Shown piece by piece: positions 1 to 64,000 of a stretch of 64,000 nucleotides of DNA. The number at the start of each line of letters is the position of its first letter. Position 1 is the first letter of the stretch. The position numbers were made by a program, and so were the translations under genes. Location: positions 349,918 through 413,917 of the forward strand of contig JAYPPL010000010.1 in assembly GCA_038131445.1 (NCBI GenBank), read 5' to 3'. This DNA is from Alphaproteobacteria bacterium. GTDB taxonomy: Bacteria > Pseudomonadota > Alphaproteobacteria > UBA6615. The notes under the pieces are model-generated. The model was given only the letters and a program-made list of their open reading frames with translations. It did no database searches and had not been told where the DNA came from.

Positions 1-1084
1 TGACGGTCACGTCGGAAAAACCTTTGCGGTCGAGATGACGACGGAGCGCCGGCAGCACGTCGTCCGGATCGGTGCCGACCACATAGCGCAACTGGCAGAC
101 GGCTCTGGCTTCGTGTGCGATGGCGTTCTGCGGCTTGGCGGGATCGCCCAGGTCGAGCGCCAGCACGGCGAAGCTGTTCCAGCCATAGACGCGTTCTTCC
201 GGGCTCAGTCCGTCCTCGCCCCAATCGAGATCGATCTGCGGCCCACGGGGGCCGCCTGAGACCGCGATCTTTGACAGGATATCCCGGATTTCGGGAGTGA
301 GGGACGTGGGGCGCCATTCCGGCACGGCGATCTGGCCGCGCGCATCGGTCAGGCTGGCGATGGCATGGGCCAGCACGATGCCGGGATCGCGGATCAGCCC
401 GCCCCAGTTGCCCGAATGGTGCGCGCCGTCGCGCAGCTTGAGTGCCAATTCGAAGTTCACCAGCCCGCGTGAACCCAAGACAACCGTCGCGCGGGCCGGA
501 TCGAGGCGGGGGCCGTCGGAGGCGATGAGTGCGTCGGCGGCAAGCAGGTCCTTGTTCGCTTCGCAGAAGGCGCGCAGGCCCCGCGAGCCCATTTCCTCAT
601 CGCTTTCCAGCAGCAGGATGCAGTTGAAACCGAGTTTGCCGCGCGTCTCGATCACGGCGCGCAGGCCACCGATGTTGATCGCATGCTGGCCCTTGTTGTC
701 GGCGGTGCCCCGGCCATACAGACGCCCTCCCTCTCCAGTCAGCGTCCAGGGTGTGCCGTGACGCCAGCGCTCATCCTGGCCGACGACCACATCCCCGTGG
801 CCGTAGATCAGGATTGTCGGGGCATCGTCGGCCTCGTGGCGGCGTGCGACAAGGATCGGGCCCGCATCCGGGTCCGGGTTGTCATACAGGCTGCGGGCGA
901 AGCCCAGCGCATCGAGGCGCGGGCCGATCACATCATTGAAGTAGCCGGCGAGCGACGGATGTGCGTCGGGTAGCTGGCTCTGGGTGGGGTGCGCCACAAG
1001 CGCAGCGAGTTCGCTCGTATACGCGCCGCTGTCGAACTGGCGGACGGCATGTGCCACCGCGCCGGCGCGCGTGCTGTCCGTCAT
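1..1084 (-). CDS. M20 family metallopeptidase/amidohydrolase (3' end runs off the window)
   Basis: Manual translation from ATG at 1084: MTDSTRAGAV...ILIYGHGDVV...LYGRGTADNKGQH...ESDEEMGS...HHSGNWGG; open to position 1; absent from the ORF track because it is truncated. Confidence 0.85.
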   Translation of the reverse strand, partial: MTDSTRAGAVAHAVRQFDSGAYTSELAALVAHPTQSQLPDAHPSLAGYFNDVIGPRLDALGFARSLYDNPDPDAGPILVARRHEADDAPTILIYGHGDVVVGQDERWRHGTPWTLTGEGGRLYGRGTADNKGQHAINIGGLRAVIETRGKLGFNCILLLESDEEMGSRGLRAFCEANKDLLAADALIASDGPRLDPARATVVLGSRGLVNFELALKLRDGAHHSGNWGGLIRDPGIVLAHAIASLTDARGQIAVPEWRPTSLTPEIRDILSKIAVSGGPRGPQIDLDWGEDGLSPEERVYGWNSFAVLALDLGDPAKPQNAIAHEARAVCQLRYVVGTDPDDVLPALRRHLDRKGFSDVTV

Positions 1085-1098
1085 CGGTTCAATCCACG

Positions 1099-1602
1099 TT
1101 AAGCAAGCTTGTAGGGATCGCGCTTCAGCTTGGTGACGTCCTTGCCTTCCAGGCGGATGAGGCGAGTGTCGCCCGCGCGCTTGGGGGAGTGCAGGGCGCC
1201 TTCCGGGTAGGCCACCGCCATTCCAGGTGTGAGGTCATAGGTCTTGGTTGGCGTGACTTTGCCGGGTATGCCGTCCTGCGGCGGCTCGACCATTTCGAAC
1301 TCGGTCATGGTCGTGGTGCCGGTCGCCTGCCCGTAGATCGCCCAGGTGGGGCCATGATCGTGAGGCGGGGCCTCGTTCTCGCCCTTGAAGACGTGGCGGC
1401 AGATGCAGAAACCATGATCCGGGTCCTCATAGAGGACATCGCGAACAGCATCGAAATCCGGTCCGAGGTGTTTCCGAACGAAGGCGTCATCGGCGAGATA
1501 CTTCTCGACCACCACACGAACCTTGTCGAGGTCTTCGGGGCTGGCACCTTGGCTCAGGATGCTGCGGCATTCCTCAGCGAACGTATCGACATTTTGGGTC
1601 AT
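1099..1602 (-). CDS. Cupin-fold protein, cysteine/thiol dioxygenase-like
   Basis: MTQNVDTF...; PPHDHGPTWAIYG and GALHSP give a 3-His metal motif; start trimmed from ORF 1099..2106. Confidence 0.65.
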   Translation of the reverse strand: MTQNVDTFAEECRSILSQGASPEDLDKVRVVVEKYLADDAFVRKHLGPDFDAVRDVLYEDPDHGFCICRHVFKGENEAPPHDHGPTWAIYGQATGTTTMTEFEMVEPPQDGIPGKVTPTKTYDLTPGMAVAYPEGALHSPKRAGDTRLIRLEGKDVTKLKRDPYKLA

Positions 1603-1719
1603 TCTCTCGTTCCTTCCATTTTGCCGCATCTTGCGTCCGGCCAACCTTTTCGTAAATGCTGAGGCTATCATGCCGCGCCGGTGCTGGCGGCTCAATACAC
1701 AATTCTTTACTGTAGTTTT

Positions 1720-3321
1720 ATGGACTCCATGCGGATAGACGCAGCAGACCTGCGCGCGATGCTTGACGACGGCGATGAACTTGCCCTGCTCGATGTGCGC
1801 GAACAGGGAGAGTTTGGCCATTGTCATCTCTTTCATGCCGTCAACATTCCCCTCAGCCGCCTTGAGTTGGAGGTGGAGAGGCTGGTGCCGCGACACAGCG
1901 TGCGCCTGGTGCTGACTGATGGAGGCATAGCCGGGCTGGGCGAACGCGCCACCGACGTGCTCGGCGAGATGGGCTACACGGATATCCGGATATGCGTGAG
2001 CGGGCCGGACGACTGGGAAGCGGCGGGCTTTACGCTCTATTCCGGGATCAACGTGCCCAGCAAGGCGTTCGGCGAGGCTGTGGAACACTTCTATCATACA
2101 CCCCACATCGACGCGCCAGCGCTGAAGGCGATGCAGGACCGGGGCGAAGACATGGTGGTGCTCGATTCTCGTACCTTCGCCGAGTACCGGAACATGAATA
2201 TTCCCATGGGCGTGAGCGTGCCAGGCGGTGAACTCGCTTATCGAGTGCGCGATCTCGCGCCGAGTCCGGATACGACCGTCGTTGTGAACTGCGCGGGGCG
2301 GACGCGCAGTATCCTTGGCGCGCAGTCTATCATCAATGCGGGTGTCCCCAACCGGGTTGTCGCGCTAGAAAACGGCACGATGGGATGGCACCTGGCCGGG
2401 TTTGAGCTCGAACACGGCAACACGCGCAGCTTTCCTCCCAGTGCGCCGGAGACGATTGCTGCCGCGCAGGAGATGCGCGTGCGGATCGCCGATCAGTTCG
2501 GTGTTGTGCAGATCAGCCGTGAGACCCTGGACGCGTGGCGAAGCGAAGTCGGGGAACGCTCGCTGTTCATTCTCGACGTCCGTACGCCGGAGGAATACGC
2601 CGCCGGCCATCTGCCGGGCGCGCGCTCGGCGCCGGGTGGGCAGCTGGTTCAGGCCACCGACTTCCAGATCGGCGTGCCGCGCGGGCGAATTGTGCTCGTC
2701 GATGATACAGGCGTGCGCGCGACGATGACGGCACACTGGCTTGTGCAGATGGGGTTGCCGGACGTCCATGTTCTTTCGGATGGCCTGGCTGGATGCGCGC
2801 TGGAGACCGGGCCTGAACCGTTGTTTGAGCCGGAGATAGGTCCGAAGGATATGATTGGGGCGGCTGATCTGGTGCAAGAGGTTGGCTCTGGCAGTGTGTT
2901 GGTCCTGGATCTCTCTGAGAGCCGGGTCTTTCGTATGGGACATATTCCCGGGGCGCGGTGGGCGCTACGTTCGCGGATTGGTGAAACCGGTCCTGAGTTA
3001 GCTCGAGACGGAGAGATTGTGCTGACATCCGAGGACGGTAGGCTTGCCGCACTCGCTCTGGATGAAGTCCGTGCAATGACGCCGTTGCGTGTCCGGGTCC
3101 TCGATGGGGGAAATGCGGCTTGGACGGCTGCGGGGCAGGCCTTGGAATCTGATCCACAGGTCCCTGCCGATGACGCGTGCATTGATGTCTATCTGCGAGC
3201 TTACGACCGCAACGTGGATGTCGAGGCGCGAATGCAGGAGTACATCGACTGGGAGGTAGCTTTAATCCGGCAGATTGGTGCAGACCCGGACGTGGAGTTC
3301 CGTCTCGGCCGAAAAGCCTAG
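1720..3321 (+). CDS. Four-domain rhodanese-related sulfurtransferase
   Basis: Repeated LLDVRE/VLDSRT/ILDVRT/VLDLSE starts, GHLPGA/GHIPGA motifs, catalytic-type NCAGRTRS loop in domain 2; alternative start 1729. Confidence 0.85.
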   Translation: MDSMRIDAADLRAMLDDGDELALLDVREQGEFGHCHLFHAVNIPLSRLELEVERLVPRHSVRLVLTDGGIAGLGERATDVLGEMGYTDIRICVSGPDDWEAAGFTLYSGINVPSKAFGEAVEHFYHTPHIDAPALKAMQDRGEDMVVLDSRTFAEYRNMNIPMGVSVPGGELAYRVRDLAPSPDTTVVVNCAGRTRSILGAQSIINAGVPNRVVALENGTMGWHLAGFELEHGNTRSFPPSAPETIAAAQEMRVRIADQFGVVQISRETLDAWRSEVGERSLFILDVRTPEEYAAGHLPGARSAPGGQLVQATDFQIGVPRGRIVLVDDTGVRATMTAHWLVQMGLPDVHVLSDGLAGCALETGPEPLFEPEIGPKDMIGAADLVQEVGSGSVLVLDLSESRVFRMGHIPGARWALRSRIGETGPELARDGEIVLTSEDGRLAALALDEVRAMTPLRVRVLDGGNAAWTAAGQALESDPQVPADDACIDVYLRAYDRNVDVEARMQEYIDWEVALIRQIGADPDVEFRLGRKA

Positions 3322-3468
3322 GTAATCGGAAGGCGCCCGGGTAAAAAATATTTGTCAGGGACCAAAAATAATACGAAATCGCCTTAATTCGTTAACGATT
3401 GGAGCAGATTTCCGTTCTTACTTGGTTTCGGATTTTCTCGGCTTATTTACTTGTAACGGTCACATCCA

Positions 3469-3825
3469 ATGGGCCTGAATAGTGCCATGGCGGATAAGTT
3501 GGACATTGATGCGATGCGTGACGCGCTGTGGCAGGAACGCACGCGGCTTGGACAATCCAGTTTGGCGACTTCGGGAAAACGCAGTCCGGTGACACTGGAT
3601 CAGCAGAGTGTCGGACGGCTCTCACGCATGGATGCCATGCAGGTACAGGCCATGGCCAAAGCCGAGGAGGCAAGGCGGCAGCAAAGGTTGCGATTGATCG
3701 AAGCGGCGCTCCGGCGTATCGACGAGGGCGAATACGGCTATTGCGTTGCGTGCGGCGACGACATTGTGCCGGGTCGGCTGGTGTCGGACCCTGCTTCACC
3801 GCGTTGTGTGGCATGCGCGCGGTAG
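3469..3825 (+). CDS. TraR/DksA family C4 zinc-finger protein
   Basis: ALRRIDEGEYGYCVACGDDI...RCVAC zinc finger; LDQQSVGRLSRMDA coiled-coil tip; alternative start 3487. Confidence 0.85.
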   Translation: MGLNSAMADKLDIDAMRDALWQERTRLGQSSLATSGKRSPVTLDQQSVGRLSRMDAMQVQAMAKAEEARRQQRLRLIEAALRRIDEGEYGYCVACGDDIVPGRLVSDPASPRCVACAR

Positions 3826-3864
3826 GTGCGGGTTTGAACGGCGAGAAAACGGGACGGCGCTGAC

Positions 3865-5301
3865 ATGCGGCGTATGCGAAACGTCAAGGTGCTGGCCACG
3901 CTGGGGCCGGCGAGCTCTTCTGAAGAGATGATCCGGACCCTTTTCGAGGCCGGGGCCGATGCGTTCCGGCTGAACATGAGCCATGGATCGCACGACGACG
4001 TGCACAAGCTCTATGAGCGTATCCGCAAGGTCGAGGCGGATTTGGGGCGGCCCATCGCCATTCTGGTCGACCTTCAGGGCCCTAAGCTGCGCGTCGGAAA
4101 AGTGGAGAAGGGGGCCGTGCTCGAGGCTGGTGCGGAGTTCCGCCTTAAACTCGATCACGGGATCGGCAATGCGGAGGTCGCCTGCCTCCCGCACCGGGAA
4201 ATCTTCGAAGCGATCGCCCCCGGCCATACGCTGCTATTGGACGATGGCAAGCTGCGGCTTGAGGTTGTTGAGGCAGGCCCGGAGCACGCCGTAACCCGTG
4301 TCGTTGTCGGCGGGCCTCTTTCATCCAACAAGGGCGTCAACGTTCCCGACGTAATCCTGCCTGTGCCGGCATTGTCGGCGAAGGACCGCCGCGATCTCGA
4401 TTTCGCGCTGTCCCTCGACGTGGACTGGATTGCGCTGTCCTTCGTGCAGCGCCCCGACGACGTGGCGGAGACCAAGAAGATCGTCGCCGGGCGCGCATTT
4501 GTGATGGCGAAGATCGAAAAGCCGCGCGCACTCGATCACTTGTCAGAAATTATCGAAATTGCCGACGGCCTAATGGTCGCGCGCGGTGATTTGGGCGTGG
4601 AATTGCCCATCGAGCAGGTGCCGATTATCCAAAGGTCGATCACACGCGCGGCGCGCCACGCCGGCAAGCCGGTAGTCGTGGCGACCCAGATGCTGGAATC
4701 GATGATCGAAGCCCCGGTGCCGACGCGCGCGGAAGTTTCGGATGTGGCCGCCGCCGTGTTTGACGGCGCAGATGCGGTGATGTTGTCCGGCGAATCCGCA
4801 GTCGGGGCCTACCCGGCGCAGGCAGTTGCGATGATGGATCGGGTCGCGCAGTCGGTGGAACATGACCCGCAGTTCCGCGTGGCGATGGAGGCGGGGCGCA
4901 TTGAGCCGGAAACGACGACGGCTGATGCAATCACACTGGCGGCCCGTCAGGTGGCGGAAACCCTCAATGCGGCGGCGATCATTTGCTACACGGCGTCGGG
5001 CTCCACGGGCATTCGTGCCTCACGCGAGCGGCCGGATGTGCCGATCATGGTTTTGACGCCAGTTCCCCAGACGGCCCGCCGTCTGGCACTGGCCTGGGGC
5101 GTACACTGTGTGCAGACCGAAGATGCGTCGAGTTTTCTGGATATGGTGATCCGCGCAAGTCGTGTGGCGGAACGCGAGGAATTCGCCGTCACAGGCGACC
5201 GTCTAGTGATTACTGCGGGCGTTCCGTTCGGCACGCCAGGGCGCACAAATATTCTGCGGATCGCCACGGTCGGGACGGATCGCGGGCGCGCCGTAAACTA
5301 G
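3865..5301 (+). CDS. pyk: Pyruvate kinase
   Basis: [52 protein letters not shown]. Confidence 0.97.
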
Positions 5302-5441
5302 GAACTGCGGCGCACCGTCGCGGTTCGAATTTCACCCCCAGATATATACCGATTCCGCGGTTTACAACGTCCGAGTCGTTTGGCTTATTGTCTCCAAATT
5401 GTCGTTTAGAAAAACGGCGGTGGACAGATCTTGGAGTCGAA

Positions 5442-7268
5442 ATGGCGCAGGCGAACAGCGGCAAAACCCGCAACCGAAAACTCTTGAAATGGGTCGAGCA
5501 GGTAGCGGCCCTGACCAAGCCGGACGACATCTACTGGTGCGACGGGTCGAAAGAAGAATACGACCGTCTGTGCGCCGGGATGGTCGAGCGGGGAACCCTG
5601 ATTCCGCTGAACCAAGAATTGCGGCCCGGCTGCTTCCTTGCGCGCTCTGACCCGGATGACGTTGCTCGCGTCGAGGACCGCACATTCGTATGCTGGGACG
5701 ATCCGGAAGATGCCGGTCCAAACAACAATTGGATCGCGCCGGACGAAATGCACTCCACCCTGAACGGACTGTTCGACGGCGCGATGCGCGGTCGGACCAT
5801 GTACGTCATTCCGTTCAGCATGGGGCCGCTGGGCTCACATATCGCCCATATCGGCGTGCAGCTCACGGACTCCCCCTACGTTGCGGCCAGCATGCGCATC
5901 ATGACCCGTATGGGTCAGAAGGCGCTGGACGTTCTTGGCGACGGCGATTTTGTTCCGTGCCTGCACACGGTCGGGGCGCCGCTGGCGGACGGCGAGGAAG
6001 ATGTCGTCTGGCCCTGCAACGAGACCAAATACATTGTCCACTTCCCGCAGGATCACTCGATCTGGTCCTACGGCAGCGGCTATGGCGGCAACGCCCTGCT
6101 AGGCAAGAAGTGCTTCTCGCTCCGCATCGCCTCGATCATGGCGAAGGAAGAGGGCTGGCTCGCCGAGCATATGCTGATCCTGGGTCTGGAATCGCCGAAG
6201 GGCGAAAAGGCCTATGTTGCGGCTGCGTTCCCAAGCGCCTGCGGTAAGACCAATCTGGCCATGCTTATTCCGCCGGAAGGCTATGAGGGTTGGAAGGTCA
6301 ACACGGTCGGTGACGACATCGCGTGGATCAAGCCGGGCAAGGACGGGCGGCTCTATGCGATTAACCCCGAGGCCGGTTATTTCGGTGTTGTGCCGGGCAC
6401 GTCCACCAAGACCAACCCCAACGCCATGAAGATGATCGAGCGCGACACCATCTTCACCAATGTCGCGCTTACTGATGACGGCGATGTCTGGTGGGAAGGC
6501 AAGGACGGCGAGGTGCCGGCGCATCTGATCGACTGGACGGGCAATGACTGGACTCCCGACAGCGACACGCCCGCGGCGCATCCCAATGCCCGCTTCACCG
6601 TAGCCGCGCAGAACTGCCCAAGTATCGACCCGGCCTGGGACGATCCGTCCGGCGTACCGATCGACGCCTTCGTCTTTGGTGGCCGGCTGAGCAGCACCTT
6701 CCCGCTGGTCTATGAGGCCAAGGACTGGGAGCACGGCGTCTATATGGCTGCGACCATGGGCTCCGAAGCGACAGCGGCGGCGGTCAATCAGGCGGCGATA
6801 CGCCGTGATCCGATGGCGATGCTGCCCTTCTGCGGCTACAACATGGCCGACTACTGGACACACTGGCTGAGCTTCCAGGACAAGGACCTGAAGCTGCCGA
6901 AAATTTTCCGTGTCAACTGGTTCCGCAAGGACGATGAGGGCAACTTCATCTGGCCGGGCTTCGGTGAGAACATGCGTGTGCTCGAATGGGTGTGCGAGCG
7001 TGTCCACGGCAATTTGGATGCGGTAGAGGGCCCGCTCGGCGGCATGCCCCGTTATCAGGACCTCAACTGGCAGGGTCTCGATTTTACCGAGGATGCATTC
7101 CACGGGATCATGGACCTATCGCGCGAGGACGGCAGCAATGAAGCCGAGGCACAGAAGGAACTCTTCGACAGCTTCGCTGACCGTCTGCCAGCCGAAATGG
7201 AGGCCCAGCGCCAGGCGTTGCTGTCCCACATGGAGGGCGCACCAGAAGTCTGGCGGATCGCCAGCTAG
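5442..7268 (+). CDS. pckG: Phosphoenolpyruvate carboxykinase (GTP)
   Basis: [59 protein letters not shown]; start MAQANSG after GGAG. Confidence 0.95.
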
Positions 7269-7295
7269 AATCTCCAGTTTCGACCGTACTGAATA

Positions 7296-7330
7296 AAAAG
7301 GCCGCCCCTCGGGGCGGCCTTTCTTGTTTT
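7296..7330. terminator. Bidirectional intrinsic terminator between convergent pckG and hpxZ-like gene
   Basis: aaaaggccgccc-ctcg-gggcggccttt stem with an A tract on the left and a T tract on the right. Confidence 0.85.
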
Positions 7331-7355
7331 CACCGATATGCGATGCGGGTCGTAC

Positions 7356-7730
7356 CTATTTGACGACGCTCACATGCGCAGCGACGATCCGCCAGCCTTC
7401 GGGCATGCGCACCCAGGTCTGGCTCTGGCGTCCAATCCCGCCCATGCTGGGGCGGTTGAATTCCAGATTGGCGGTCGCGTAATCACGACCGTAGGTCGTG
7501 ACGACAACCGGGCCCGTCGTTCGTTCGAGGCCGACCGGTGAGCGTGCGGAGCGGAAACCCGCGATCTGATCGTGACCATAGAGCTGCTCGGCGATCCCGT
7601 ACCTGAGTGTCAGTTCGTTGGCCCAGAACAGCTCGTTCAGGGCATCGACGTCATTGGTGACGAGCGCCTGTTCGTAGCGGTCGTGCGCGGCCGTCACCTC
7701 GGCCAGCACTTCGGGGATGTTGATTTCCAT
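7356..7730 (-). CDS. HpxZ/AtzH-like (DUF3225) protein
   Basis: [50 protein letters not shown]. Confidence 0.85.
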
Positions 7731-7769
7731 ACCTGTTCTCCAACTCAGGAAAGAAACATGCCGTGCGGA

Positions 7770-8432
7770 CTATTCCACCGTCTTTTCCGATGCGCCCGCG
7801 CCGGGCTTATTCCACCAGCAGTCACACATGAAGGCGACGTAGTCCGCCGGGTCGATCGACTTCGATTTCGTGAAGCGGCCCATGACCGGGCTCTCCTCGA
7901 TGTCGATCTGCAGACCGTCCGTGAATCGGTTCCAGAAGTTGAAGAAGCACGACACCATCGTGATCTCGATGATCTGCGCCTCGTCGAAGTGCTTCTTCAT
8001 TTCCGGCATCGCGTCGGGATTCTCACCCCGGTAGGTCTTCTCCGTCAGCACCTCCGCCCATTTCATCGCGGCTTTCTCCGCGGGCGTGAAGTGTTCGGAA
8101 TTCTGGTAGTCACCTTCGATGGCGGCGATCATGTCATCGTCAAAACCCAACCCTCGACCGAGCGTTACGTTGTGACCGATTCAGTATTTGCATCCGTTCA
8201 GCATCGAGGTTTTCAGGATGACCAGCGCCTTGGTGCGGACATCTAGGATACCCGTCACCTCTTCACGCAGCGCGGCCACCAGAAATCCGTAGATGGACTG
8301 GGCCAGTTTGGGTGAATGGGCGGCGGTGCGGACCGCGTTGGCAACACGCCCGAACATCTGCGTCGAATGTTCGAACAGGATCTTGGCCTCTGGTCCCGCC
8401 TCTTCGTCGGTGACGACCGGCAAATGCGGCAT
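7770..8432 (-). CDS. AhpD/carboxymuconolactone decarboxylase family protein, probable selenoprotein (CxxU, UGA at 8181-8183)
   Basis: ORFs 8181..8432 and 7770..8150 are in the same frame; read-through gives SMLNGCKY-U-IGHNVTLGRGLGF, matching the AhpD CxxCxxH motif; downstream FTPAEKAAMKWAEVLT and FNFWNR are CMD-family motifs; AAGGAGG RBS. Confidence 0.85.
8136..8180 (-). promoter_or_regulatory. Candidate bacterial SECIS element
   Basis: mRNA after UGA: AUCGGUCACAACGUAACGCUC-GGUC-GAGGGUUGGGUUUUGACGAU; upper stem AAC.CUC/GAG.GUU with a G-first GGUC loop 21 nt after UGA; lower stem AUC.GUCA/UGAC.GAU (folded by eye). Confidence 0.7.
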
Positions 8433-8533
8433 CGTCGTCCTCCTTTTCGTGGTTTTCCAGTCGCCAGATTAATGCCCGTTGGCCGGGAACGACAGAGGAT
8501 AGGGACGCAACCCGCGTTGCGCCGGATGCAGGC

Positions 8534-10220
8534 CTACCTGCCCTTTCCCTTGGCCCAGGAGTCGCGCAGCCCGACCGTACGGTTGAAGACGAGGGCGTCC
8601 GGCGCGGAGTCCGGATCGGCGCAGAAATAGCCCAGCCGCTCGAACTGGATCGGAACGCCGGTTTCGGCATCCGTGAGCGCGGGCTCCAGATAACAGGTCT
8701 CACGCACCGACAGGGAAGCCGGATTAAGGTCATCCAGCCAGTCGCGCTCCTTGCCGGGTTCCTCTTCGGCAAAGAGGTGGTCATAGAGCCGGACTTCGGC
8801 GGTCGTGGCGTGGGCGGCCGAGACCCAGTGGATCGTGCCACGCACTTTGCGCCCGTCCGGCGCATCGCCGCCACGCGTCTCGGGGTCGTAGGTGCAGCGA
8901 AGCTCGACCACATTGCCGTTCGTCGTCCTTGATGACCTCGTGGCAGGTCACGAAATAGGCGAAGCGCAGGCGCACCTCCTGACCGATGGCTAGGCGGTGA
9001 AACTTCTTCGGTGGGTCCTCCATGAAGTCGTCCCGCTCCACATAGAGTTCCCGTCCGAAGGGCACCTTGCGGGTGCCGGCGCTCTCGTCGCCCGGATGGT
9101 TCGCTGCGTCGAGTTCCTCGCTCTGTCCCTCGGGGTAATTCTCGATGACCATCTTGACGGGATCGAGCACAGCCATGCGTCGCAGCGCGGAGGTGTTCAG
9201 GTGGTCGCGGATGGTGTTCTCGAAATAGGACATTTCCACCAGCCCGTCCGCCTTCGTGACGCCGAGACGCGCGATGAAATCCCGGATCGCCACGGCAGGT
9301 ACGCCCCGGCGGCGCAGGCCGGAAACGGTCGGCATGCGCGGGTCGTCCCAGCCGGCAACGTGGCCGTCGGTGACGAGCTGGATGAGGCGTCGTTTGGACA
9401 GCACGGTGTGGCCCAGGTTCAGGCGGCCGAACTCGTACTGGCGCGGGCGCGACGGCACCGGCAGGTTCTCGATAAACCAGTCATAGAGCGGGCGGTGGTC
9501 CTCGAACTCCAGTGTGCAGATGGAGTGGGTGATCCCCTCGATGGCATCCGACTGACCATGGGCGAAGTCGTAGGTGGGATAGATACACCACGCATCGCCC
9601 GTGCGCGGATGAGGCGCGCGCAAGATCCGGTAGAGGACCGGATCGCGCAGATTGATGTTGCCGGAGGCCATGTCGATCTTCGCCCGCAGGACCTTAGCGC
9701 CGTCAGCGAACTCGCCTGCGCGCATGCGCGCGAACAGGTTGAGGTTTTCGTCCGGCGCGCGGTCGCGATAGGGGCTCGATTTGCCGGGCTCTGTCAGCGT
9801 GCCGCGGTATTCGCGAATTTCGTTCGCCGAGAGGTCATCCACATAGGCCTTGCCCTCACGGATCAGGTGACTGGCCCATTCGTACAACTGCTCGAAATAG
9901 TCCGACGCGTGGAATAGGTTCTCGCCCCAGTCGAAACCGAGCCAGCGCACGTCTCTCTCGATGGCGCGGATATAGGTTTCGTCTTCCTTGGCGGGGTTGG
10001 TGTCGTCGAACCGCAGGTGGCACTGGCCCCCGAATTCTGCCGCGATCCCGAAATTCAGACAGATCGACTTGGCGTGGCCGATGTGCAGGAAACCGTTCGG
10101 CTCCGGTGGGAACCGGGTCACGACGCGGCTGTGCAGGCCGGTATCGAGGTCGGTGCGTACCCGCTCACGAATGAAATCGGTCAGAGCGTCGTCGGTGTGG
10201 TTGTCTGTTAGGTCGTTCAT
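8534..10220 (-). CDS. glnS: Glutaminyl-tRNA synthetase with one +1 frameshift near 8921
   Basis: [41 protein letters not shown]; C-terminal [12 protein letters not shown]...[10 protein letters not shown]...QFERLGYF...[11 protein letters not shown] lies in the second frame (ORF 8534..8911). Confidence 0.92.
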
Positions 10221-10294
10221 GCGTTCGACTTTGTCATGGGCGCGGACTGTCTGCCAGAAATCGGCTGTGTCGCCAAGTTGTCCGCGCGCCGGAA

Positions 10295-10326
10295 CGAAAA
10301 CGGCCCGGCGTGAGGGCCGGGCCGTT
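10295..10326 (-). terminator. Intrinsic terminator downstream of the VOC gene
   Basis: aacggcccggc-gtgagg-gccgggccgtt stem ending in a short T run on the minus strand. Confidence 0.65.
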
Positions 10327-10346
10327 CGTCGGGTCCGCTAGGGCGC

Positions 10347-11309
10347 TTACGGTGTAACGTGCTGAATGAACGACATGGGCGCAGGCTCACCCCACTGGGA
10401 ATTCAGGCCTTCCTCGGCCGGAATGAAGCGCGTGCCGTATTCCTCGTTCAGGGTGTCGGTGTCCGCCCAGTGCTCATGCACTCGGCCCCACGGATCCTTC
10501 CAGTAGTCGTAGATCTGGCTGCCGAGGACGTGTCGGCCGATACCCCAGACATGGTCATATTCACCGGTGTCGCGCAGATGCTCGTGGCCCATCATCACAT
10601 CGTCAAAGTCGGGGACCTCGAACGAGATGTGGTTGAGGCCGGCATTCTCGTTTTGCACATACAAGAAGACGTGGTGATCGACGAACTCCTTGCCCGCATC
10701 GATGCGGTTGAAGCTGGCGATGACCTTGTCCTTGTCACCTTCAACGAAGACCTCATCCGAGCCAACCAGGCCGATGTGGTGGCGTACCCAGGCGATGCAT
10801 TCGGCTAGCTTCGGCGTACCGATCACGCCATGGCCGATGCGCATGACATGGGCGGGGCCTTTCGGCTCGCGCCACAGCACGCCCGCACGGCGGTACTTGT
10901 CGATAGTGCCGAGGTTATAGGCATGACGGTCGATCGGTATTTCCGGGACCTCTTCGATACCGTGCACGACCTCGATAGTGTAGCCGTTCGGCTCGGTAAG
11001 GCGCACCCGCTTGCCGCCGCCCGGTTCGTCTAGGTTTTCGACCTCCGAGGCGTTCCCGGCTTCCTTGGCGAGCTTGTGAAGGTCGTCTTCGTTGGCCGCT
11101 CGGAAGGCGAGGCTGATGAAGCCGGGATTACCCTTCTCGGTCACGTGGATGTGGTTGCTGGTGCCGGTGCCGCGCATGAAAAGCTTGTCGGCGGTTCGTT
11201 CAGTGCGAACCATGCCGAACCGCGTCAGAAACTCTTCCTGCTTGTCGAGGTCGGGCGAGCGAATCCGACCCCAGGCGATATCCGCGACCCTGATAATTGG
11301 TTCCGTCAT
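10347..11309 (-). CDS. Two-domain VOC-family protein, extradiol ring-cleavage dioxygenase-like (THT oxygenase-like)
   Basis: RIGHGV, DHHVF, LNHISFE, WGIGRHVLGSQIYDYWKDPWGRVHEHWAD; GGAGGAG RBS. Confidence 0.75.
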   Translation of the reverse strand: MTEPIIRVADIAWGRIRSPDLDKQEEFLTRFGMVRTERTADKLFMRGTGTSNHIHVTEKGNPGFISLAFRAANEDDLHKLAKEAGNASEVENLDEPGGGKRVRLTEPNGYTIEVVHGIEEVPEIPIDRHAYNLGTIDKYRRAGVLWREPKGPAHVMRIGHGVIGTPKLAECIAWVRHHIGLVGSDEVFVEGDKDKVIASFNRIDAGKEFVDHHVFLYVQNENAGLNHISFEVPDFDDVMMGHEHLRDTGEYDHVWGIGRHVLGSQIYDYWKDPWGRVHEHWADTDTLNEEYGTRFIPAEEGLNSQWGEPAPMSFIQHVTP

Positions 11310-11417
11310 GTGATTGTCTCCTCCAGACGTCCGCCTGTACGACGGCATTTCTGTCACTCTAGGCAAACCTGTGTCATGCGAAAAGGCCGCAACATGATCT
11401 CTCCGGTGCGGCAGTTT

Positions 11418-11475
11418 CCATACGGTCAAGTACGGTATTGCGCGGCGCGCACACTGTCAATACGTTGGCGTATGG
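11418..11475. promoter_or_regulatory. Two imperfect palindromes (consensus CCATAC-N6-GTATGG), probable TetR operators
   Basis: CCATACGGTCAAGTACGG (11418-11435) and CAATACGTTGGCGTATGG (11458-11475) in the divergent VOC/TetR intergenic region. Confidence 0.6.
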
Positions 11476-11485
11476 AGGTGATGCC

Positions 11486-12067
11486 GTGGCGGCAAAGGCG
11501 AAACGCGAACAGGTACACGACCGAGATTCATGGCTCGCGGAGGCCCTAGAACTCATGCGCGAGCGCGGGGTCGATCATGTAAAGGTTGAACCGCTTGCCA
11601 AGCGACTTGGGGTCACTAAGGGCAGCTTTTATTGGCACTTCAAGAACCGCGGTGACCTGTTGCACTCGATTCCGGAGTTCTGGGTGCGCTCCCAGACCGA
11701 TCCGGTCCTCGACACGGCCAGCCGGACCCGGGGCGGGCCGCTGGATAAGATGCGCGCTGTCCTCGAGTTCCTCGCGCATGAGGATCCGGACCGGTACGAT
11801 AACGCCATGCGCGCCTGGGCGCAGTTCGATACCGAAGTAGCTGCCGCCGTCGCAAAGGTCGATGAGCGTCGCATGGCGACAGCGCGCGTTCTGTTCGAGG
11901 AGGCGGGGTTGAGCGCGGCCGATGCGGCCTTCCGCGCTCGGCTCTGGTATTTCTACGACGTGGGCGAGCATGTCACCGGCGATACGCCGTCCACGGTAGA
12001 AGAACGGCTGGCGCGTGCCGAGCAGCGGATGCGCCTTTTGACGTCGGATCTGACGGCGAAACCTTGA
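11486..12067 (+). CDS. TetR/AcrR family transcriptional regulator
   Basis: HTH VKVEPLAKRLGVTKGSFYWHFKNRGDLL; GTG start after GGAGG. Confidence 0.9.
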   Translation: MAAKAKREQVHDRDSWLAEALELMRERGVDHVKVEPLAKRLGVTKGSFYWHFKNRGDLLHSIPEFWVRSQTDPVLDTASRTRGGPLDKMRAVLEFLAHEDPDRYDNAMRAWAQFDTEVAAAVAKVDERRMATARVLFEEAGLSAADAAFRARLWYFYDVGEHVTGDTPSTVEERLARAEQRMRLLTSDLTAKP

Positions 12068-12117
12068 TCTGACCGACGAAAACCCCGACTATCGCGATGC
12101 AGACAACGGGGTGATTA

Positions 12118-12444
12118 ATGCGCGGACCACAGGATTATGGCGGTCTTCCCGCCGGGCCGGTTGACCCGGTAACCCATGAGCATGAACCTACCCATTGGGA
12201 AAAAACAGTTGATGCTCTGATGATGCTGGTCTTTGACCAGAAGCGGCAGCTCGCGCGGGTGGATGAATCCCGACGCATGCAGGAAGCGCTGGGCGAGGAC
12301 TATCACAAGTTTCCCTATTACGAGCGCTGGCTGCAGGCCGTGACATGGCTGATGCTGGAAAAGGGTGTGTTCTCCCAGGAAGAACTGGAAGCCAAGCAGG
12401 CCGAGGTGCGCGCGCGTCTGGAGGCGGAGCGCGATGCAGCCTAA
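12118..12444 (+). CDS. Nitrile hydratase beta N-terminal-like subunit (ScnB-like)
   Basis: MRGPQDYGG, WEK, DESRR, YYERWL..LEKGVFSQEEL. Confidence 0.8.
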   Translation: MRGPQDYGGLPAGPVDPVTHEHEPTHWEKTVDALMMLVFDQKRQLARVDESRRMQEALGEDYHKFPYYERWLQAVTWLMLEKGVFSQEELEAKQAEVRARLEAERDAA

Positions 12445-12718
12445 GTACAAGCCGGGCGACAAGGTCCGTATCCTTGAGCGCAACCAGCCTGGACACGTGC
12501 GCACGCCTATCTATGTGCGCGGCAAGACCGGTGTGATCGAACGCATCGTCGGTTCGTTTCCCAATCCCGAACTGCTCGCCTATGGCCATACGGGCCTGCC
12601 CTACAAGATGCTTTACCGGGTAAATTTCAGGCAGTCCGACCTCTGGGACGACTATGACGGGCCCTTGGACGACACGCTCGAGATCGAGATTTACGAACAC
12701 TGGCTGGCGCCGGCCTGA
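12434..12718 (+). CDS. Nitrile hydratase beta C-terminal (SH3-like) subunit (ScnA-like)
   Basis: KYKPGDKVRI..GHVRTPIYVRGKTGVI..LYRVNF..DLW..EIYEHWL; overlaps the upstream gene by 11 nt. Confidence 0.8.
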   Translation: MQPKYKPGDKVRILERNQPGHVRTPIYVRGKTGVIERIVGSFPNPELLAYGHTGLPYKMLYRVNFRQSDLWDDYDGPLDDTLEIEIYEHWLAPA

Positions 12719-12735
12719 CGCGCGCGGAGGTACCG

Positions 12736-13395
12736 ATGAGCGAACATCATCACGACCACGATCACCCGACCCACACCCATGACGGCAAACCGATTCAGGA
12801 AGACCCGTTGCCGCCAATCGAGGCGCAGATTCTCGAAGCATCGGTCCGCGAATTGCTGATTGAGAAGGGCGTCGTCTCCGCCGAAGAGATCCGCCGCGCC
12901 ATCGAAGTGATGGAAACACGCGGTGAATCGCTGGGTGCCCGCATCGTGGCCCGCGCCTGGACAGACCCGGCGTTCAAGCAGAAGCTACTCCACCAAAGCG
13001 ACGACGCATTGCTGGAGTTCGGCATCGACATGCGGCCGATGGAACTGTGCGTGGTCGAGAACACCGAGGATGTGCACAACATGGTCGTTTGCACGCTGTG
13101 TTCCTGTTATCCGCGCCCGATCTTGGGCATTCCGCCGGCCTGGTACAAGCGGCGCGATTATCGCGCGCGCGCGGTGCGCGAGCCACGCGCGGTGCTGAAG
13201 GAATTCGGGACAGAACTTCCCGACTCTCAGCAGGTTCGTGTGCACGACAGCAACGCCGATCTCCGCTATCTCGTTCTGCCGAAGCGTCCGAAAGGTACGG
13301 AAGGCTGGACTGCTGAGCAGCTTGAAGCGTTGATCACCCGCGACAGCATGATCGGTGTGTCCGACGTGCGCGATCCGTTGGAAACCGGTGCCTAA
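12736..13395 (+). CDS. Cobalt-type nitrile hydratase alpha / thiocyanate hydrolase gamma subunit (ScnC-like)
   Basis: VARAWTDPAFK, VVCTLCSCYPRPILG metal motif, VREPRAVLKEFG, RYLVLP; His-rich N-terminus. Confidence 0.9.
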   Translation: MSEHHHDHDHPTHTHDGKPIQEDPLPPIEAQILEASVRELLIEKGVVSAEEIRRAIEVMETRGESLGARIVARAWTDPAFKQKLLHQSDDALLEFGIDMRPMELCVVENTEDVHNMVVCTLCSCYPRPILGIPPAWYKRRDYRARAVREPRAVLKEFGTELPDSQQVRVHDSNADLRYLVLPKRPKGTEGWTAEQLEALITRDSMIGVSDVRDPLETGA

Positions 13396-13657
13396 TATAT
13401 CTCGCGGCACGGTAGGAATGGTGCTGGGTGAGCCGGTGGTAAATTTCACTTATTTTCACGATATGGTATCGCAAAAAATCAGGGCTTAATTTTAATCGAA
13501 TTAAAGCCCTGCCATTTCGCTTCGCGCCGTGCGGATGTCGAACCTGCAGGGTAGGGTCTTGGTGGGGCGTGACCCTAGCCGTTAGATGAATGTAATGGTA
13601 AGGGCGATTTGGTGTAGCCCTGCCGAGCCTATTGTGGATGGGGGCACACGCGTGTCG

Positions 13658-14920
13658 ATGCGTGAGAAGGCGGCGAGGCCGGTTCAGGAGCAGCGAGAGA
13701 TGATCTTCCGTATGCACAGGTGTTTGCGCTATTTGCGGCTTGGCCGGGTGACGCAGACCGCTGCGCTAGCACTCCTCACAGGAGCCATCGGCTGGTCGGG
13801 ATACGCCACTGCCATATATTTCACGCACAACAAAACCGTCTCGGCGCGCAATGCCGAGATTGTCAGCCTCGAAACCCGAAATGAAAAGCTTGAGGGCGAT
13901 CTGGCCCGCCTGCGCAACAGTATCGCCATCCAAGAAAAGTCGCTGACCGCGACCCAGAAATCCACAGACGATCTGTTGGCTGATAATGAGAAGTTGCAAT
14001 TCCGCGTTGCTGGTCTTGAAAAGCGCCTAACTGAGGAGGTCGAGAGCGGCAAAGCCTTCGCGCTGGCTCATATGGGCGAGGTCGAGGCGCGAGCGCGCGA
14101 CGAAATCGCACGGTCTGGTCTCATCAACCGCCTGAACGAGTTAGTCCGCGAACTGGCGGCTGCGGAGCAAGATAAGAAATCCCTTCAGGGCGAGCGCGAG
14201 GCTCTGGGTGCTGAAGTTGCATCACTCTCTGGCCTGCTCGAATCCATCGAGGAGGCGCAGGGGAATATCGTCGCGCGGTTGGCCGAACAGGCGAGCGAGA
14301 GTGGCGATGCGCTCAAGCGCACTTTGTCAATTGCCGGGCTTGATGTTGACCGCATGCTCGACCGGCTGTCGCGTAGCGATGGGGGTGCAGCAGTTGGTGG
14401 CCCGCTGCTACCTATCGACGAAAGCCTCGGGGCGCAACTGGTGCACAAGATCTTGACGGTGGACCGCCGCATCGACGACTTCGAGCGCCTTCAAAATTTG
14501 ATGCAGCGCCTGCCGCTGATCGCGCCGCTCGATGAATACCGTATTACAAGTGGATATGGACGCCGTGTAGATCCGTTCACCAAGCGGCTTGCGCTTCATA
14601 GCGGCATCGATCTGGCAAGCCGGCGTAAGGCTTCGGTGATGGCCACTGCGCCGGGTAAGGTGACCTATGTCGGCTGGAAGGGCGGTTACGGCAAGATTGT
14701 GGAGGTCGATCACGGCCTCGGCATACGCACCCGTTACGCGCATCTGTCGAACATCTATGTGAAGCGCGGTCAGAAGCTGGAATTTCGTGAGAAGGTTGGC
14801 CAGGTCGGCAGCACTGGACGTAGTACAGGCGAACACCTGCACTATGAGGTGGTTGTGGATAGCCGGAGCCAGAACCCGGCGGACTTCATCAAGGCGGGGC
14901 AATATATTTTCAAAAAATGA
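13658..14920 (+). CDS. M23 family peptidase with N-terminal TM and coiled coil (LmdC/DUF5930-like)
   Basis: HSGIDLA, TRYAHL, GSTGRSTGEHLHYEV; start uncertain (13586-13700). Confidence 0.88.
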   Translation: MREKAARPVQEQREMIFRMHRCLRYLRLGRVTQTAALALLTGAIGWSGYATAIYFTHNKTVSARNAEIVSLETRNEKLEGDLARLRNSIAIQEKSLTATQKSTDDLLADNEKLQFRVAGLEKRLTEEVESGKAFALAHMGEVEARARDEIARSGLINRLNELVRELAAAEQDKKSLQGEREALGAEVASLSGLLESIEEAQGNIVARLAEQASESGDALKRTLSIAGLDVDRMLDRLSRSDGGAAVGGPLLPIDESLGAQLVHKILTVDRRIDDFERLQNLMQRLPLIAPLDEYRITSGYGRRVDPFTKRLALHSGIDLASRRKASVMATAPGKVTYVGWKGGYGKIVEVDHGLGIRTRYAHLSNIYVKRGQKLEFREKVGQVGSTGRSTGEHLHYEVVVDSRSQNPADFIKAGQYIFKK

Positions 14921-15050
14921 CTGGGACCCCGGCGACAAGTGCACTCCGTCGATTATCGACACCCGCATGTGAGTCGCGGGCGATCTGCACAGCGAGGGCT
15001 CTGGCTAGATTAGGCGTGATCGAGCGCGGTATGCGCTGCGACGCGGAACA
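14904..15050 (+). pseudogene. Bactofilin remnant
   Basis: IFSKN...TPSIIDTRM*VAGDLHSEG then a frameshift to GVIERGMRCD; start appears mutated (ATA TTT TCA AAA); lies directly behind the M23 gene. Confidence 0.65.
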
Positions 15051-15083
15051 GTCCCTAGATAATCTCGTCGTCAGCGACAACGC

Positions 15084-16061
15084 CTAGCCGTCATTCAGAC
15101 ATTCCTTGAAGGTTTTGGCATCGACGTTGCCACCTGACAGGGTGGCGGCGATGGTTTTGCCATAGCAGTTGATCCTACCGGACAGTATCGCGGCGAGCGT
15201 CACCGCGCCGCCGGGTTCCACCACGAGCTTCAGTACCCGCCACGCATAGGCAACCGCTTCACGGACCTCTTCGTCATTGGCTGACAGGCCGGTCAGGCCG
15301 AGGCTCTGCATCGCCGTGAAGGTGATCTCCCCCGGTGTGGGGGCCAGCAGCGCATCGCATATTGAAGAGGTTTTCATATCATTGACGACCCGCTGCCCGG
15401 ATGCGAGCGAACGTTTTGTATCGTCGTAGTCGGCGGGTTCGACCGGATAGACCTTCGTGCAGGGCATGCGGTCCGCCAGCGCCATAGCGGTGCCGGCTGT
15501 CAGCCCGCCACCGCCGCAACATACAAGCACGGCATCGGGCACCGCGCCCAGATCGGCGCATTGTGAGGCGATCTCCAGACCAACGGTGCCCTGTCCGGCG
15601 ATGGTCCAGGGATGGTCGTAGGGCGGCACGATGGTGGCGCCTTCGCGCTCGGCAATCTCCTGCGCAATAGCGGCCCGGTCCTCTTGGATGCGGTTGTAGG
15701 TGACAACCGTGGCACCATAGCTGCGTGTGTTATCGATCTTAATGGCGGGCGCATCCGCCGGCATGACGATGGTCGCGGGCACGCCGAGCAATTGCGCCGA
15801 CGCGGCGACGCCTTGGGCATGGTTGCCGGAGGAATAGGCGACCACGCCGTTGGCGCGTTGAGTCACGGGGATTTTCGAAAGGAAGTTGAATGCGCCGCGG
15901 AACTTGAAAGAGCCGGTGCGCTGCAGCGTCTCGGCCTTCAACAGGATACGGCCCCCGGTGCGTTCGTTTAGCGCCGGGTTCTCGATCAGGGGCGTGCGGA
16001 CCGCGTAGCCAGCAATCCGCGCCGCCGCGGCTTCAATATCGTCAATCATGGGAAGGTTCAT
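15084..16061 (-). CDS. PLP-dependent threonine/serine dehydratase family protein
   Basis: LKAETLQRTGSFKFRGA, SSGNHAQG, IAGQGT, GGGGL, SGGNVD. Confidence 0.9.
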   Translation of the reverse strand: MNLPMIDDIEAAAARIAGYAVRTPLIENPALNERTGGRILLKAETLQRTGSFKFRGAFNFLSKIPVTQRANGVVAYSSGNHAQGVAASAQLLGVPATIVMPADAPAIKIDNTRSYGATVVTYNRIQEDRAAIAQEIAEREGATIVPPYDHPWTIAGQGTVGLEIASQCADLGAVPDAVLVCCGGGGLTAGTAMALADRMPCTKVYPVEPADYDDTKRSLASGQRVVNDMKTSSICDALLAPTPGEITFTAMQSLGLTGLSANDEEVREAVAYAWRVLKLVVEPGGAVTLAAILSGRINCYGKTIAATLSGGNVDAKTFKECLNDG

Positions 16062-16203
16062 GCGGGCGAAATACCAAGGATGTCCGGCAGGGGTGACAGG
16101 GTATCGATTCCATCGGCGCAGTGCATCACGGCTGAATTGAAATCGAGCAGCGTGCCGAGGGCGTCGAACTCGCACGCCCGAACGTGTTCGATGCGCACAT
16201 CCG

Positions 16204-18180
16204 TCATTGCTGACCGATCACTCTATTCAGGGGCACCGCGCCTACTTCCGCTACCTGACCGTTAGCCAGAAGGTACTCGTAGACTGGCTGCGTCTCGCTC
16301 ACCCGCTGGACGTAGTTGCGTGTTTCGGCGAAGGGGATCGATTCGATCCAGTCGATCATTTCGATCTGGCCCGCTCGGGGATCACCGAACTGGTTCAGCC
16401 AGCGGTCCACCCGGTGCGGTCCGGCGTTGTATGCAGCCAGCGCAAGCGGTGTAGCTCCAGCGTAGCGGTCGAGCATTTCACCTAGATAAGCGCGCCCAAG
16501 CCTGATGTTATAGGCCGGATCTTTGGTCAGCAGCGGTTTACGATAGGGCGCGGACAGAGAGGAGGCGACACGCTTCGCCGTGCCCGGCATCAGCTGCATC
16601 ATGCCGCGCGCGCCCGCACCGCTCAGCGCGGTCCGGTCAAAACCGCTTTCCTGCCGGATTACGGAGAGGACAAGCGCTTCGGGCGGGTTCCCTTTCACGG
16701 ATGTGATGGGAATAGGGGTCATCGGGTAGCCCGCAATCCCAATCAGGTTATCGAGCTGGCTGACGCGCTTCACCGCGCGGATCGCCTCGCGAGGGCGTCC
16801 CGATTCATGGGCGAGCTGGGCAACTAGAAGGCGTTCCTCGGCGCTTTCCGCCAATCCCGCGAGATGTAGGAGGAAAGTGCGCAGGCCGGCATTCGCCCCC
16901 ATCTCGTGCAGCCGGTGCACCAGTTGCACGAGCTCCTGTTCTACGAAGGCCCGCCTAGTTTCTGTGTCGGACGGGGTCGAGAAAGTGAAACTGGTCAGCG
17001 TGCGGCCCAGTTCGCGAGTGGCTTCCTGCCCGTAAAAGGTCGTCGGGTATCCTGCGGCACGGTCGAACCATTCACGTGCGAGCTGGTCGTTGCCGCGCGC
17101 CTTTGCGGCGCGGGCTTTCCAGTAAGCGCCGCGCGACCGGCTTATAGGATATGAGACCCCGTTGAACAGGGTCTTGAAATGGTCTTCGGCGATATTGGGA
17201 TCTTTCAGGAAGCGCAGGTGGATCCAGCCCGCGAGGAACTCGGCCTCGGCGAACTCACCGCCACCTTTGAGTCCGTGTTTGGCCACCAGCTTTGCGGCCT
17301 CACTATAATGTCCGTCTTCTAGTGCGCGGCGGGCGAGGATACGGGCTTCCAGCGACCAGCGCTCAGGCATGGGGCGCGTGCCCTGAAAGCGGCTTAGGAT
17401 ATCCGCCGCGCTACTGTCCATATCCTCGAAGCGCCGCCACCGCAGGCGTTCGAACCAGAGTTCTGGCGAACCCCGCAGGGTTGCAGGGACCCGAGCGATC
17501 GCACTGTCAACGCCGGGGCTGCGGCGCGCGAGCAAGATACGTGCTTTTCCCAACGCCGCTTGCCCGGAATCCACGCGCTTGAGCATCCGCCAGGCATCGG
17601 TGTGGTTTCTGTCCCAGATCAGACGGTCGAGCCGCGCCTTATGGTCCGATTTCCGGAGATATTTGCCGTAGCTGCGCAGGAATTTTGGCTCGATGCCGTG
17701 ATCGAAATTCCGGCTGATCCAGTATGTGCGGGCTAGCCCCGGGATGTCTGCAGTCCGGCCGAGGGCCGACAGGACGTCGAGATGCGCCAGCGCGCCTTCG
17801 CCTGTGAGCGCGCGGTTCCGCTCGAACCAGGTTAAAAGCTGCAGATTACCCTGGGTGCCGTCCAGGGCCTTTTCCGCGTTTCGGCGAAGTTCGGGCAGGC
17901 GCGGCCAGGTCGGGTGGGCGTCCAGGAATGCCGCGATATCCTCGAAGCTTGCGGCTGTGTTGTCTTGCTGGAAGTCCAGCCAGTCGGCATAGGCGCGCAC
18001 CAGCGGGTCCGAAGCCAACGGCGCGAGGCGGCGCACGTCGTCCCATTTTTCGTCTTCGGCGGCGGCGACCAGCTTGCGGGCCTGCACGTCCGACGCGGCG
18101 GCCAACACAGGCATTGTGATGCCTGCCGCGAGGAACACGGAAAAAAGAAGGACGGGGATCGGGTTCGGGTTCGCGCTCAT
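16204..18180 (-). CDS. Soluble lytic transglycosylase (Slt70-like)
   Basis: Signal peptide; [36 protein letters not shown]. Confidence 0.9.
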
Positions 18181-18342
18181 GTGCAGGGCGGTATCTCCAC
18201 CGCGGAGTGTAGGGCAGCGCGTACCGCGTTGGCTAGAAACGGCTTTATGACAACGGCCTGCAGCCTTGTTTGGGCCGGGGCGGAGGGTTATCGTCCACGC
18301 GAGACAATAAGTACGCCCGCACCTTCGGGCGGGAGGGCCGAT

Positions 18343-19221
18343 ATGTTCAAGGGATCGTTGACCGCACTCATCACGCCGTTTCGTGACGGCAAGGTGGACG
18401 AAAAGGCGTTCCAGTCGCTGGTCGAATGGCAGATCGACGAAGGGACGGACGGCCTGATTCCTGTCGGCACAACGGGCGAATCGCCTACTCTCAGTCACTC
18501 GGAACACGAACGTGTGGTCGAGTTGTGCATTGAGGCGGCGGCGGGTCGTGTTCCTATCATCGCGGGCACGGGCTCGAACTCCACCGAGGAATGCATCCGT
18601 CTGACGAAGCACGCGAAGTTCGCGGGCGCGGACGCGGCGCTGATAGTGACGCCCTACTACAACAAGCCGAACCAAGACGGCCTCTATGCCCATTACAAGG
18701 CTGTGGCCGAGGCGGTGGACCTACCGGTCATCATCTACAATATCCCGCCGCGCTCGGTGATCGACATGTCGGTGGAGACCATGGCGCGCCTCGCGAAGGA
18801 CTTCGACTCCATGGTGGGTGTGAAGGATGCGACGGCCGATCTGACCCGTCCGCTGTCCACGCGGCGGGCGTGCGGCGAGGGTTTCTGCATGCTGTCGGGT
18901 GAGGACGCCACGGTGCTGTCGTTCATGGCCAATGGCGGCGACGGATGCATCTCGGTCACGTCCAACGTCGCGCCGGGTGCGCTGGCGCAGATGCATGATG
19001 CCTGGGCGAGCGGCAACCATGCCGACGCGATGGCGATTAATGCGCGGCTATTCCCTCTACACCAGGCGCTTTTCGTGGAACCGAACCCCGTGCCCGTGAA
19101 GTATGCCGCCTCCGTGCTGGGCAAGTGCACCATGGATGTGCGCCTGCCGCTGACGCCCGCGAACGAGAATACCCAGGCGCTAGTGCGCGATGCCATGGTG
19201 TCCGCGGGCTTGCTTAACTAG
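18343..19221 (+). CDS. dapA: 4-hydroxy-tetrahydrodipicolinate synthase
   Basis: [47 protein letters not shown]. Confidence 0.96.
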
Positions 19222-19243
19222 CAGGACACGCTGCCGGACCGTC

Positions 19244-19723
19244 ATGGCTAAGAAGAAAAAGAAGGGTGCCCCTGGCCAGATTGCCGCGCAGAACCGCAAG
19301 GCACGCCACGACTACACCATCGAGGACAATCTCGAGACCGGCATTGTGTTGCAGGGTTCGGAGGTGAAGTCGCTGCGCGAAGGTAAGGGCAGTCTTGTCG
19401 ATGCCTGGGCGGGTGAGCGCAATGGTGAACTATGGATGTTCAACTGCCACATTCCGGAATACGCCCCTGCCCGTAATTTCGGTCATGAGGAACGGAGGCC
19501 GCGCAAGTTACTGGTGCATGCGCGTGAGATGGACCGCCTGTTTGGCGCGATCCGCCGGGAGGGCGTGACGCTGGTCCCGCTGTCGATCTATTTCAACGAG
19601 CGCGGCATGGCCAAGGTTGATCTCGGCATTGCCGCGGGCAAGAAGAAGTACGACAAGCGCCAGGCTGAGAAACAACGCGACTGGGACCGCCAGAAAGCCC
19701 GGGTCCTGCGGGAACATAACTGA
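19244..19723 (+). CDS. smpB: SsrA-binding protein
   Basis: NRKARHDY, GSEVKSLR, RKLL, GKKKYDKR. Confidence 0.96.
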   Translation: MAKKKKKGAPGQIAAQNRKARHDYTIEDNLETGIVLQGSEVKSLREGKGSLVDAWAGERNGELWMFNCHIPEYAPARNFGHEERRPRKLLVHAREMDRLFGAIRREGVTLVPLSIYFNERGMAKVDLGIAAGKKKYDKRQAEKQRDWDRQKARVLREHN

Positions 19724-19750
19724 CGTGCCAACGGGAACTTCTTTTTAGCA

Positions 19751-19780
19751 TTGACTTACGTTTACGTTAACGTAAACTTA
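19751..19780 (+). promoter_or_regulatory. LiuR operator overlapping a sigma70-like promoter
   Basis: Perfect palindrome GTTTACGTTAACGTAAAC at 19760-19777, preceded by TTGACT (-35-like). Confidence 0.85.
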
Positions 19781-19785
19781 AGAAT

Positions 19786-20187
19786 GTGGAACGGACCTAT
19801 TCGATATCAGATCTTGCGCGCGAATTCGACGTCACGCCGCGCACGATCCGCCATTACGAGGATGAGGGCCTGCTGTCGCCCGCGCGCAGTAGGCAGCAGC
19901 GGATTTATACCGCGCGTGACCGGACCCGGCTGGCGCTGGTGCTGCGCGGCAAGCGGCTGGGCTTCTCGCTGGCCGAGGCGCGGGAGATCATCGATCTGTA
20001 TTCCGCGCCCCAGGGCGAGGTCGGGCAGTTGCATACGCTGCTTGAGAAACTTGATGAGAAGCGCGCGATCCTTGAGGACAAGCGCCGCGATCTTGAAAGC
20101 GCGCTCAACAACATGGACCGTTACGCCGAACGCTGCCGCGAACGGTTAACGGAATTGCAGGCAATGGAAAAGGCGGCGGCAGAATAG
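19786..20187 (+). CDS. liuR: MerR family regulator of leucine/isovalerate utilisation
   Basis: [38 protein letters not shown]; upstream TTTACGTTAACGTAAA box; precedes the isovaleryl-CoA dehydrogenase gene. Confidence 0.88.
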
Positions 20188-20257
20188 CCGTCTTGGGCGT
20201 TCGGCCGCCGCGCCCGATCATATTTCGGATGCGCTGTCGCCTGGAGGAACCGCGAGA

Positions 20258-21430
20258 ATGATCCCAAACGAGTACCCGACCCTGAATTTCGACCTGGGCG
20301 ACACCGCGGACCTGCTTCGAGATTCCGTGCGCAGCTTTGCCTCGGACAAGATCGCGCCGCGCGCCGACGCGATCGATCGCGACAACGAGTTCCCCCTTGA
20401 CCTCTGGCCGGCCATGGGCGAACTCGGCCTGCACGGCATCACCGTAGAAGAGGAATACGGAGGCTCCGGTCTCGGCTACCTCGAACACTGCATCGCAATG
20501 GAGGAGGTTAGCCGCGCCTCGGCCTCGGTCGGCCTGTCCTACGGCGCGCATTCGAACTTGTGCGTGAACCAGATCCGCCGCAACGGCACCGAGGGCCAGA
20601 AACAACGCTATCTGCCCAAGCTGATTTCCGGCGAGCATGTGGGCTCGCTGGCCATGAGCGAGCCGGGCGCGGGCTCGGACGTGGTGTCCATGAGGACCCG
20701 CGCGGAGAAGAAGGGCGACCGTTATATCCTCAATGGCAACAAGATGTGGATCACCAACGGTCCGGTCTCGGAGACCTTCGTGATCTACGCCAAGACCGAC
20801 ATGGACGCTGGGCCGCGCGGCATGACGGCGTTCATCGTCGAGAAGGGCTTCAAGGGCTTCTCGCAGGCCCAGAAGCTAGACAAGCTGGGCATGCGCGGCT
20901 CGGACACCTGCGAGTTGGTCTTCCAGGACTGCGAAGTGCCGGAGGAAAACGTACTTGGCAAAGTGGGCCGGGGCGTCAACGTGCTGATGTCTGGCCTCGA
21001 CTACGAGCGTGCGGTGCTCGCAGCCGGGCCGCTGGGCATCATGCAGGCCTGTATGGATATCGTGGTGCCATACGTTCATGAGCGCGAGCAGTTCGGCAAG
21101 CCCATCGGCACCTTCCAGCTCATGCAGGGCAAGATCGCCGACATGTACGTGACGATGAACGCGTGCAAGGCCTATGTGTATGCCGTCGCGCGCGCCTGTG
21201 ATCGCGGCGAGACCGCCCGCAAGGATGCGGCGGGTGCGATCCTCTACGCAGCGGAGAAGGCGACCTGGATGGCGCTGGAGGCGATCCAGACCCTGGGCGG
21301 TAACGGCTACATCAACGAGTATTCGACTGGCCGCCTGCTGCGCGATGCCAAGCTCTACGAGATCGGCGCGGGCACCAGCGAAATCCGGCGCATGCTGATC
21401 GGCCGCGAACTGTTCGAGGAAACGGCCTGA
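20258..21430 (+). CDS. liuA: Isovaleryl-CoA dehydrogenase
   Basis: [45 protein letters not shown]. Confidence 0.95.
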
Positions 21431-21447
21431 ACCGGCCGGAAACCGCC

Positions 21448-21849
21448 ATGCGCCGCATCTCCACCAATTCCCCGTTCGAGAAGGCCGCTGGGTATTCCCG
21501 CGCGGTGGTAGATGATGACTATGTCTATGTCTCGGGTACGACGGGATTCGATTACGAGACTATGACTATCTCCAACGATGTGACAGAGCAGGCGCACCAG
21601 GCCTTCCGCAATATTGCGCGCACGCTGGCCGCCGCGCGCTGTTCCTTCACCGACCTTGTGCGTGTGGTCTATTACATGCCGGAGCGCGACGACTTCTCAG
21701 CGCTGGCCCCGGTCTTCAAGCAATATCTCGGGCCGAACCCGCCCGCCGCAACGGCGTTGGTAGCCAACCTGATCGATCCGCGCATCCGTATCGAGATCGA
21801 GGCGACGGCGCGCCGTCCCAACCCGAAACCGAACACTGGGGGTTCGTGA
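21448..21849 (+). CDS. RidA/YjgF family protein
   Basis: FEKAAGYSRAV, YVSGTTG, IEIEATA. Confidence 0.88.
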   Translation: MRRISTNSPFEKAAGYSRAVVDDDYVYVSGTTGFDYETMTISNDVTEQAHQAFRNIARTLAAARCSFTDLVRVVYYMPERDDFSALAPVFKQYLGPNPPAATALVANLIDPRIRIEIEATARRPNPKPNTGGS

Positions 21850-21850
21850 C

Positions 21851-22501
21851 ATGCCAGGCGTCCTGATTGTCGGTGCTAGCCGTGGCATCGGCCTGGGTTT
21901 CGCGCGCGACTATGCCGCAGACAGATGGGAGGTCCACGCGACCACCCGCAACATCGGCGATCCCGGCGACCTGGCAGGCATTGCGGGCAACGTGTCCCTG
22001 TACGAGCTAGATGTGCGCAATAAGGGCCATATCGACGCGCTGGCCGGGGCTTTAGAGGGGCGGAGCCTTGATCTACTGATCCACAATGCGGGTGTGCTAC
22101 GCGGGGTGAGCCGGGACGAGATGATGGCGATCAACGCCGATGGGCCTTTTGATGTGTTGGGCGTGTTGCTATCCACTCTGGAGCGCGGCGCCGGCAAGAA
22201 AATCGCCATCCTGAGCAGCCAGATGGGCGCGCGAAACGGCGGCCGCACACCGTCCGCCGATTACGGTGCCTCCAAATGCGCACTAAACGACCGCTTCCGT
22301 GAGACGGAGCCGGAATGGCGGGCGAAGGGCATCACGGCGGTGGTGTTCCACCCGGGCTGGGTCGCGACGGATATGGGCGGGCCTGCCGCGCCGGTCAGCG
22401 TGGATGAAAGTGTCAGCGGTATGCGCCGAACTATCGCCGGACTGTCACCGTCGGACTCCGGCAAATTCCTGACCTGGAAGGGAACAGAGCACCCGTGGTG
22501 A
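21851..22501 (+). CDS. SDR family oxidoreductase (CsgA/C-factor-like)
   Basis: GASRGIG, HNAG, YGASK, HPGWVATDMGG. Confidence 0.88.
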   Translation: MPGVLIVGASRGIGLGFARDYAADRWEVHATTRNIGDPGDLAGIAGNVSLYELDVRNKGHIDALAGALEGRSLDLLIHNAGVLRGVSRDEMMAINADGPFDVLGVLLSTLERGAGKKIAILSSQMGARNGGRTPSADYGASKCALNDRFRETEPEWRAKGITAVVFHPGWVATDMGGPAAPVSVDESVSGMRRTIAGLSPSDSGKFLTWKGTEHPW

Positions 22502-22697
22502 GGCACCCGGATCACGCAGGCGGGGCATTACCGCCGTCGCACTACATCCGGGTTGTATACGCAACGACATGACGGGCGCGCACGCGTCACTTTCGCCGGA
22601 GGAATCTGTCGCGGGAATCCGAGATGTTCTGGAACATTTGGGACCCGCCAACGCGGAACGTTTTTTTGATTACAGGGGCAAGGACATCGCATGGTAG
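22502..22697 (+). pseudogene. C-terminal remnant of a second SDR paralogue
   Basis: Translates as RRGITAVALHPGCIRNDMTGAHASLSPEESVAGIRDVLEHL...FFDYRGKDIAW*, parallel to the C-terminus of the preceding SDR; no N-terminus. Confidence 0.75.
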
Positions 22698-23338
22698 ATC
22701 CGATAGACAGGCTAATCGCGGGATTTCGCGGGTTTCGCGCCCGTTACTATGAGCAGCGGCCCGAACGCATGCAGGAGCTCGCCCGGGAGGGTCAGTCCCC
22801 GGAAGTCATGTTGATTGCGTGTTCGGACTCGCGTGTCGATCCGGCATTGTTGCTTGGTTCTGAACCGGGTGAACTCTTCATCGTGCGCAACGTGGCCAAC
22901 CTGGTCCCGCCCTACGGACCAGATAACGGGCATCACGGCACCAGTGCGGCGCTGGAGTTTGCCGTCCGGGATCTGCAAGTGAAGCACATTGTGATCCTCG
23001 GCCATTCTATGTGCGGCGGTGTTAAGGCGCTGCGCGCGGCCATGTCAGGCGAGCCGCCGTCACGCGAGTTTATTGCGCCATGGATGGAGATTGCCGCGGA
23101 AGCCTGCCCCTGCGGCGCGGATGGCGAGGTGCCGGAGCAATCCAAGGTCGAGCGCGACGGCATCCGAATTTCGCTGCGCAATCTCCTCACCTTCCCTTGG
23201 ATTGCCGACAAGGTTTCCTCGGGAGAATTGGGTCTTCACGGCTGGTGGATCGACCTTGATGGCGGGAGGCTGTGCGCTGTGCAACCCCAAGGCGAGGGAC
23301 TGCGTGAACTTGTGGGCGGAGCAGATTCCGCTGACTGA
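22691..23338 (+). CDS. Beta-class carbonic anhydrase
   Basis: GQSPE, IACSDSRV, GELFIVRNVANLV, GHSMCGG. Confidence 0.92.
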   Translation: MVDPIDRLIAGFRGFRARYYEQRPERMQELAREGQSPEVMLIACSDSRVDPALLLGSEPGELFIVRNVANLVPPYGPDNGHHGTSAALEFAVRDLQVKHIVILGHSMCGGVKALRAAMSGEPPSREFIAPWMEIAAEACPCGADGEVPEQSKVERDGIRISLRNLLTFPWIADKVSSGELGLHGWWIDLDGGRLCAVQPQGEGLRELVGGADSAD

Positions 23339-23349
23339 CGAACAGGTCA

Positions 23350-23619
23350 TGCTGCAAGGCGATCAATGAACACGAGGCTATTGTCTCCCGATTGGCCGAG
23401 ATGCGCACCAAGATCGAGGCGGCGATGGTGAAGCTCTATGCATCGGAAATCCTAGAGGAGATCTGCTCCGACGGCATCCAGGTCCATGGTTACTTCGGCC
23501 ACCTGCGGGAACCCCCAGCCTAGCGAATCTACCAGGATGTTCGGGTCACACAAATCCACGAAGGCACCAGCGACATTCAGAAATTAATCATTGGCCACGA
23601 AATCGCGGAGGGAGATTGA
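23350..23619 (+). pseudogene. Acyl-CoA dehydrogenase C-terminal remnant
   Basis: EHEAIVSRLAEMRTKIEAAMVKLYASE...GIQVHGYFG...*RIYQDVRVTQIHEGTSDIQKLIIG; in-frame TAG at 23521 and an apparent internal deletion. Confidence 0.8.
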
Positions 23620-23753
23620 CCACGAACTGCGGACCAATCGCCCTTCGAGGCGGGCCTCCGGCCCTCCTTAGATGAGAATAAACCTGCACACTTCGTGCTG
23701 AGTAACCCAAAGACGTTCGGCATCTCGAAGCATGCTTTAGGAGAAACACAAAC

Positions 23754-24359
23754 ATGTCCAACGCACCCGTCGAGTTCTTTTTCGACTTTAACAGCCCCTA
23801 CAGCTACATCGCGGCGCACCTGATCGACGATCTGGCGGCGAAGCATGGCCGGTTCGTGGACTGGAAGCCTTTCCTGCTTGGTGCAGTATTTGAGGTGACG
23901 GGCTCCAAACCGCTGCCGCACGTGCCCATGAAGGGCGAGTACGCGACCCATGACTTTGCGCGCTCGGCCCGGTTCCACAATGTAGACTTCAATCCGCCGG
24001 CCAAGCATCCGTTCTCGCCGACTGCGGCCTCACGCGCGGTCTATTGGGCGAAGTCGCAGGACCCGGCGGACGCGTCCGGAATGGGGCTTGCGCTGTTCCA
24101 GGCTGTGATGCGCGATGCCCAGGATATCTCGAGCCCCGACGCGGTGGCCGATATCGCCGCCGGGGCCGGGTTCGACCGTGACGCCGTCGCTGCAGGCCTT
24201 CAGGACCCTGCGGTGAAGGCGAAGGTGAAGGAAGAGACCGACGATGCCATCGCGCGCAACATCTTCGGCGCGCCGTTCATCGTGGTGGACGGCGAGGCCT
24301 TCTGGGGAGTGGACCGGCTCGACATGGTCGAGAAGTGGCTCGAGACCGGCGGCTGGTAG
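23754..24359 (+). CDS. 2-hydroxychromene-2-carboxylate isomerase / DsbA-like (kappa GST) protein
   Basis: FFFDFNSPYSY, WKPFLLG, IFGAPFIVVDGEAFWGVDRL. Confidence 0.88.
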   Translation: MSNAPVEFFFDFNSPYSYIAAHLIDDLAAKHGRFVDWKPFLLGAVFEVTGSKPLPHVPMKGEYATHDFARSARFHNVDFNPPAKHPFSPTAASRAVYWAKSQDPADASGMGLALFQAVMRDAQDISSPDAVADIAAGAGFDRDAVAAGLQDPAVKAKVKEETDDAIARNIFGAPFIVVDGEAFWGVDRLDMVEKWLETGGW

Positions 24360-24377
24360 TTTTTCTGCCTGGGGGAG

Positions 24378-25346
24378 TTAGAGGCCTTGGGAGAGAATGG
24401 TTTGATAGAGCGCGCGGTCGATGTTGCCGCCCGAAAGCACCACACCCGCCGTGCGCCCCGACTGGGCCGCGCGCTCCTTCATCAGTCCCGCCAGCGCCGC
24501 TGCGCCCGCGCCCTCGGCGATGTTGTGGGTCGCTCGGTAGAAGAGGCATATCGCCGCGCGGATGTCGTCCTCGCTGACCGTTATGATGCGCGCGGCGTGC
24601 TTGCAGATCACCGTTACCGCGTCCGCGGCGGGCACGCGGCAGGCCAGCCCATCTGCGAAGGTGTCGGCGGAGTTGGTCGAGACTGGCTCGCCCTTCGCGA
24701 AGGACAGGGCATAGGTAGGCGCGTTCTCCGCCACCACACCAATGATCTCGGTCTTCAGCCCCAGCGCCTCGCGTGCCGCGATGCAGCCGGTGATGCCGGA
24801 GCCCAACCCGATGGGCACATACAGCGTGTCGATCTCGGTTGCGACGGTCAGCAGCTCCATGCCGTAGGTGGCCACCCCATTGGCCAGGTCAATGGCGTAG
24901 GACGGAACCATTTCCAGCCCGCGTTCGTCCGCCAAACCGACCGCGTACTCCAGCGCTGCCTGGAAATCGTGCCCGTGCTCGATCAGCTTCGCGCCGAAGG
25001 CGCGCATTGCAGCGTTCTTCTCGGCAGAATTGCCCTCGGGCACGACGACGGTCGCCGCGATGCCGCTAGCCCGGGCGGCGAAGGCGATAGACTGTCCGTG
25101 ATTACCACGTGTGGCAGCGACGACGCCCTCGACCCCAGGCCGGGTGCGGCGCAGGTCTGCCATGTAGGCCAGCCCCCCGCGCACCTTGAAGGCGCCGGTA
25201 GGTGTATGGTTTTCATGCTTGACCCACACTGTCGTGCCCGCCGCCTCGCAGATCAGTGGCCAGACATACTGGGGCGTCGGCGGCATCGCCGCATAGACGG
25301 TATCCGCCGCACGTTCGATTTCGCTTATGTTGGGCAGCTTAAGCAT
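24378..25346 (-). CDS. PLP-dependent threonine dehydratase family protein
   Basis: [39 protein letters not shown]. Confidence 0.9.
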
Positions 25347-25375
25347 CCGATGCTTCTATCACGGGAAATGCGGCC

Positions 25376-26983
25376 ATGACCGTTCTCAAATCTGCACTCG
25401 ATACCAGCTCTGACCTGTTCGCAAAGAACACCGAAGCGATGCAGGCGGTTGTGAGCGATCTGCGCGAAAAGGCGGCACAAATCGAACTGGGGGGCGGCGC
25501 GCGCGCGCGTGAGCGTCATCTGTCGCGTGGCAAGCTGCTGCCGCGCGACCGAATTGATACGCTGCTCGACGAGGGCTCGCCTTTCCTCGAGTTCTCCCAG
25601 TTCGCGGGCTGGGAGATGTACGAGGATGTGATCCCGGCGGGGGGCATCCTGACGGGCATCGGGCGGGTGTCGGGCCGTGAATGCGTGATCGTTGTTAACG
25701 ATGCGACTGTGAAGGGGGGAACCTATTACCCGGTCACCGTGAAGAAGCACCTGCGCGCGCAGGAGATTGCGCGGCAGAACAACCTGCCGTGTATCTACCT
25801 GGTCGATTCGGGCGGCGCAAACCTGCCCCAGCAGGATGAGGTTTTCCCTGACCGGGAACATTTCGGGCGCATCTTCTACAACCAGGCCACCATGTCGGCG
25901 GAGGGCATTCCTCAGATTGCCGCCGTGATGGGGTCGTGCACCGCAGGCGGCGCCTATGTGCCCGCGATGTCAGACGAGGCCGTAATAGTAAAGGAGCAGG
26001 GCACGATCTTCCTAGCGGGCCCGCCTCTAGTGAAGGCAGCGACGGGTGAGGTGGTTTCGGCGGAAGACCTAGGCGGGGCGGTTGTGCACACGCGAACGAG
26101 CGGTGTGGCGGACCATCTGGCGAACGATGATACCCACGCGCTGGCCATTGTTCGAAACATCGTCGCCAACCTGAATCGATCTAAGCGCATTGATCTGGAG
26201 ACGCGCCCCGCTGTCGATCCGCTCTATGGGCAGGAAGAACTCTACGGTGTGGTCAACGCCGATATTCGTAAGCCCTATGACGTCCGCGAGGTGATCGCAC
26301 GTATCGTCGATGGTTCGCAGTTCGATGAGTTCAAGGCGTTGTTTGGTGACACTTTGGTGACGGGTTTCGCGCATATCTTCGGGTATCTGGTCGGGATCGT
26401 CGCCAACAACGGTATCCTGTTCTCAGAATCCGCGCTCAAGGGCGCGCACTTTGTGGAGCTGTGTTCGCAGCGGGGCATTCCGCTGATCTTCCTGCAGAAT
26501 ATCTCCGGCTTCATGGTCGGCCAGAAATACGAGACTGGTGGCATCGCCAAGGACGGCGCGAAGATGGTGACCGCAGTCGCCTGCGCCAACGTGCCCAAGT
26601 TCACCGTCATCATCGGTGGAAGCTTCGGGGCCGGCAACTACGGCATGTGCGGACGCGCATACAGTCCAAGGTTTCTGTGGATGTGGCCCAATGCGCGCAT
26701 CTCGGTGATGGGCGGAACACAGGCTGCCAATGTGCTGGGACAGGTCCGGCGCGACGGTTTGGTGGCGCGCGGTGAGGAATGGAGCGCGGAGGCCGAGGAG
26801 GAATTCAAGCGGCCGATACGCGAACAGTATGAGCATCAGGGCCACCCGTACTACGCCAGTGCACGCCTGTGGGACGACGGTATCATCGACCCCGCCGACA
26901 CACGCCGCATTCTGGGACTGGGGATATCGGCCGCGCTTAATGCGCCCATCGCGCCGACGAAGTTTGGCATCTTCAGAATGTGA
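25376..26983 (+). CDS. liuB: 3-methylcrotonyl-CoA carboxylase beta subunit
   Basis: [51 protein letters not shown]. Confidence 0.95.
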
Positions 26984-26987
26984 TGCG

Positions 26988-27788
26988 ATGAGCAATGACG
27001 CACTGAGACTCGAGAAATCAAACGGCGTTGCCTATGTCGTGATGGCGCGACCCGATAAGCACAATGCGTTCGACGACGAGTTGATTGCCGGCCTGACCGA
27101 AATCTTCGAGGCGGTCGGGCAGGATGATGGTGTCCGCGTCGTGGTGCTGGGCGGCGAGGGTAGAAGCTTTTCCGCCGGGGCCGATCTCGGCTGGATGGCG
27201 CGCATGGCTGACTATTCTGAGGCCCAGAACCTGGAGGATGCGCGCCGGCTCGCTCACATGATGCGGGCCCTCAATGGGATGCCCAAGCCGACGGTCGCGC
27301 GTGTGCATGGCGCAGCCATCGGCGGCGGTGTGGGCCTCGTCGCGGCCTGCGATATCGCGATTGCGTCCGAGAAGGCGGTGTTTTGCCTGTCGGAAGTGCG
27401 ACTGGGCCTGATTCCCGCGGTGATCAGCCCCTATGTGGTCGAGGCCATCGGCGCGCGCACGGCGAGGCGGTATTTTCAGACCGCCGAGCGTTTCGATGCG
27501 CAGACGGCACGCCGTCTCGGGCTGGTGCATGAGGTCGTGAAAGACAAGGCGCTTGACGGCGGTGTTGATGAGATCGTCGATATGCTTCAGCGCAACGGCC
27601 CGGCGGCGATGGCCGCCGCGAAAGAACTGATCCGGCGCGTATCGTCGGCTCCGGTCGATGAAGCCATGGTGCGCGATACCGCGGAGCGGATCGCCAACAT
27701 CCGCGCGACGGAAGAGGGACGGGAAGGCGTTCGTGCATTTCTGGACAAGAGGGAGCCTGCATGGCGCGCGAAGATCACACAGTCCTGA
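26988..27788 (+). CDS. liuC: Methylglutaconyl-CoA hydratase (enoyl-CoA hydratase family)
   Basis: RPDKHNAFD, FSAGADL, GGGVGL, SEVRLGLIPAVISPYV; liu context. Confidence 0.88.
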   Translation: MSNDALRLEKSNGVAYVVMARPDKHNAFDDELIAGLTEIFEAVGQDDGVRVVVLGGEGRSFSAGADLGWMARMADYSEAQNLEDARRLAHMMRALNGMPKPTVARVHGAAIGGGVGLVAACDIAIASEKAVFCLSEVRLGLIPAVISPYVVEAIGARTARRYFQTAERFDAQTARRLGLVHEVVKDKALDGGVDEIVDMLQRNGPAAMAAAKELIRRVSSAPVDEAMVRDTAERIANIRATEEGREGVRAFLDKREPAWRAKITQS

Positions 27789-28717
27789 CAGGCGGTATTA
27801 CTCGCCGAGGGTGGCTCGGCGCGGCGCTGTTCTCGGCGGTCATCATCCTACTGGTCGCGGTGGGTTCGACGGATTCCGTCGGCTGGCTGACATTGATCAT
27901 TCTCGTCGCGACCTTCGGTGCGACGGGGTTTTTCCTTTGGCTATTTCCGGGTAGCCGTTTCTTTGTCCTGACCTTTGCCAATTCGCTGGCGATCTACACC
28001 AGCATCTTCCTGTTCCTTCGCCAGGCAAATTTCGATGCAGCCGCCGGCTGGGCAGTGGGTATCGGCTACCTGTTGCCGATTTATGTCTTCATGGTCGGTG
28101 TCTGGCTGCAGCGGGAGGGTATCCGACAACTGTCGCTTGAGGAGGAGATCCGGCGCCGCCCGGTGCTGGGGCGCAAGTTCATGTGGATCCTTCCGATGAC
28201 CGCGCTGTCGATCCTTACCTTCAGTATCCCGCGCATCGGCTTCGAGGCGGGATCCCAGGGTGTAATCCTTGTGATGGCAATGTGTGTGGTGAGCGGTTTT
28301 GTCGGGCTGGCCTGCCGACAAATCAGTTTGTTTCTGATCGATACAGGTCTGATGTTCGACTATTTTTTTATTCGGATTGGTCGCCTGTTTCGCCCGGCCT
28401 TCGCCTTCCTGACGCTCTACTCGTTCATCGTGATCGTCTTCGCGATGGTGTTCCGGATCATGGACCGGCTATCGCCGGATCCGATTTTCTTGATCAATGC
28501 CAGGCCCGCGCCGATCGGCTTCACCGAGAGCCTGTATTTTTCCCTAATCACTATGTCTACGGTCGGGTATGGCGACATCACCCCGGCGGACGAGGCCGTC
28601 CGTATCGCGGCAGCGATCGAGGTGGTTCTGGGGATCCTGCTCTTCCTCTTCGGCTTCGCTGAAATCATGCGTTATGCGCGCGAGCCGGACTGGCACCTGG
28701 ATGAATCGAATGATTGA
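27761..28717 (+). CDS. Multi-pass membrane protein with a K+ channel pore domain
   Basis: Several hydrophobic helices and ESLYFSLITMSTVGYGDITP selectivity filter. Confidence 0.85.
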   Translation: MAREDHTVLTGGITRRGWLGAALFSAVIILLVAVGSTDSVGWLTLIILVATFGATGFFLWLFPGSRFFVLTFANSLAIYTSIFLFLRQANFDAAAGWAVGIGYLLPIYVFMVGVWLQREGIRQLSLEEEIRRRPVLGRKFMWILPMTALSILTFSIPRIGFEAGSQGVILVMAMCVVSGFVGLACRQISLFLIDTGLMFDYFFIRIGRLFRPAFAFLTLYSFIVIVFAMVFRIMDRLSPDPIFLINARPAPIGFTESLYFSLITMSTVGYGDITPADEAVRIAAAIEVVLGILLFLFGFAEIMRYAREPDWHLDESND

Positions 28718-30698
28718 ACGCCTGCTTATCGCCAACCGGGGAGAAATTGCGGTGCGCGTGGCGCGTACGGCGAAACGACTTGGCATCCACGTCATCGCGG
28801 TCTATTCCGATGCCGATTCTCAAGCCATGCACGTCGCCGTGGCGGATGAGGCAATTCGGATCGGACCCGAGGCCGCCGCACAAAGCTACCTCGATATCGA
28901 GGCTGTGATCGGCGCGGCGCGAACGTCCGGAGCCGACGCCATCCATCCCGGCTACGGCTTCCTGTCGGAGAATGCGAGCTTTGCCGAGGCTTGCACGGCG
29001 GCGGGGATCGCCTTCATCGGGCCGAGCGCAAATGCCATTCGCACTATGGGTGACAAGGCGGCCTCGAAGGTGGCGATGGCGGCGGCGGGCGTGCCGCTAG
29101 TGCCGGGATATCACGATGAGGCTCAGGACCCCGCTGTGCTGGCGGATGCGGCGGGCGAAATTGGCTATCCGGTCCTCATCAAGGCGTCGGCGGGTGGCGG
29201 TGGTCGTGGCATGCGGATTGTTAAGGAGGCCTCAGACCTCGGTGCGGCGTTAGAATCCGCGAAACGCGAGGCGCAGGGCGCGTTCGGCGACGACCGTGTG
29301 CTGATCGAGAGGTACCTGACGACCCCGCGCCATATTGAGGTCCAGGTGTTCGGGGACACCCACGGAAACGCCATTCACCTGTTCGAGCGCGATTGTTCGC
29401 TGCAGCGGCGCTACCAGAAGGTGATCGAGGAGGCTCCCGCGCCCGGCATGTCCGAAGCGCGCCGTTCTGAGATCGGTGCGGCAGCAATCGCTGCGGCCCG
29501 CGCTATCGATTATGTCGGTGCGGGCACAGTGGAATTCATCGTCGATGCTACGGAGGACGGTGCCAATGGTCCTTTCTACTTCATGGAAATGAACACGCGC
29601 CTGCAGGTTGAGCACCCCGTGACCGAGTACATCACCGGCCTCGATCTGGTGGCGTGGCAGCTCGCCGTAGCCGATGGGCTCCCCCTGCCGATCCGCCAGG
29701 AGGAGGTCGCACTCAACGGCCACGCCATTGAGGCGCGGCTCTATGCCGAGGATCCGGCGCGCGATTTCCTACCGTCGCCAGGGCATGTGGTGGCATTCGA
29801 GGCGCCCGAATTCGGCGGGGAGGTTCGAATCGATACCGGCGTTCGGACAGGTGACGACATTGCCGCCGTCTACGATCCGATGATTGCCAAGGTCATTGCG
29901 CACGGCGCGGACCGGGATGCCGCGATTGCGAACCTCGATCGCGCTCTGACAGAACTCGTCTGCGCGGGCCCGACCACCAACCAGGCCTTCCTGCGCCGGG
30001 CGGTTACGCATCCCGACTTTATCGCGGCGCGGCTCGATACGGGTTTTATCGGCCGCCACGCAGCGGAACTGGTCGGGGAGCCGGGCGAGGGACTTTTCGC
30101 GGCTCTGCTGTCGGCCGTTACCCAACTTCTCGACACACGCGCCCGTGCGGCGCGTGAAGATGCCGCTGCGCGTGGCGAGGCGGATACGCCCTGGGCGGAC
30201 ACCGGGAACTGGCGTGTGAACCTGCATCCGCGCGAGACTTTGCGCATCCGTTGCGGCGAAGAGGAGCGTGCTGTGGAGATTCGCCAAGGAGCCGCGAGTA
30301 CCTCAGTCAGTTTTGAGGACGGCACCGCGATGTGCCTGCCGGACGACTTGCCCCATGGTTGGCGTGTGATCCCCGGCGGTCGTGTGCTCCACGTGATCTC
30401 GGGCGGGATACAGTATCGCCTTGAGCAGATCATGGCCGCCGATGTCTCGGAGTCCCGGTCGGGCGGGGCGGGGAGCCTCAACGCCCCGATGCCTGGCAAG
30501 GTGGTGCGCGTGTCGGTGTCGCAGGGTGAACGCGTCTCGCGCGGCCAGACTCTGGTGGTCCTCGAAGCAATGAAGATGGAGCATACGATTACCGCTCCGG
30601 CGGACGGCGTAGTGAGCGAGGTCTTCCACGCCGACGGCGATCAGGTGACCGAGGGGGCGGAACTGCTGCGTCTCGATGCGGAGGAGAACGAGGAATGA
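28710..30698 (+). CDS. liuD: 3-methylcrotonyl-CoA carboxylase alpha subunit (biotin carboxylase + biotinyl domain)
   Basis: LIANRGEIA, HPGYGFLSEN, GGGGRGM, MEMNTRLQVEHP, EAMKME. Confidence 0.93.
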   Translation: MIERLLIANRGEIAVRVARTAKRLGIHVIAVYSDADSQAMHVAVADEAIRIGPEAAAQSYLDIEAVIGAARTSGADAIHPGYGFLSENASFAEACTAAGIAFIGPSANAIRTMGDKAASKVAMAAAGVPLVPGYHDEAQDPAVLADAAGEIGYPVLIKASAGGGGRGMRIVKEASDLGAALESAKREAQGAFGDDRVLIERYLTTPRHIEVQVFGDTHGNAIHLFERDCSLQRRYQKVIEEAPAPGMSEARRSEIGAAAIAAARAIDYVGAGTVEFIVDATEDGANGPFYFMEMNTRLQVEHPVTEYITGLDLVAWQLAVADGLPLPIRQEEVALNGHAIEARLYAEDPARDFLPSPGHVVAFEAPEFGGEVRIDTGVRTGDDIAAVYDPMIAKVIAHGADRDAAIANLDRALTELVCAGPTTNQAFLRRAVTHPDFIAARLDTGFIGRHAAELVGEPGEGLFAALLSAVTQLLDTRARAAREDAAARGEADTPWADTGNWRVNLHPRETLRIRCGEEERAVEIRQGAASTSVSFEDGTAMCLPDDLPHGWRVIPGGRVLHVISGGIQYRLEQIMAADVSESRSGGAGSLNAPMPGKVVRVSVSQGERVSRGQTLVVLEAMKMEHTITAPADGVVSEVFHADGDQVTEGAELLRLDAEENEE

Positions 30699-31597
30699 GC
30701 CGTCCGGACAACGTCACGATTGTTGATGTCGGACCGCGAGATGGTCTGCAGGCTGAGGCGGCGATCGTGCCGACGGCGGCCAAAATCGAATTGATCGACC
30801 GTCTTTCGGCGGCGGGCGTTCCGTCGGTTGAGGCGGGCGCGTTCGTTTCCCCGAAATGGGTACCGCAGATGGCTGATACTGCCGATGTGCTGGCCGGGAT
30901 CCACAGGACGCCCGGCACGCGCTACCCGGTCCTCGTGCCGAACGAAAAGGGGCTCGAACGCGCGCTGGAATGCGATGTCGCGGAGATCGCGATATTTGGG
31001 GCGGCGTCGGAGACTTTCTCCCAGAAGAACATCAACTGCTCGATCGCTGAAAGCCTTGATCGGTTTCGTCCGGTCGCCGAAACGGCCTTGAAACAGGGAC
31101 TGCGGGTTCGTGGCTACATATCCTGCGTCCTGGGGTGTCCGTATGAGGGCGATGTCGATGTTGCCCGTGTGGTGCAGGTCGCGCGCGAGCTCGATGCGAT
31201 GGGCTGTTGCGAAGTCAGTTTGGGCGACACCATCGGGGTCGGCACGCCGGTGCGCGCTCGCGCCATGATCGATGCGGTGACCGCTGTTGTCCCGGTGGAG
31301 CGCCTGGCGCTGCATTTCCACGACACTTACGGCCAAGCGCTTGCGAACATCCTTGCATGCCTCGAGGCAGGTGTTGCTCGTGTGGATGCAGCCGTGGCCG
31401 GGCTCGGAGGGTGTCCCTATGCACCTGGTGCGTCTGGTAATGTCGCTACGGAAGACGTCGTTTACATGCTTCACGGCATGGGGATTCGTACGGGAATAGA
31501 TCTCCAGGCGCTTGTCGCAGCCGGAGCCGCTATCAGCGGCTTACTGGGTCGTGAACCTGCGTCAAAAGTGGGACGGGCCTTGGGTGCAAAGCACTAA
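30695..31597 (+). CDS. liuE: Hydroxymethylglutaryl-CoA lyase
   Basis: VGPRDGLQ, FVSPKWVPQM, HFHDTYG, GLGGCPYA. Confidence 0.95.
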   Translation: MSRPDNVTIVDVGPRDGLQAEAAIVPTAAKIELIDRLSAAGVPSVEAGAFVSPKWVPQMADTADVLAGIHRTPGTRYPVLVPNEKGLERALECDVAEIAIFGAASETFSQKNINCSIAESLDRFRPVAETALKQGLRVRGYISCVLGCPYEGDVDVARVVQVARELDAMGCCEVSLGDTIGVGTPVRARAMIDAVTAVVPVERLALHFHDTYGQALANILACLEAGVARVDAAVAGLGGCPYAPGASGNVATEDVVYMLHGMGIRTGIDLQALVAAGAAISGLLGREPASKVGRALGAKH

Positions 31598-31707
31598 GGG
31601 AGACAGGAACCCCGGCAAACATAAACAATTTGGCAACCATTAAAGGTTAGTTTTAACCGGACTGAAAATCATCCGCCTCCAGATGGTAATGGCTAAATGG
31701 CTGCCGA

Positions 31708-31765
31708 GTGACATATCGCCTTGAGCATTTGTGGATTCTGATCGTCGATGACAACGGTCATATCA
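31708..31765 (+). pseudogene. Possible 5' remnant of a response regulator receiver domain
   Basis: VTYRLEHLWILIVDDNGHI resembles a receiver beta1 strand plus acidic pocket; similarity stops after about 19 codons. Confidence 0.4.
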
Positions 31766-31847
31766 GCCAGTCGCATGATCTAGGCCCAATGGAGGAGCCG
31801 GCTCCGGCTTGGTTCACTGCTACTTCTCCAGCTGCTATCTTCCCGAG

Positions 31848-32288
31848 ATGGCCGTACACCTCATTAAGCTCGCGGTGGGGATCGAATCCGTCGATCAGCT
31901 GCGCGAACGCCAGAAGCAACGAATCGCAGACAACAAGGCCGCCCGAAATGGAGCGCACTTACGAATTCTGACTCGCAATACGCCGCGCCGTGCCGATGAA
32001 CTCGTAGCCGGGGATGGCTCGCTTTACTGGGTCGTGCGTGGCCAGATCCTGGTGCGCCAGAGGATCACGAAAATCGAGCCGGCGACCGGGAATGACGGCA
32101 CGCCGCGTTGCGCGATCCATCTCGACCGCAGGCTCGTGCGCGTGCATCCCCGGCGGTCGCGACCCTTTCAGGGCTGGCGTTATCTAGAAACCGACAGTGC
32201 GCCTGCGGATTTGCCACCTGGAGCAGAGGCAGGTACCGAGCCACCGCCGGAGATGGCCGAGGAACTTCGGGAACTGGGCCTGATCTAG
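31848..32288 (+). CDS. DUF1489 family protein
   Basis: MAVHLIKLAVG, TRNTPRR, GSLYWV, RPFQGWRYL, ELRELGLI. Confidence 0.88.
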   Translation: MAVHLIKLAVGIESVDQLRERQKQRIADNKAARNGAHLRILTRNTPRRADELVAGDGSLYWVVRGQILVRQRITKIEPATGNDGTPRCAIHLDRRLVRVHPRRSRPFQGWRYLETDSAPADLPPGAEAGTEPPPEMAEELRELGLI

Positions 32289-32353
32289 GCGGACAACTGC
32301 TAGTGTTGCTATTGAGAACGACCAGCAGTCGCAGGTCTGGCCCACTCTATTCT

Positions 32354-34102
32354 CTAGTCGTCACCCGCATCCGCTGGCGGTACGGCGGGTGGCAGCGTGG
32401 CCGCGCCGCCGAACCCTGAGCGTCGGGAGCGCTGTTCCTGCGCGCTGCGCATGGCGCGGCTCAGCAGGATGACTGGCACAATCCCCGCGATCACGATGGT
32501 CAGCGCGGACAGCGCGCTCTGTTCGAGCAGTTCGTCCGAGGCAAACTGATAGACGTGGGTGGCCAGTGTGTCGAAGTTAAAAGGCCGCAGGATCAGCGTG
32601 GCGGGCAGTTCCTTCATGCTGTCTACGAAGACAATGGTGGCAGCGGCGATCAGGCTGCCGCGGATCAGGGGTAGATGAATACGCCACAGGGTTCGGACCG
32701 TTCCCGCACCTAGGCTGCGCGCGGCCATATCCATGGTCGGCTGTATCTTACCTAGGCTGGCCTCGACCGCCCCGAAGCCAACGGCCAGGAAGCGCACCAC
32801 ATAGGCGAAGACCAGGATGAACACCGTCCCGCTGAGCAGAAGACCGGTGGACACGCCGAACCAGTCGCGCATGAGCGCATCGACGGCGTTGTCGAACCGG
32901 GCGAAGGGCACCAGAACCCCGATTGCTAGGACTGCACCCGGTACCGCGTAGCCAAGCAGGGAGATACGCGAGAGAACCCCGAACGTCGGGCCGGTCAGGC
33001 GGCGGCCGTAGGCAAGGAAGACGGCGATGGCGACCGCCGTGACGGCGGCCAGCGTGGCAAGTAGCAGACTGTTTCGTGCGAAGCCGAAGAAGGCCGCGTT
33101 CCAGGATTCGTCGAAGAATACGATCGCATGCCGTGTTAGGACCCCGGCGGGGATTATAAAACCCAGCAGGATGGGCAGAGCGCAAGCGAAAGTCGCGGTT
33201 TCGCGTGCTATACTGCGAAGCTCGTACCGGCGTGGTTTGACCTGGCGGCTGGAGGTGTTGTGGTACCGGCGGCCCTTGCGACCAATGCGTTCGAGGGTCA
33301 CCAGCGCGACAACGAAGGCGAGCATCACGAGCGCGATCTGCGCCGCGCCGCCAGCGTTACCCATTCCGAGCCACACGTTAAATACGGAGACGGTCAGTGT
33401 GTTGACCGCGAAGTAATCGACGGTGCCAAAGTCGGCGAGCGTTTCCATGAGTGCCAGCGCGACCCCAACCACGATAGCCGGGCGCGCCAGCGGCATGGCG
33501 ACTTGCAGGAAGGTGCGCCACGGGCTGCGCCCAAGGGTGCGGCTCGCCTCCAGCACGCTGGCCGATTGCTCGAGGAAGGCGGCTCGGGCCAGCAGGTAGA
33601 CATAGGGGTAGAGGACGAAAGACATAACGAATATTGCCCCGCCCATGGAACGGATTTCCGGAAACCAGTAGTCGCGCTTTGTTTGCCAGCCGAAGAGGTC
33701 CCGTAACAGGCCCTGGACGGGACCCGCGAACTCCATGATGTCGGTATAGACGAAGGCGACGATATAGGCGGGCACCGCGAGGGGGAGTAGCAGGGCCCAT
33801 TCGAAGGTTCGCCGCCCGGGGAACTCGCAGGTGGCAACCAGCCAGGCCGTACCCGTGCCGATCAGAAAAACGCCCAGACCGTTTCCGGCCATAAGCACCA
33901 GCGTGTTCCAGCTGTGCCGAGGCAGGATCGTTGTCGCCAGATGAGGCCAGATGTTCTCGCTGGGGAACAGCGCGATCCAGGCGATCGCCAGCAGCGGCGC
34001 GGAGACAATCGCGGCCACGACCACGCCGCCAAGAAGCCAGATGCGCCCCGCTCGGGGGCGCATCTGTACCATCGGTATCGAAATACGGACGGTATCCGTC
34101 AT
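32354..34102 (-). CDS. Fe(III) ABC transporter permease (FbpB/FutB)
   Basis: LLLPLAVPAY, LYPYVYLLARAAF, METLADFG, MKELPATLILRPFNFDTLA. Confidence 0.93.
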   Translation of the reverse strand: MTDTVRISIPMVQMRPRAGRIWLLGGVVVAAIVSAPLLAIAWIALFPSENIWPHLATTILPRHSWNTLVLMAGNGLGVFLIGTGTAWLVATCEFPGRRTFEWALLLPLAVPAYIVAFVYTDIMEFAGPVQGLLRDLFGWQTKRDYWFPEIRSMGGAIFVMSFVLYPYVYLLARAAFLEQSASVLEASRTLGRSPWRTFLQVAMPLARPAIVVGVALALMETLADFGTVDYFAVNTLTVSVFNVWLGMGNAGGAAQIALVMLAFVVALVTLERIGRKGRRYHNTSSRQVKPRRYELRSIARETATFACALPILLGFIIPAGVLTRHAIVFFDESWNAAFFGFARNSLLLATLAAVTAVAIAVFLAYGRRLTGPTFGVLSRISLLGYAVPGAVLAIGVLVPFARFDNAVDALMRDWFGVSTGLLLSGTVFILVFAYVVRFLAVGFGAVEASLGKIQPTMDMAARSLGAGTVRTLWRIHLPLIRGSLIAAATIVFVDSMKELPATLILRPFNFDTLATHVYQFASDELLEQSALSALTIVIAGIVPVILLSRAMRSAQEQRSRRSGFGGAATLPPAVPPADAGDD

Positions 34103-34127
34103 GAGTTCATGGCCTCTGGGGCCCTGC

Positions 34128-35171
34128 CTAGTCGTCGTAGCCGACTTTGTTGACCAGCTTCACGGCGGCTGCGCGGTTATCGGCGACCTTGTCAAGATTT
34201 AGCGAGTCCGGGTGAAGCTCGCCCATCGAACGGAGCAGGCCCGACTGTGGAACGCCCGCGACGATCGGGTACTCGTAGTTCTGCTCGGCATACATCTGCT
34301 GGGCAAGATCACCGGCCAGGAACTCCATCAGCTTGACGGCATTGTCCTTGTTCGGGGAAGCCTTGGTCAGCGCCATACCGGAAATATTCACATGGGTGCC
34401 GTCGCCGCCGAGGGTCGGGAATACCGGGTAAACCGCCTGCGCCCAGGCGGCCTGCTCCTCGGTCTCCAGCATCTTGCCATAGTAGTAGTTATTCCCCACG
34501 GAGATGTCGCACTCGCCTTCCTTGATCGCCTTGACCTGGGCCCGGTCGTTGCCCTGAGGCTTGCGGGCGAGGTTGGCCTGCACGCCGCGCAGCCATTCCC
34601 CGGCTTTTTCCTCGCCATAGTGGGCGATCATCGCGGCGGTTAGTGCAACCTGATAGACGTGCGTGCCTGAGCGGGTGCAGATGCGGCCCCTCCACTTAGG
34701 ATCGGCAAGTTCTTCGTAGGTTTTGGGGGCGTCGGCGGGCGATACGCGGTCTCGCGAGACATAGAGGATGCGCGCTCGCTGGGTTAGGCCCCACCAGTGA
34801 CCCTGGTCCTGATGGAACGCGGCTGGGATCGCGGCTTTCAGCTTGTCTGTCTCGACGCCCTGGGTGACCCCGGCGTCATAGGCGTCGGCGAGGCGACCGA
34901 TATCCACGGTGAAGATCAGGTCGGCGGGGCTATTGCGGCCTTCCTGCTCAAGGCGCTCCACGAGACCCTTGGCCGCAAAGACCACATTCACCTTAACGCC
35001 GGACTGGCGGGTGAACGCGTCAAACATCGGCTGGATCAGAAAAGGCTGACGATAGGAATAGACATTCACTTCGCCCATGTTGACCGCGGCTTGTTCCTCG
35101 GCCTCCGCAGGCTGGATGGCGAAGAGGGCGGTCAGCCCGACTGCAGCAAGGAGCCCGGATCGAAGTCGCAT
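34128..35171 (-). CDS. Fe(III) ABC transporter substrate-binding protein (FbpA/FutA)
   Basis: Signal peptide; VNVYSYRQ, SPADL, GNDRAQ, NNYYYG, HVNISG. Confidence 0.92.
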   Translation of the reverse strand: MRLRSGLLAAVGLTALFAIQPAEAEEQAAVNMGEVNVYSYRQPFLIQPMFDAFTRQSGVKVNVVFAAKGLVERLEQEGRNSPADLIFTVDIGRLADAYDAGVTQGVETDKLKAAIPAAFHQDQGHWWGLTQRARILYVSRDRVSPADAPKTYEELADPKWRGRICTRSGTHVYQVALTAAMIAHYGEEKAGEWLRGVQANLARKPQGNDRAQVKAIKEGECDISVGNNYYYGKMLETEEQAAWAQAVYPVFPTLGGDGTHVNISGMALTKASPNKDNAVKLMEFLAGDLAQQMYAEQNYEYPIVAGVPQSGLLRSMGELHPDSLNLDKVADNRAAAVKLVNKVGYDD

Positions 35172-35194
35172 TCTTTACTCCAAAAAACAGTGCA

Positions 35195-35266
35195 ACTGAG
35201 AACCATTCGCATGACGAGCTTGGGAAATTTATAGGTTTGCTTATGCAATTGCAAGTCGTTCGCAAT
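35195..35266. promoter_or_regulatory. Two Fur-alpha-like iron boxes upstream of the Fe(III)-binding protein gene
   Basis: 19-bp imperfect palindromes ACTGAGAACCATTCGCATG (35195-35213) and ATTGCAAGTCGTTCGCAAT (35248-35266). Confidence 0.7.
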
Positions 35267-35418
35267 CGCATTGATCCAGATCAATCGCAGCAGGTGGAAC
35301 CGACGCATCTGCTTCGGCCGGATTGGGCCAAATGCGAAGATTACGCGTATGCTTTATAATATTATTTCAAGCTTTAGAAGCGGAGTTGTTCGCGAGCGGT
35401 GCGGCGAAAGGGAATGAC

Positions 35419-35655
35419 ATGGCGGGCACGTCCAAACGCGCGAAAGCCGAACCTGAGGTATGGAAGCAACCGGACGGGGCGGTGATGAGTTGCGAGGAGT
35501 CGATCCTGGTATTGCGCGAGAACCTGAGTGAGATCGAGGAGATCTGTCAGGAAGCCCTTGAGGACGCGGTGCTGATGGACGTGTCGGAAGCGCAGTTCCG
35601 CGAAGTGCTGCACGACCTCGTCGCGAAGCTTACCAATCCCTACAACAAGGGCTGA
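35419..35655 (+). CDS. Small hypothetical protein (78 aa), probably conserved
   Basis: WKQPDGAVMSCEES..LRENL.E...QEALEDAVLM..L.NPY resembles a small proteobacterial family; purine-rich RBS. Confidence 0.7.
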   Translation: MAGTSKRAKAEPEVWKQPDGAVMSCEESILVLRENLSEIEEICQEALEDAVLMDVSEAQFREVLHDLVAKLTNPYNKG

Positions 35656-35664
35656 GCCCGACGC

Positions 35665-36855
35665 TCAGTCCAGATCGCCGCGGAATGCCTTTTCGAACAG
35701 GTCCCGAAATCCGGCCACATCCAGCGCGACGGGATTGGCCAGTGCCGTAGGGTCGGCGGCGGCGGCTTCTGACAGCGCAGTGAACGCGCTCTCCTCGACA
35801 CCTAGTTCGGAGATGGTGTGCGGCATGGTGAAGGTCGCGCGCAGTTCCAGCGCCCAGTCGAGGAAGGCGATGAAGCCATCCGTCGCCGCGCCGGGTAGGC
35901 CCAGATAGGCCGACACCCGCGACAGCTTGTCGTTGATAGCGTCACGGTTGCGTACCAGCACATAGGGCATGACCACTGCGTTGGTCAGGCCGTGGTGGCT
36001 GTCATAGGTGGCGCCGATGGGATGGCTCATGGCGTGGATCGCGCCAAGGCCCTTTTGGAAGGCTGTCGACCCCATGGCGGCAGCGGCCAACATCTGCGAG
36101 CGCGCTGCGATGTCTGTCCCGTCGGCGACCGCATCCGTCAGGTGATTTCGGATCAGGCGCATGCCTTCCACCGCCACTCCGTCACACAGAGGGTTATGGA
36201 AGGGCGAGCAATAGGCCTCCAGGCAGTGGGCCAGCGCATCCATACCCGTCGCTGCCGTGATGTGGGGCGGTAGGCCCACTGTCAGTTCGGGATCGGCGAT
36301 GACAATCCCCGGCATCATGCCCGGATGAGTGACGATGACCTTGCGCCCGCTGTCTTCGTTCAGCACCACCGTCGAGCGCCCGGTCTCGGACCCCGTGCCG
36401 GCGGTGGTGGGAATGGCGATGGTCGGCAGCGGCGCGTTGGCGGACTGCCAGTCCCGGCGGCCTTCCGCCATCGCCCACATGTTGGGCCCGTCCGCGTCCT
36501 GCGCGGCCATCAGCGCGATGGTCTTGCCTGCATCCAGGGACGAGCCACCACCGAACGCGATCACGCCGTCGCATCCCGCCGCTTTCAGCGCGGCCACGCC
36601 GTCGCGCACATTGGCGCTGACCGGGTTGGGCTTGATATCCGAGAACAGCGTTGTCGCGATGCCGTCGACCTCGATAGCGGCGATGGCGTCAGTCACCATC
36701 GGCATAGCCGCGAGACCGGGGTCGGTGACCAGAAGGGGCCGGGAGATGTCCAATGTCTTACAGGCGCGCGCCAGCATCGAAACCTTGCCCGCGCCGAACC
36801 AGACGGTGGTGGGAAAGCTCCAGGTGCCGCGGAGCGTAGAGTGATCGATCGACAT
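35665..36855 (-). CDS. Iron-containing alcohol dehydrogenase
   Basis: GGGSSLD, PTTAGTGSE, TGMDALAH, GAIHAMSH, HHG. Confidence 0.92.
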   Translation of the reverse strand: MSIDHSTLRGTWSFPTTVWFGAGKVSMLARACKTLDISRPLLVTDPGLAAMPMVTDAIAAIEVDGIATTLFSDIKPNPVSANVRDGVAALKAAGCDGVIAFGGGSSLDAGKTIALMAAQDADGPNMWAMAEGRRDWQSANAPLPTIAIPTTAGTGSETGRSTVVLNEDSGRKVIVTHPGMMPGIVIADPELTVGLPPHITAATGMDALAHCLEAYCSPFHNPLCDGVAVEGMRLIRNHLTDAVADGTDIAARSQMLAAAAMGSTAFQKGLGAIHAMSHPIGATYDSHHGLTNAVVMPYVLVRNRDAINDKLSRVSAYLGLPGAATDGFIAFLDWALELRATFTMPHTISELGVEESAFTALSEAAAADPTALANPVALDVAGFRDLFEKAFRGDLD

Positions 36856-36873
36856 GAGCGGTCTCTAGATTGG

Positions 36874-38247
36874 TCAGATCAGTTCGAAATACCGGGCGAG
36901 TTCCCAGTCGGTGATGTGCCTGCGGGATTCGCGTACTTCCCAGTCGCGTGAGGCCGCGAAGTGATCGACGAAGGCATCGCCGAACCAGTCGCGTGCGGCT
37001 TCTGAGGTGGACAGGTGCGCCGCTGCGTCTTCCAGCGTCCGGGGAATCTGGCGGGTGTCGGGCAGGGCCGATGAATAGGCATTGCCGGTGACGGGCGCGT
37101 CCGGCTCGATCCGGTTCTCGATCCCGTGCAGGCCCGAAGCGAGCGCCGCAGCCAATGCCAGATAGGGGTTGGCGTCGGCGCCGGGCAGGCGATGCTCGAC
37201 CCGCTGGGATTTCGAGGAGCCTGGAAGCACGCGTAGCGCGCAGGTGCGGTTGTCGATACCCCAGGTGGCGTCAGTCGGGGCCCACAGGCCCGGGACGAGG
37301 CGGCGGTAGGAATTCACCGTCGGCGCGAATAGGGCGCAGAATTCCGGCATAAGGGCCTGCTGGCCGCCAATGAAGTGCCGCATGGTCTCGGAGATGCCCT
37401 TGTCCGCCTCGCGATCATGGAAGACATTACCGGAACCATCCGCCTGGCCCAGCGACAGGTGGATGTGGCCGGACTGGCCGGCCTCCTTCTCGCTCCACTT
37501 CGCCATGAAAGTCGCCATGAGCCCGTTCCGGCGCGCGGTGGCCTTCGCGTAGGTCTTGAATAGGCTTGCCCGGTCGGCGGCCTCCATACCGCCGCTGACG
37601 GAGATGGCGGCTTCGATGACGCCCGCGCCCATCTCCTCGTGGATGCCTTCCAGCGGCATGTCCATGGCGACACACAGGTCGAAGATCTGGCGGTAGAAAT
37701 CACTCAGCTCCACCTGCCGCAGCATCGAGTATCCGGTGTTGCCGAGGGCAACGGGCTGGAGGCCTTGAAAATGCTTGGCGCGCACGCTGTCCGGAGTCTC
37801 GGTGAAAACGAAGAATTCGTACTCGAACCCCGCGCGGACCGAGAAGCCCATCTCATCCGCGCGGGACAGGACGCGCGACAGCACGCCGCGCGGGCAGACC
37901 GCGGCCGCCTCGCCAGTGAACTCCCCCAGGAACAGCCAGCAATCGTCTTCAAGCGGGATCTGCCGTCCGGTCTCGGGGACAATCCTAACCGACGCGTCGG
38001 GAAAGCCCGTCCGCCATCCAGTCAGGCCTTCGTGGTCATAGAGCTGATCGTTGACGTCCCAGCCGAGAACCACGTCGCAGAGGCCGAAACCTTCCTCCAG
38101 TGCACTCAGGAACTTGTCCCGGTGCATGAACTTGCCGCGCAACAGCCCGTCGATGTCGGTGATGGCGACCTTGACGGCGCTCGGCGTGCTGTCACGGATG
38201 CGCGCGGCCGCTTCGGGGGCGGTGATCGGAAGGGTTTCGGTCAACAT
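36874..38247 (-). CDS. Glutamine synthetase-like gamma-glutamyl ligase (PuuA-like)
   Basis: DIDGLLRGK, EYEFF, HEEMGAG, ATFMAK, SGHIHLSL, WGIDNRT, EHRLPGADANPY. Confidence 0.9.
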   Translation of the reverse strand: MLTETLPITAPEAAARIRDSTPSAVKVAITDIDGLLRGKFMHRDKFLSALEEGFGLCDVVLGWDVNDQLYDHEGLTGWRTGFPDASVRIVPETGRQIPLEDDCWLFLGEFTGEAAAVCPRGVLSRVLSRADEMGFSVRAGFEYEFFVFTETPDSVRAKHFQGLQPVALGNTGYSMLRQVELSDFYRQIFDLCVAMDMPLEGIHEEMGAGVIEAAISVSGGMEAADRASLFKTYAKATARRNGLMATFMAKWSEKEAGQSGHIHLSLGQADGSGNVFHDREADKGISETMRHFIGGQQALMPEFCALFAPTVNSYRRLVPGLWAPTDATWGIDNRTCALRVLPGSSKSQRVEHRLPGADANPYLALAAALASGLHGIENRIEPDAPVTGNAYSSALPDTRQIPRTLEDAAAHLSTSEAARDWFGDAFVDHFAASRDWEVRESRRHITDWELARYFELI

Positions 38248-38322
38248 ACTCTTCCCGGTCTGAGGGCAGGCCAAGATACTACGCTCACGGCCCGCAGAGG
38301 AAAACGGCGCAGAATTGAATGC

Positions 38323-38650
38323 CACGACACGTCACCGCCATCCTTCCCGTGTCGCGCTACTTTCTCGGAAGCCATCAAGCCACTGGAATATGTCGTCGCG
38401 GTAGGGAATCCAGCATGGTTCATCAAGAAGCTGCGCAAGCACAAGCGGGTCAAGGCTAGGGATCTGGCTATCACCTGGAAGGCCGGATAGAACCCGCCGA
38501 TGGAACGGCGCCACATTGCCCGGCGGGCGCGACATCGGCAATGTGACCGACCAGCGCAATCAGAGCAGTGAGCTGGTTAATGCTATCCACGACGTGACCT
38601 TTGCCTTGGCATTCCTCGCCTTCAACTCGGACGGCACTATCCACCAGTAG
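38323..38650 (+). pseudogene. C-terminal remnant of a DUF3179-like protein
   Basis: PLEYVVAVGNPAW...ITWKAG* then in a shifted frame GRDIGNV...HDVTFALAFLAFNSDGTIHQ*; matches the C-terminal pattern I recall for DUF3179 proteins. Confidence 0.55.
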
Positions 38651-38733
38651 GTGCCAACGCCCTGGTTGTGTTGATGGCATAATCGACGGTTCGCGGGCGC
38701 CTAGTCTATAATCGCGTTCCGGAGACACTTGCG

Positions 38734-40839
38734 ATGCCACTCGACCAGAGCCGTGCAGAAGTCGCCGCAACCGACCGCGCTGAAGTGCAGGTTTTTCATT
38801 CGGCCTGTCCGCATGACTGCCCCAGCACCTGCGCGCTGACGGTCGAGCGGTTCGACCCCGCGACGATCGGGCGGGTGCGTGGCGCGAGTGAGAACACCTA
38901 CACCTCGGGCGTGATCTGCGCAAAAGTCGCGCGCTATGCCGAGCGGGTCCACCACCCAGATCGGCTGACCGCACCACTACGCTGTGTAGGCGCGAAAGGA
39001 GAGGGGCGCGCCGCGTTTGAAGAAATCTCCTGGGACGAGGCGCTGGACGAGGTCGCCGCGCGCTTGGTCGCCGCGGCGGACAGGTACGGGCCTGAGACCG
39101 TCTGGCCATACTATTACGCTGGCACGATGGGGCTGGTGCAGCGCGACGGCATCAACCGGCTGCGCCATGTCATGGGCTACTCGCGCCAGCACTCGACCTT
39201 CTGCAGCACGCTGGCCGATGCCGGGTGGTTTGCTGGAACGGGCGCAAAGCAGGGCGTCGATCCGCGCGAGATGGCGGAGTCCGACCTCATCGTGATCTGG
39301 GGCTGCAACCCGGTCAGCACCCAGGTCAACGTGATGACCCATGCCACCAGAGCGCGCAAGAATCGGGGCACGAAAATCGTCGTCGTCGATCCGTACGAGA
39401 CCGAAACAGCGAAGCAGGCCGATATCCACTTGATGCTGAACCCCGGCACGGACGGCGCGCTGGCCTGCGCGGTGATGCATGTGCTGTTCAGGGACGGGTA
39501 TGCGGACCGAGACTACCTGGCCAAATACACCTCGGGCGCGTCGGAGCTGGAGTCGCATCTGAAATTGCGCGATCCGGTCTGGGCGGAAGCGATCTGCGGA
39601 ATTTCGGCGGCCGAAATCGAGGCCTTCGCGGCGCTCTACGGCCGGACACGCAAAGCCTTCCTGCGCCTCGGTTTCGGTTTCACCCGGTCGCGCAACGGCG
39701 CGGTACAGATGTTCTCGGCGAGCTGCCTGCCGGCGGTGACCGGGGCATGGCAGTATCCGGGCGGCGGTGCGCTGTATTCCAATGCGGGTATCTACGGCAT
39801 CGATAAGACGCTGATCGAAGGCCTCGACGCCATCGACCCGGCGACGCGGGTGATCGACCAGTCCCGCATCGGACCGGCGCTGACGGGCGATCCTCGCGAT
39901 CTGGGTGACGGGCCCCCGGTGACGGCCATGTTCATCCAGAACACCAACCCCATGGCCGTGGCTCCCGATCTGGGCAAGGTGCATGAAGGTTTCCGGCGCG
40001 ACGACCTGTTCGTATGCGTGCATGAGCAGTTCCTGACCGAGACGGCCGCGATGGCTGACATCGTGCTGCCCGCGACGACTTTCCTGGAACACGACGACAT
40101 GTATGTGGCAGGCGGGCATACCCATCTGCAGGTCGCGAGGGCTGTGATCGAGCCGGTCGGTCAGGCGCGGTCCAACCACCGGGCGCTGGGTGAACTGGCG
40201 CGCCGGCTCGGAGCGGAGCACTCGGCGTTCGGCATGGACGCCTGGACCCTGATGGACGAGACCCTGAAACTTTCCGGCTATGCGGGCGCACAGGATATCT
40301 GGGAGGGCCACTGGGAAGACTGCCACCCGGGTTTTGAGGCCGCGCATTTCCTCAACGGCTTCGGGCACGCGGACAAGAAATTCCATTTCATGCCTGACTG
40401 GTCGGCCATCGGGCCGAACCACGCCGGCATGCCCGCGCTGCCCGACCACTATGCGGCGGTTGATGCGCGTAATGACGCGCACCCGTTCCGTCTCGTGACA
40501 GCGCCGTCCCGGAACTACCTCAACACCAGCTTCACCGAGACCGCGACCAGCCGGAAGCGCGAGGGGCGGCCTGAGGCGCAGATCCATCTCGACGTCTGCG
40601 CGGAGCTGGGTCTGGAGGCGGGCGGTCTGGTGCGGATTGGCAATAAGCAGGGTTCGGTACTGGTGCATGTGCGCCCGACCGAGGGGCTGCGCCGTGGCAC
40701 CGTGATCGTGGAAAGCGTCTGGCCGAACGCGGCGTTTGTGGAGGGTGTGGGTATCAACCTCCTGATCAGCGCGGATTCCGGCCAGCCCAATGGCGGCGCG
40801 GTGTTCCATGACACGGCTGTGTGGCTGGAGCGGGCATGA
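38734..40839 (+). CDS. Cytoplasmic molybdopterin oxidoreductase (DMSO reductase family)
   Basis: CPHDCPSTC...ICAKV 4Fe-4S motif, ISWDEALD, STFCS, TETAAMADIVLPA; no Tat signal. Confidence 0.9.
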   Translation: MPLDQSRAEVAATDRAEVQVFHSACPHDCPSTCALTVERFDPATIGRVRGASENTYTSGVICAKVARYAERVHHPDRLTAPLRCVGAKGEGRAAFEEISWDEALDEVAARLVAAADRYGPETVWPYYYAGTMGLVQRDGINRLRHVMGYSRQHSTFCSTLADAGWFAGTGAKQGVDPREMAESDLIVIWGCNPVSTQVNVMTHATRARKNRGTKIVVVDPYETETAKQADIHLMLNPGTDGALACAVMHVLFRDGYADRDYLAKYTSGASELESHLKLRDPVWAEAICGISAAEIEAFAALYGRTRKAFLRLGFGFTRSRNGAVQMFSASCLPAVTGAWQYPGGGALYSNAGIYGIDKTLIEGLDAIDPATRVIDQSRIGPALTGDPRDLGDGPPVTAMFIQNTNPMAVAPDLGKVHEGFRRDDLFVCVHEQFLTETAAMADIVLPATTFLEHDDMYVAGGHTHLQVARAVIEPVGQARSNHRALGELARRLGAEHSAFGMDAWTLMDETLKLSGYAGAQDIWEGHWEDCHPGFEAAHFLNGFGHADKKFHFMPDWSAIGPNHAGMPALPDHYAAVDARNDAHPFRLVTAPSRNYLNTSFTETATSRKREGRPEAQIHLDVCAELGLEAGGLVRIGNKQGSVLVHVRPTEGLRRGTVIVESVWPNAAFVEGVGINLLISADSGQPNGGAVFHDTAVWLERA

Positions 40840-41669
40840 GCGCGACCGTCATCGTCCTGGGCAACGAGAAGGGGGGCTCGGGCAAATCGACCACGGCGAT
40901 GCATGTCATCGTCGGGCTGCTGCGTGAGGGCTACACCGTCGGGGCGATCGACCTGGACGCCCGGCAGGGGACGCTTGCGGGGTATTTCGACAACCGCCGG
41001 ATCTACGCTGCGAAGCAGGGAATGAACCTGCCGCACCCGACCTACCGGGCCATCGAGCGGAGCAAGCTGGACAACCGGCCTGAAGCGGAAGCCGACGAAC
41101 GTGCACGGCTGGAGGCCGCACTCGGCGGACTGGCCGATACCTGTGACGTGATCGTCATCGATACACCGGGCAGCGACAGCTACCTGTCGCGCTTGGGTCA
41201 TTCCTATGCGGACATCCTGATCACGCCGATCAACGACAGTTTTGTCGATTTGGCGCTGCTGGGCCGGGTCGATCCGGACACCAACAAGGTTCTGTCGCCC
41301 AGCAGTTATTCCGAAATGGTCTGGGAACAGAAAAAGGCGCGCGCGCTGCGTGACGGCGGCTCAATCGACTGGATCGTAATGCGCAACCGTCGCGCGGCGC
41401 TGGATTCACGTAATAAGCGGAATATGGACGAGGCGCTGGAGGTGTTGTCCGCGCGGCTCGGCTTCCGGCTTGCCCGCGGGTTCGGCGAACGCGTGATCTT
41501 CCGCGAATTGTTCCTGAAGGGGCTGACGCTGCTGGATATCCGGGAAGAAGGCTCAGAGGTTGGTCTGACGATGTCCCATGTGGCGGCGCTTCAGGAGGTG
41601 CGTAACCTGCTGCACGCGCTGGGGGTGCCCGAGGTGGTGGCCGCGCCCGAAGTGGCGGCGGCGCGCTAG
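40836..41669 (+). CDS. mipZ: Division plane positioning ATPase MipZ
   Basis: GNEKGGSGKSTT, IDLDARQ, TPINDSFVD, DWIVMRNR, ERVIFRELF.KGLTLLD, MSHVAA. Confidence 0.9.
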   Translation: MSATVIVLGNEKGGSGKSTTAMHVIVGLLREGYTVGAIDLDARQGTLAGYFDNRRIYAAKQGMNLPHPTYRAIERSKLDNRPEAEADERARLEAALGGLADTCDVIVIDTPGSDSYLSRLGHSYADILITPINDSFVDLALLGRVDPDTNKVLSPSSYSEMVWEQKKARALRDGGSIDWIVMRNRRAALDSRNKRNMDEALEVLSARLGFRLARGFGERVIFRELFLKGLTLLDIREEGSEVGLTMSHVAALQEVRNLLHALGVPEVVAAPEVAAAR

Positions 41670-41678
41670 GCTGAGATT

Positions 41679-42404
41679 GTGCCGGGCAGCGAACGCGATA
41701 CCAGACTTCCCGCCGGTCGTTCGAGCCGGTCCGAGATCGATGCTTTCCTGCAGAAGGTGGCGGCGACGCCCGCGCCGAGCACGGCAGGCCGACGCGGACG
41801 GCTGCTGTTCGCCATCGATGCGACAGCAAGCCGAGAGCCCACCTGGGATATCGCCTGCCAGATCCAATCAGAAATGTTCTCCGCGACCGGGAATATTGGT
41901 GGGTTGGAAGTGCAACTTGCTTTCTATCGCGGCTTCGGGGAGATGAAGGTCACCAAATGGCTGGAGTCCTCCGAAGAACTGGTCCGGCGCATGCTGCGCG
42001 TGCGCTGCCTCGCGGGGCGGACCCAGATACGGAAGCTGCTCCGCCACGCGCTCAAGGAAACCAGGAAGCAGAAAGTAGATGCGCTGGTCTTCGTCGGTGA
42101 TGTGGTGGAAGAGGATATCGATGAGCTTGGACAGATGGCCGGGGAAATGGGGCTCGTCGGAACGCCGGTGTTTGTGTTCCAGGAAGGTGGTGAGCCGATC
42201 TCCCGCAGCGCCTTCCAGCAGGTCGCGCGCCTGTCCGGCGGGGCCTATTGCAGCTTCGACGCGGGCAGCGCCGCTCAATTGCGCGACCTGTTGACGGCGG
42301 TGGCGGTGTTTTCGACGGGCGGGCGACGGGCTCTCGAAGACCTCGGCAAGGCGCAAGGCGGGCGGGTTCTCCAGATCGCCGACCAGATGCGCGGGAAAAA
42401 GTGA
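41679..42404 (+). CDS. vWA-domain protein
   Basis: LLFAIDATASR MIDAS-like motif, FYRG, GRTQI, VFVGD. Confidence 0.82.
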   Translation: MPGSERDTRLPAGRSSRSEIDAFLQKVAATPAPSTAGRRGRLLFAIDATASREPTWDIACQIQSEMFSATGNIGGLEVQLAFYRGFGEMKVTKWLESSEELVRRMLRVRCLAGRTQIRKLLRHALKETRKQKVDALVFVGDVVEEDIDELGQMAGEMGLVGTPVFVFQEGGEPISRSAFQQVARLSGGAYCSFDAGSAAQLRDLLTAVAVFSTGGRRALEDLGKAQGGRVLQIADQMRGKK

Positions 42405-42408
42405 TGCG

Positions 42409-43137
42409 ATGCCCTGGCTGATTCTGGCGATCTGTCTTCTGGTCGGTGGCGTTCTGATCCTGCGATGGTTTTTGAGCACGCCGCCTGCCGACATCCTGCG
42501 CGTGCTTCGCTGGACCGCGCTTGTCCTGCTGGTCGTGGGGTTTCTGGCGATAGCGCTTTCGGGGCGCTGGAACTTGCTGTGGATGATCGCACCGCTGATT
42601 GTACCTCTGCTCCTGCGTTGGCGCGCGCTGCGAAGTATCCGCCGTAATGCCCGGGGCCCGAGCCCCGGCCGCTCGAGTGAGGTCGAGACCCGATACCTGC
42701 GCATGACCCTCGATCATGACAGCGGAGACATGGACGGTGAGGTTCGCGAAGGCCGATTCCGGGACCGCACGCTGTCGTCTCTTTCTCTGGAGGAGATTGT
42801 GGAACTCTGGCGGGAATACGCGCTGCGGGACGAGCAATCGAGGACCGTTCTGGAAAGCTATATGGACCGAACCTATTCGGACTGGCGCGAGGCCGCCGGC
42901 GACGATGCATCGCGTTCAGGCCGCCAGGATAAGGGGGGCAGCGAGTCACCTTGGGCGCATGATGACATGAGCGTCCGTGAGGCGCGGGACATTCTGGGGG
43001 TCGATGAGTTGGCGACCGACTCGGAAATCGAGGCCGCATGGCGGCGTGAAATGAAACGCGCCCACCCCGATCACGGCGGTTCCGACCGGATGGCGGCCAA
43101 GATCAACCAGGCGAAAGACGTTTTGCTAAAACGCTGA
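42409..43137 (+). CDS. Membrane-anchored DnaJ-domain protein
   Basis: N-terminal TM helices; LRMTLDHDSG; C-terminal J domain with HPD. Confidence 0.88.
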   Translation: MPWLILAICLLVGGVLILRWFLSTPPADILRVLRWTALVLLVVGFLAIALSGRWNLLWMIAPLIVPLLLRWRALRSIRRNARGPSPGRSSEVETRYLRMTLDHDSGDMDGEVREGRFRDRTLSSLSLEEIVELWREYALRDEQSRTVLESYMDRTYSDWREAAGDDASRSGRQDKGGSESPWAHDDMSVREARDILGVDELATDSEIEAAWRREMKRAHPDHGGSDRMAAKINQAKDVLLKR

Positions 43138-43227
43138 CGGGGTGTGCTTGCATCCAATCGTGAGGCTATGGCAGAAGGGCCGCTTCCAGCCGCTCGGCGA
43201 ACCGAAACGGACCTCTGCTTAGTTCCG

Positions 43228-44109
43228 ATGGAAAACCGCGTACGCAAGGCGATCTTTCCGGTCGGCGGTATGGGCACTCGGTTTTTGCCCGCCACCAAGG
43301 CCATGCCCAAGGAAATGCTTCCGGTTGTGGATCGGCCGCTGATCCAGTACGCCGTCGATGAGGCGCGCGCGGCGGGGATCGAGCAGTTCATCTTCGTGAC
43401 AGGGCGCGGCAAGAGCGCGATCGAGGACCACTTCGATCACTCCATTGAACTCGAGAACCTGCTCGCGGCCCGCCACAAGTCGGACATTCTGAACGACCTG
43501 CGTGAGACCCTGCTTCCGCCTGGCGACATAGCTTATGTACGCCAGCAAGAACCCCTCGGCCTTGGCCATGCGGTGTGGTGCGCGCGGAACCTCGTCGGCA
43601 ATGAGCCGTTTGCCGTACTGCTGGCTGACGATCTAATCCAGTCCGACACACCTTGTCTGAAGCAGATGGTCGATGTGTTTGCCGAGACGGGCGGCAACGT
43701 GATCGCGGCCATGGAAGTTCCCGACACTCATACCTCACGCTACGGCATCATTGATGCTGGCGGTGCAAAAGGATATGTGCGGCCGGTGCAGGCGCTGGTC
43801 GAAAAGCCCGCGCCGGGGACAGCGCCGTCGAACCTAGCCGTGATCGGCCGGTATATCCTGATGCCGGACGTGTTCGATGAGCTTTCGCGCAAGGAAAAGG
43901 GCGCGGGCAATGAGATTCAGCTCACCGACGCGATGGCGCGGCTGATTGACCGCCAACCGTTCCATGGGCTGGCGTTCGAGGGGCAGCGTTTCGACTGCGG
44001 CGACAAGCTCGGTTTTCTGGAAGCGAATATCGCCTTTGCGATGGCGCGCGACGACCTAGGTGAGGGCACGTGCGAGATGATCCGGCGGCTTGGAGAAGAA
44101 TTCGCATGA
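43228..44109 (+). CDS. galU: UTP--glucose-1-phosphate uridylyltransferase
   Basis: GTRFLPATKAMPKEML, RQQEPLGLGHAV, VEKP, EIQLTDA. Confidence 0.95.
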   Translation: MENRVRKAIFPVGGMGTRFLPATKAMPKEMLPVVDRPLIQYAVDEARAAGIEQFIFVTGRGKSAIEDHFDHSIELENLLAARHKSDILNDLRETLLPPGDIAYVRQQEPLGLGHAVWCARNLVGNEPFAVLLADDLIQSDTPCLKQMVDVFAETGGNVIAAMEVPDTHTSRYGIIDAGGAKGYVRPVQALVEKPAPGTAPSNLAVIGRYILMPDVFDELSRKEKGAGNEIQLTDAMARLIDRQPFHGLAFEGQRFDCGDKLGFLEANIAFAMARDDLGEGTCEMIRRLGEEFA

Positions 44110-45428
44110 AAATTGCCATGGTGGGCACTGGCTATGTCGGCCTGGTGTCGGGTGCGTGCTTCTCGGAATTCGGGTGGGATGTTGTCTGTGTCGATAACAA
44201 TTCGGACAAAATCGCCATGCTCAAGCACGGACGGATGCCGATTTATGAGCCGGGCCTCGAGGATCTAGTCGAGCGCAATGTCGCGGCGGGCCGGCTGACC
44301 TTTACCACCGATCTAGAAGCCGCCGTGAAGGACGCTCAGGCGGTGTTCATTGCCGTGGGTACGCCATCGCGCCGCGGTGACGGTCACGCCGACCTGTCCT
44401 ACGTCTTCCAAGCGGCCGAAGATATCGCGCGTCATGCCGACGGTTACACGGTGTTGGTCACGAAATCGACCGTTCCAGTGGGGACGGGACGTGAAGTCAT
44501 GAAGCGTATCTATGCCGTACGGCCTGATGCCGAAATCGAGATTGCATCCAATCCTGAGTTCCTGCGCGAGGGTTCGGCGATCGAGGACTTCATGCGACCT
44601 GACCGGGTTGTGATCGGCGCAGATACTGAACGCGCGGCGGAGGCGGTGAGTGCGCTGTATCGCCCGCTCTATCTGCGCGACACGCCGATCATCAAGACTA
44701 GTCTGGAGACGGCGGAGCTTATTAAGTACGCAGCCAACACCTTCCTTGCGACAAAGATCACCTTCATCAACGAGTTTGCAGATCTGTGCGAGAAGGTGGG
44801 TGCGGATGTGCAGGACGTCGCGAAGGGGATCGGTCTCGACGGGCGGATCGGTTCCAAGTTCCTGCACGCCGGCCCGGGATATGGCGGGTCGTGTTTCCCG
44901 AAGGACACAGCCGCGCTGGTGCGCTCGGCACGTGACGCAGGCGCCCCGATTTCCATCGTCGAACAGGTCATCTCGGTCAACGACAACCGCAAGGAAGCGA
45001 TGGCGCGCAAGATCATCGATGCCTGCGGCGGCGATGTCTCCGGCAAGACCATCGCGGTGCTGGGCCTGACTTTCAAGCCGAACACCGACGACATGCGCGA
45101 TTCCCCGTCTCTGGTGATCGTGCCGCGGCTGATCGAAGCGGGCGCGACCGTTCGCGCCTTTGATCCGGTCGGCATGGACGAGGCGAAGAAAGCCCTCGAC
45201 GGTCCGGTGTGGTGCCGCGACGCCTATGACGCCATGGACGGCGCGGACGCCGTGGCCATCGTCACGGAATGGAACGAATTTCGGGCCCTTAACCTTGAGC
45301 GGGTGAAATCGCTTCTTAAAAAACCTGTGATGATCGATCTACGCAATGTGTACCGGCCGCAGCAGATGCGTGACACGGGTTTCGACTATGTATCGATCGG
45401 ACGCGCCAGCGTTTCGGCTGCCGGTTAG
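44106..45428 (+). CDS. ugd: UDP-glucose 6-dehydrogenase
   Basis: GTGYVG, KSTVPVGT, SNPEFLREG, GYGGSCFPKD, FKPNTDDMR. Confidence 0.95.
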   Translation: MKIAMVGTGYVGLVSGACFSEFGWDVVCVDNNSDKIAMLKHGRMPIYEPGLEDLVERNVAAGRLTFTTDLEAAVKDAQAVFIAVGTPSRRGDGHADLSYVFQAAEDIARHADGYTVLVTKSTVPVGTGREVMKRIYAVRPDAEIEIASNPEFLREGSAIEDFMRPDRVVIGADTERAAEAVSALYRPLYLRDTPIIKTSLETAELIKYAANTFLATKITFINEFADLCEKVGADVQDVAKGIGLDGRIGSKFLHAGPGYGGSCFPKDTAALVRSARDAGAPISIVEQVISVNDNRKEAMARKIIDACGGDVSGKTIAVLGLTFKPNTDDMRDSPSLVIVPRLIEAGATVRAFDPVGMDEAKKALDGPVWCRDAYDAMDGADAVAIVTEWNEFRALNLERVKSLLKKPVMIDLRNVYRPQQMRDTGFDYVSIGRASVSAAG

Positions 45429-45436
45429 GGGCAGTT

Positions 45437-46822
45437 ATGTCCAGTCCCCACAGTTTTGATGGCACCATCCTGCGTGAATACGATATTCGCGGCGTGGTCG
45501 ATGACACGCTGACGACGGATGATGCCTATGCGGTCGGCCGCAGTTTCGGGTCCTGCGTCGTCGAATCCGGGGGCGACCAGGTCGCGCTGGGATATGACGG
45601 TCGCCTGACCTCCCCGAAGCTGGCTGAAGCCGTGGTCGAGGGGCTGATGGCGTGCGGACTGCATGTGAAGCGCGTCAACATGGGCCCGACCCCGATGCTG
45701 TCCTTCGCGATCCGGCATCTGGATACCGGCTCCGGCATTATGGTGACGGGCAGTCACAACCCGCCGAACTACAACGGGTTCAAGATGACGCTTGCCGGCA
45801 AGCCCTTCTTCGGCGAGGCGATCCAGCGTCTGGGCAGGATTGCGAAAAGTGCTGACTACGCGTCGAGCACCGGCAGTGTCGAGGACATCGATGTCCGCGA
45901 GGACTACGTCGAAGTGCTGGCGCGCGAACATCAGCCGCTGCGCATAGCCCGCGTGGCCTGGGACCCCGGCAACGGCGCCACCGGTGAAGTGCTCAACATG
46001 CTGTGCACGCGCATGCCCGGCCATCACCATGTGATCAACGGTATCGTCGATGGGACGTTTCCGGGGCATCACCCCGACCCGACGGTGGCGGAAAACCTGG
46101 TCGAACTCCAAAACCACATCGCCGAGAACGAGTGCGAGCTGGGGATTGCCTTTGATGGAGATGGTGACCGCATAGGCGTTGTGGATGGCAGGGGCCGCAT
46201 CCTATGGGCGGACCAACTGATGATGCTTTTTGCCGAGGATGTGCTGCGCGAGGATCCGGGTGCGACGATCATCGCCGACGTAAAATCCAGCCAGGTCCTG
46301 TTTGACGAGATCGCGCGGCTGGGCGGTGTGCCGGTCATGTGGAAGACCGGCCATTCGCTGATCAAGACGAAGATGGCCGAGACAGGGGCGCCGCTGGCGG
46401 GCGAGATGAGCGGCCATATCTTCTTCGCGGATCGCTATTTCGGCTTCGATGACGGCTTGTATGCGGCCGTGCGCTTGTTAGGGTTGCTGGAGCGGCAGGG
46501 CGTCACGCTTGCTGACCTGCGCGACCGCATTCCCAAGGTGCAGAATACGCCCGAATTGCGCTTTCCCTGTGACGAGACGCGCAAGTTCGAAGTGATCGGA
46601 GAGGTCGAGGCGCGTCTGGCGGCAGCGGGCGCCGATGTGACCGGGATTGACGGCGTGCGAGTGAACACCGAAGACGGCTGGTGGCTGCTGCGCGCCTCCA
46701 ACACCCAGGATGTGCTGGTTGCGCGCTGCGAGGCCCGTGATCTAGATGGCCTGGAGCGACTCAAACGCGAACTAGTCGGACATCTGGAGGCTTGCGGCAG
46801 TTCTGCGCCCGACGGTCTGTAG
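45437..46822 (+). CDS. Phosphomannomutase/phosphoglucomutase
   Basis: YDIRG, TGSHNP, FDGDGDR, GEMSGH, RASNT. Confidence 0.93.
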   Translation: MSSPHSFDGTILREYDIRGVVDDTLTTDDAYAVGRSFGSCVVESGGDQVALGYDGRLTSPKLAEAVVEGLMACGLHVKRVNMGPTPMLSFAIRHLDTGSGIMVTGSHNPPNYNGFKMTLAGKPFFGEAIQRLGRIAKSADYASSTGSVEDIDVREDYVEVLAREHQPLRIARVAWDPGNGATGEVLNMLCTRMPGHHHVINGIVDGTFPGHHPDPTVAENLVELQNHIAENECELGIAFDGDGDRIGVVDGRGRILWADQLMMLFAEDVLREDPGATIIADVKSSQVLFDEIARLGGVPVMWKTGHSLIKTKMAETGAPLAGEMSGHIFFADRYFGFDDGLYAAVRLLGLLERQGVTLADLRDRIPKVQNTPELRFPCDETRKFEVIGEVEARLAAAGADVTGIDGVRVNTEDGWWLLRASNTQDVLVARCEARDLDGLERLKRELVGHLEACGSSAPDGL

Positions 46823-46974
46823 GGCGCGCGAGTCCCTCTCTAGGCGCCCCATTGACCTGGATCACCGGTTCCCGGCACAAGATCCTTTCCGAAATGCTGT
46901 TCGCCCTTATAAGGCGAGTTGGGTATGACAAGTGTTAGAGTAGTCCGAGATTGGTCCAGGGAAGAGAGGTCGCA

Positions 46975-48087
46975 ATGAGACTTGGGTATTTCGCCATGCC
47001 GGTGCATCCGTTGCACCGCAATCACACCGAGACGCTGAAGGAAGACCGCAACGCGATCATCTTCTGCGATGAGTTGGGTTTCCATGATGCGTTCATGGGC
47101 GAACACCTGACGGACAAAGCGGAAAACGTTACCAGTTCGATGCTGTTCCTCGCGACGCTGATTCACTCGACGAAGCAGATTAAGCTAGCCACGGGAACCA
47201 CGAACCTGTCGCACCTGCATCCCGTGCTGGTGGCGACCCATGCAGCGATGTTCGATCACCTGGCCGAAGGCCGGTTTATCATGGGTATTAGCCCGGGTGC
47301 GCTGACTTCAGATGCTGAAGCGGTAGGCATCTTGGGCGAAGACCGCAACCAGATTTTTGCTGAGGCGATCGACGTAATCCTTGAAATCTGGAAGCGCGAT
47401 TATCCCTACAATATCGACCTGCCGAACAATCGGTTCAAGGTGACTACGGAGTCCACGCTCTTTGCTGAGACAGGCGTCGGGATCATGCCTAAGCCCTATC
47501 AGGATCCGTATCCAGAGATCGTAGGAACGGTCGTGGCGCCCTTCTCGAAAGGCGTAATTGCCATGGGTAAGCGCGACTTCCATCCGCTGTCGGCGAACTT
47601 CCTACTCGACAAGTGGGTGGCGACGCACTGGCCGAACTACGTGCTGGGTAAGGAAGAGGCCGGTGAGAAGGCCGATACGTCCGACTGGCGCATCGCGCGC
47701 ACGATCTTCGTGGCGGACGACGCGGCGACCGCGCGGCGCTATGGCCGTGACGACGATAAGAGCCCCTACCGGTTCTATTATAACCAGATATATACGAAGC
47801 TAAAGAAGGCCAACCGTCATGTAGTGTTCAAACATGAGCGTGACGAGCCGGATGAGGCGATCAACATCGAGCGGATCATGGATGACCTGGTCATCTGCGG
47901 CACTGTAAACGACGTGGTCGATCAGATATTGGCCTTCCGTGAGGTGACCGGCGATTTCGGTGAACTGGTCTATGCCGGCATGGACTGGGTCGACGAGGAT
48001 CTCGGCCGTCGGTCCATGCAACTCATGGCCGAAGAGGTGATGCCGCGTGTGAATGAGGCTATCGGCCAGGCGGAAGCTGCCGAATAA
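46975..48087 (+). CDS. LLM-class (luciferase-like) flavin-dependent monooxygenase
   Basis: MRLGYFAMP, GFHDAFMGEH, FDHLAEGRF, SMQLMAEEVMP. Confidence 0.88.
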   Translation: MRLGYFAMPVHPLHRNHTETLKEDRNAIIFCDELGFHDAFMGEHLTDKAENVTSSMLFLATLIHSTKQIKLATGTTNLSHLHPVLVATHAAMFDHLAEGRFIMGISPGALTSDAEAVGILGEDRNQIFAEAIDVILEIWKRDYPYNIDLPNNRFKVTTESTLFAETGVGIMPKPYQDPYPEIVGTVVAPFSKGVIAMGKRDFHPLSANFLLDKWVATHWPNYVLGKEEAGEKADTSDWRIARTIFVADDAATARRYGRDDDKSPYRFYYNQIYTKLKKANRHVVFKHERDEPDEAINIERIMDDLVICGTVNDVVDQILAFREVTGDFGELVYAGMDWVDEDLGRRSMQLMAEEVMPRVNEAIGQAEAAE

Positions 48088-48104
48088 GGTTTTCTGTTAT
48101 GCAC

Positions 48105-48138
48105 AAGAAGAGCCCCGCCGTACGGCGGGGCTTTTTTG
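48105..48138. terminator. Intrinsic terminator between convergent LLM and carboxypeptidase genes
   Basis: agccccgcc-gtac-ggcggggct followed by TTTTT. Confidence 0.85.
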
Positions 48139-49380
48139 TCAGCGTGCAGCTGCGATTTGCAGACCGCCGTTGGGCGTGACTAGCACGCAGGGGGCGCCGG
48201 TGCGGCGCAAGTTGCGGCAGATACGACTGGCATCTGAGCGTTTCATGCCGACGATGCGTGCGCGATAGAGCGTTGCCCCCTCGCCATGTACCGGGGTGAC
48301 CTTAACCGAGGCGGTTTTCGGGAGGTCCACGAGGCGCTGCGCGGTGAAGCCGGCTGCAGCCCGTGCCTTGCTCAAACCTCGAAAGGCACCGATCTGCACG
48401 CCCCATTCGAGCTCCGTCGTGGACTGTGCCGGCGCCGGTTCGATGCGGATTTCTGCGATTTCTAAGCTGCTCTGATCCGAACCAGTTTTCAGCGAGAAAG
48501 GCCGGGGAGCCGGCGCAGCGGCGACTGTGGAGCTGGTTCGCGCGCGGGCCCAGGACTTGTTGAGGATAGAGACCATATGCGCATCGCGCGACCGGCCGGT
48601 CTTGCCGCCGAAGACAACGCCAATCAGACGGACGCCGTCGCGCTTGGCGGATGCGACGAGATTAAACCCGGAGGCATTGATGTAGCCAGTCTTGATACCG
48701 TCCATGCCTTCATAGCTGCGCAACAGTTTGTTGTGGTTCCGGTAAGACCGCTTGCCGTGCTGATAGGTCAGTTCGGAGAAATGGCTGTAGTGGTGCGGAA
48801 AGCGCTTGAGCATTTCCCGGGCAAGGGTCGCCATATCGCGCGCCGTCGTACGTTGCCGTCTATTGGGCAGGCCCGATGCATTCGTGAAGGTCGTGTTCTT
48901 CATGCCGATGGCCCGCGCGCGTTTAGTCATTAGACGTGCGAAATTTGATTCGGTACCGCCTATAGCTTCGCTAACTATGGTCGCGACATCATTAGCAGAT
49001 TTGACCGACAACGCGTTGATGGCTTCGCCCACCGTGATTGCCGATCCGACCTTGAGGCCAAGCTTGGACGGCGGTTGGCCCGCCGCACGGCGGGAGACCT
49101 GGAGAGGCTGGTCGAGCGAGAGTTTGCCGGTGTCGAGCGCTTCAAACACCATGAACAATGTCATGATTTTGGTTAGCGAGGCGGGATAACGCCGAGCATC
49201 GGCGTTGCGGGCGAAGAAAACCTGGCCCGTATCGGCATCCATCACGAAGGCGGCGTATCTCGAGGCTTGTGCGGGTGCGCTTGCAATGGACACAGCCAGC
49301 AGCGCTGCGGCGAACGTGCCCAACAGTTGAGACGCACGCGGGGTGATCCCGTACAATGATGCGCTCAAGCAAAGGCTCAC
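48139..49380 (-). CDS. D-Ala-D-Ala carboxypeptidase (S11) with C-terminal SPOR domain
   Basis: PASLTK, KSAND, KTGY, WGVQIGAF...LYRAR; start uncertain. Confidence 0.9.
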   Translation of the reverse strand: MSLCLSASLYGITPRASQLLGTFAAALLAVSIASAPAQASRYAAFVMDADTGQVFFARNADARRYPASLTKIMTLFMVFEALDTGKLSLDQPLQVSRRAAGQPPSKLGLKVGSAITVGEAINALSVKSANDVATIVSEAIGGTESNFARLMTKRARAIGMKNTTFTNASGLPNRRQRTTARDMATLAREMLKRFPHHYSHFSELTYQHGKRSYRNHNKLLRSYEGMDGIKTGYINASGFNLVASAKRDGVRLIGVVFGGKTGRSRDAHMVSILNKSWARARTSSTVAAAPAPRPFSLKTGSDQSSLEIAEIRIEPAPAQSTTELEWGVQIGAFRGLSKARAAAGFTAQRLVDLPKTASVKVTPVHGEGATLYRARIVGMKRSDASRICRNLRRTGAPCVLVTPNGGLQIAAAR

Positions 49381-49520
49381 TTTAAAATTCCTATCGGGTA
49401 AACGGCCAAGGGTAATTCTTTCAATTGAATCAATAAGATTCTAATAAACGCTCCGGAGCCGTGTAAATAACACTGTTAGATTAATATCGCATTTGACCGG
49501 GATACACGGCTGTCAAAAGG

Positions 49521-50171
49521 TTGCTGATAGCGCGAACACTACTTGCCGCCGCCGGGGTTCTGCTTGCTGCATGCACCTTTATACGGGTTCCGTTAGCAAC
49601 CTGTTCGAGCGGCCGCTGACGTGGTTCAGCTATGTCGCGGGCGACGATATCCGAAAAGCCTGCCTCGGTGGCGGACGGGAATATTTCCGCGTCGTCTATA
49701 AAACCATCTATGAAAAGCAGATCAGGACCTACGAGATGCAGGGCGTCGATGGCGGGGCTCGGTACACGGCGCGTCCGCGCAACGAAAGCGGGCAGATGTT
49801 GCGCTTCCAGTTCTCCAATCTCCTCGGTCCCTGGGAACTTTCAAGCGCGAACGTGACGCTGACCGATTCGCAGCCCGTTGTCATCGTGGATGCATTCTCG
49901 CGCAATGCGGCAGCGGCGCCCGATCCCGCCGGCCGTCAGGTGGCGGGCAACGAGTTCTACTGCATCGTGTCGGCGTGCAACGCCGGCCAATTCCGGGTCT
50001 GGCTGTTCGAGCAGGACAAGACGGATCTTTCGGCGCTGACGTTCGTGCCGGAGCTCCGGCGCTTTGACAACACCGGGATTGCGTTCCGGGAGGTCAAACC
50101 CCTTGGAGGGGTTTGACGACAATGTCTTCTATATCAATATAAACGCGGCGGAAGACGGGATCGTTCCCTGA
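49521..50171 (+). pseudogene. Frameshifted hypothetical lipoprotein
   Basis: Lipobox leader MLIARTLLAAAGVLLAAC is out of frame with the body (LTWFSYVAGDDIRKAC...); a second shift near 50100 would add FDDNVFYININAAEDGIVP*. Confidence 0.5.
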
Positions 50172-50202
50172 CCGCAACTGTTTTAAGGGGGAGAGAGAAA
50201 AC

Positions 50203-51033
50203 ATGCCGCTGCTCAGACGAGAGGACTATCCAGACCAGCTTCCGCGGCCGGAGCCGATCCTCGCTTTCCAGAATGAACTGTGGGATCGCAGCCGCGACGT
50301 GGACGGTGTCGATATCGCCTGGGGCGACGATATCTATCAACATATTTCGATCTATCCCGCGCCCCTGCCGAACGGGCAGGTCTTCGCCTTTATCCATGGC
50401 GGGCGCTGGACGAGCGGCCACAAGGAGGCGATGGCCTTCATGGCGCCGGTTTTCCATGAGGCGGGGATCACCTTCGCCAGCCTCGGCCACCGGCTTGCGC
50501 CGCACAGCTATGACGAGGGGTTTCCCGACTTGTGTAACGGTATCGCCTGCCTGGCGGCGAACGCGGACCGGCATGGTGGAGATTCCCGGCGCATTTTCAT
50601 CGGCGGCCATTCCTCGGGTGGTCACTACGCGGCGCAGCTCGCCGTGACGCGTGACTGGCAGGCCCGTCACGGCCTGGCGCGCGACGTCGTCAAGGGCTGC
50701 CTGCCGATATCCGGCGTCTATGACCTGATGGAATCGGCCTATTCGGGCGACTGGCCACCGCCGTGCCTGAAGGACGGCGATGACGGGCGTGAGAAGAGCC
50801 CGCAGCACCGCCTTGCGGAAACCCCGCCGCCCTTCTTGACGGCCTGGGGCAGCGACGATTACGACTTCCTGATCCCGCAGGCCAAGACGTTCGCGGCTTC
50901 GCTCGCCGATGCCGGGGCCGACGTTGAGACGGTTGAACTGGCCGGCAAGACCCATTTCTCCGTGTTGGGAGAAGGGGCGGCGCCCGGCGGTGAATGGAGT
51001 GCGCGCGCGACGGCGTGGATCGCGGCGCGCTAG
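50203..51033 (+). CDS. Alpha/beta hydrolase (arylformamidase/esterase-like)
   Basis: FIHGGRW, GHSSGGH nucleophile elbow, ISGVYDL, THFS. Confidence 0.88.
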   Translation: MPLLRREDYPDQLPRPEPILAFQNELWDRSRDVDGVDIAWGDDIYQHISIYPAPLPNGQVFAFIHGGRWTSGHKEAMAFMAPVFHEAGITFASLGHRLAPHSYDEGFPDLCNGIACLAANADRHGGDSRRIFIGGHSSGGHYAAQLAVTRDWQARHGLARDVVKGCLPISGVYDLMESAYSGDWPPPCLKDGDDGREKSPQHRLAETPPPFLTAWGSDDYDFLIPQAKTFAASLADAGADVETVELAGKTHFSVLGEGAAPGGEWSARATAWIAAR

Positions 51034-51789
51034 CCCGCGTCGGATTTGTTATCGACGTCCCAGAGTGGGGCGTGCAGTAGGTCTTCGACCCAGGGCCCGT
51101 CCGGCATCTCGCGTGCGAGCTGGGTGAGGTTGTCGCTCCACCAATAGCGCTGGGCGCGCACATCGTCGTCGATGTAGTGGGCCTCGCGCCATTTCTGGTC
51201 TTCGTTGTTGAACGTCAGGATGTCGATGGGAAAGCCGACATCCGATGCTCTCGCGCGGGTGGAGTCGAATGACAGGTAGGCCAGCCTGAGCGTGGTGGTG
51301 AGCGTTGTCTTGTAGTCCAGCGTGCGGTCGAGGATCGGCTTGCCGTATGGCGTCTCACCGATCATGAAGTAGGGATTCCGCCCTCCGACCTCGATCCAGT
51401 TGCCTTCCGGATAGACCAGGTAGATGAATGAGGCTCGTGGTCTTTCTCCAGCTTGCCGCGGATAAAGGCATGCAGGTTGAACTACAGATTGGAGTCTTCA
51501 AAGTATTCCTGATCCGAGCGTGCAACGGCGCGCATATGCGTAACGAACCCTTCCACGGCATTGAGCATGGTCGGGAAATTGTGGCCCTCACGCTTCTTCA
51601 GGTCACGGTCGAGATAGGCAAGGGTCTTGTCGCGCACGGAACGCAGGCCTGACGTGGCGACGAAAAACTGGTGCCCTTCGCCGTGCAGGGTGATTTTGCG
51701 GCCTACGGTCACCTGGGTGCCGGAGGTCAGGCGCCCGTCCGCCAGGACCACGGCCCGTCGTTCACGTTGATTGCCACGCAATACGTCAT
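51030..51789 (-). pseudogene. Proteasome-type protease (Anbu/COG3484-like), disrupted
   Basis: MTYCVAI N-terminus (Thr1 nucleophile), SGLRSV, LVYPEGNWIE, IGETPYGKPILDR, SFDST..SDVGFPID; frameshifts near 51752 and 51428 and TAG at 51482-51484. Confidence 0.85.
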
Positions 51790-51919
51790 CGTCCTGAATC
51801 CTCTGGGCAGGCTTGACGCCGGAGTCGACACGAATTGATGAAATGAATTCGTTCGGCGACGAGTCTCAAGCGACCCTCGAAGTCCTTGAAACATAAAAAT
51901 TTTGCGACTGCGAAAAAAT

Positions 51920-52065
51920 ATTGTGCGATGCAACAATTTTTCGTTGACATTGCCGGGGACATCCCAATATGGGGTTATGTTGCAGTGCAGCAGATGAGTT
52001 AATTCAAGGGCTTGGTCAGTTTTGCGTCGCATGCCCGTTGTGATCGTGTGTGATGCAGCGCACAA
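51920..52065 (+). promoter_or_regulatory. Phasin promoter with PhaR-like TGC-N3-GCA boxes
   Basis: ATTGTGCGATGCAACAAT (51920), TGTTGCAGTGCAGCA (51978), TGATGCAGCGCACAA (52051); TTGACA at 51944. Confidence 0.6.
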
Positions 52066-52084
52066 ATCTGAAAGGAAGGTCAAA

Positions 52085-52624
52085 ATGGCTACCACCACCA
52101 AAAAAGACAGCGCGGTGAAAACGGCTCAGGAAACCCTGGAAGCAGTCGCCGAGCAGCACAAGAAGACCCTCGAAGACGCCGTGCAGGCTGGCACAGAGGC
52201 GTTCACGAAGGGCTACGAGCAGTTCTACAACACTGCGCGTGAGCAGATGGACAAGGCCCAGAAGTCGGCGTTCGAGAATTTCGACCAGTTTTCCGACTTC
52301 AATCGCGAGACCGTCGAGGCGATGATCGTTTCCGGTAACGTTGTTGCCAAAGGCGTCGAGGTCGTGGGCAAGGAAGTCGCGGCCTATGCGCAGGACGCTG
52401 CCGAAGCCAACATGGCTGCGGTGAAGCAGTTCAGTACGGCCACGAACCCGCAGGAGTTCATGGACATGCAGACCGCCTGGGCGAAGTCCGCTTTCGAGGG
52501 CTTCATGGCTGAGACCTCGAAGCTCCAGGATATCTCGGTCAGGGTTTCGAACCAGGCTGTCCAGCCGATTAACGAGCGCATCAACAAGGCCGTTGAAGTG
52601 TTCGCAAAGCCTATCGCCGCGTAA
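52085..52624 (+). CDS. phaP: Phasin (PHA granule-associated protein)
   Basis: Ala-rich helical protein; [25 protein letters not shown]; upstream of clpS; PhaR-like boxes. Confidence 0.85.
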
Positions 52625-52650
52625 CTCTCCTCCCGAAACGTAGGCGGTTC

Positions 52651-52691
52651 GACGGCCCGGCATGGTACTTCCGCCGGGCCGTCACCTTTTC
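52651..52691 (+). terminator. Intrinsic terminator after the phasin gene
   Basis: gacggcccggc...gccgggccgtc followed by accTTTT. Confidence 0.7.
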
Positions 52692-52830
52692 TGGACGCGG
52701 TTGCCTTTCGGCGGACCCGTTCTCATTTAAGCTGTTGTCTGGTTTGCTGTGCTTTTGCGGCGGGCCAAGCCTCGCTAGAATAAGCATTGCCGCGGCCGTA
52801 TCGCCGGGGCAACCGGAACAAGTGCGGACA

Positions 52831-53229
52831 ATGTCACCGATTTTGAAAATGCCGAGCGACGTACGCCTCTTCCCGCCCCGCGCAAGCGATGACGGCGACG
52901 ATGGTGATGACGCTATCGGCGGCGGCGGCAACGGATCCGGCACCGGGATTGCCACGAAATCCAGGGCCAAGACGAAGAAGCCGTCGATGTACAAGGTCCT
53001 GATGCTGAACGACGACTACACGCCGATGGAGTTCGTCGTCGCGGTGCTGGAGCGATTCTTTAGCAAACAGCACGAAGAAGCCGTGCAGATCATGCTCCAC
53101 GTCCACCAGAAGGGGGTCGGGATCTGCGGTGTGTTCACCTATGAGGTCGCGGAGACCAAGGTGACCCAGGTCATGGATTATGCGCGCAAACACCAGCACC
53201 CGCTGCAGTGCACGCTTGAGAAGGAATGA
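52831..53229 (+). CDS. clpS: ATP-dependent Clp protease adaptor
   Basis: [36 protein letters not shown]; start uncertain. Confidence 0.95.
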
Positions 53230-53292
53230 TCGCAGCGAATTGAAGCACCGGAACGGATGACGAAGCCCTGACGCGGAAGGTAATCTTCGCAA

Positions 53293-55650
53293 ATGTTGTC
53301 TCAGAACCTGGAACACTCACTCCATCGTGCGCTGGCGCTCGCCAATGAGCGTCATCACGAATACGCAACCCTCGAACACCTGCTTCTGTCGCTGACCGAG
53401 GACCAGGATGCGGTCGCTGTGTTGCGCGCCTGCGGGGTGGATATCGACCATCTGCGCCGCGACCTGTCCCAGTATATCGACGAGGAACTATCGAGCCTGA
53501 TAACTAGCCGCGCCGAGGAAGCCAAGCCGACCGCCGGCTTCCAGCGTGTCCTGCAGCGCGCCGCGATCCATGTGCAGTCGTCCGGCCGCGAGGAAGTCAC
53601 TGGCGCCAACGTGCTGGTCGCCATCTTCTCCGAGCGTGAGAGCCACGCGGTCTATTTCCTCCAGCAGCAGGAGATGACCCGTCTGGACGCCGTTAACTAC
53701 ATCTCCCACGGCATCGCCAAGGTGCCGGGCCAGGAGGCGAGCCGCATCGTGCGCGGCGCGGAAGAGGAGAGCGAGGACGGCGAGACGGTCGTCAAGAAGG
53801 GCCAGGAGGCGCTGGGCGCCTATTGTGTCGATCTCAACCAGAAGGCCGAGGACGGGGATATCGACCCGCTGATCGGTCGCGATATGGAGGTCGAGCGCAC
53901 GATCCAGATCCTTGCCCGCCGAACCAAGAACAACCCGCTCTATGTGGGCGATCCGGGCGTCGGCAAGACGGCCATCGCCGAAGGCCTCGCTAAGCGTATC
54001 GTCGAGGGCGAGGTGCCGGAAGTGCTGGCGGACGCCACCATCTTCGCGCTCGACATGGGCGCACTGCTGGCGGGCACGCGCTATCGCGGCGATTTCGAGG
54101 AGCGGCTGAAGGCGGTCATCACCGAGCTCGAGGAGACCGAGGGGGCGGTCCTGTTCATTGACGAAATCCACACCGTGATCGGCGCCGGCGCGACTTCGGG
54201 CGGCGCGATGGATGCGTCGAACCTGCTCAAGCCGGCGCTGGCCAGCGGCAAGCTGCGCTGCATCGGCTCTACCACCTACAAGGAATATCGCAATTACTTC
54301 GAGAAGGACCGCGCGCTGGTCCGCCGCTTCCAGAAGATTGACGTCTATGAGCCGTCGGTCGAGGACACGGTGAAGATCCTGCGCGGTCTGAAGCCGTATT
54401 ACGAGAAGCACCACGGCGTGCGCTACACCGATCAGGGCCTGCGCACGGCGGTGGAACTTTCGGCGCGTTACATCAACGACCGCAAGCTGCCGGACAGCGC
54501 GATCGACGTGATCGACGAGACCGGGGCGGCCCAGTCGCTGCTGCCGCCGTCGAAGCGCAAGAAGACGGTGGGAGTCAAGGACGTGGAGGCGGTGGTCGCC
54601 AAGATTGCGCGCATCCCGCCCAAGACGGTCAGCCGCGACGACAAGACCGCGCTGGAAAACTTGGAACGCGACCTGAAGACCATGGTCTTCGGGCAGGACC
54701 AGGCGATCACAGCGCTGGCGAGCGCCATCAAGCTGGCCCGCGCGGGCCTGCGCGAGCCCGAAAAGCCCATCGGCGCCTACCTGTTCTCAGGCCCGACCGG
54801 TGTAGGCAAGACCGAGGCGGCGCGCCAGCTCGCGCGCTCGCTGGGTGTGGAGCTGACCCGCTTCGACATGTCGGAATACATGGAGCGGCACTCGGTCTCG
54901 CGCCTGATCGGCGCACCGCCGGGCTATGTCGGCTTCGACCAGGGCGGCCTGCTAACCGACGCTATCGATCAGCACCCCCATCAGGTGCTGCTACTCGACG
55001 AGATTGAGAAGGCCCATCCGGACCTGTTCAACATCCTTTTGCAGGTAATGGACTACGGCAAGCTGACCGACCACAACGGCAAGACGGTCGATTTCCGCAA
55101 CGTTATCCTCATCATGACAACTAATGCGGGCGCGGCCGATCTGGCCAAGCCGGCCATGGGCTTCGGCTCGGGCATCCGCGAGGGCGACGACGAGGAGGCG
55201 ATCAACCGCCTGTTTACGCCGGAGTTCCGCAACCGCCTCGACGCCGTGATCCCGTTCTCCAACCTGTCACCCGATGTCATGGGCCGGGTGGTGGACAAGT
55301 TCGTCATGCAGCTCGAAGCCCAGCTCGGCGACCGCGACGTCACCATCACGTTGAGCAATGCGGCGCGCGCTTGGCTGTCGAAGAAGGGCTACGACCCGAG
55401 CTTCGGCGCACGTCCGCTGTCCCGCGTGATCCAGGAACACCTGAAGCAGCCGCTAGCCGAAGAACTGCTTTTCGGCAAGCTGACCAAGGGCGGGGCCGTC
55501 AAGATCTCGGTCGAGGACGACAAGCTGGTCTTCGGCTTCCAGGAGGACAAGCCTTCGTTGAAGGGCGGGTCCGGCACGGGCAGACGCGGCAAGCCATCGA
55601 CCGACAATTCCAGCGGCGGTGCCAAGGAACCGGCGCTCGTCGAGAAGTAA
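53293..55650 (+). CDS. clpA: ATP-dependent Clp protease ATP-binding subunit
   Basis: [41 protein letters not shown]; follows clpS. Confidence 0.97.
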
Positions 55651-55699
55651 TCCGAGAGCGTTGTTCGGGATTTCATTCACAACAGCACCGCCCGATGCG

Positions 55700-56116
55700 C
55701 CGAGGATAGGTGACTGTTCGAAGCAAGCGACTGCTGCCTTTTGGATCTTGATGACTCCGACCAGGCGTGCCTGACCTCGCCTGACGATCTGTCGATTGGG
55801 AAAGGAATAGTCTGCCTCGCGTTCCGGGATGACGTGGCATTGGGGTGCGGTTAGATGATGGCGCAAACGGGCTATGGCGAGATCAAGCGCGCCTATGTCG
55901 ATGACGCCCCGCGCGGGCTTGGCCCGGGCCGACAAATTGTCGCCCATATCGAGCGCGCTGCGGCCGCGGCGGGAGTGGATCGTCTTCGTCTGGAGACCGG
56001 TATTCGGCAATCGGAAGCGCTCGACCTGCACCGGTCGAGCGGATACGCTGCAGAGCGGTGCATTTGGGGACTACGAACCGGACCCCGTCTCCGTATTCAT
56101 GGAAAAACGCCTCTAG
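55700..56116 (+). pseudogene. GNAT acetyltransferase remnant
   Basis: LAFRDDVALGCG*MMAQTGYGEIKRAYV..RGLG..LRLETGIRQSEAL then a frameshift to GAFGDYEPDPVSVFMEKRL*; 5' limit approximate. Confidence 0.75.
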
Positions 56117-57279
56117 GACGCATCCTCCTGCCGGTAGGGCAGGTTTTCCGCGTAGGCTTCCATTTCCCAGTCCACTTCGCGTTCCTCGTCGCGGCAGAAG
56201 CGTTCGACTGCGTCGCGGAAGCTCTCGTTCGGGATGTAGTGGCCGGAATAGGTCTGCACCGGCTCGTAGCCGCGCTGGATCTTGTGGGGCCCCTGAGTGC
56301 CAGCCTCGACCGTGTGGAGGCCATGTTCGATGGCGTATTCGATGGCCTGGTAGTAGCAGGCCTCGAAATGCAGGAAGCGGAAGTCGCCGAGGCAGCCCCA
56401 GTTGCGCCCATATAGCGCGTCCGAACCGCGCAGGTTAAGCGCGCCCGCGACGGGCAGGCCTTCATAGTCAGCCATGACCAGCACGATCCTGTCGCCCAAA
56501 CGATTCTGTGCGGCCTCGAAGAAGGCGCGGTTCAGGTAGGGATAGCCCCACTTACGGTCATAGGTGTCGACATAGAACTGGTAGAACGCGTCCCATTGTT
56601 CGGGCCGGATTTCGTCGCCCGTCAGCGGTCTCACGGTGATGCCCTGATCGGCGACCTTCTGACGTTCCTTGCGGATCATCTTACGCTTGCGGCTGGTGAG
56701 CGCGCCCAGGAAATCGTTGAAGGTCGTATAGTCGCGGTTATGCCAGTGGAACTGGCGGCCCACCCGCTGGATCCACCCGGCCATCCCCATCAGCTCGTGC
56801 TCGTGCTTGGTGCAGAAAGTCACGTGCACTGACGACAGGCCCAGCTTCTCGCACACCGTCTCCAGCGCGCGCAGCAGGGTGAGGCGCGCGTCGTCGGAAT
56901 TCGGCCCGCTGCCCGCCAGCAGGCGCGGTCCGGTGACCGGGGAGAAGGGGGCGGCCACCTGCATCTTCGGATAGTAGCGCCCGCCCGCGCGCTCCCAAGC
57001 ATGGGCCCAGCCATGATCGAAGACGAACTCGCCCTGGGAATGGCTTTTCAGATAGAGCGGGGCGATGGCGACGATCTCGCCATTGGCTTCCTCGACCACC
57101 AGATGGTGGGGTAGCCAGCCTGCCTCGTTGGTGGCGCAGCCGGTTTCTTCCAACGCCAGCAGGAAGGGGTAGCTGATAAACGGGTTGTCGATGCCTGACA
57201 GGGTTTCCCATGTACCTGCGGGAATGTTCGCGACGTTTTCGACGACGCGGGCGGAAAGTGCTGTGTCACCGTCGGGCAT
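56113..57279 (-). CDS. GNAT/FemAB-like family protein (DUF482)
   Basis: LYLKSHSQGEFVFDHGWA, YYPK, PFSPVTG, LYGRNWG, HFEACYYQAI, VEAG. Confidence 0.9.
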   Translation of the reverse strand: MPDGDTALSARVVENVANIPAGTWETLSGIDNPFISYPFLLALEETGCATNEAGWLPHHLVVEEANGEIVAIAPLYLKSHSQGEFVFDHGWAHAWERAGGRYYPKMQVAAPFSPVTGPRLLAGSGPNSDDARLTLLRALETVCEKLGLSSVHVTFCTKHEHELMGMAGWIQRVGRQFHWHNRDYTTFNDFLGALTSRKRKMIRKERQKVADQGITVRPLTGDEIRPEQWDAFYQFYVDTYDRKWGYPYLNRAFFEAAQNRLGDRIVLVMADYEGLPVAGALNLRGSDALYGRNWGCLGDFRFLHFEACYYQAIEYAIEHGLHTVEAGTQGPHKIQRGYEPVQTYSGHYIPNESFRDAVERFCRDEEREVDWEMEAYAENLPYRQEDAS

Positions 57280-57288
57280 GAGATCAGT

Positions 57289-58188
57289 CTAGCCCGTCTC
57301 GTTAGGAAACTCGAACTCGAGCGTCGAATGGCCGATATCGAATTCCTCGGCGAGGCGCGCCTTCAGGGCGGCTTTGATCGTCTCCATCTTCTGCATGTCA
57401 GACGGCTCGATCACGACATGGGCCTCGAGCGAGCGGCGATGCTCATCAATGTTCCAGATATGGATATGGTGCACGTCGTGTACGCCGTCCAGGTCGTTCA
57501 GGCTATTGGCGACGGCCTCGATATCGAGCTCACGGGGGACGGCCTGCATCAGGATATCGACCACCTTGGGGAATTCCAGGCCGGCGTGCACGAGAATGTA
57601 GCCTGCAATCAAAAGGGTCACGACCGCGTCGATAAACAGCCAGCCCTGCAGGATCACCAGGGCTCCGCCCACGATGACGCCGACCGAGGCCAGGGCGTCC
57701 GACAGGTTGTGGATGAAGGCGGCCCGGATGTTTATCGAGGTCTTGGACATCCGGTAGGTCAGCATGGCCGTCGTGATATCGATGGCCAGCGCGATGCCCG
57801 CGATGATGACGATGGTCCAGCCCTCGATGGGCTGCGGGTCTACCAGGCGCTTGACAGCCTCCACGATCAGGAACAGCGCGATAAAGATCAGCCAGGTGAG
57901 GTTGAACAGCGCGCCGATCATCTCGGCCCGTCCGTGGCCGTAGGTATGGTTGGCATCGGCAGGCCGGCGCGAGATCTTGCGGCCGATCAGCGCGATCACC
58001 AGCGCCGCCGCATCCGACAGGTTGTGGATCGCGTCCGCGATCAGGGCCAGCGAGCCGGAGAACACACCGCCGATAACCTGTGCGATGGTCAGGACAACAT
58101 TCACCGCGATGGCAAAAACCAGCTTGGTGTCACCGCCGGGTGTGTCCGGCGGCACGTTACCGTGGGAATGGCGGTGCGGCAGGGCCAT
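57289..58188 (-). CDS. Cation diffusion facilitator (CzcD-like) transporter
   Basis: SLALIADAIHNLSD, TYGHGRAE, NIRAAFIHNLSD, VHHIHIW, HSTLEFE. Confidence 0.92.
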   Translation of the reverse strand: MALPHRHSHGNVPPDTPGGDTKLVFAIAVNVVLTIAQVIGGVFSGSLALIADAIHNLSDAAALVIALIGRKISRRPADANHTYGHGRAEMIGALFNLTWLIFIALFLIVEAVKRLVDPQPIEGWTIVIIAGIALAIDITTAMLTYRMSKTSINIRAAFIHNLSDALASVGVIVGGALVILQGWLFIDAVVTLLIAGYILVHAGLEFPKVVDILMQAVPRELDIEAVANSLNDLDGVHDVHHIHIWNIDEHRRSLEAHVVIEPSDMQKMETIKAALKARLAEEFDIGHSTLEFEFPNETG

Positions 58189-58206
58189 TGTATTCCCGAC
58201 GACGGA

Positions 58207-58674
58207 CTATGCGACTTCGAGAATGGCCTCGACCTCGACCGCCACACTGGCGGGCAAGGACGACATACCGACTGCTGCGCGCGCATGGCGTCCGGCATCG
58301 CCGAATATCTCGACCATCAGGTCAGATGCACCGTTGACCACGGTCGGCTGTTCGGTGAACTCCGACGTGGCAGCCACGAAGCCGGTCAGTTTGACGACCC
58401 GCGTTACCCGGTCCAGGTCACCGCCCAGAGCAGCCTTCACCTGGGACAGGATCGCGAGCGCACAGGTCCGCGCGGCCTTGGCACCTTCTTCCACATTGAT
58501 CTCTGCGCCGAGACGGCCGATGAAACCCGGCTTGCCGTCCACCATGGGAATCTGGCCGGAGACGAAAAGCAGATTGCCCGTCTGAACATACGGGACGTAA
58601 TTGCCTGCGGGTACATTGGCGGGCGGCAGTTCGATGCCGAGTTCGGACAGGCGAGCGTCGATGGTTCCGGCCAT
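58207..58674 (-). CDS. RidA/YjgF family protein
   Basis: LSELGIELP, NYVP, VSGQIP, NGASDL, HARAAVG. Confidence 0.88.
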   Translation of the reverse strand: MAGTIDARLSELGIELPPANVPAGNYVPYVQTGNLLFVSGQIPMVDGKPGFIGRLGAEINVEEGAKAARTCALAILSQVKAALGGDLDRVTRVVKLTGFVAATSEFTEQPTVVNGASDLMVEIFGDAGRHARAAVGMSSLPASVAVEVEAILEVA

Positions 58675-58753
58675 GGGAAAACTCCTTGCGATGGTTCGGG
58701 CAAGAATACCTGCTCGCGGTGCGCGCGATAAGCGCCTGGTGTTGATAGGGATG

Positions 58754-58790
58754 AAAAAAACCGGGGTGCGCCTACCTTTGCACACCCCGG
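58754..58790 (-). terminator. Intrinsic terminator after nrdJ
   Basis: Minus strand ccggggtgtgc...gcgcaccccgg followed by TTTTTTT. Confidence 0.85.
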
Positions 58791-58879
58791 AGGTCAGGGA
58801 GGAGAGTGTGACCCGGTGCCAATCGGATTGGCACGGGGCCGACTATTCGAGCCAATGGGGTCCAGCCCGGCTCGAATCT

Positions 58880-61800
58880 TTAGCTACACCCGCTGGTTCC
58901 GCCGCAGGTGTCGCATTTCAGACATGTTCCGTTCCTCACAAGTGTGAAGTTGCCGCATTCGGTACAGGCGTCGCCCTCGTAACCCTGAAGGCGTGCCTGG
59001 CGAATACGCATTGAACGTTCTTCCTGGACCACATATTCCAGATCCAGTTGTTGTTGGCCGGGGCTCGGCATCGGCGTGACGACCGTCTCGATCTCGCCCG
59101 TCGTCATGCCGTCCGTCCCCGTGGCGCCCGTTTCTAGGTGCGCCTCGGGCTGCTGTTCCACCGCCTCGAGCCCGCGCAGCCCGCCCTCGATGACCGAGAG
59201 AACGTTCTTGCGCACATAGCCCGTGCTGACCACCGACTGGGTCAGCGCCGATTTCGGCGGTAGGCCGTCATCGGATTCTCCGCGGCCCATAGTATCGGGC
59301 TCCAGGTCATCGATCTCAACATGTGCAAGATCGTTGCGACCGAGATAGCTGATCGCCAGCTCACGGAAGATGTAGTCCAGGATGGAGCTGGCCATCTTGA
59401 TCGTGTCGTTCCCCTCGACCGGGCCCGAAGGTTCGAACCGGGTGAAGGTATAGGCGTCCACGAACTCTTCCAGCGGCACGCCGTATTGCAGGCCAATCGA
59501 CACCGCGATGGCGAAGTTATTCATCAGCGAGCGGAAGGCAGCGCCTTCCTTGTGCATGTCGAGGAACACTTCGCCGAGCGAGCCGTCGTCATATTCGCCG
59601 GTGCGGATATAGACCTTGTGGCCGCCGACGATGGCTTTCTGGGTGTAGCCTTTGCGGCGGTGCGGCAGCTTCGACCGCGCAACCTGGTGCTCGACCTCGC
59701 GCTCGATGATGCGCTCGACTACGCGTTCGGCGACGATTTCCGCTCGCCGCCCGTCTGGGGCCTCGAGCAGTTCTTCCAGCGCGTCATCGGCCTCGTCCGC
59801 ATCATCGGCCAGAAGCTGTGACTGCAGCGGCTGGCTGAGCTTAGAGCCGTCGCGATAGAGCGCGTTGGCCTTGATGCCCAGTTTCCACGACAGCATGTAG
59901 GCGTCCGCGCAATCGGCCACCGTCGCTGCGTTCGGCATGTTGATGGTCTTGGAGATCGCGCCCGAGATGAACGGCTGTGCGGCTGCCATCATGCGGATGT
60001 GGCTTTCGACCGAAAGGAAGCGCTTGCCGATCTTGCCGCACGGGTTGGCGCAATCGAAGATCGACAGGTGCTCGACCTTGAGGTGTGGTGCGCCTTCCAG
60101 CGTCATGGTTCCGCAGGCATGGTTGTTGGCCGCGGCGACCTGTTCACCGTTGAAGCCCAGCGCCTCCAGCATGTCGAAGGACATATCATCGAGGCTCTTG
60201 GCGTCGAGGCCGAGGGTATCGGTGCAGAAGGCCTCGCCCAGCGTCCACTTGTTGAAGGCGAAGCGGATATCAAAGGCGGTGCCGAGGCCTTGTTCGACGG
60301 CGGCGATCTGCTCGTCGCCGAAGCCCTTCTCGGCCAGCGTTGCATGGTTCACGCCGGGCGCGTCGGCCAGCGAGCCATGGCCCACGGCGTAGCGGGCTAT
60401 CTCCTCGATCTGCTTGGGGGTGTAGCCGAGGCCTTGTAGCGCCAGTGGCACCATCCGGTTGATGATCTTGAAGTAGCCGCCGCCGGCCAGCTTCTTGAAC
60501 TTCACCAGCGCGAAGTCCGGCTCGATGCCGGTGGTGTCGCAGTCCATGACCAGCCCGATCGTGCCGGTCGGTGCGATCACGGTAGTCTGGGCGTTGCGGT
60601 AGCCATGCTTCTCGCCCAGTTCTAGCGCGCTGTCCCAGGCTGTCCGAGCCGCCACGACAATGGCGTCGTCGGGGCAGTTGGCGTGATCCAGCGACACGGG
60701 GTTCGTGGCCAGGCCCTCATAGCCCTTCGCCTCGCCATGGGCGGCGCGGCGATGGTTGCGGATGACACGCAGCATGTGCTGTGCGTTCTTCGCGTGGCCC
60801 GGGAAGGCACCCAGCTCCTCCGCCATCTCGGCCGAGGTCGCGTAGCAGGTGCCGGTCATCAGCGCGGTGATCGCCGCGCAGAGCGCCCGGCCTTCGTCGG
60901 AATCGTAAGAGAGGCCCGAGGCCATCAGAAGTCCGCCGATATTGGCGTATCCGAGGCCCAGCGTGCGGAACTCGTAGCTAAGGCGCGCGATTTCCTTGGA
61001 CGGGAACTGCGCCATCAGGACCGCGATCTCCAGCGTGAGCGTCCACAGGCGCACCGCATGGGTGAACGCCTCAACGTTGAAAGAACCGTTCTTGTTGCGA
61101 AAGGCCATAAGGTTCAGCGACGCTAGGTTGCACGCCGTGTCGTCGAGGAACATATACTCCGAGCACGGGTTTGAGGCGTTGATCCGGCCCGAGGCGGGGC
61201 AGGTGTGCCAGTCGTTGATTGTGGTGTCGTACTGGATGCCCGGATCGGCGCAGGACCACGCGGCATAGGACACCTTGTCCCACAACTCGCCGGCGTCGAC
61301 CGTCTTTGTCGTCTCGCCGTCAATGCGGCGCTTGAGGTCCCAGGAGCCGCCGTTCTCGACCGCCTTCAGGAAGTCGTTGGTGACGCGCACCGAGTTGTTA
61401 GAGTTCTGGCCGGAGACGGTCCGGTAGGCCTCGGAATCCCAGTCGGTGTCGTAGGTGGGGAAAGTGATTTCCGTAAAGCCCTGACGCGCGAACTGGATCA
61501 CGCGCTGGACGTAGTTGTCCGGCACCAGCGCCTTGCGGGCGGCGCGGATGGCCTTTTTCAGGGCCGGGTTCTCGGCCGGCTCAAACCGCTCATCGCCTTC
61601 GGGTGCGTCGGGGCCGCAGCACGCGGCCATGACGTCGGTCAGGTGCGTCTTACAGGTGCGCGAGCCGGTGACCAGCGCGGCGACCTTCTGCTCTTCCAGC
61701 ACCTTCCACTCGATGTATTCCTCGATGTCCGGATGGTCGATGTCGACCACGACCATCTTGGCCGCGCGGCGCGTCGTGCCGCCGGACTTGATGGCACCCG

Positions 61801-62594
61801 CCGCGCGGTCGCCGATCTTGAGGAAGCTCATCAGGCCAGAGGACTTGCCGCCGCCCGACAGGGGCTCGCCCTCACCCCGGATGGCTGAGAAGTTGGAGCC
61901 GGTGCCCGAGCCGTATTTGAACAGTCGTGCCTCGCGGGTCCACAAATCCATGATGCCGCCTTCGCCCACCAGGTCGTCCGCGACGGACTGGATAAAGCAG
62001 GCGTGGGGTTGCGGGTGTTCGTAGGCGCTTTTGGACTTGGTCAGCTTGCCGGTCTGGTAGTCCACATAGTGGTGGCCCTGACCGGGACCGTCGATACCGT
62101 AGGCCCAGTGCAGGCCTGTGTTGAACCACTGCGGGCTGTTCGGCGCGGCCATCTGCGAGGCGAGCATGAAGCGCATCTCGTCGTAGTAGGCCTTGAGCGT
62201 CCTCGACGGTGTCGAAATAGCCGCCCTTCCAGCCCCAGTAGGACCAGGTGCCGGCCAGCCGATTAAACACCTGGCGGGCGTCGGTCTCGCTGCCCGAGCG
62301 CCTATCGGCCGGGAGCTTCTTGAGCTTCACCGCGTCCGGCTCGTGCCGCCACAGGAATTCGGGGACGTCGTCTTCCTTCACCGCCTTCAGGTGTGCAGGA
62401 ACACCGGCCTTGCGGAAGTACTTTTGCGCCAGGATATCGCAGGCCACCTGCGTCCATGCGGCCGGGACGGAAATGTCGTCCGCGGCAAAGACCACGGAGC
62501 CATCCAGATTACGGATTTCACTCGACGTGGTTCGAAACTCGATGTCCGCGTAGGGACTGGTGCCTTCAACGGTAAAGCGGCGTTCTATCCGCAT
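58880..62594 (-). CDS. nrdJ: Vitamin B12-dependent class II ribonucleotide reductase with one +1 frameshift near 62195
   Basis: [21 protein letters not shown]; [33 protein letters not shown]-terminal [17 protein letters not shown]. Confidence 0.93.
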
Positions 62595-62728
62595 CAAACC
62601 CCCCAAACCGGCGCATCCATAGGCGCCTGAAAACGAAATGAGCCAGGGTAACTGCTCGGCACCTCGCCTGTGCCAGATCGCGCGGCCCCCGCCGAGTCGA
62701 TGACTGAAACATGAGAAATGCTCAAAAA

Positions 62729-62823
62729 CACCACATGCTGGCAGGTTTTGAAGCTAAACCACCAGATGTTTGCTTCGCAACCAGATTTTGGGCTTGCAAT
62801 CGAATTCAAACCCACATCGTGTG
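62729..62823. promoter_or_regulatory. Four NrdR-box-like sites upstream of nrdJ
   Basis: CACCACATGCTGGC (62729), CACCAGATGTTTGC (62760), AACCAGATTTTGGG (62779), ACCCACATCGTGTG (62810); two pairs each 31 bp apart. Confidence 0.7.
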
Positions 62824-62936
62824 GTTTGTGACAGCAATGTGATTCTGTGAGCGAGTTTGTCTGGGCACTGGACCAGACGCGCCGGTCGGTGCGATATTCC
62901 GGCCCGCACGCAGCGCAAAAGGGGGTCTTCACGCGA

Positions 62937-63290
62937 ATGGCGACATTGGGGACATTGCTGAAGACGTTTGTGTCGGGCGAACTCGTCGGCACCGACAACT
63001 ACGGCAACCGCTATTACCGTGGCCGCACGCGCAACCGGTACAACCGCGAGCGTCGCTGGGTCGTATATAAGGGCCGGCCGGAAGCCAGCAAGGTGCCGCC
63101 GGAATGGCACGTCTGGCTGCACCACATCAGCGAAGAGCCGATTGATCAGAGCCTTCGTCATTCCTGGCAGCAGGAGCATGTTCCGAATCTAACTGGTACC
63201 CGCGCGGCCTACCGCCCGTCGGGAAGCGTTATGCAGCCGGGCGAGCGCCGGCGCGGCACGGGCGAATACGAACCGTGGACGCCGCAGTAG
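62937..63290 (+). CDS. NADH:ubiquinone oxidoreductase subunit NDUFA12 (17.2 kDa) family
   Basis: VGTDNYGNRYY, RRWVVY, SKVPPEWHVWLHH, PNLTGT, YEPWTP. Confidence 0.92.
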   Translation: MATLGTLLKTFVSGELVGTDNYGNRYYRGRTRNRYNRERRWVVYKGRPEASKVPPEWHVWLHHISEEPIDQSLRHSWQQEHVPNLTGTRAAYRPSGSVMQPGERRRGTGEYEPWTPQ

Positions 63291-63315
63291 TCATCTTGAG
63301 CACCGGTTGCACAGC

Positions 63316-63819
63316 ATGAACAAGCATGCGCGCGCGGAAGTTCGTGATGTCTCCGTCGGGCTGGCCGTTGTCGCCGTCCTAATCGCGGTCCTTGCGGTCG
63401 TGTTCGGTCCGGGTTCGATCGCAGGTGCATCGACCTACAAGGTGGACGCGACGTTCGGACAGTCGGACGGACTTTCGGTCGGCAGTCCCGTGCGCGCCGC
63501 TGGCGTGACGGTCGGGAATGTTGCAGCGCTGGCACTGGTAGACGGCTTCCGCGTGCGTGTGACGCTCGAAATCCAGAGCGACGTGGTGATGGACACCGAT
63601 GCGAGCGCTGCCATCGTGACCGACGGCATCTTCGGGTCGAAGCTGGTGCGCATTGATGTCGGTGGCGGTGAGAAGAATATTTCGGACGGCGGCGTCATTG
63701 CCTACACCGAGGACGCCGTGGTCATCGACGACCTGTTGAGCCTGATTATTTCCCAGGCGCGCAGCAAGCGCGCGGCAGAAGAAGCCAAAGAAGCCGAAGC
63801 TACGGAGACCGAGAAATGA
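63316..63819 (+). CDS. MlaD/MCE-domain protein
   Basis: N-terminal TM; DGLSVGSPVRAAGVTVGNV, SAAIVTDGIFG. Confidence 0.85.
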   Translation: MNKHARAEVRDVSVGLAVVAVLIAVLAVVFGPGSIAGASTYKVDATFGQSDGLSVGSPVRAAGVTVGNVAALALVDGFRVRVTLEIQSDVVMDTDASAAIVTDGIFGSKLVRIDVGGGEKNISDGGVIAYTEDAVVIDDLLSLIISQARSKRAAEEAKEAEATETEK

Positions 63820-64000
63820 AACGCGGTGCCGTTGAAACCATACTCGGCGCGGTTGTTCTTGTCCTGGTTATCGTCTTTGTAGTTTTCGGTGCACGTTCCG
63901 TCGATATCGGCGGCGAAGACGGTTACCGCCTGAGCGCGCGCTTCCTCAAGGTGGGCGGTCTTGAGCGCGGCAGCGATGTGCGCATCTCGGGCGTTAAGGT
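63816..64000 (+). CDS. Second MlaD/MCE-domain protein (runs off the window)
   Basis: MKRGAVETILGAVVL...GYRLSARFLKVGGLERGSDVRISGVK; ATGA overlap with the upstream gene. Confidence 0.85.
   Translation, partial: MKRGAVETILGAVVLVLVIVFVVFGARSVDIGGEDGYRLSARFLKVGGLERGSDVRISGVK

Follow-up and report, generated by a model that had tools for sequence, protein, structure and literature searches.

A probable AhpD-like selenoprotein gene with a conserved SECIS-like hairpin in an uncultured marine alphaproteobacterium

The minus-strand segment 8432..7770 of the analysed window (the whole stretch of DNA, 64,000 nucleotides) is best read as one intact gene of an uncultured marine alphaproteobacterium in which the UGA codon for residue 84 is decoded as selenocysteine (Sec), and we put the probability of this reading at about 0.9. 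The coding sequence, which belongs to the AhpD/CMD family, comprises 220 codons from an ATG at 8432..8430 to a TAG stop at 7772..7770, and the letters AGGAGG at 8439..8444 on the same strand, 6 nt 5' of the ATG, resemble a Shine-Dalgarno sequence. The first-pass annotation had described two open reading frames that share a frame and are split by a single TGA at 8181-8183. The coordinates of the pair (8181..8432, 83 aa, starting with ATG, and 7770..8150, 126 aa, starting with an internal TTG) agree with this description, as does the read-through translation across the one TGA that joins them at 8183..8181 of the minus strand. When 8432..7770 is translated with TGA as U, 220 residues are obtained with residue 84 as the sole U, and TAG is the first other stop; the frame is thus free of further lesions up to 7772..7770, as had been claimed. 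The protein context ...TSMLNGCKY-U-IGHNVTLGRGLG... places the Sec codon (8181..8183, minus strand) at the second position of C81-x-x-U84-x-x-H87, and the read-through sequence NGCKY-U-IGH is in line with the proposal that this TGA stands where the second Cys of a CxxCxxH motif is expected.

Homologues were searched in 46 genomes from the taxonomic family of the query, which gave 25 places at E <= 1e-60; these genomes are kin, and counts over them are not independent. The 16 Sec forms, found in 14 genomes with 66-100% identity to the query, all carry an in-frame TGA at the column in question (16/16), while eight Cys forms (54-62% identity) have TGC or TGT, and one broken Cys form (G005:C73, 58% identity) has TGC. 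The comparison at this column, which had been suggested as a check, therefore yields TGA in 16/16 close homologues and TGC/TGT in 9/9 more distant ones, at the same column throughout. Since both kinds are present in two of the genomes (G010 and G005), the Sec and Cys forms are paralogues. A pattern scan with one genome per species, biased toward near relatives of the query, returned 14 loci with TGA in 13 and Cys in one; by their labels these loci come from metagenome-assembled Alphaproteobacteria, 'Rhodospirillaceae', Hyphomicrobiales and Methyloligellaceae. Among 52 full-length public homologues the Sec column is occupied by C in 51 and by W in one. A maximum-likelihood tree was built from 41 rows, excluding L050 (partial) and L052 (pseudogene) and with the Sec column set to C so as to be uninformative; all 21 Sec forms of the ingroup fall into one clade (support 98/97) that is nested among Cys forms, and one additional Sec form is placed in the outgroup paralogue.

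These comparisons bear on the possibility that the TGA is a mutated TGC or TGT Cys codon in a dead or dying gene. A single base change would suffice for such a conversion, and the broken Cys paralogue in a relative, with TAG and TGA at columns other than the one considered here, is by its sequence a true pseudogene of the Cys form of the family. The query behaves differently, in that the TGA is kept in 16/16 close homologues from 14 genomes and in 13/14 further loci, no other lesion is seen, the hairpin discussed below is conserved, and dN/dS stays near 0.1 after the stop. For pairs with estimable dS the ratio is 0.09-0.10 on the 3' side of the TGA and 0.04-0.16 on the 5' side, and the value of about 0.1 indicates that the 136 codons 3' of the TGA are translated in frame. 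A pseudogene is for these reasons highly improbable.

Simple termination at the UGA would give an 83-aa product and leave the 126-aa frame from the TTG at 8150 as a separate gene or as untranslated sequence. Public gene callers predict exactly that: with the 83-aa N-terminal piece as query, 132 proteins were found at E <= 1e-10, and among the 120 of them listed, 108 are exactly 83 aa long, 118 have N-x-C-x-x as their last residues, directly ahead of the Sec codon, and the name is 'hypothetical protein' wherever the source gives one. Termination also competes to some degree with Sec insertion in every bacterium. However, the motif CxxUxxH and the conserved stretch IGHNVTLGRG span the stop and lie 5' of the TTG, Cys homologues run continuously across these columns, and the 83-aa piece would, judged from the structural model, cover under half of the AhpD fold. 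We consider it very unlikely that termination describes this locus, and the 118 of 120 listed short homologues that stop at the Sec codon rather bear out the expectation that the gene escapes standard gene callers.

An assembly or sequencing error in the metagenome-assembled genome has in its favour that glnS, about 740 nt away on the same contig, contains a likely one-base indel. The TGA is nevertheless found in independent assemblies of other species, and the site is covered by contigs from four runs of four studies (two of DNA, two of metatranscriptome libraries), which are labelled estuary, marine, salt marsh and seawater. Each of the contigs covering the gene has 12 to 32 listed differences from the window (40 less-supported ones are left out of these lists), none of the listed differences falls on 8181-8183, and the nearest, 8187 T>C, turns AAA into AAG on the coding strand and is synonymous. 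The first-pass annotation had named reads with TGC or TGT as evidence that would speak against Sec, and the contigs of the four runs have no listed difference on the TGA. As the run data are contigs, those from RNA libraries show presence, and are not proof of transcription, its level, its ends or its strand. An error at this codon has, in our estimate, a negligible probability.

The genome assembly (2.56 Mb, 10 contigs, 88.8% complete, 62% G+C) contains the full set of genes that had been proposed for a search. The genes selA (593 bits against a cut-off of 267.9), selB (467 against 242, with profile positions 1-578 of 581 matched), selD (296 against 125) and selC, the tRNA-Sec gene (71.6 bits against a gathering score of 47), lie together in some 10 kb of contig C2, each above its curated cut-off. 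ARAGORN reports a single tRNA-SeC with anticodon tca and no other tRNA with tca. Rfam has another tRNA-Sec match, on contig C5, which at 48.1 bits is marginally above the threshold and is not called SeC by ARAGORN. The selD gene is a fusion with a pyridine-nucleotide-disulfide oxidoreductase domain (Pyr_redox_2-SelD), an architecture that appears already in the GOS paper. Beside selD there is a second candidate selenoprotein gene, which is GrdB/PrdB-like and has a U-P-Q-C motif, while a search of the same genome (88.8% complete) for SelW-like proteins (PF10262) gave no match. Within the 46 family genomes a selA match was found in 36, including 14/14 of those with a Sec form, and a Sec form occurs in 0/10 genomes without a selA match; since these genomes are kin and hence not independent, this co-occurrence is a matter of consistency and not a test.

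The same genome-wide data address the alternative that a suppressor tRNA or a variant code lets UGA be read as Trp, Gly or Cys. Two full-length public homologues, P0002 and P0003, are deposited with W at the Sec column, which presumably results from gene calling under a TGA=Trp code on short contigs. Against a general reassignment, TGA closes 910 of the 1884 open frames of at least 300 codons in the whole genome and is otherwise an ordinary stop there, the G+C content is 62%, and the only tca tRNA is the tRNA-SeC. Decoding of the UGA as one of these three amino acids is extremely unlikely.

A selenocysteine reading of UGA-84 also calls for a recoding signal, and the RNA that follows the codon offers a candidate. 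In the minimum-energy fold a two-part hairpin occupies 8136..8180 of the minus strand (-18.7 kcal/mol), of which the lower helix is kept in part. Its upper stem-loop at 8146..8169 (minus strand) is a conserved SECIS-like element with 8 pairs and a single G.G mismatch. It is capped by a GGUC tetraloop (8159..8156), the first G of which is 21 nt from the UGA. The upper stem-loop overlies the codons V-T-L-G-R-G-L-G, and the GGUC loop with its closing helix coincides with CUC-GGU-CGR, which encodes a conserved Leu-Gly-Arg. The significance of the folding energy hinges on where the stretch is bounded: a 71-nt fold has -18.7 kcal/mol with z -0.52 (47 of 200 shuffles as stable), a 50-nt fold from the UGA has the same energy with z -2.85 (2/200), and the 24-nt upper hairpin alone has -8.1 kcal/mol with z -2.22 (3/200). 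Comparison of homologues is the stronger evidence.

Such comparison was made at the level of synonymous codon diversity and at the level of base pairing. The Sec forms (n=16) have a mean synonymous diversity of 0.493 over the whole gene, which falls to 0.238 across the 14 codons that follow Sec; each of the 8 least diverse of 209 windows overlaps the hairpin site, and at the codons for V, T, L, G and G synonymous diversity is zero. In the Cys forms (n=8) the corresponding window has 0.483 against a mean of 0.424, which is rank 170 of 211. The nine pairs are formed in 128 of 144 cells of the Sec forms, with the GGTC loop in 16/16, compared with 43 of 81 cells (53.1%) and a GGTC loop in 1/9 for the Cys forms. 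Covariation was assessed in 23 distinct TGA sequences from four paralogous subfamilies, a set that includes four more distant TGA forms of the query's own subfamily and five from three other CMD paralogue groups; in each of these five, from related genomes, CxxUxxH is present and the GGUC loop is at an equal offset. The 23 TGA forms have pairs in 90.3% of cells, and sliding the 3' partner by 1-3 columns lowers this to no more than 53.6%. Changes on both sides are seen in 4/9 pairs (11 cells), and 0/500 shuffles match the observed both-side cell count or covariation score. The earlier statement that the geometry fits the bacterial SECIS model is in agreement with a hairpin that is kept, with covariation, in 23 TGA forms. 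It had also been noted that close relatives would argue against Sec if they all had Cys and no conserved hairpin; TGA relatives exist, and they keep the hairpin.

The lower helix was considered as a conserved feature and rejected, as its pairs are broken in many homologues (13-57 and 16-54 are unpaired in 10/15 and 11/15 distinct rows, respectively) and it is absent from the RNAalifold consensus, which retains only the upper stem-loop at alignment columns 24-47, i.e. 8169..8146. Of the two-part hairpin with GGUC 21 nt after the UGA that was originally described, fold and spacing are thus reproduced, but conservation is confined to the upper stem-loop and does not extend to the lower helix. PMC1088965 describes a small apical loop containing G for the bacterial SECIS, and the element found here is a stem-loop just 3' of the UGA with a small G-containing apical loop that is conserved in the Sec forms. 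An Rfam scan of 7700-8500 with E up to 10 gave no SECIS family, only MIR164 and v-snoRNA-1 at chance level.

The resemblance to the fdhF element of E. coli, which the first-pass annotation had pointed out, was examined by folding fdhF of E. coli K-12. Directly after the UGA, the fold has a GGUC tetraloop closed by a helix of 3 bp, with an irregularity just below this helix, and the likeness to the present hairpin holds on each of these points, for two genes without sequence homology. The distance from the UGA to the loop is 18 nt in fdhF compared with 21 nt here, and below the apical helix fdhF has a single bulged U where the present hairpin has a G.G mismatch that is replaced by a G-C pair in some homologues. 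The bulged U of the fdhF hairpin is needed for binding of E. coli SelB. By analogy with the established bacterial SelB/SECIS mechanism, SelB·GTP·Sec-tRNA(Sec) would be expected to bind the apical hairpin and to deliver Sec once UGA-84 is in the ribosomal A site.

Selenoproteins of the AhpD-like CxxU kind have been known since 2005, and the query is a further member. Zhang and Gladyshev listed 27 such sequences (COG2128) from the Sargasso Sea in that year, together with a separate 'CMD domain-containing' CxxU family. The GOS study of 2008 has 'AhpD-like 1' (COG2128, CxxU) in the fourth row of its family table, with 299 sequences from 37 samples, and 'AhpD-like 2' (pfam02627) with 70 sequences. 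Recent reviews list an 'AhpD-like protein, TIGR01926, CxxU', and a database of 2026 has a page for the AhpD-like selenoprotein family. The claim that such proteins had been reported from marine bacteria is in agreement with the 2005 and 2008 papers, in whose listings they are among the commonest marine selenoproteins. With the published family (COG2128/YciW, TIGR01926) the query shares the superfamily, CxxU with Sec at the second Cys, the marine metagenomic origin and, as far as the published descriptions go, a SECIS-like hairpin of the bacterial type whose small apical loop contains G; it differs by about 45 extra C-terminal residues that end in an invariant WW.

A scan of the NCBIfam models with the query protein gave matches that were in every case below the curated cut-off. 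The score for TIGR01926 is 53.8 bits against 81.8, with 172/178 profile positions matched, and the Cys and Sec paralogues, at 33.6-65.4 bits, are likewise below that cut-off. For the YciW-related (seleno)protein model NF053654 the score is 54.8 against 310, and for NF041238 (AhpD_rel_CFYUT) 19.2 against 175. As TIGR01926 is matched end to end and yet below its cut-off, the query is a relative outside NCBI's curated models. What may be new is the lack of an NCBIfam model that reaches its cut-off, the truncation of the public homologues and a clade-specific CDC motif in the C-terminal tail.

Pfam assigns residues 54-127 to CMD (PF02627) with 43.5 bits against a cut-off of 23. An AlphaFold2 model from a 53-sequence alignment (pLDDT 87.1, pTM 0.84) is all-helical, with 12 helices, and has C81-x-x-U84 at the start of helix 82-94, so that the protein is predicted to have an AhpD-like fold with a CxxCxxH-type motif formed by C81, U84 and H87. 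The leading Foldseek matches are the AhpD-like structures 6k40, 2gmy, 7xw1, 2ijc, 2prr, 2pfx and 2oyo, and the debrominase Bmp8 was also found. The fold is common to D. radiodurans AhpD (6k40), P. aeruginosa AhpD/PA0269 (7xw1, 2ijc, 2o4d), Atu0492 (2gmy) and the 'peroxidase-related' proteins 2prr, 2pfx and 2oyo, with which the CxxCxxH-type motif aligns. Target-normalised TM-scores for the solved AhpD-like/CMD structures are 0.78-0.91 at Foldseek probability 1.00. These structures have Cys instead of Sec, 18-30% identity to the query and lack its last ~30 residues, and nothing among the structure matches corresponds to the part beyond about residue 190. M. tuberculosis AhpD (1gu9) is a weak match only (Foldseek rank 49, E 0.94, TMq 0.48), and no ahpC neighbour, as would mark an AhpD of the mycobacterial type, was seen beside the gene or the homologues examined.

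Gene, recoding signal, fold and selection are shown by the results above; for chemistry and substrate we infer from relatives, and a thiol/selenol oxidoreductase is most likely. Sec84 takes the position of the second CxxC Cys, the residue that makes the attack in M. tuberculosis AhpD. On that model, Sec84 could attack an oxidised substrate (a peroxide, a protein disulfide or a sulfenate) and then form a selenenylsulfide with Cys81 as the resolving residue, His87 could be part of a proton relay, and cellular thiols would re-reduce the selenenylsulfide. With neither a conserved neighbour nor an adjoining AhpC, family resemblance is what points to a peroxidase or oxidoreductase role.

The genomic neighbourhood was inspected for functional clues, and no consistent partner emerged from the homologue loci examined. 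An AtzH-like (NTF2-like) gene at 7356..7730 on the minus strand (PF11533, 184 bits) begins 39 nt 3' of the selenoprotein stop and is possibly co-transcribed with the selenoprotein gene. A GC-rich palindromic, terminator-like hairpin at 7297..7322 (11 pairs, 8 of them G-C), located between the convergent PEPCK and AtzH-like genes, likely marks the end of the transcription unit, and a promoter scan of 7200-8700 found none. The order glnS, selenoprotein gene, AtzH-like gene, PEPCK is seen only in the five closest genomes (G000, G010, G017, G005 and G043); elsewhere the neighbours are Sir2, HbpS-like, MFS, TauD, SMP-30/gluconolactonase-like, DctM and GRDB-like genes.

The C-terminal tail MCDCWWN, to which an extra redox or metal site had been tentatively ascribed, is present at residues 202-208. 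Across the full-length homologues (n=52) residues M202, W206 and W207 do not vary; Cys is found at position 205 in 31/52 (the others being G in 8, A in 7 and T in 6) and at position 203 in 0/52 (R in 32, Q in 18, K in 1 and H in 1). The motif itself is therefore as described, while a redox or metal site is weaker than had been suggested. C203 and C162 co-occur only in a single subclade of 11 among the 16 Sec forms, and from the alignment the CDC of the tail is clade-specific. Because the two residues arose in a single evolutionary event, a C162/C203 pairing is a lead rather than proof.

Bmp8 (PDB 6ohi, 6ohj) is the best full-length sequence relative of solved structure (profile E 3.4e-13, residues 11-188, ~20% identity). 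Its C-x-x-C-x-x-H motif aligns with C81..H87 but has Cys, not Sec, and no bmp-type gene cluster is found around the present gene. Bmp8 is a CMD-family reductive dehalogenase, and as it is the best full-length solved relative, the protein could conceivably be a Sec-dependent reductive dehalogenase or similar remover of electrophiles and maybe no peroxidase. It is tempting to speculate further that the gene represents a distinct and widespread CMD-fold selenoenzyme subfamily of ~220 aa, outside all curated models and with a C-terminal helix ending in the invariant WW, which perhaps has this dehalogenase activity and, in the query's own clade, a second thiol relay formed by C162 and C203; we regard this combined proposal as unlikely. 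If true, the dehalogenase reading would make the enzyme a bacterial counterpart of deiodinase chemistry, and the co-gained C162/C203 pair would resolve the selenenylsulfide in the query's clade.

For the selenoprotein as such, the Sec subfamily occurs commonly in metagenomes of marine and estuarine origin and yet is split at the UGA by public gene calls, and a dedicated model would recover the whole enzyme in many genomes. The gene also offers a clean example of a SECIS element laid over conserved Leu-Gly-Arg codons. The element is common to at least four paralogous Sec subfamilies, and its sharing by paralogues bears on how Sec and Cys forms of the family interconvert.

The AhpD-like selenoprotein of the window carries a pair of cysteines, Cys162 (window about 7947-7949) and Cys203 (about 7824-7826). 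Of the 16 Sec forms, 11 have both residues, and these 11 make up one subclade. In the remaining homologues the two positions are occupied by Gly and by Arg or Gln, respectively, and the Cys pair was found in none of the 52 other homologues examined. The pair may provide an extra disulfide or a thiol relay linking the helix formed by residues 151-173 to the C-terminal helix.

In two deposited homologues, the public predicted proteins P0002 and P0003 (75-76% identical), the residue at the Sec column is Trp, in the context NGCKY-W-TGHN, and the homologue alignment contains one more W at this column. The Trp in P0002 and P0003 probably reflects a gene caller decoding TGA as Trp on short contigs. 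The Sec forms contrast usefully with a Cys-form paralogue (L052, G005:C73:776-1405), a true pseudogene in which TAG replaces a Gln codon and TGA a Trp codon, both outside the Sec column. Within the window, a +1 frameshift splits glnS (8534..10220, minus strand), the essential gene for glutaminyl-tRNA synthetase, so that it reads as two frames, 8781..10220 and 8534..8911, which overlap. Alignment with a 96%-identical relative (G010), where glnS is an intact 591-aa ORF, places one surplus base within AAGGACGACGAACGG, at about 8923; an error of assembly or sequencing is the most likely cause of the frameshift.

In the source genome, a 738-aa ORF on contig C2 (locus L010:301-2517) joins a pyridine-nucleotide-disulfide oxidoreductase domain, which makes up its N-terminal half, to selD at the C-terminal end; this architecture corresponds to the Ndh-SelD fusion type mentioned in the marine metagenome survey of Zhang and Gladyshev (2008). 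Adjoining selD, outside the window, is a second candidate selenoprotein gene, GrdB/PrdB-like (PF07355), with an in-frame TGA at G000:C2:411460-411462 (minus strand), in the context ALVPV-U-PQC and with a hairpin downstream. In one distant MAG the Sec-form AhpD-like gene has as its neighbour a gene (L066:3737-4198) with a match to GRDB (PF07355), in that family's C-terminal part, and the two would constitute an adjacent pair of selenoprotein-type genes; side-by-side selenoprotein genes are described for other pairs in the same survey.

CMD paralogues are also found close to Sec forms. A Cys-form CMD paralogue 34% identical to the query (L035 type, G000:C10:348962-349585) lies some 330 nt outside the window, ahead of its first base, and approximately 8 kb from the query gene. 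At loci L064 and L066 the Sec form is directly adjoined, on the other strand, by a paralogue that shares 33-36% identity with the query. The CxxUxxH motif is moreover present in other paralogue groups of the CMD family, at least three in number (L069-L072 and L037, from genomes G016, G004, G022, G019 and G023), none of whose CxxUxxH members reached an NCBIfam cut-off. These groups have a SECIS-like hairpin whose GGUC loop and its offset are the same as in the query, encoded over a conserved Leu-Gly-Arg/Gln. The shared motif, loop and offset suggest that the SECIS predates the split of the CMD paralogues, and that replacement of Sec by Cys has occurred repeatedly.

Follow-up and report, generated by a model that had tools for sequence, protein, structure and literature searches.

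The window, a stretch of 64,000 nucleotides, carries three consecutive genes for a predicted cobalt-type enzyme of the nitrile hydratase (NHase) family, and sequence comparison confirms that the division of its beta subunit over two genes is natural, real and conserved. The enzyme is probably an activator-independent three-subunit NHase, which belongs to a clade of split-beta enzymes outside the thiocyanate hydrolase (SCNase) branch and is likely to hydrate an organic nitrile. Public records already list the products of the locus as NHase subunits, and the find adds a further example to an enzyme kind that is known. The genes of the locus are the following:

12118..12444 (+), betaN gene: ATG 12118, TAA 12444, 108 aa; N-terminal half of NHase beta, ScnB/AnhD-type
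12434..12718 (+), betaC gene: ATG 12434, TGA 12718, 94 aa; C-terminal SH3-like half of NHase beta, ScnA/AnhE-type
12736..13395 (+), alpha gene: ATG 12736, TAA 13395, 219 aa; by family the metal-binding catalytic subunit

The betaN and betaC genes overlap by 11 nt, betaC being read in the +1 frame with respect to betaN, and a gap of 17 nt separates betaC from alpha; GGAGG-type Shine-Dalgarno motifs precede betaC, and a GGAGG is located 6 nt 5' of the alpha start. Based on Pfam, betaN belongs to PF21006 (NHase_beta_N, 65.4 bits), betaC to PF02211 (NHase_beta_C, 73.3 bits) and alpha to PF02979 (269.5 bits). As read directly, the alpha protein, whose N-terminus is rich in His and Asp, displays the Co-type motif C119-T-L-C122-S123-C124-Y-P-R127, and betaN contains D49-E50-S51-R52-R53. 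The ORFs, Pfam families and motifs thus bear out the first-pass annotation of this DNA, which had described a beta subunit encoded by two overlapping genes, the order betaN-betaC-alpha, and a Co-type CTLCSC followed by YPR. Alpha passes marginally as an NHase alpha on TIGR01323 (252.7 bits against a cut-off of 249.85), and its best matches among solved chains are Co-type NHase alphas (199-234 bits), with the SCNase gamma chain at 182 bits. BetaC aligns with residues 130-219 of the Co-NHase beta chain 3qxe_B (55.9 bits), and its GH.R.P.Y.RGK stretch is conserved in the alignment to solved relatives. On the NCBIfam model TIGR03888 (226 positions), betaN spans positions 1-99 and betaC positions 136-226, with scores of 54.3 and 72.3 bits that both lie below the cut-off of 152.2; positions 100-135 are found in neither protein, and therefore a linker of ~35 residues of the one-piece beta is missing. 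Letter-for-letter copies of the 94-aa betaC and the 108-aa betaN occur among public proteins, where their clusters have 62 and 71 members, and the public records name betaN "hypothetical protein", "nitrile hydratase subunit beta" or "ScnB-like protein".

A contig scan with the alpha protein returned relatives of at most 64% identity, and the close orthologues were obtained from a separate genome search. BetaN and betaC lie in different frames in all 24 orthologous loci of related genomes and in all 34 distant betaN>betaC>alpha loci, which come from several phyla. Two adjoining ORFs in different frames that jointly resemble one beta subunit would also be seen if an indel from sequencing or assembly had disrupted the beta gene of an ordinary two-subunit NHase, or if that gene had recently become a pseudogene, and nothing more speaks for that explanation. 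Against it, the split is retained in every one of these orthologous and distant loci with varied junctions, the linker of the one-piece beta is missing rather than frameshifted, and contigs of four independent runs, one of DNA and three of RNA libraries, span both gene junctions with zero indels. Both halves are moreover highly conserved among orthologues, with 73-98% identity for betaN and 75-94% for betaC, and they are likewise separate chains in the solved SCNase. A two-subunit NHase with an indel-broken beta, a sequencing artefact for which the first-pass annotation had allowed, is ruled out by the conservation of the split, the missing linker and the clean junctions, and we consider a broken or decaying beta gene of any such origin to be vanishingly improbable. 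Contigs from the RNA libraries of three studies extend over the operon; such contigs are no proof that it is transcribed, that it yields a single transcript or that it is expressed at a given level, and because DNA carry-over is possible, this cover is weak evidence. In X16 and X17 one stretch is not covered, and this gap carries no evidential weight.

CTLCSCYPR is unchanged in the 24 orthologous loci of relatives, RVDESRRMQE of betaN is the same in every one of 25 orthologous loci, and a gene for an M23 peptidase is located downstream in 23 of the 24. Together with the split itself, the unchanged motifs and this synteny point to vertical inheritance under constraint. The orthologue group is present in most genomes of its family and is part of the core chromosome of this marine or estuarine alphaproteobacterial family. 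The surroundings of the operon include the following features:

1681-3318, four-domain rhodanese gene, ~9 kb from the operon, among housekeeping genes
10347-11429 (-), extradiol dioxygenase gene, head to head with the TetR gene
11438..12067 (+), TetR-family regulator gene (PF00440, 52.5 bits), 50 nt upstream of betaN
13471..13520 (+), imperfect hairpin: inverted repeat with 22-nt arms that are 73% complementary and a 6-nt loop, ~75 nt past the alpha stop
22691-23335, beta-class carbonic anhydrase gene, ~9 kb from the operon on the side opposite to the rhodanese gene, among housekeeping genes

The tie between the TetR gene and the enzyme is uncertain, and the regulator may instead act on the extradiol dioxygenase gene. 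The ORFs upstream of the 24 orthologous operons are a TetR gene in three, all of one genus, and a flavin-reductase-like gene in four, the remainder being without a Pfam match. The hairpin is a possible operon end; a scan for consensus terminators found no terminator. Neither an amidase nor another nitrile-pathway gene is located beside the operon. Around the 34 distant split loci no common neighbour was found among 145 flanking ORFs, which were picked by a crude greedy longest-ORF procedure in GC-rich DNA and of which many have no Pfam match; an amidase lies beside one of the 34 (L015), and other neighbours comprise EamA or TctC transporters, UbiD and molybdopterin dehydrogenases.

The position of the enzyme within its family was assessed in a tree of 112 alpha proteins (LG+G4, SH-aLRT support without bootstrap, rooted on one fused-beta row), which sampled the orthologue loci (8 of 24), the SCNase-annotated alphas (14 of 120) and the close homologues (11 of 120). 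In this tree 47 of the 109 inner branches are unresolved, and conclusions are drawn solely from three supported branches: a clade that unites all 73 rows with YPR or YPK (SH-aLRT 99), nested within it a subclade of the 15 SCNase-annotated rows (SH-aLRT 100, stem 0.57), and a separate subclade of 17 rows (SH-aLRT 99), outside that of SCNase, into which the alpha studied here falls. A place among ordinary two-subunit NHases, against which the first-pass annotation had set its proposal, was thus not found. Based on these sequences, SCNase is a derived subclade inside a large clade of split-beta, alpha-Arg enzymes, and the enzyme of the window is not on the SCNase branch. The marks of the large clade, as far as they can be read from sequence, are a split beta, the order betaN-betaC-alpha, and an Arg that replaces the Trp of CSCYPW. 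When clustered at 50% identity, relatives of betaN form 624 clusters at an E-value limit of 0.001 and 142 at a limit of 1e-10. In the literature, the members of the clade that we found to have been characterised are SCNase and, perhaps, one or two enzymes of actinomycetes.

Beside the operon no activator gene was detected with TIGR03889, which was used as the sole family model. The only match of the genome to this model (nitrile_acc) is located on contig 3 beside a second, classical NHase, and it also matches PF21006, the family of betaN, with 35.9 bits. In five relatives with genomes that are 98-100% complete, and whose sole NHase alpha is the split orthologue, TIGR03889 likewise found no activator (0 of 5). 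The passages of PMC7329996 on which we draw describe the ScNHase AnhD-AnhE-AnhA as having the order N-half, C-half, alpha, as being of the cobalt type and as lacking an activator gene; they report AnhD as a metallochaperone, the neutral nitriles acetamiprid, thiacloprid and benzonitrile as compounds hydrated by ScNHase, and the alpha subunit of ToyJKL as maturing alone.

The first-pass annotation had proposed a hybrid substrate pocket, in which the Arg corresponding to SCNase gamma-Arg136 is combined with a Ser at the position of SCNase beta-Arg90, and its mapping of the residues is right. Gamma-Arg136 is the R of CTLCSCYPR and is equivalent to alpha Arg127; the chain 2dd4_C reads CTLCSCYPR and its R136W mutant 3vyg_C reads YPW. 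On the beta side, spacing alone allowed three registers of SCNase R90/R91/R92 against DEFR and profile-profile alignment decided between them: three hhalign profile pairs (probabilities 97.6, 99.7 and 99.5) and one BLASTP alignment concur in placing beta-Arg90 at the Phe of DEFR and at Ser51, and Arg53 of betaN is equivalent to beta-Arg92. Beta-Arg90 is said to be named as a selectivity residue in a 2013 paper on two arginines that control SCNase selectivity. It is the first Arg of an R-R-R that is invariant in SCNase-type betaN (115 of 120 sequences, which are all those where the search pattern matched), and this feature is absent from the betaN studied here, which has Ser51 instead.

What did not stand is the peculiarity of the combination, as an alpha-Arg without beta-Arg90 is the usual state of the clade rather than a property of this locus. 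YPR is found in 33 and YPK in two of the 35 split betaN>betaC>alpha loci, the present one counted in, and YPW in all 32 loci with a one-piece beta. Among 151 betaN rows (150 representatives of the betaN relatives plus the one of the window), Arg52 is present in 150, and the column of Ser51 comprises L81, M15, S13, F7, H7, N6, V5, I4, R3, K3 and others. To judge from these counts, the Ser51 position is a variable site of the putative pocket of the clade, and Ser51, invariant within the orthologue group, probably tunes the choice of substrate.

A pocket with the alpha-Arg and with Ser in place of beta-Arg90 might also, as the first-pass annotation had supposed, select neither a classical nitrile nor SCN-; a small anionic nitrile or pseudohalide would then be a candidate, for instance cyanoacetate-like acids, selenocyanate or cyanamide. 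Alpha Arg127 and betaN Arg53 are both SCNase-like, the column of the latter holding R in 122 and K in 8 of the 151 rows (130 together), and the pocket region is therefore more positive than in NHases of the YPW/DEFR type. This additional charge could reflect a preference of the whole clade for anionic or very polar substrates, which is a point against hydration of an ordinary organic nitrile. The invariance of Ser51 in 25 orthologous loci, in spite of a column that varies over the clade, suggests a fixed and specific substrate, and the place of the gene on the core chromosome of a family of marine or estuarine bacteria is a further point for the anionic or pseudohalide reading. On the other hand, the alpha-Arg runs through a clade whose gene neighbourhoods differ widely, the operon is not adjoined by genes for the transport or metabolism of an anionic nitrile, and the three-subunit, activator-free NHase described in the passages cited acts on neutral nitriles (PMC7329996). 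On balance we regard an anionic or pseudohalide substrate as unlikely.

For the preferred reading, a three-subunit organic-nitrile hydratase, we propose that the products of the three genes would form one NHase-family enzyme. Alpha would bind low-spin Co(III) via Cys119, Cys122, Ser123 and Cys124, and betaN and betaC, jointly taking the place of a one-piece beta, would close the active site, with betaN giving the conserved Arg52 and betaC a second conserved arginine region. The most likely reaction would be the conversion of an organic nitrile to its amide. Maturation would proceed without a separate activator, free betaN possibly serving as chaperone in the way reported for AnhD of Streptomyces canus.

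The SCNase-like features, a split beta and Arg for Trp, define a broad clade and not SCNase alone. With its vertical inheritance, its synteny and, in several complete genomes, its status as the sole NHase, found there without a recognisable activator, the orthologue group lends itself well to characterisation. The nitrile hydratase family has industrial use, and if maturation without an activator is true, enzymes of this clade would be easier to express for biocatalysis. Little is known so far of what nitrile hydratases act on in nature. A bolder reading, which we put forward tentatively and with a low probability, is that the split-beta, alpha-Arg clade may consist of activator-free hydratases for small polar or anionic compounds with a C-N triple bond, of which the Ser51/Arg52/Arg53/Arg127 group would be one tuned form, acting on a natural marine nitrile or pseudohalide new to the NHase family. 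If this reading is true, the core-genome location of the gene in a family of marine or estuarine bacteria would imply that such a compound is turned over there, and the clade would provide a handle on what nitrile hydratases do in nature.

Classical Co-type NHases (PDB 3QXE, 2DPP and 1IRE, as well as the NHase on contig 3 of the same genome) have in common with the enzyme of the window the alpha fold, CTLCSC and the Arg of D-E-x-R, and in the loci that were compared the identity of its alpha to the classical ones is 48-55%. They differ by a one-piece beta of ~220-230 aa that is mostly encoded downstream of alpha, where the present beta is split, by the Trp after CSCYP in place of Arg127, by a hydrophobic or aromatic pair about the conserved beta Arg (the Phe of DEFR before it in place of Ser51, and a His, Phe or Tyr after it in place of Arg53), and by a dedicated activator gene, which the present operon lacks.

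The SCNase ScnB/ScnA/ScnC of Thiobacillus thioparus (PDB 2DD4 and 2DD5; mutant 3VYG) has three subunits that match betaN, betaC and alpha. The gene order that the first-pass annotation had given for SCNase, betaN-betaC-alpha, also occurs in a SCNase-type locus of Nonomuraea (L053), whose alpha scores 313 bits to the SCNase gamma chain 2dd4_C and 386.6 bits on TIGR03887. The CTLCSCYPRPILG stretch of SCNase, including Arg136, is identical in the alpha studied here, an Arg-Arg pair occupies the positions of Arg52/Arg53, and both enzymes fall into the same superclade of the alpha tree. A genuine thiocyanate hydrolase with a variant pocket, converting SCN- to COS and NH3, would agree with the three-gene order and the CTLCSCYPR of the solved SCNase, with the SCNase alpha subunit as fifth-best solved match of betaC (2dd4_A, 47.4 bits), with the ScnB-like name of betaN in some public records, and with the carbonic anhydrase and rhodanese genes on either side, COS hydrolase being a relative of the beta-class carbonic anhydrases. 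These two genes are, however, not adjacent to the operon, and the scores on the SCNase equivalog model TIGR03887 are bimodal, with five SCNase-type alphas at 378-387 bits, seven other alphas of the split clade at 180-225 bits, and the present one at 216.9 bits, under the cut-off of 291.45. In addition to its place outside the SCNase subclade, this alpha reaches 182 bits to 2dd4_C, where a true SCNase-type alpha reaches 313, is 54% identical to a SCNase-type alpha and has no counterpart of the ~10-residue insertion before the active site. Its betaN of 108 aa, against 140-157 aa in the SCNase type, has neither the ~40-residue N-terminal extension nor the CECL.W stretch, and carries Ser where the R-R-R of SCNase begins. 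SCNase also has an activator, P15K, and no activator gene is found downstream of the present operon. Taken together, we judge thiocyanate hydrolysis to be very improbable.

An activator-independent three-subunit NHase, the reading that we prefer, can be likened by description to two enzymes of Streptomyces. The toyocamycin NHase ToyJKL of Streptomyces rimosus is composed of three subunits, two small ones of which stand for beta; its genes, presumably with alpha first, sit in a deazapurine antibiotic cluster, and no such genes are present in the window. ScNHase of Streptomyces canus CGMCC 13662 comes from an actinomycete and its reported substrates, benzonitrile and the xenobiotics acetamiprid and thiacloprid, set it apart. 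According to the passages of its description used here, it has the same gene order and no activator, and its subunits of 10.4, 11.4 and 21.3 kDa are similar to the 108, 94 and 219 aa found in the window (PMC7329996).

The locus at 12118-13395 of the window consists of three tightly packed genes on the plus strand, which encode the N- and C-terminal halves of a nitrile hydratase (NHase) beta subunit, betaN and betaC, followed by the metal-binding alpha subunit:

12118-12444, strand +: betaN, 108 aa (Pfam NHase_beta_N, 65.4 bits)
12434-12718, strand +: betaC, 94 aa (Pfam NHase_beta_C, 73.3 bits)
12736-13395, strand +: alpha, 219 aa (Pfam NHase_alpha, 269.5 bits)

The betaC ATG lies 11 nt ahead of the betaN stop codon, in the +1 frame, the alpha start follows the betaC stop after 17 nt, and inspection of the sequence revealed GGAGG-type motifs upstream of the betaC and alpha starts. 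Aligned to TIGR03888, the model of a one-piece NHase beta, betaN occupies positions 1-99 and betaC positions 136-226, so the linker of the beta subunit is missing, not frameshifted. The alpha motif reads C119-T-L-C122-S123-C124-Y-P-R127 and the betaN motif D49-E50-S51-R52-R53. Reading frames, Pfam matches and motifs agree with the first-pass annotation, which had placed and described the three genes exactly. The alpha N-terminus (12736-12790) is rich in His and Asp (HDHDH-like, 7 His among residues 4-15) and may be a metal-capturing tail; such N-termini are common to split and classical types among the compared NHase-type loci (L001-L107), and the window's orthologue group also keeps a THTHDGKPIQ stretch.

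A search of 61 genomes of relatives yielded orthologues with an alpha subunit 69-93% identical in 25 genomes other than the window's own, and loci were retrieved for 24 genomes. All 24 have betaN and betaC in different frames, with RVDESRRMQE (betaN) and CTLCSCYPR (alpha) invariant, and 23 have an M23-peptidase gene 3' of the operon, as does the window. The betaN-betaC-alpha layout in two frames recurs in 34 further, more distant loci (alpha identity to the window 50-64%) from Alpha- and Betaproteobacteria, Chloroflexota, Actinomycetota and Rokubacteria. In contigs spanning both gene junctions there is no indel; they derive from one DNA run and three RNA-library runs of different studies. The beta split proposed earlier is therefore natural, and the probability that an artefact produced these separate frames is negligible. 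The RNA-library contigs containing operon genes are also a weak hint at expression.

The surroundings are core chromosome (pyruvate kinase, PEP carboxykinase, GlnRS, SmpB, a leucine-catabolism cluster, ClpS/ClpA and ribonucleotide reductase). A TetR gene, present in this position in just 3 of the 24 orthologous loci, lies 50 nt 5' of the operon and diverges from a neighbouring extradiol dioxygenase gene of the glyoxalase fold, the two genes together occupying 10347-12067. By tblastn the dioxygenase gene was found in one of the 24 (L084, where the TetR gene is also present), the flanks of the other two TetR-bearing loci being possibly too short to show it; the pair looks like a genus-level insertion 5' of the NHase operon. 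According to the window's gene annotation, no amidase, aldoxime dehydratase or sulfur-oxidation genes adjoin the operon, and no common gene theme was found in the flanks of the 34 distant split loci. A four-rhodanese-domain protein (1681-3318) and a beta-class carbonic anhydrase (22691-23335) are encoded about 9 kb either side of the operon, neither adjacent to it; at most they may hint at thiocyanate/COS chemistry. The Gln/Glu-tRNA synthetase ORF (8781-10220, minus strand) ends in an Arg/Pro-rich tail and is overlapped by a same-strand ORF without Pfam match (8266-8913); a frameshift may have arisen here, either in the gene itself or in the assembly.

The window's genome (2.56 Mb, 88.8% complete) carries a second NHase operon:

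Contig 3 (locus L081), 466-2211, strand -: classical Co-type NHase operon with alpha, one-piece beta and accessory protein

Its alpha has CTLCSCYPI, with Ile where Trp is usual, its beta measures 221 aa, and its accessory protein is 117 aa long. This accessory protein is the genome's sole nitrile_acc match and scores 35.9 bits on the Pfam family of betaN as well. In five relatives, 98-100% complete, the split orthologue is the only NHase alpha, and all five lacked a nitrile_acc match in the same search that was positive in the window's genome. A flavin-reductase-like ORF lies immediately 5' of the classical operon; such genes occur 5' of the split operon in 4 of the 24 orthologous loci.

The first-pass annotation had proposed a thiocyanate hydrolase (SCNase)-like architecture with a hybrid substrate pocket, judged at the places of SCNase beta-Arg90 and gamma-Arg136, the residues that reportedly (in a 2013 paper) govern SCNase selectivity. 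In the printed alignment, SCNase gamma, CTLCSCYPRPILG, has Arg at position 136, as the first-pass annotation had stated, and 3vyg_C carries Trp in its place; because this alignment places Arg136 there, its window equivalent is alpha Arg127. For the SCNase beta motif, E88-E89-R90-R91-R92, the spacing of flanking anchors left the register ambiguous, and profiles of 120 SCNase-type betaN, 63 split-clade betaN and 23 one-piece betas were therefore compared. The three hhalign pairs agree on the register (probabilities 97.6, 99.7 and 99.5) and pairwise BLASTP concurs: R90 falls on the residue preceding the conserved Arg (Phe in DEFR, Ser51 in the window betaN), R91 on that Arg (Arg52) and R92 on Arg53. 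With a single register from both methods, the assignment of beta-Arg90 to Ser51 holds.

The pocket itself is the rule among relatives, and not unusual as had been supposed. In a census of loci from an alpha-protein search of genome contigs plus the window, all 35 betaN-betaC-alpha loci (window counted) have YPR (33) or YPK (2) after the CTLCSC motif, and YPW is found in 32/32 loci with a one-piece beta. In a tree of 112 alphas, made by a quick method without bootstrap and with numerous deep branches unresolved, the 73 YPR/YPK rows all fall in one clade (SH-aLRT 99), within which a long stem (support 100) leads to a nested group of the 15 rows annotated as SCNase gamma, and the window and its orthologues form a separate 17-row subclade (support 99). 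Scores on the SCNase gamma model TIGR03887 are bimodal (378-387 bits for five SCNase-type alphas, 180-225 for seven other split-clade alphas); the window alpha reaches 216.9 bits, below the cut-off of 291.45, and barely passes the NHase-alpha model (252.7 vs 249.85). With the shared gamma-type Arg on its side and these scores and the separate subclade against it, true SCNase activity appears very improbable.

An exhaustive betaN search gave 624 clusters (50% identity) at E <=0.001 and 142 at E <=1e-10. Among the best 150 relatives plus the window (151 rows), the Arg52 position is Arg in 150 and the Arg53 position Arg in 122 and Lys in 8, and the Ser51 column holds Leu 81, Met 15, Ser 13, Phe 7, His 7, Asn 6, Val 5, Ile 4, Arg 3, Lys 3 and few others. 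SCNase-type betaN have R-R-R in 115/115 pattern-matched sequences, of 120 total. Being near-constant in the loci and betaN rows counted, the alpha Arg and the betaN Arg-Arg pair are hallmarks of the clade; judged from these alignments, the Ser51 position is the one that varies and presumably sets specificity, and Arg there marks the SCNase branch.

NHase-family enzymes bind Co(III) through three cysteine sulfurs and two backbone amides, with two of the cysteines oxidised to sulfinate and sulfenate. By analogy, the window alpha would hold the metal through the sulfurs of Cys119, Cys122 and Cys124 and two backbone amides, two of these cysteines would be converted to sulfinate and sulfenate, and their oxygens would be held by beta arginines (betaN Arg52 and the betaC GH.R.P.Y.RGK region); a nitrile would then coordinate the metal and be hydrated to the amide. 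The split would free betaN as a small protein homologous to NHase activators, which may double as a maturation chaperone, matching the AnhD proposal in PMC7329996; this role fits the absence of an activator in the relatives. We consider it probable that the operon encodes a three-subunit nitrile hydratase that needs no activator and hydrates some organic nitrile. The earlier interpretation is borne out in its residue assignments, though its pocket is ordinary for the clade; the anionic or pseudohalide substrate that it suggested seems unlikely. It is the wider split-beta clade, more than the single window locus, that merits characterisation.

In some loci of the split clade, betaC and alpha are preceded by a tandem array of two to four betaN paralogues:

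L001, 174-1368: tandem betaN
L006, 4798-5443: tandem betaN
L009, 4925-5608: tandem betaN

In certain database proteins roughly 200 aa long (P0411, P0412, P0418, P0457), two betaN-like stretches are present; tandem and double forms may be duplications toward a dedicated chaperone. The SCNase-type Nonomuraea locus (L053, 6189-6932) has a TetR-like gene 5' of the operon and, 3' of alpha, an extra betaN-like ORF that may be an activator counterpart. In a Methyloligellaceae locus (L038, 3871-4848), betaN-like and alpha-like parts of YPR type share a single 326-aa frame, with no betaC match nearby and a long branch in the alpha tree; this may be a betaN-alpha fusion. Two related loci of classical YPW type (L045, 6001-7238; L049, 6001-7250) begin with alpha, after which the regions resembling betaN and betaC lie in separate frames; this is either an independent beta split or a shared frameshift.

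Public records name the window's proteins 'nitrile hydratase subunit beta', 'ScnB-like protein' and 'hypothetical protein', and near alpha homologues 'nitrile hydratase subunit alpha'. Published three-subunit members of the family are SCNase, with solved structures, toyocamycin NHase (ToyJKL) and ScNHase of Streptomyces canus, whose anhD-anhE-anhA encode the beta N-half, the beta C-half and alpha. ScNHase is described (PMC7329996) as having no activator, cobalt going straight into alpha under reducing conditions and AnhD acting as metallochaperone and subunit-swapping chaperone; acetamiprid, thiacloprid and benzonitrile are listed as substrates, and indole-3-acetonitrile as not hydrated. A phylogenetic survey (PMC10098168) describes SCNase homologues as broadly diverse and Alphaproteobacteria-rich, without functional separation. 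The Nonomuraea locus shares the window's gene order, and its alpha reaches 386.6 bits on TIGR03887 and 313 bits against 2dd4_C, the SCNase gamma chain of known structure. SCNase-type alpha is 54% identical to the window alpha but carries an insertion of about 10 residues that the latter lacks, and SCNase beta has an N-terminal extension of about 40 residues, whereas the window betaN is without such an extension.
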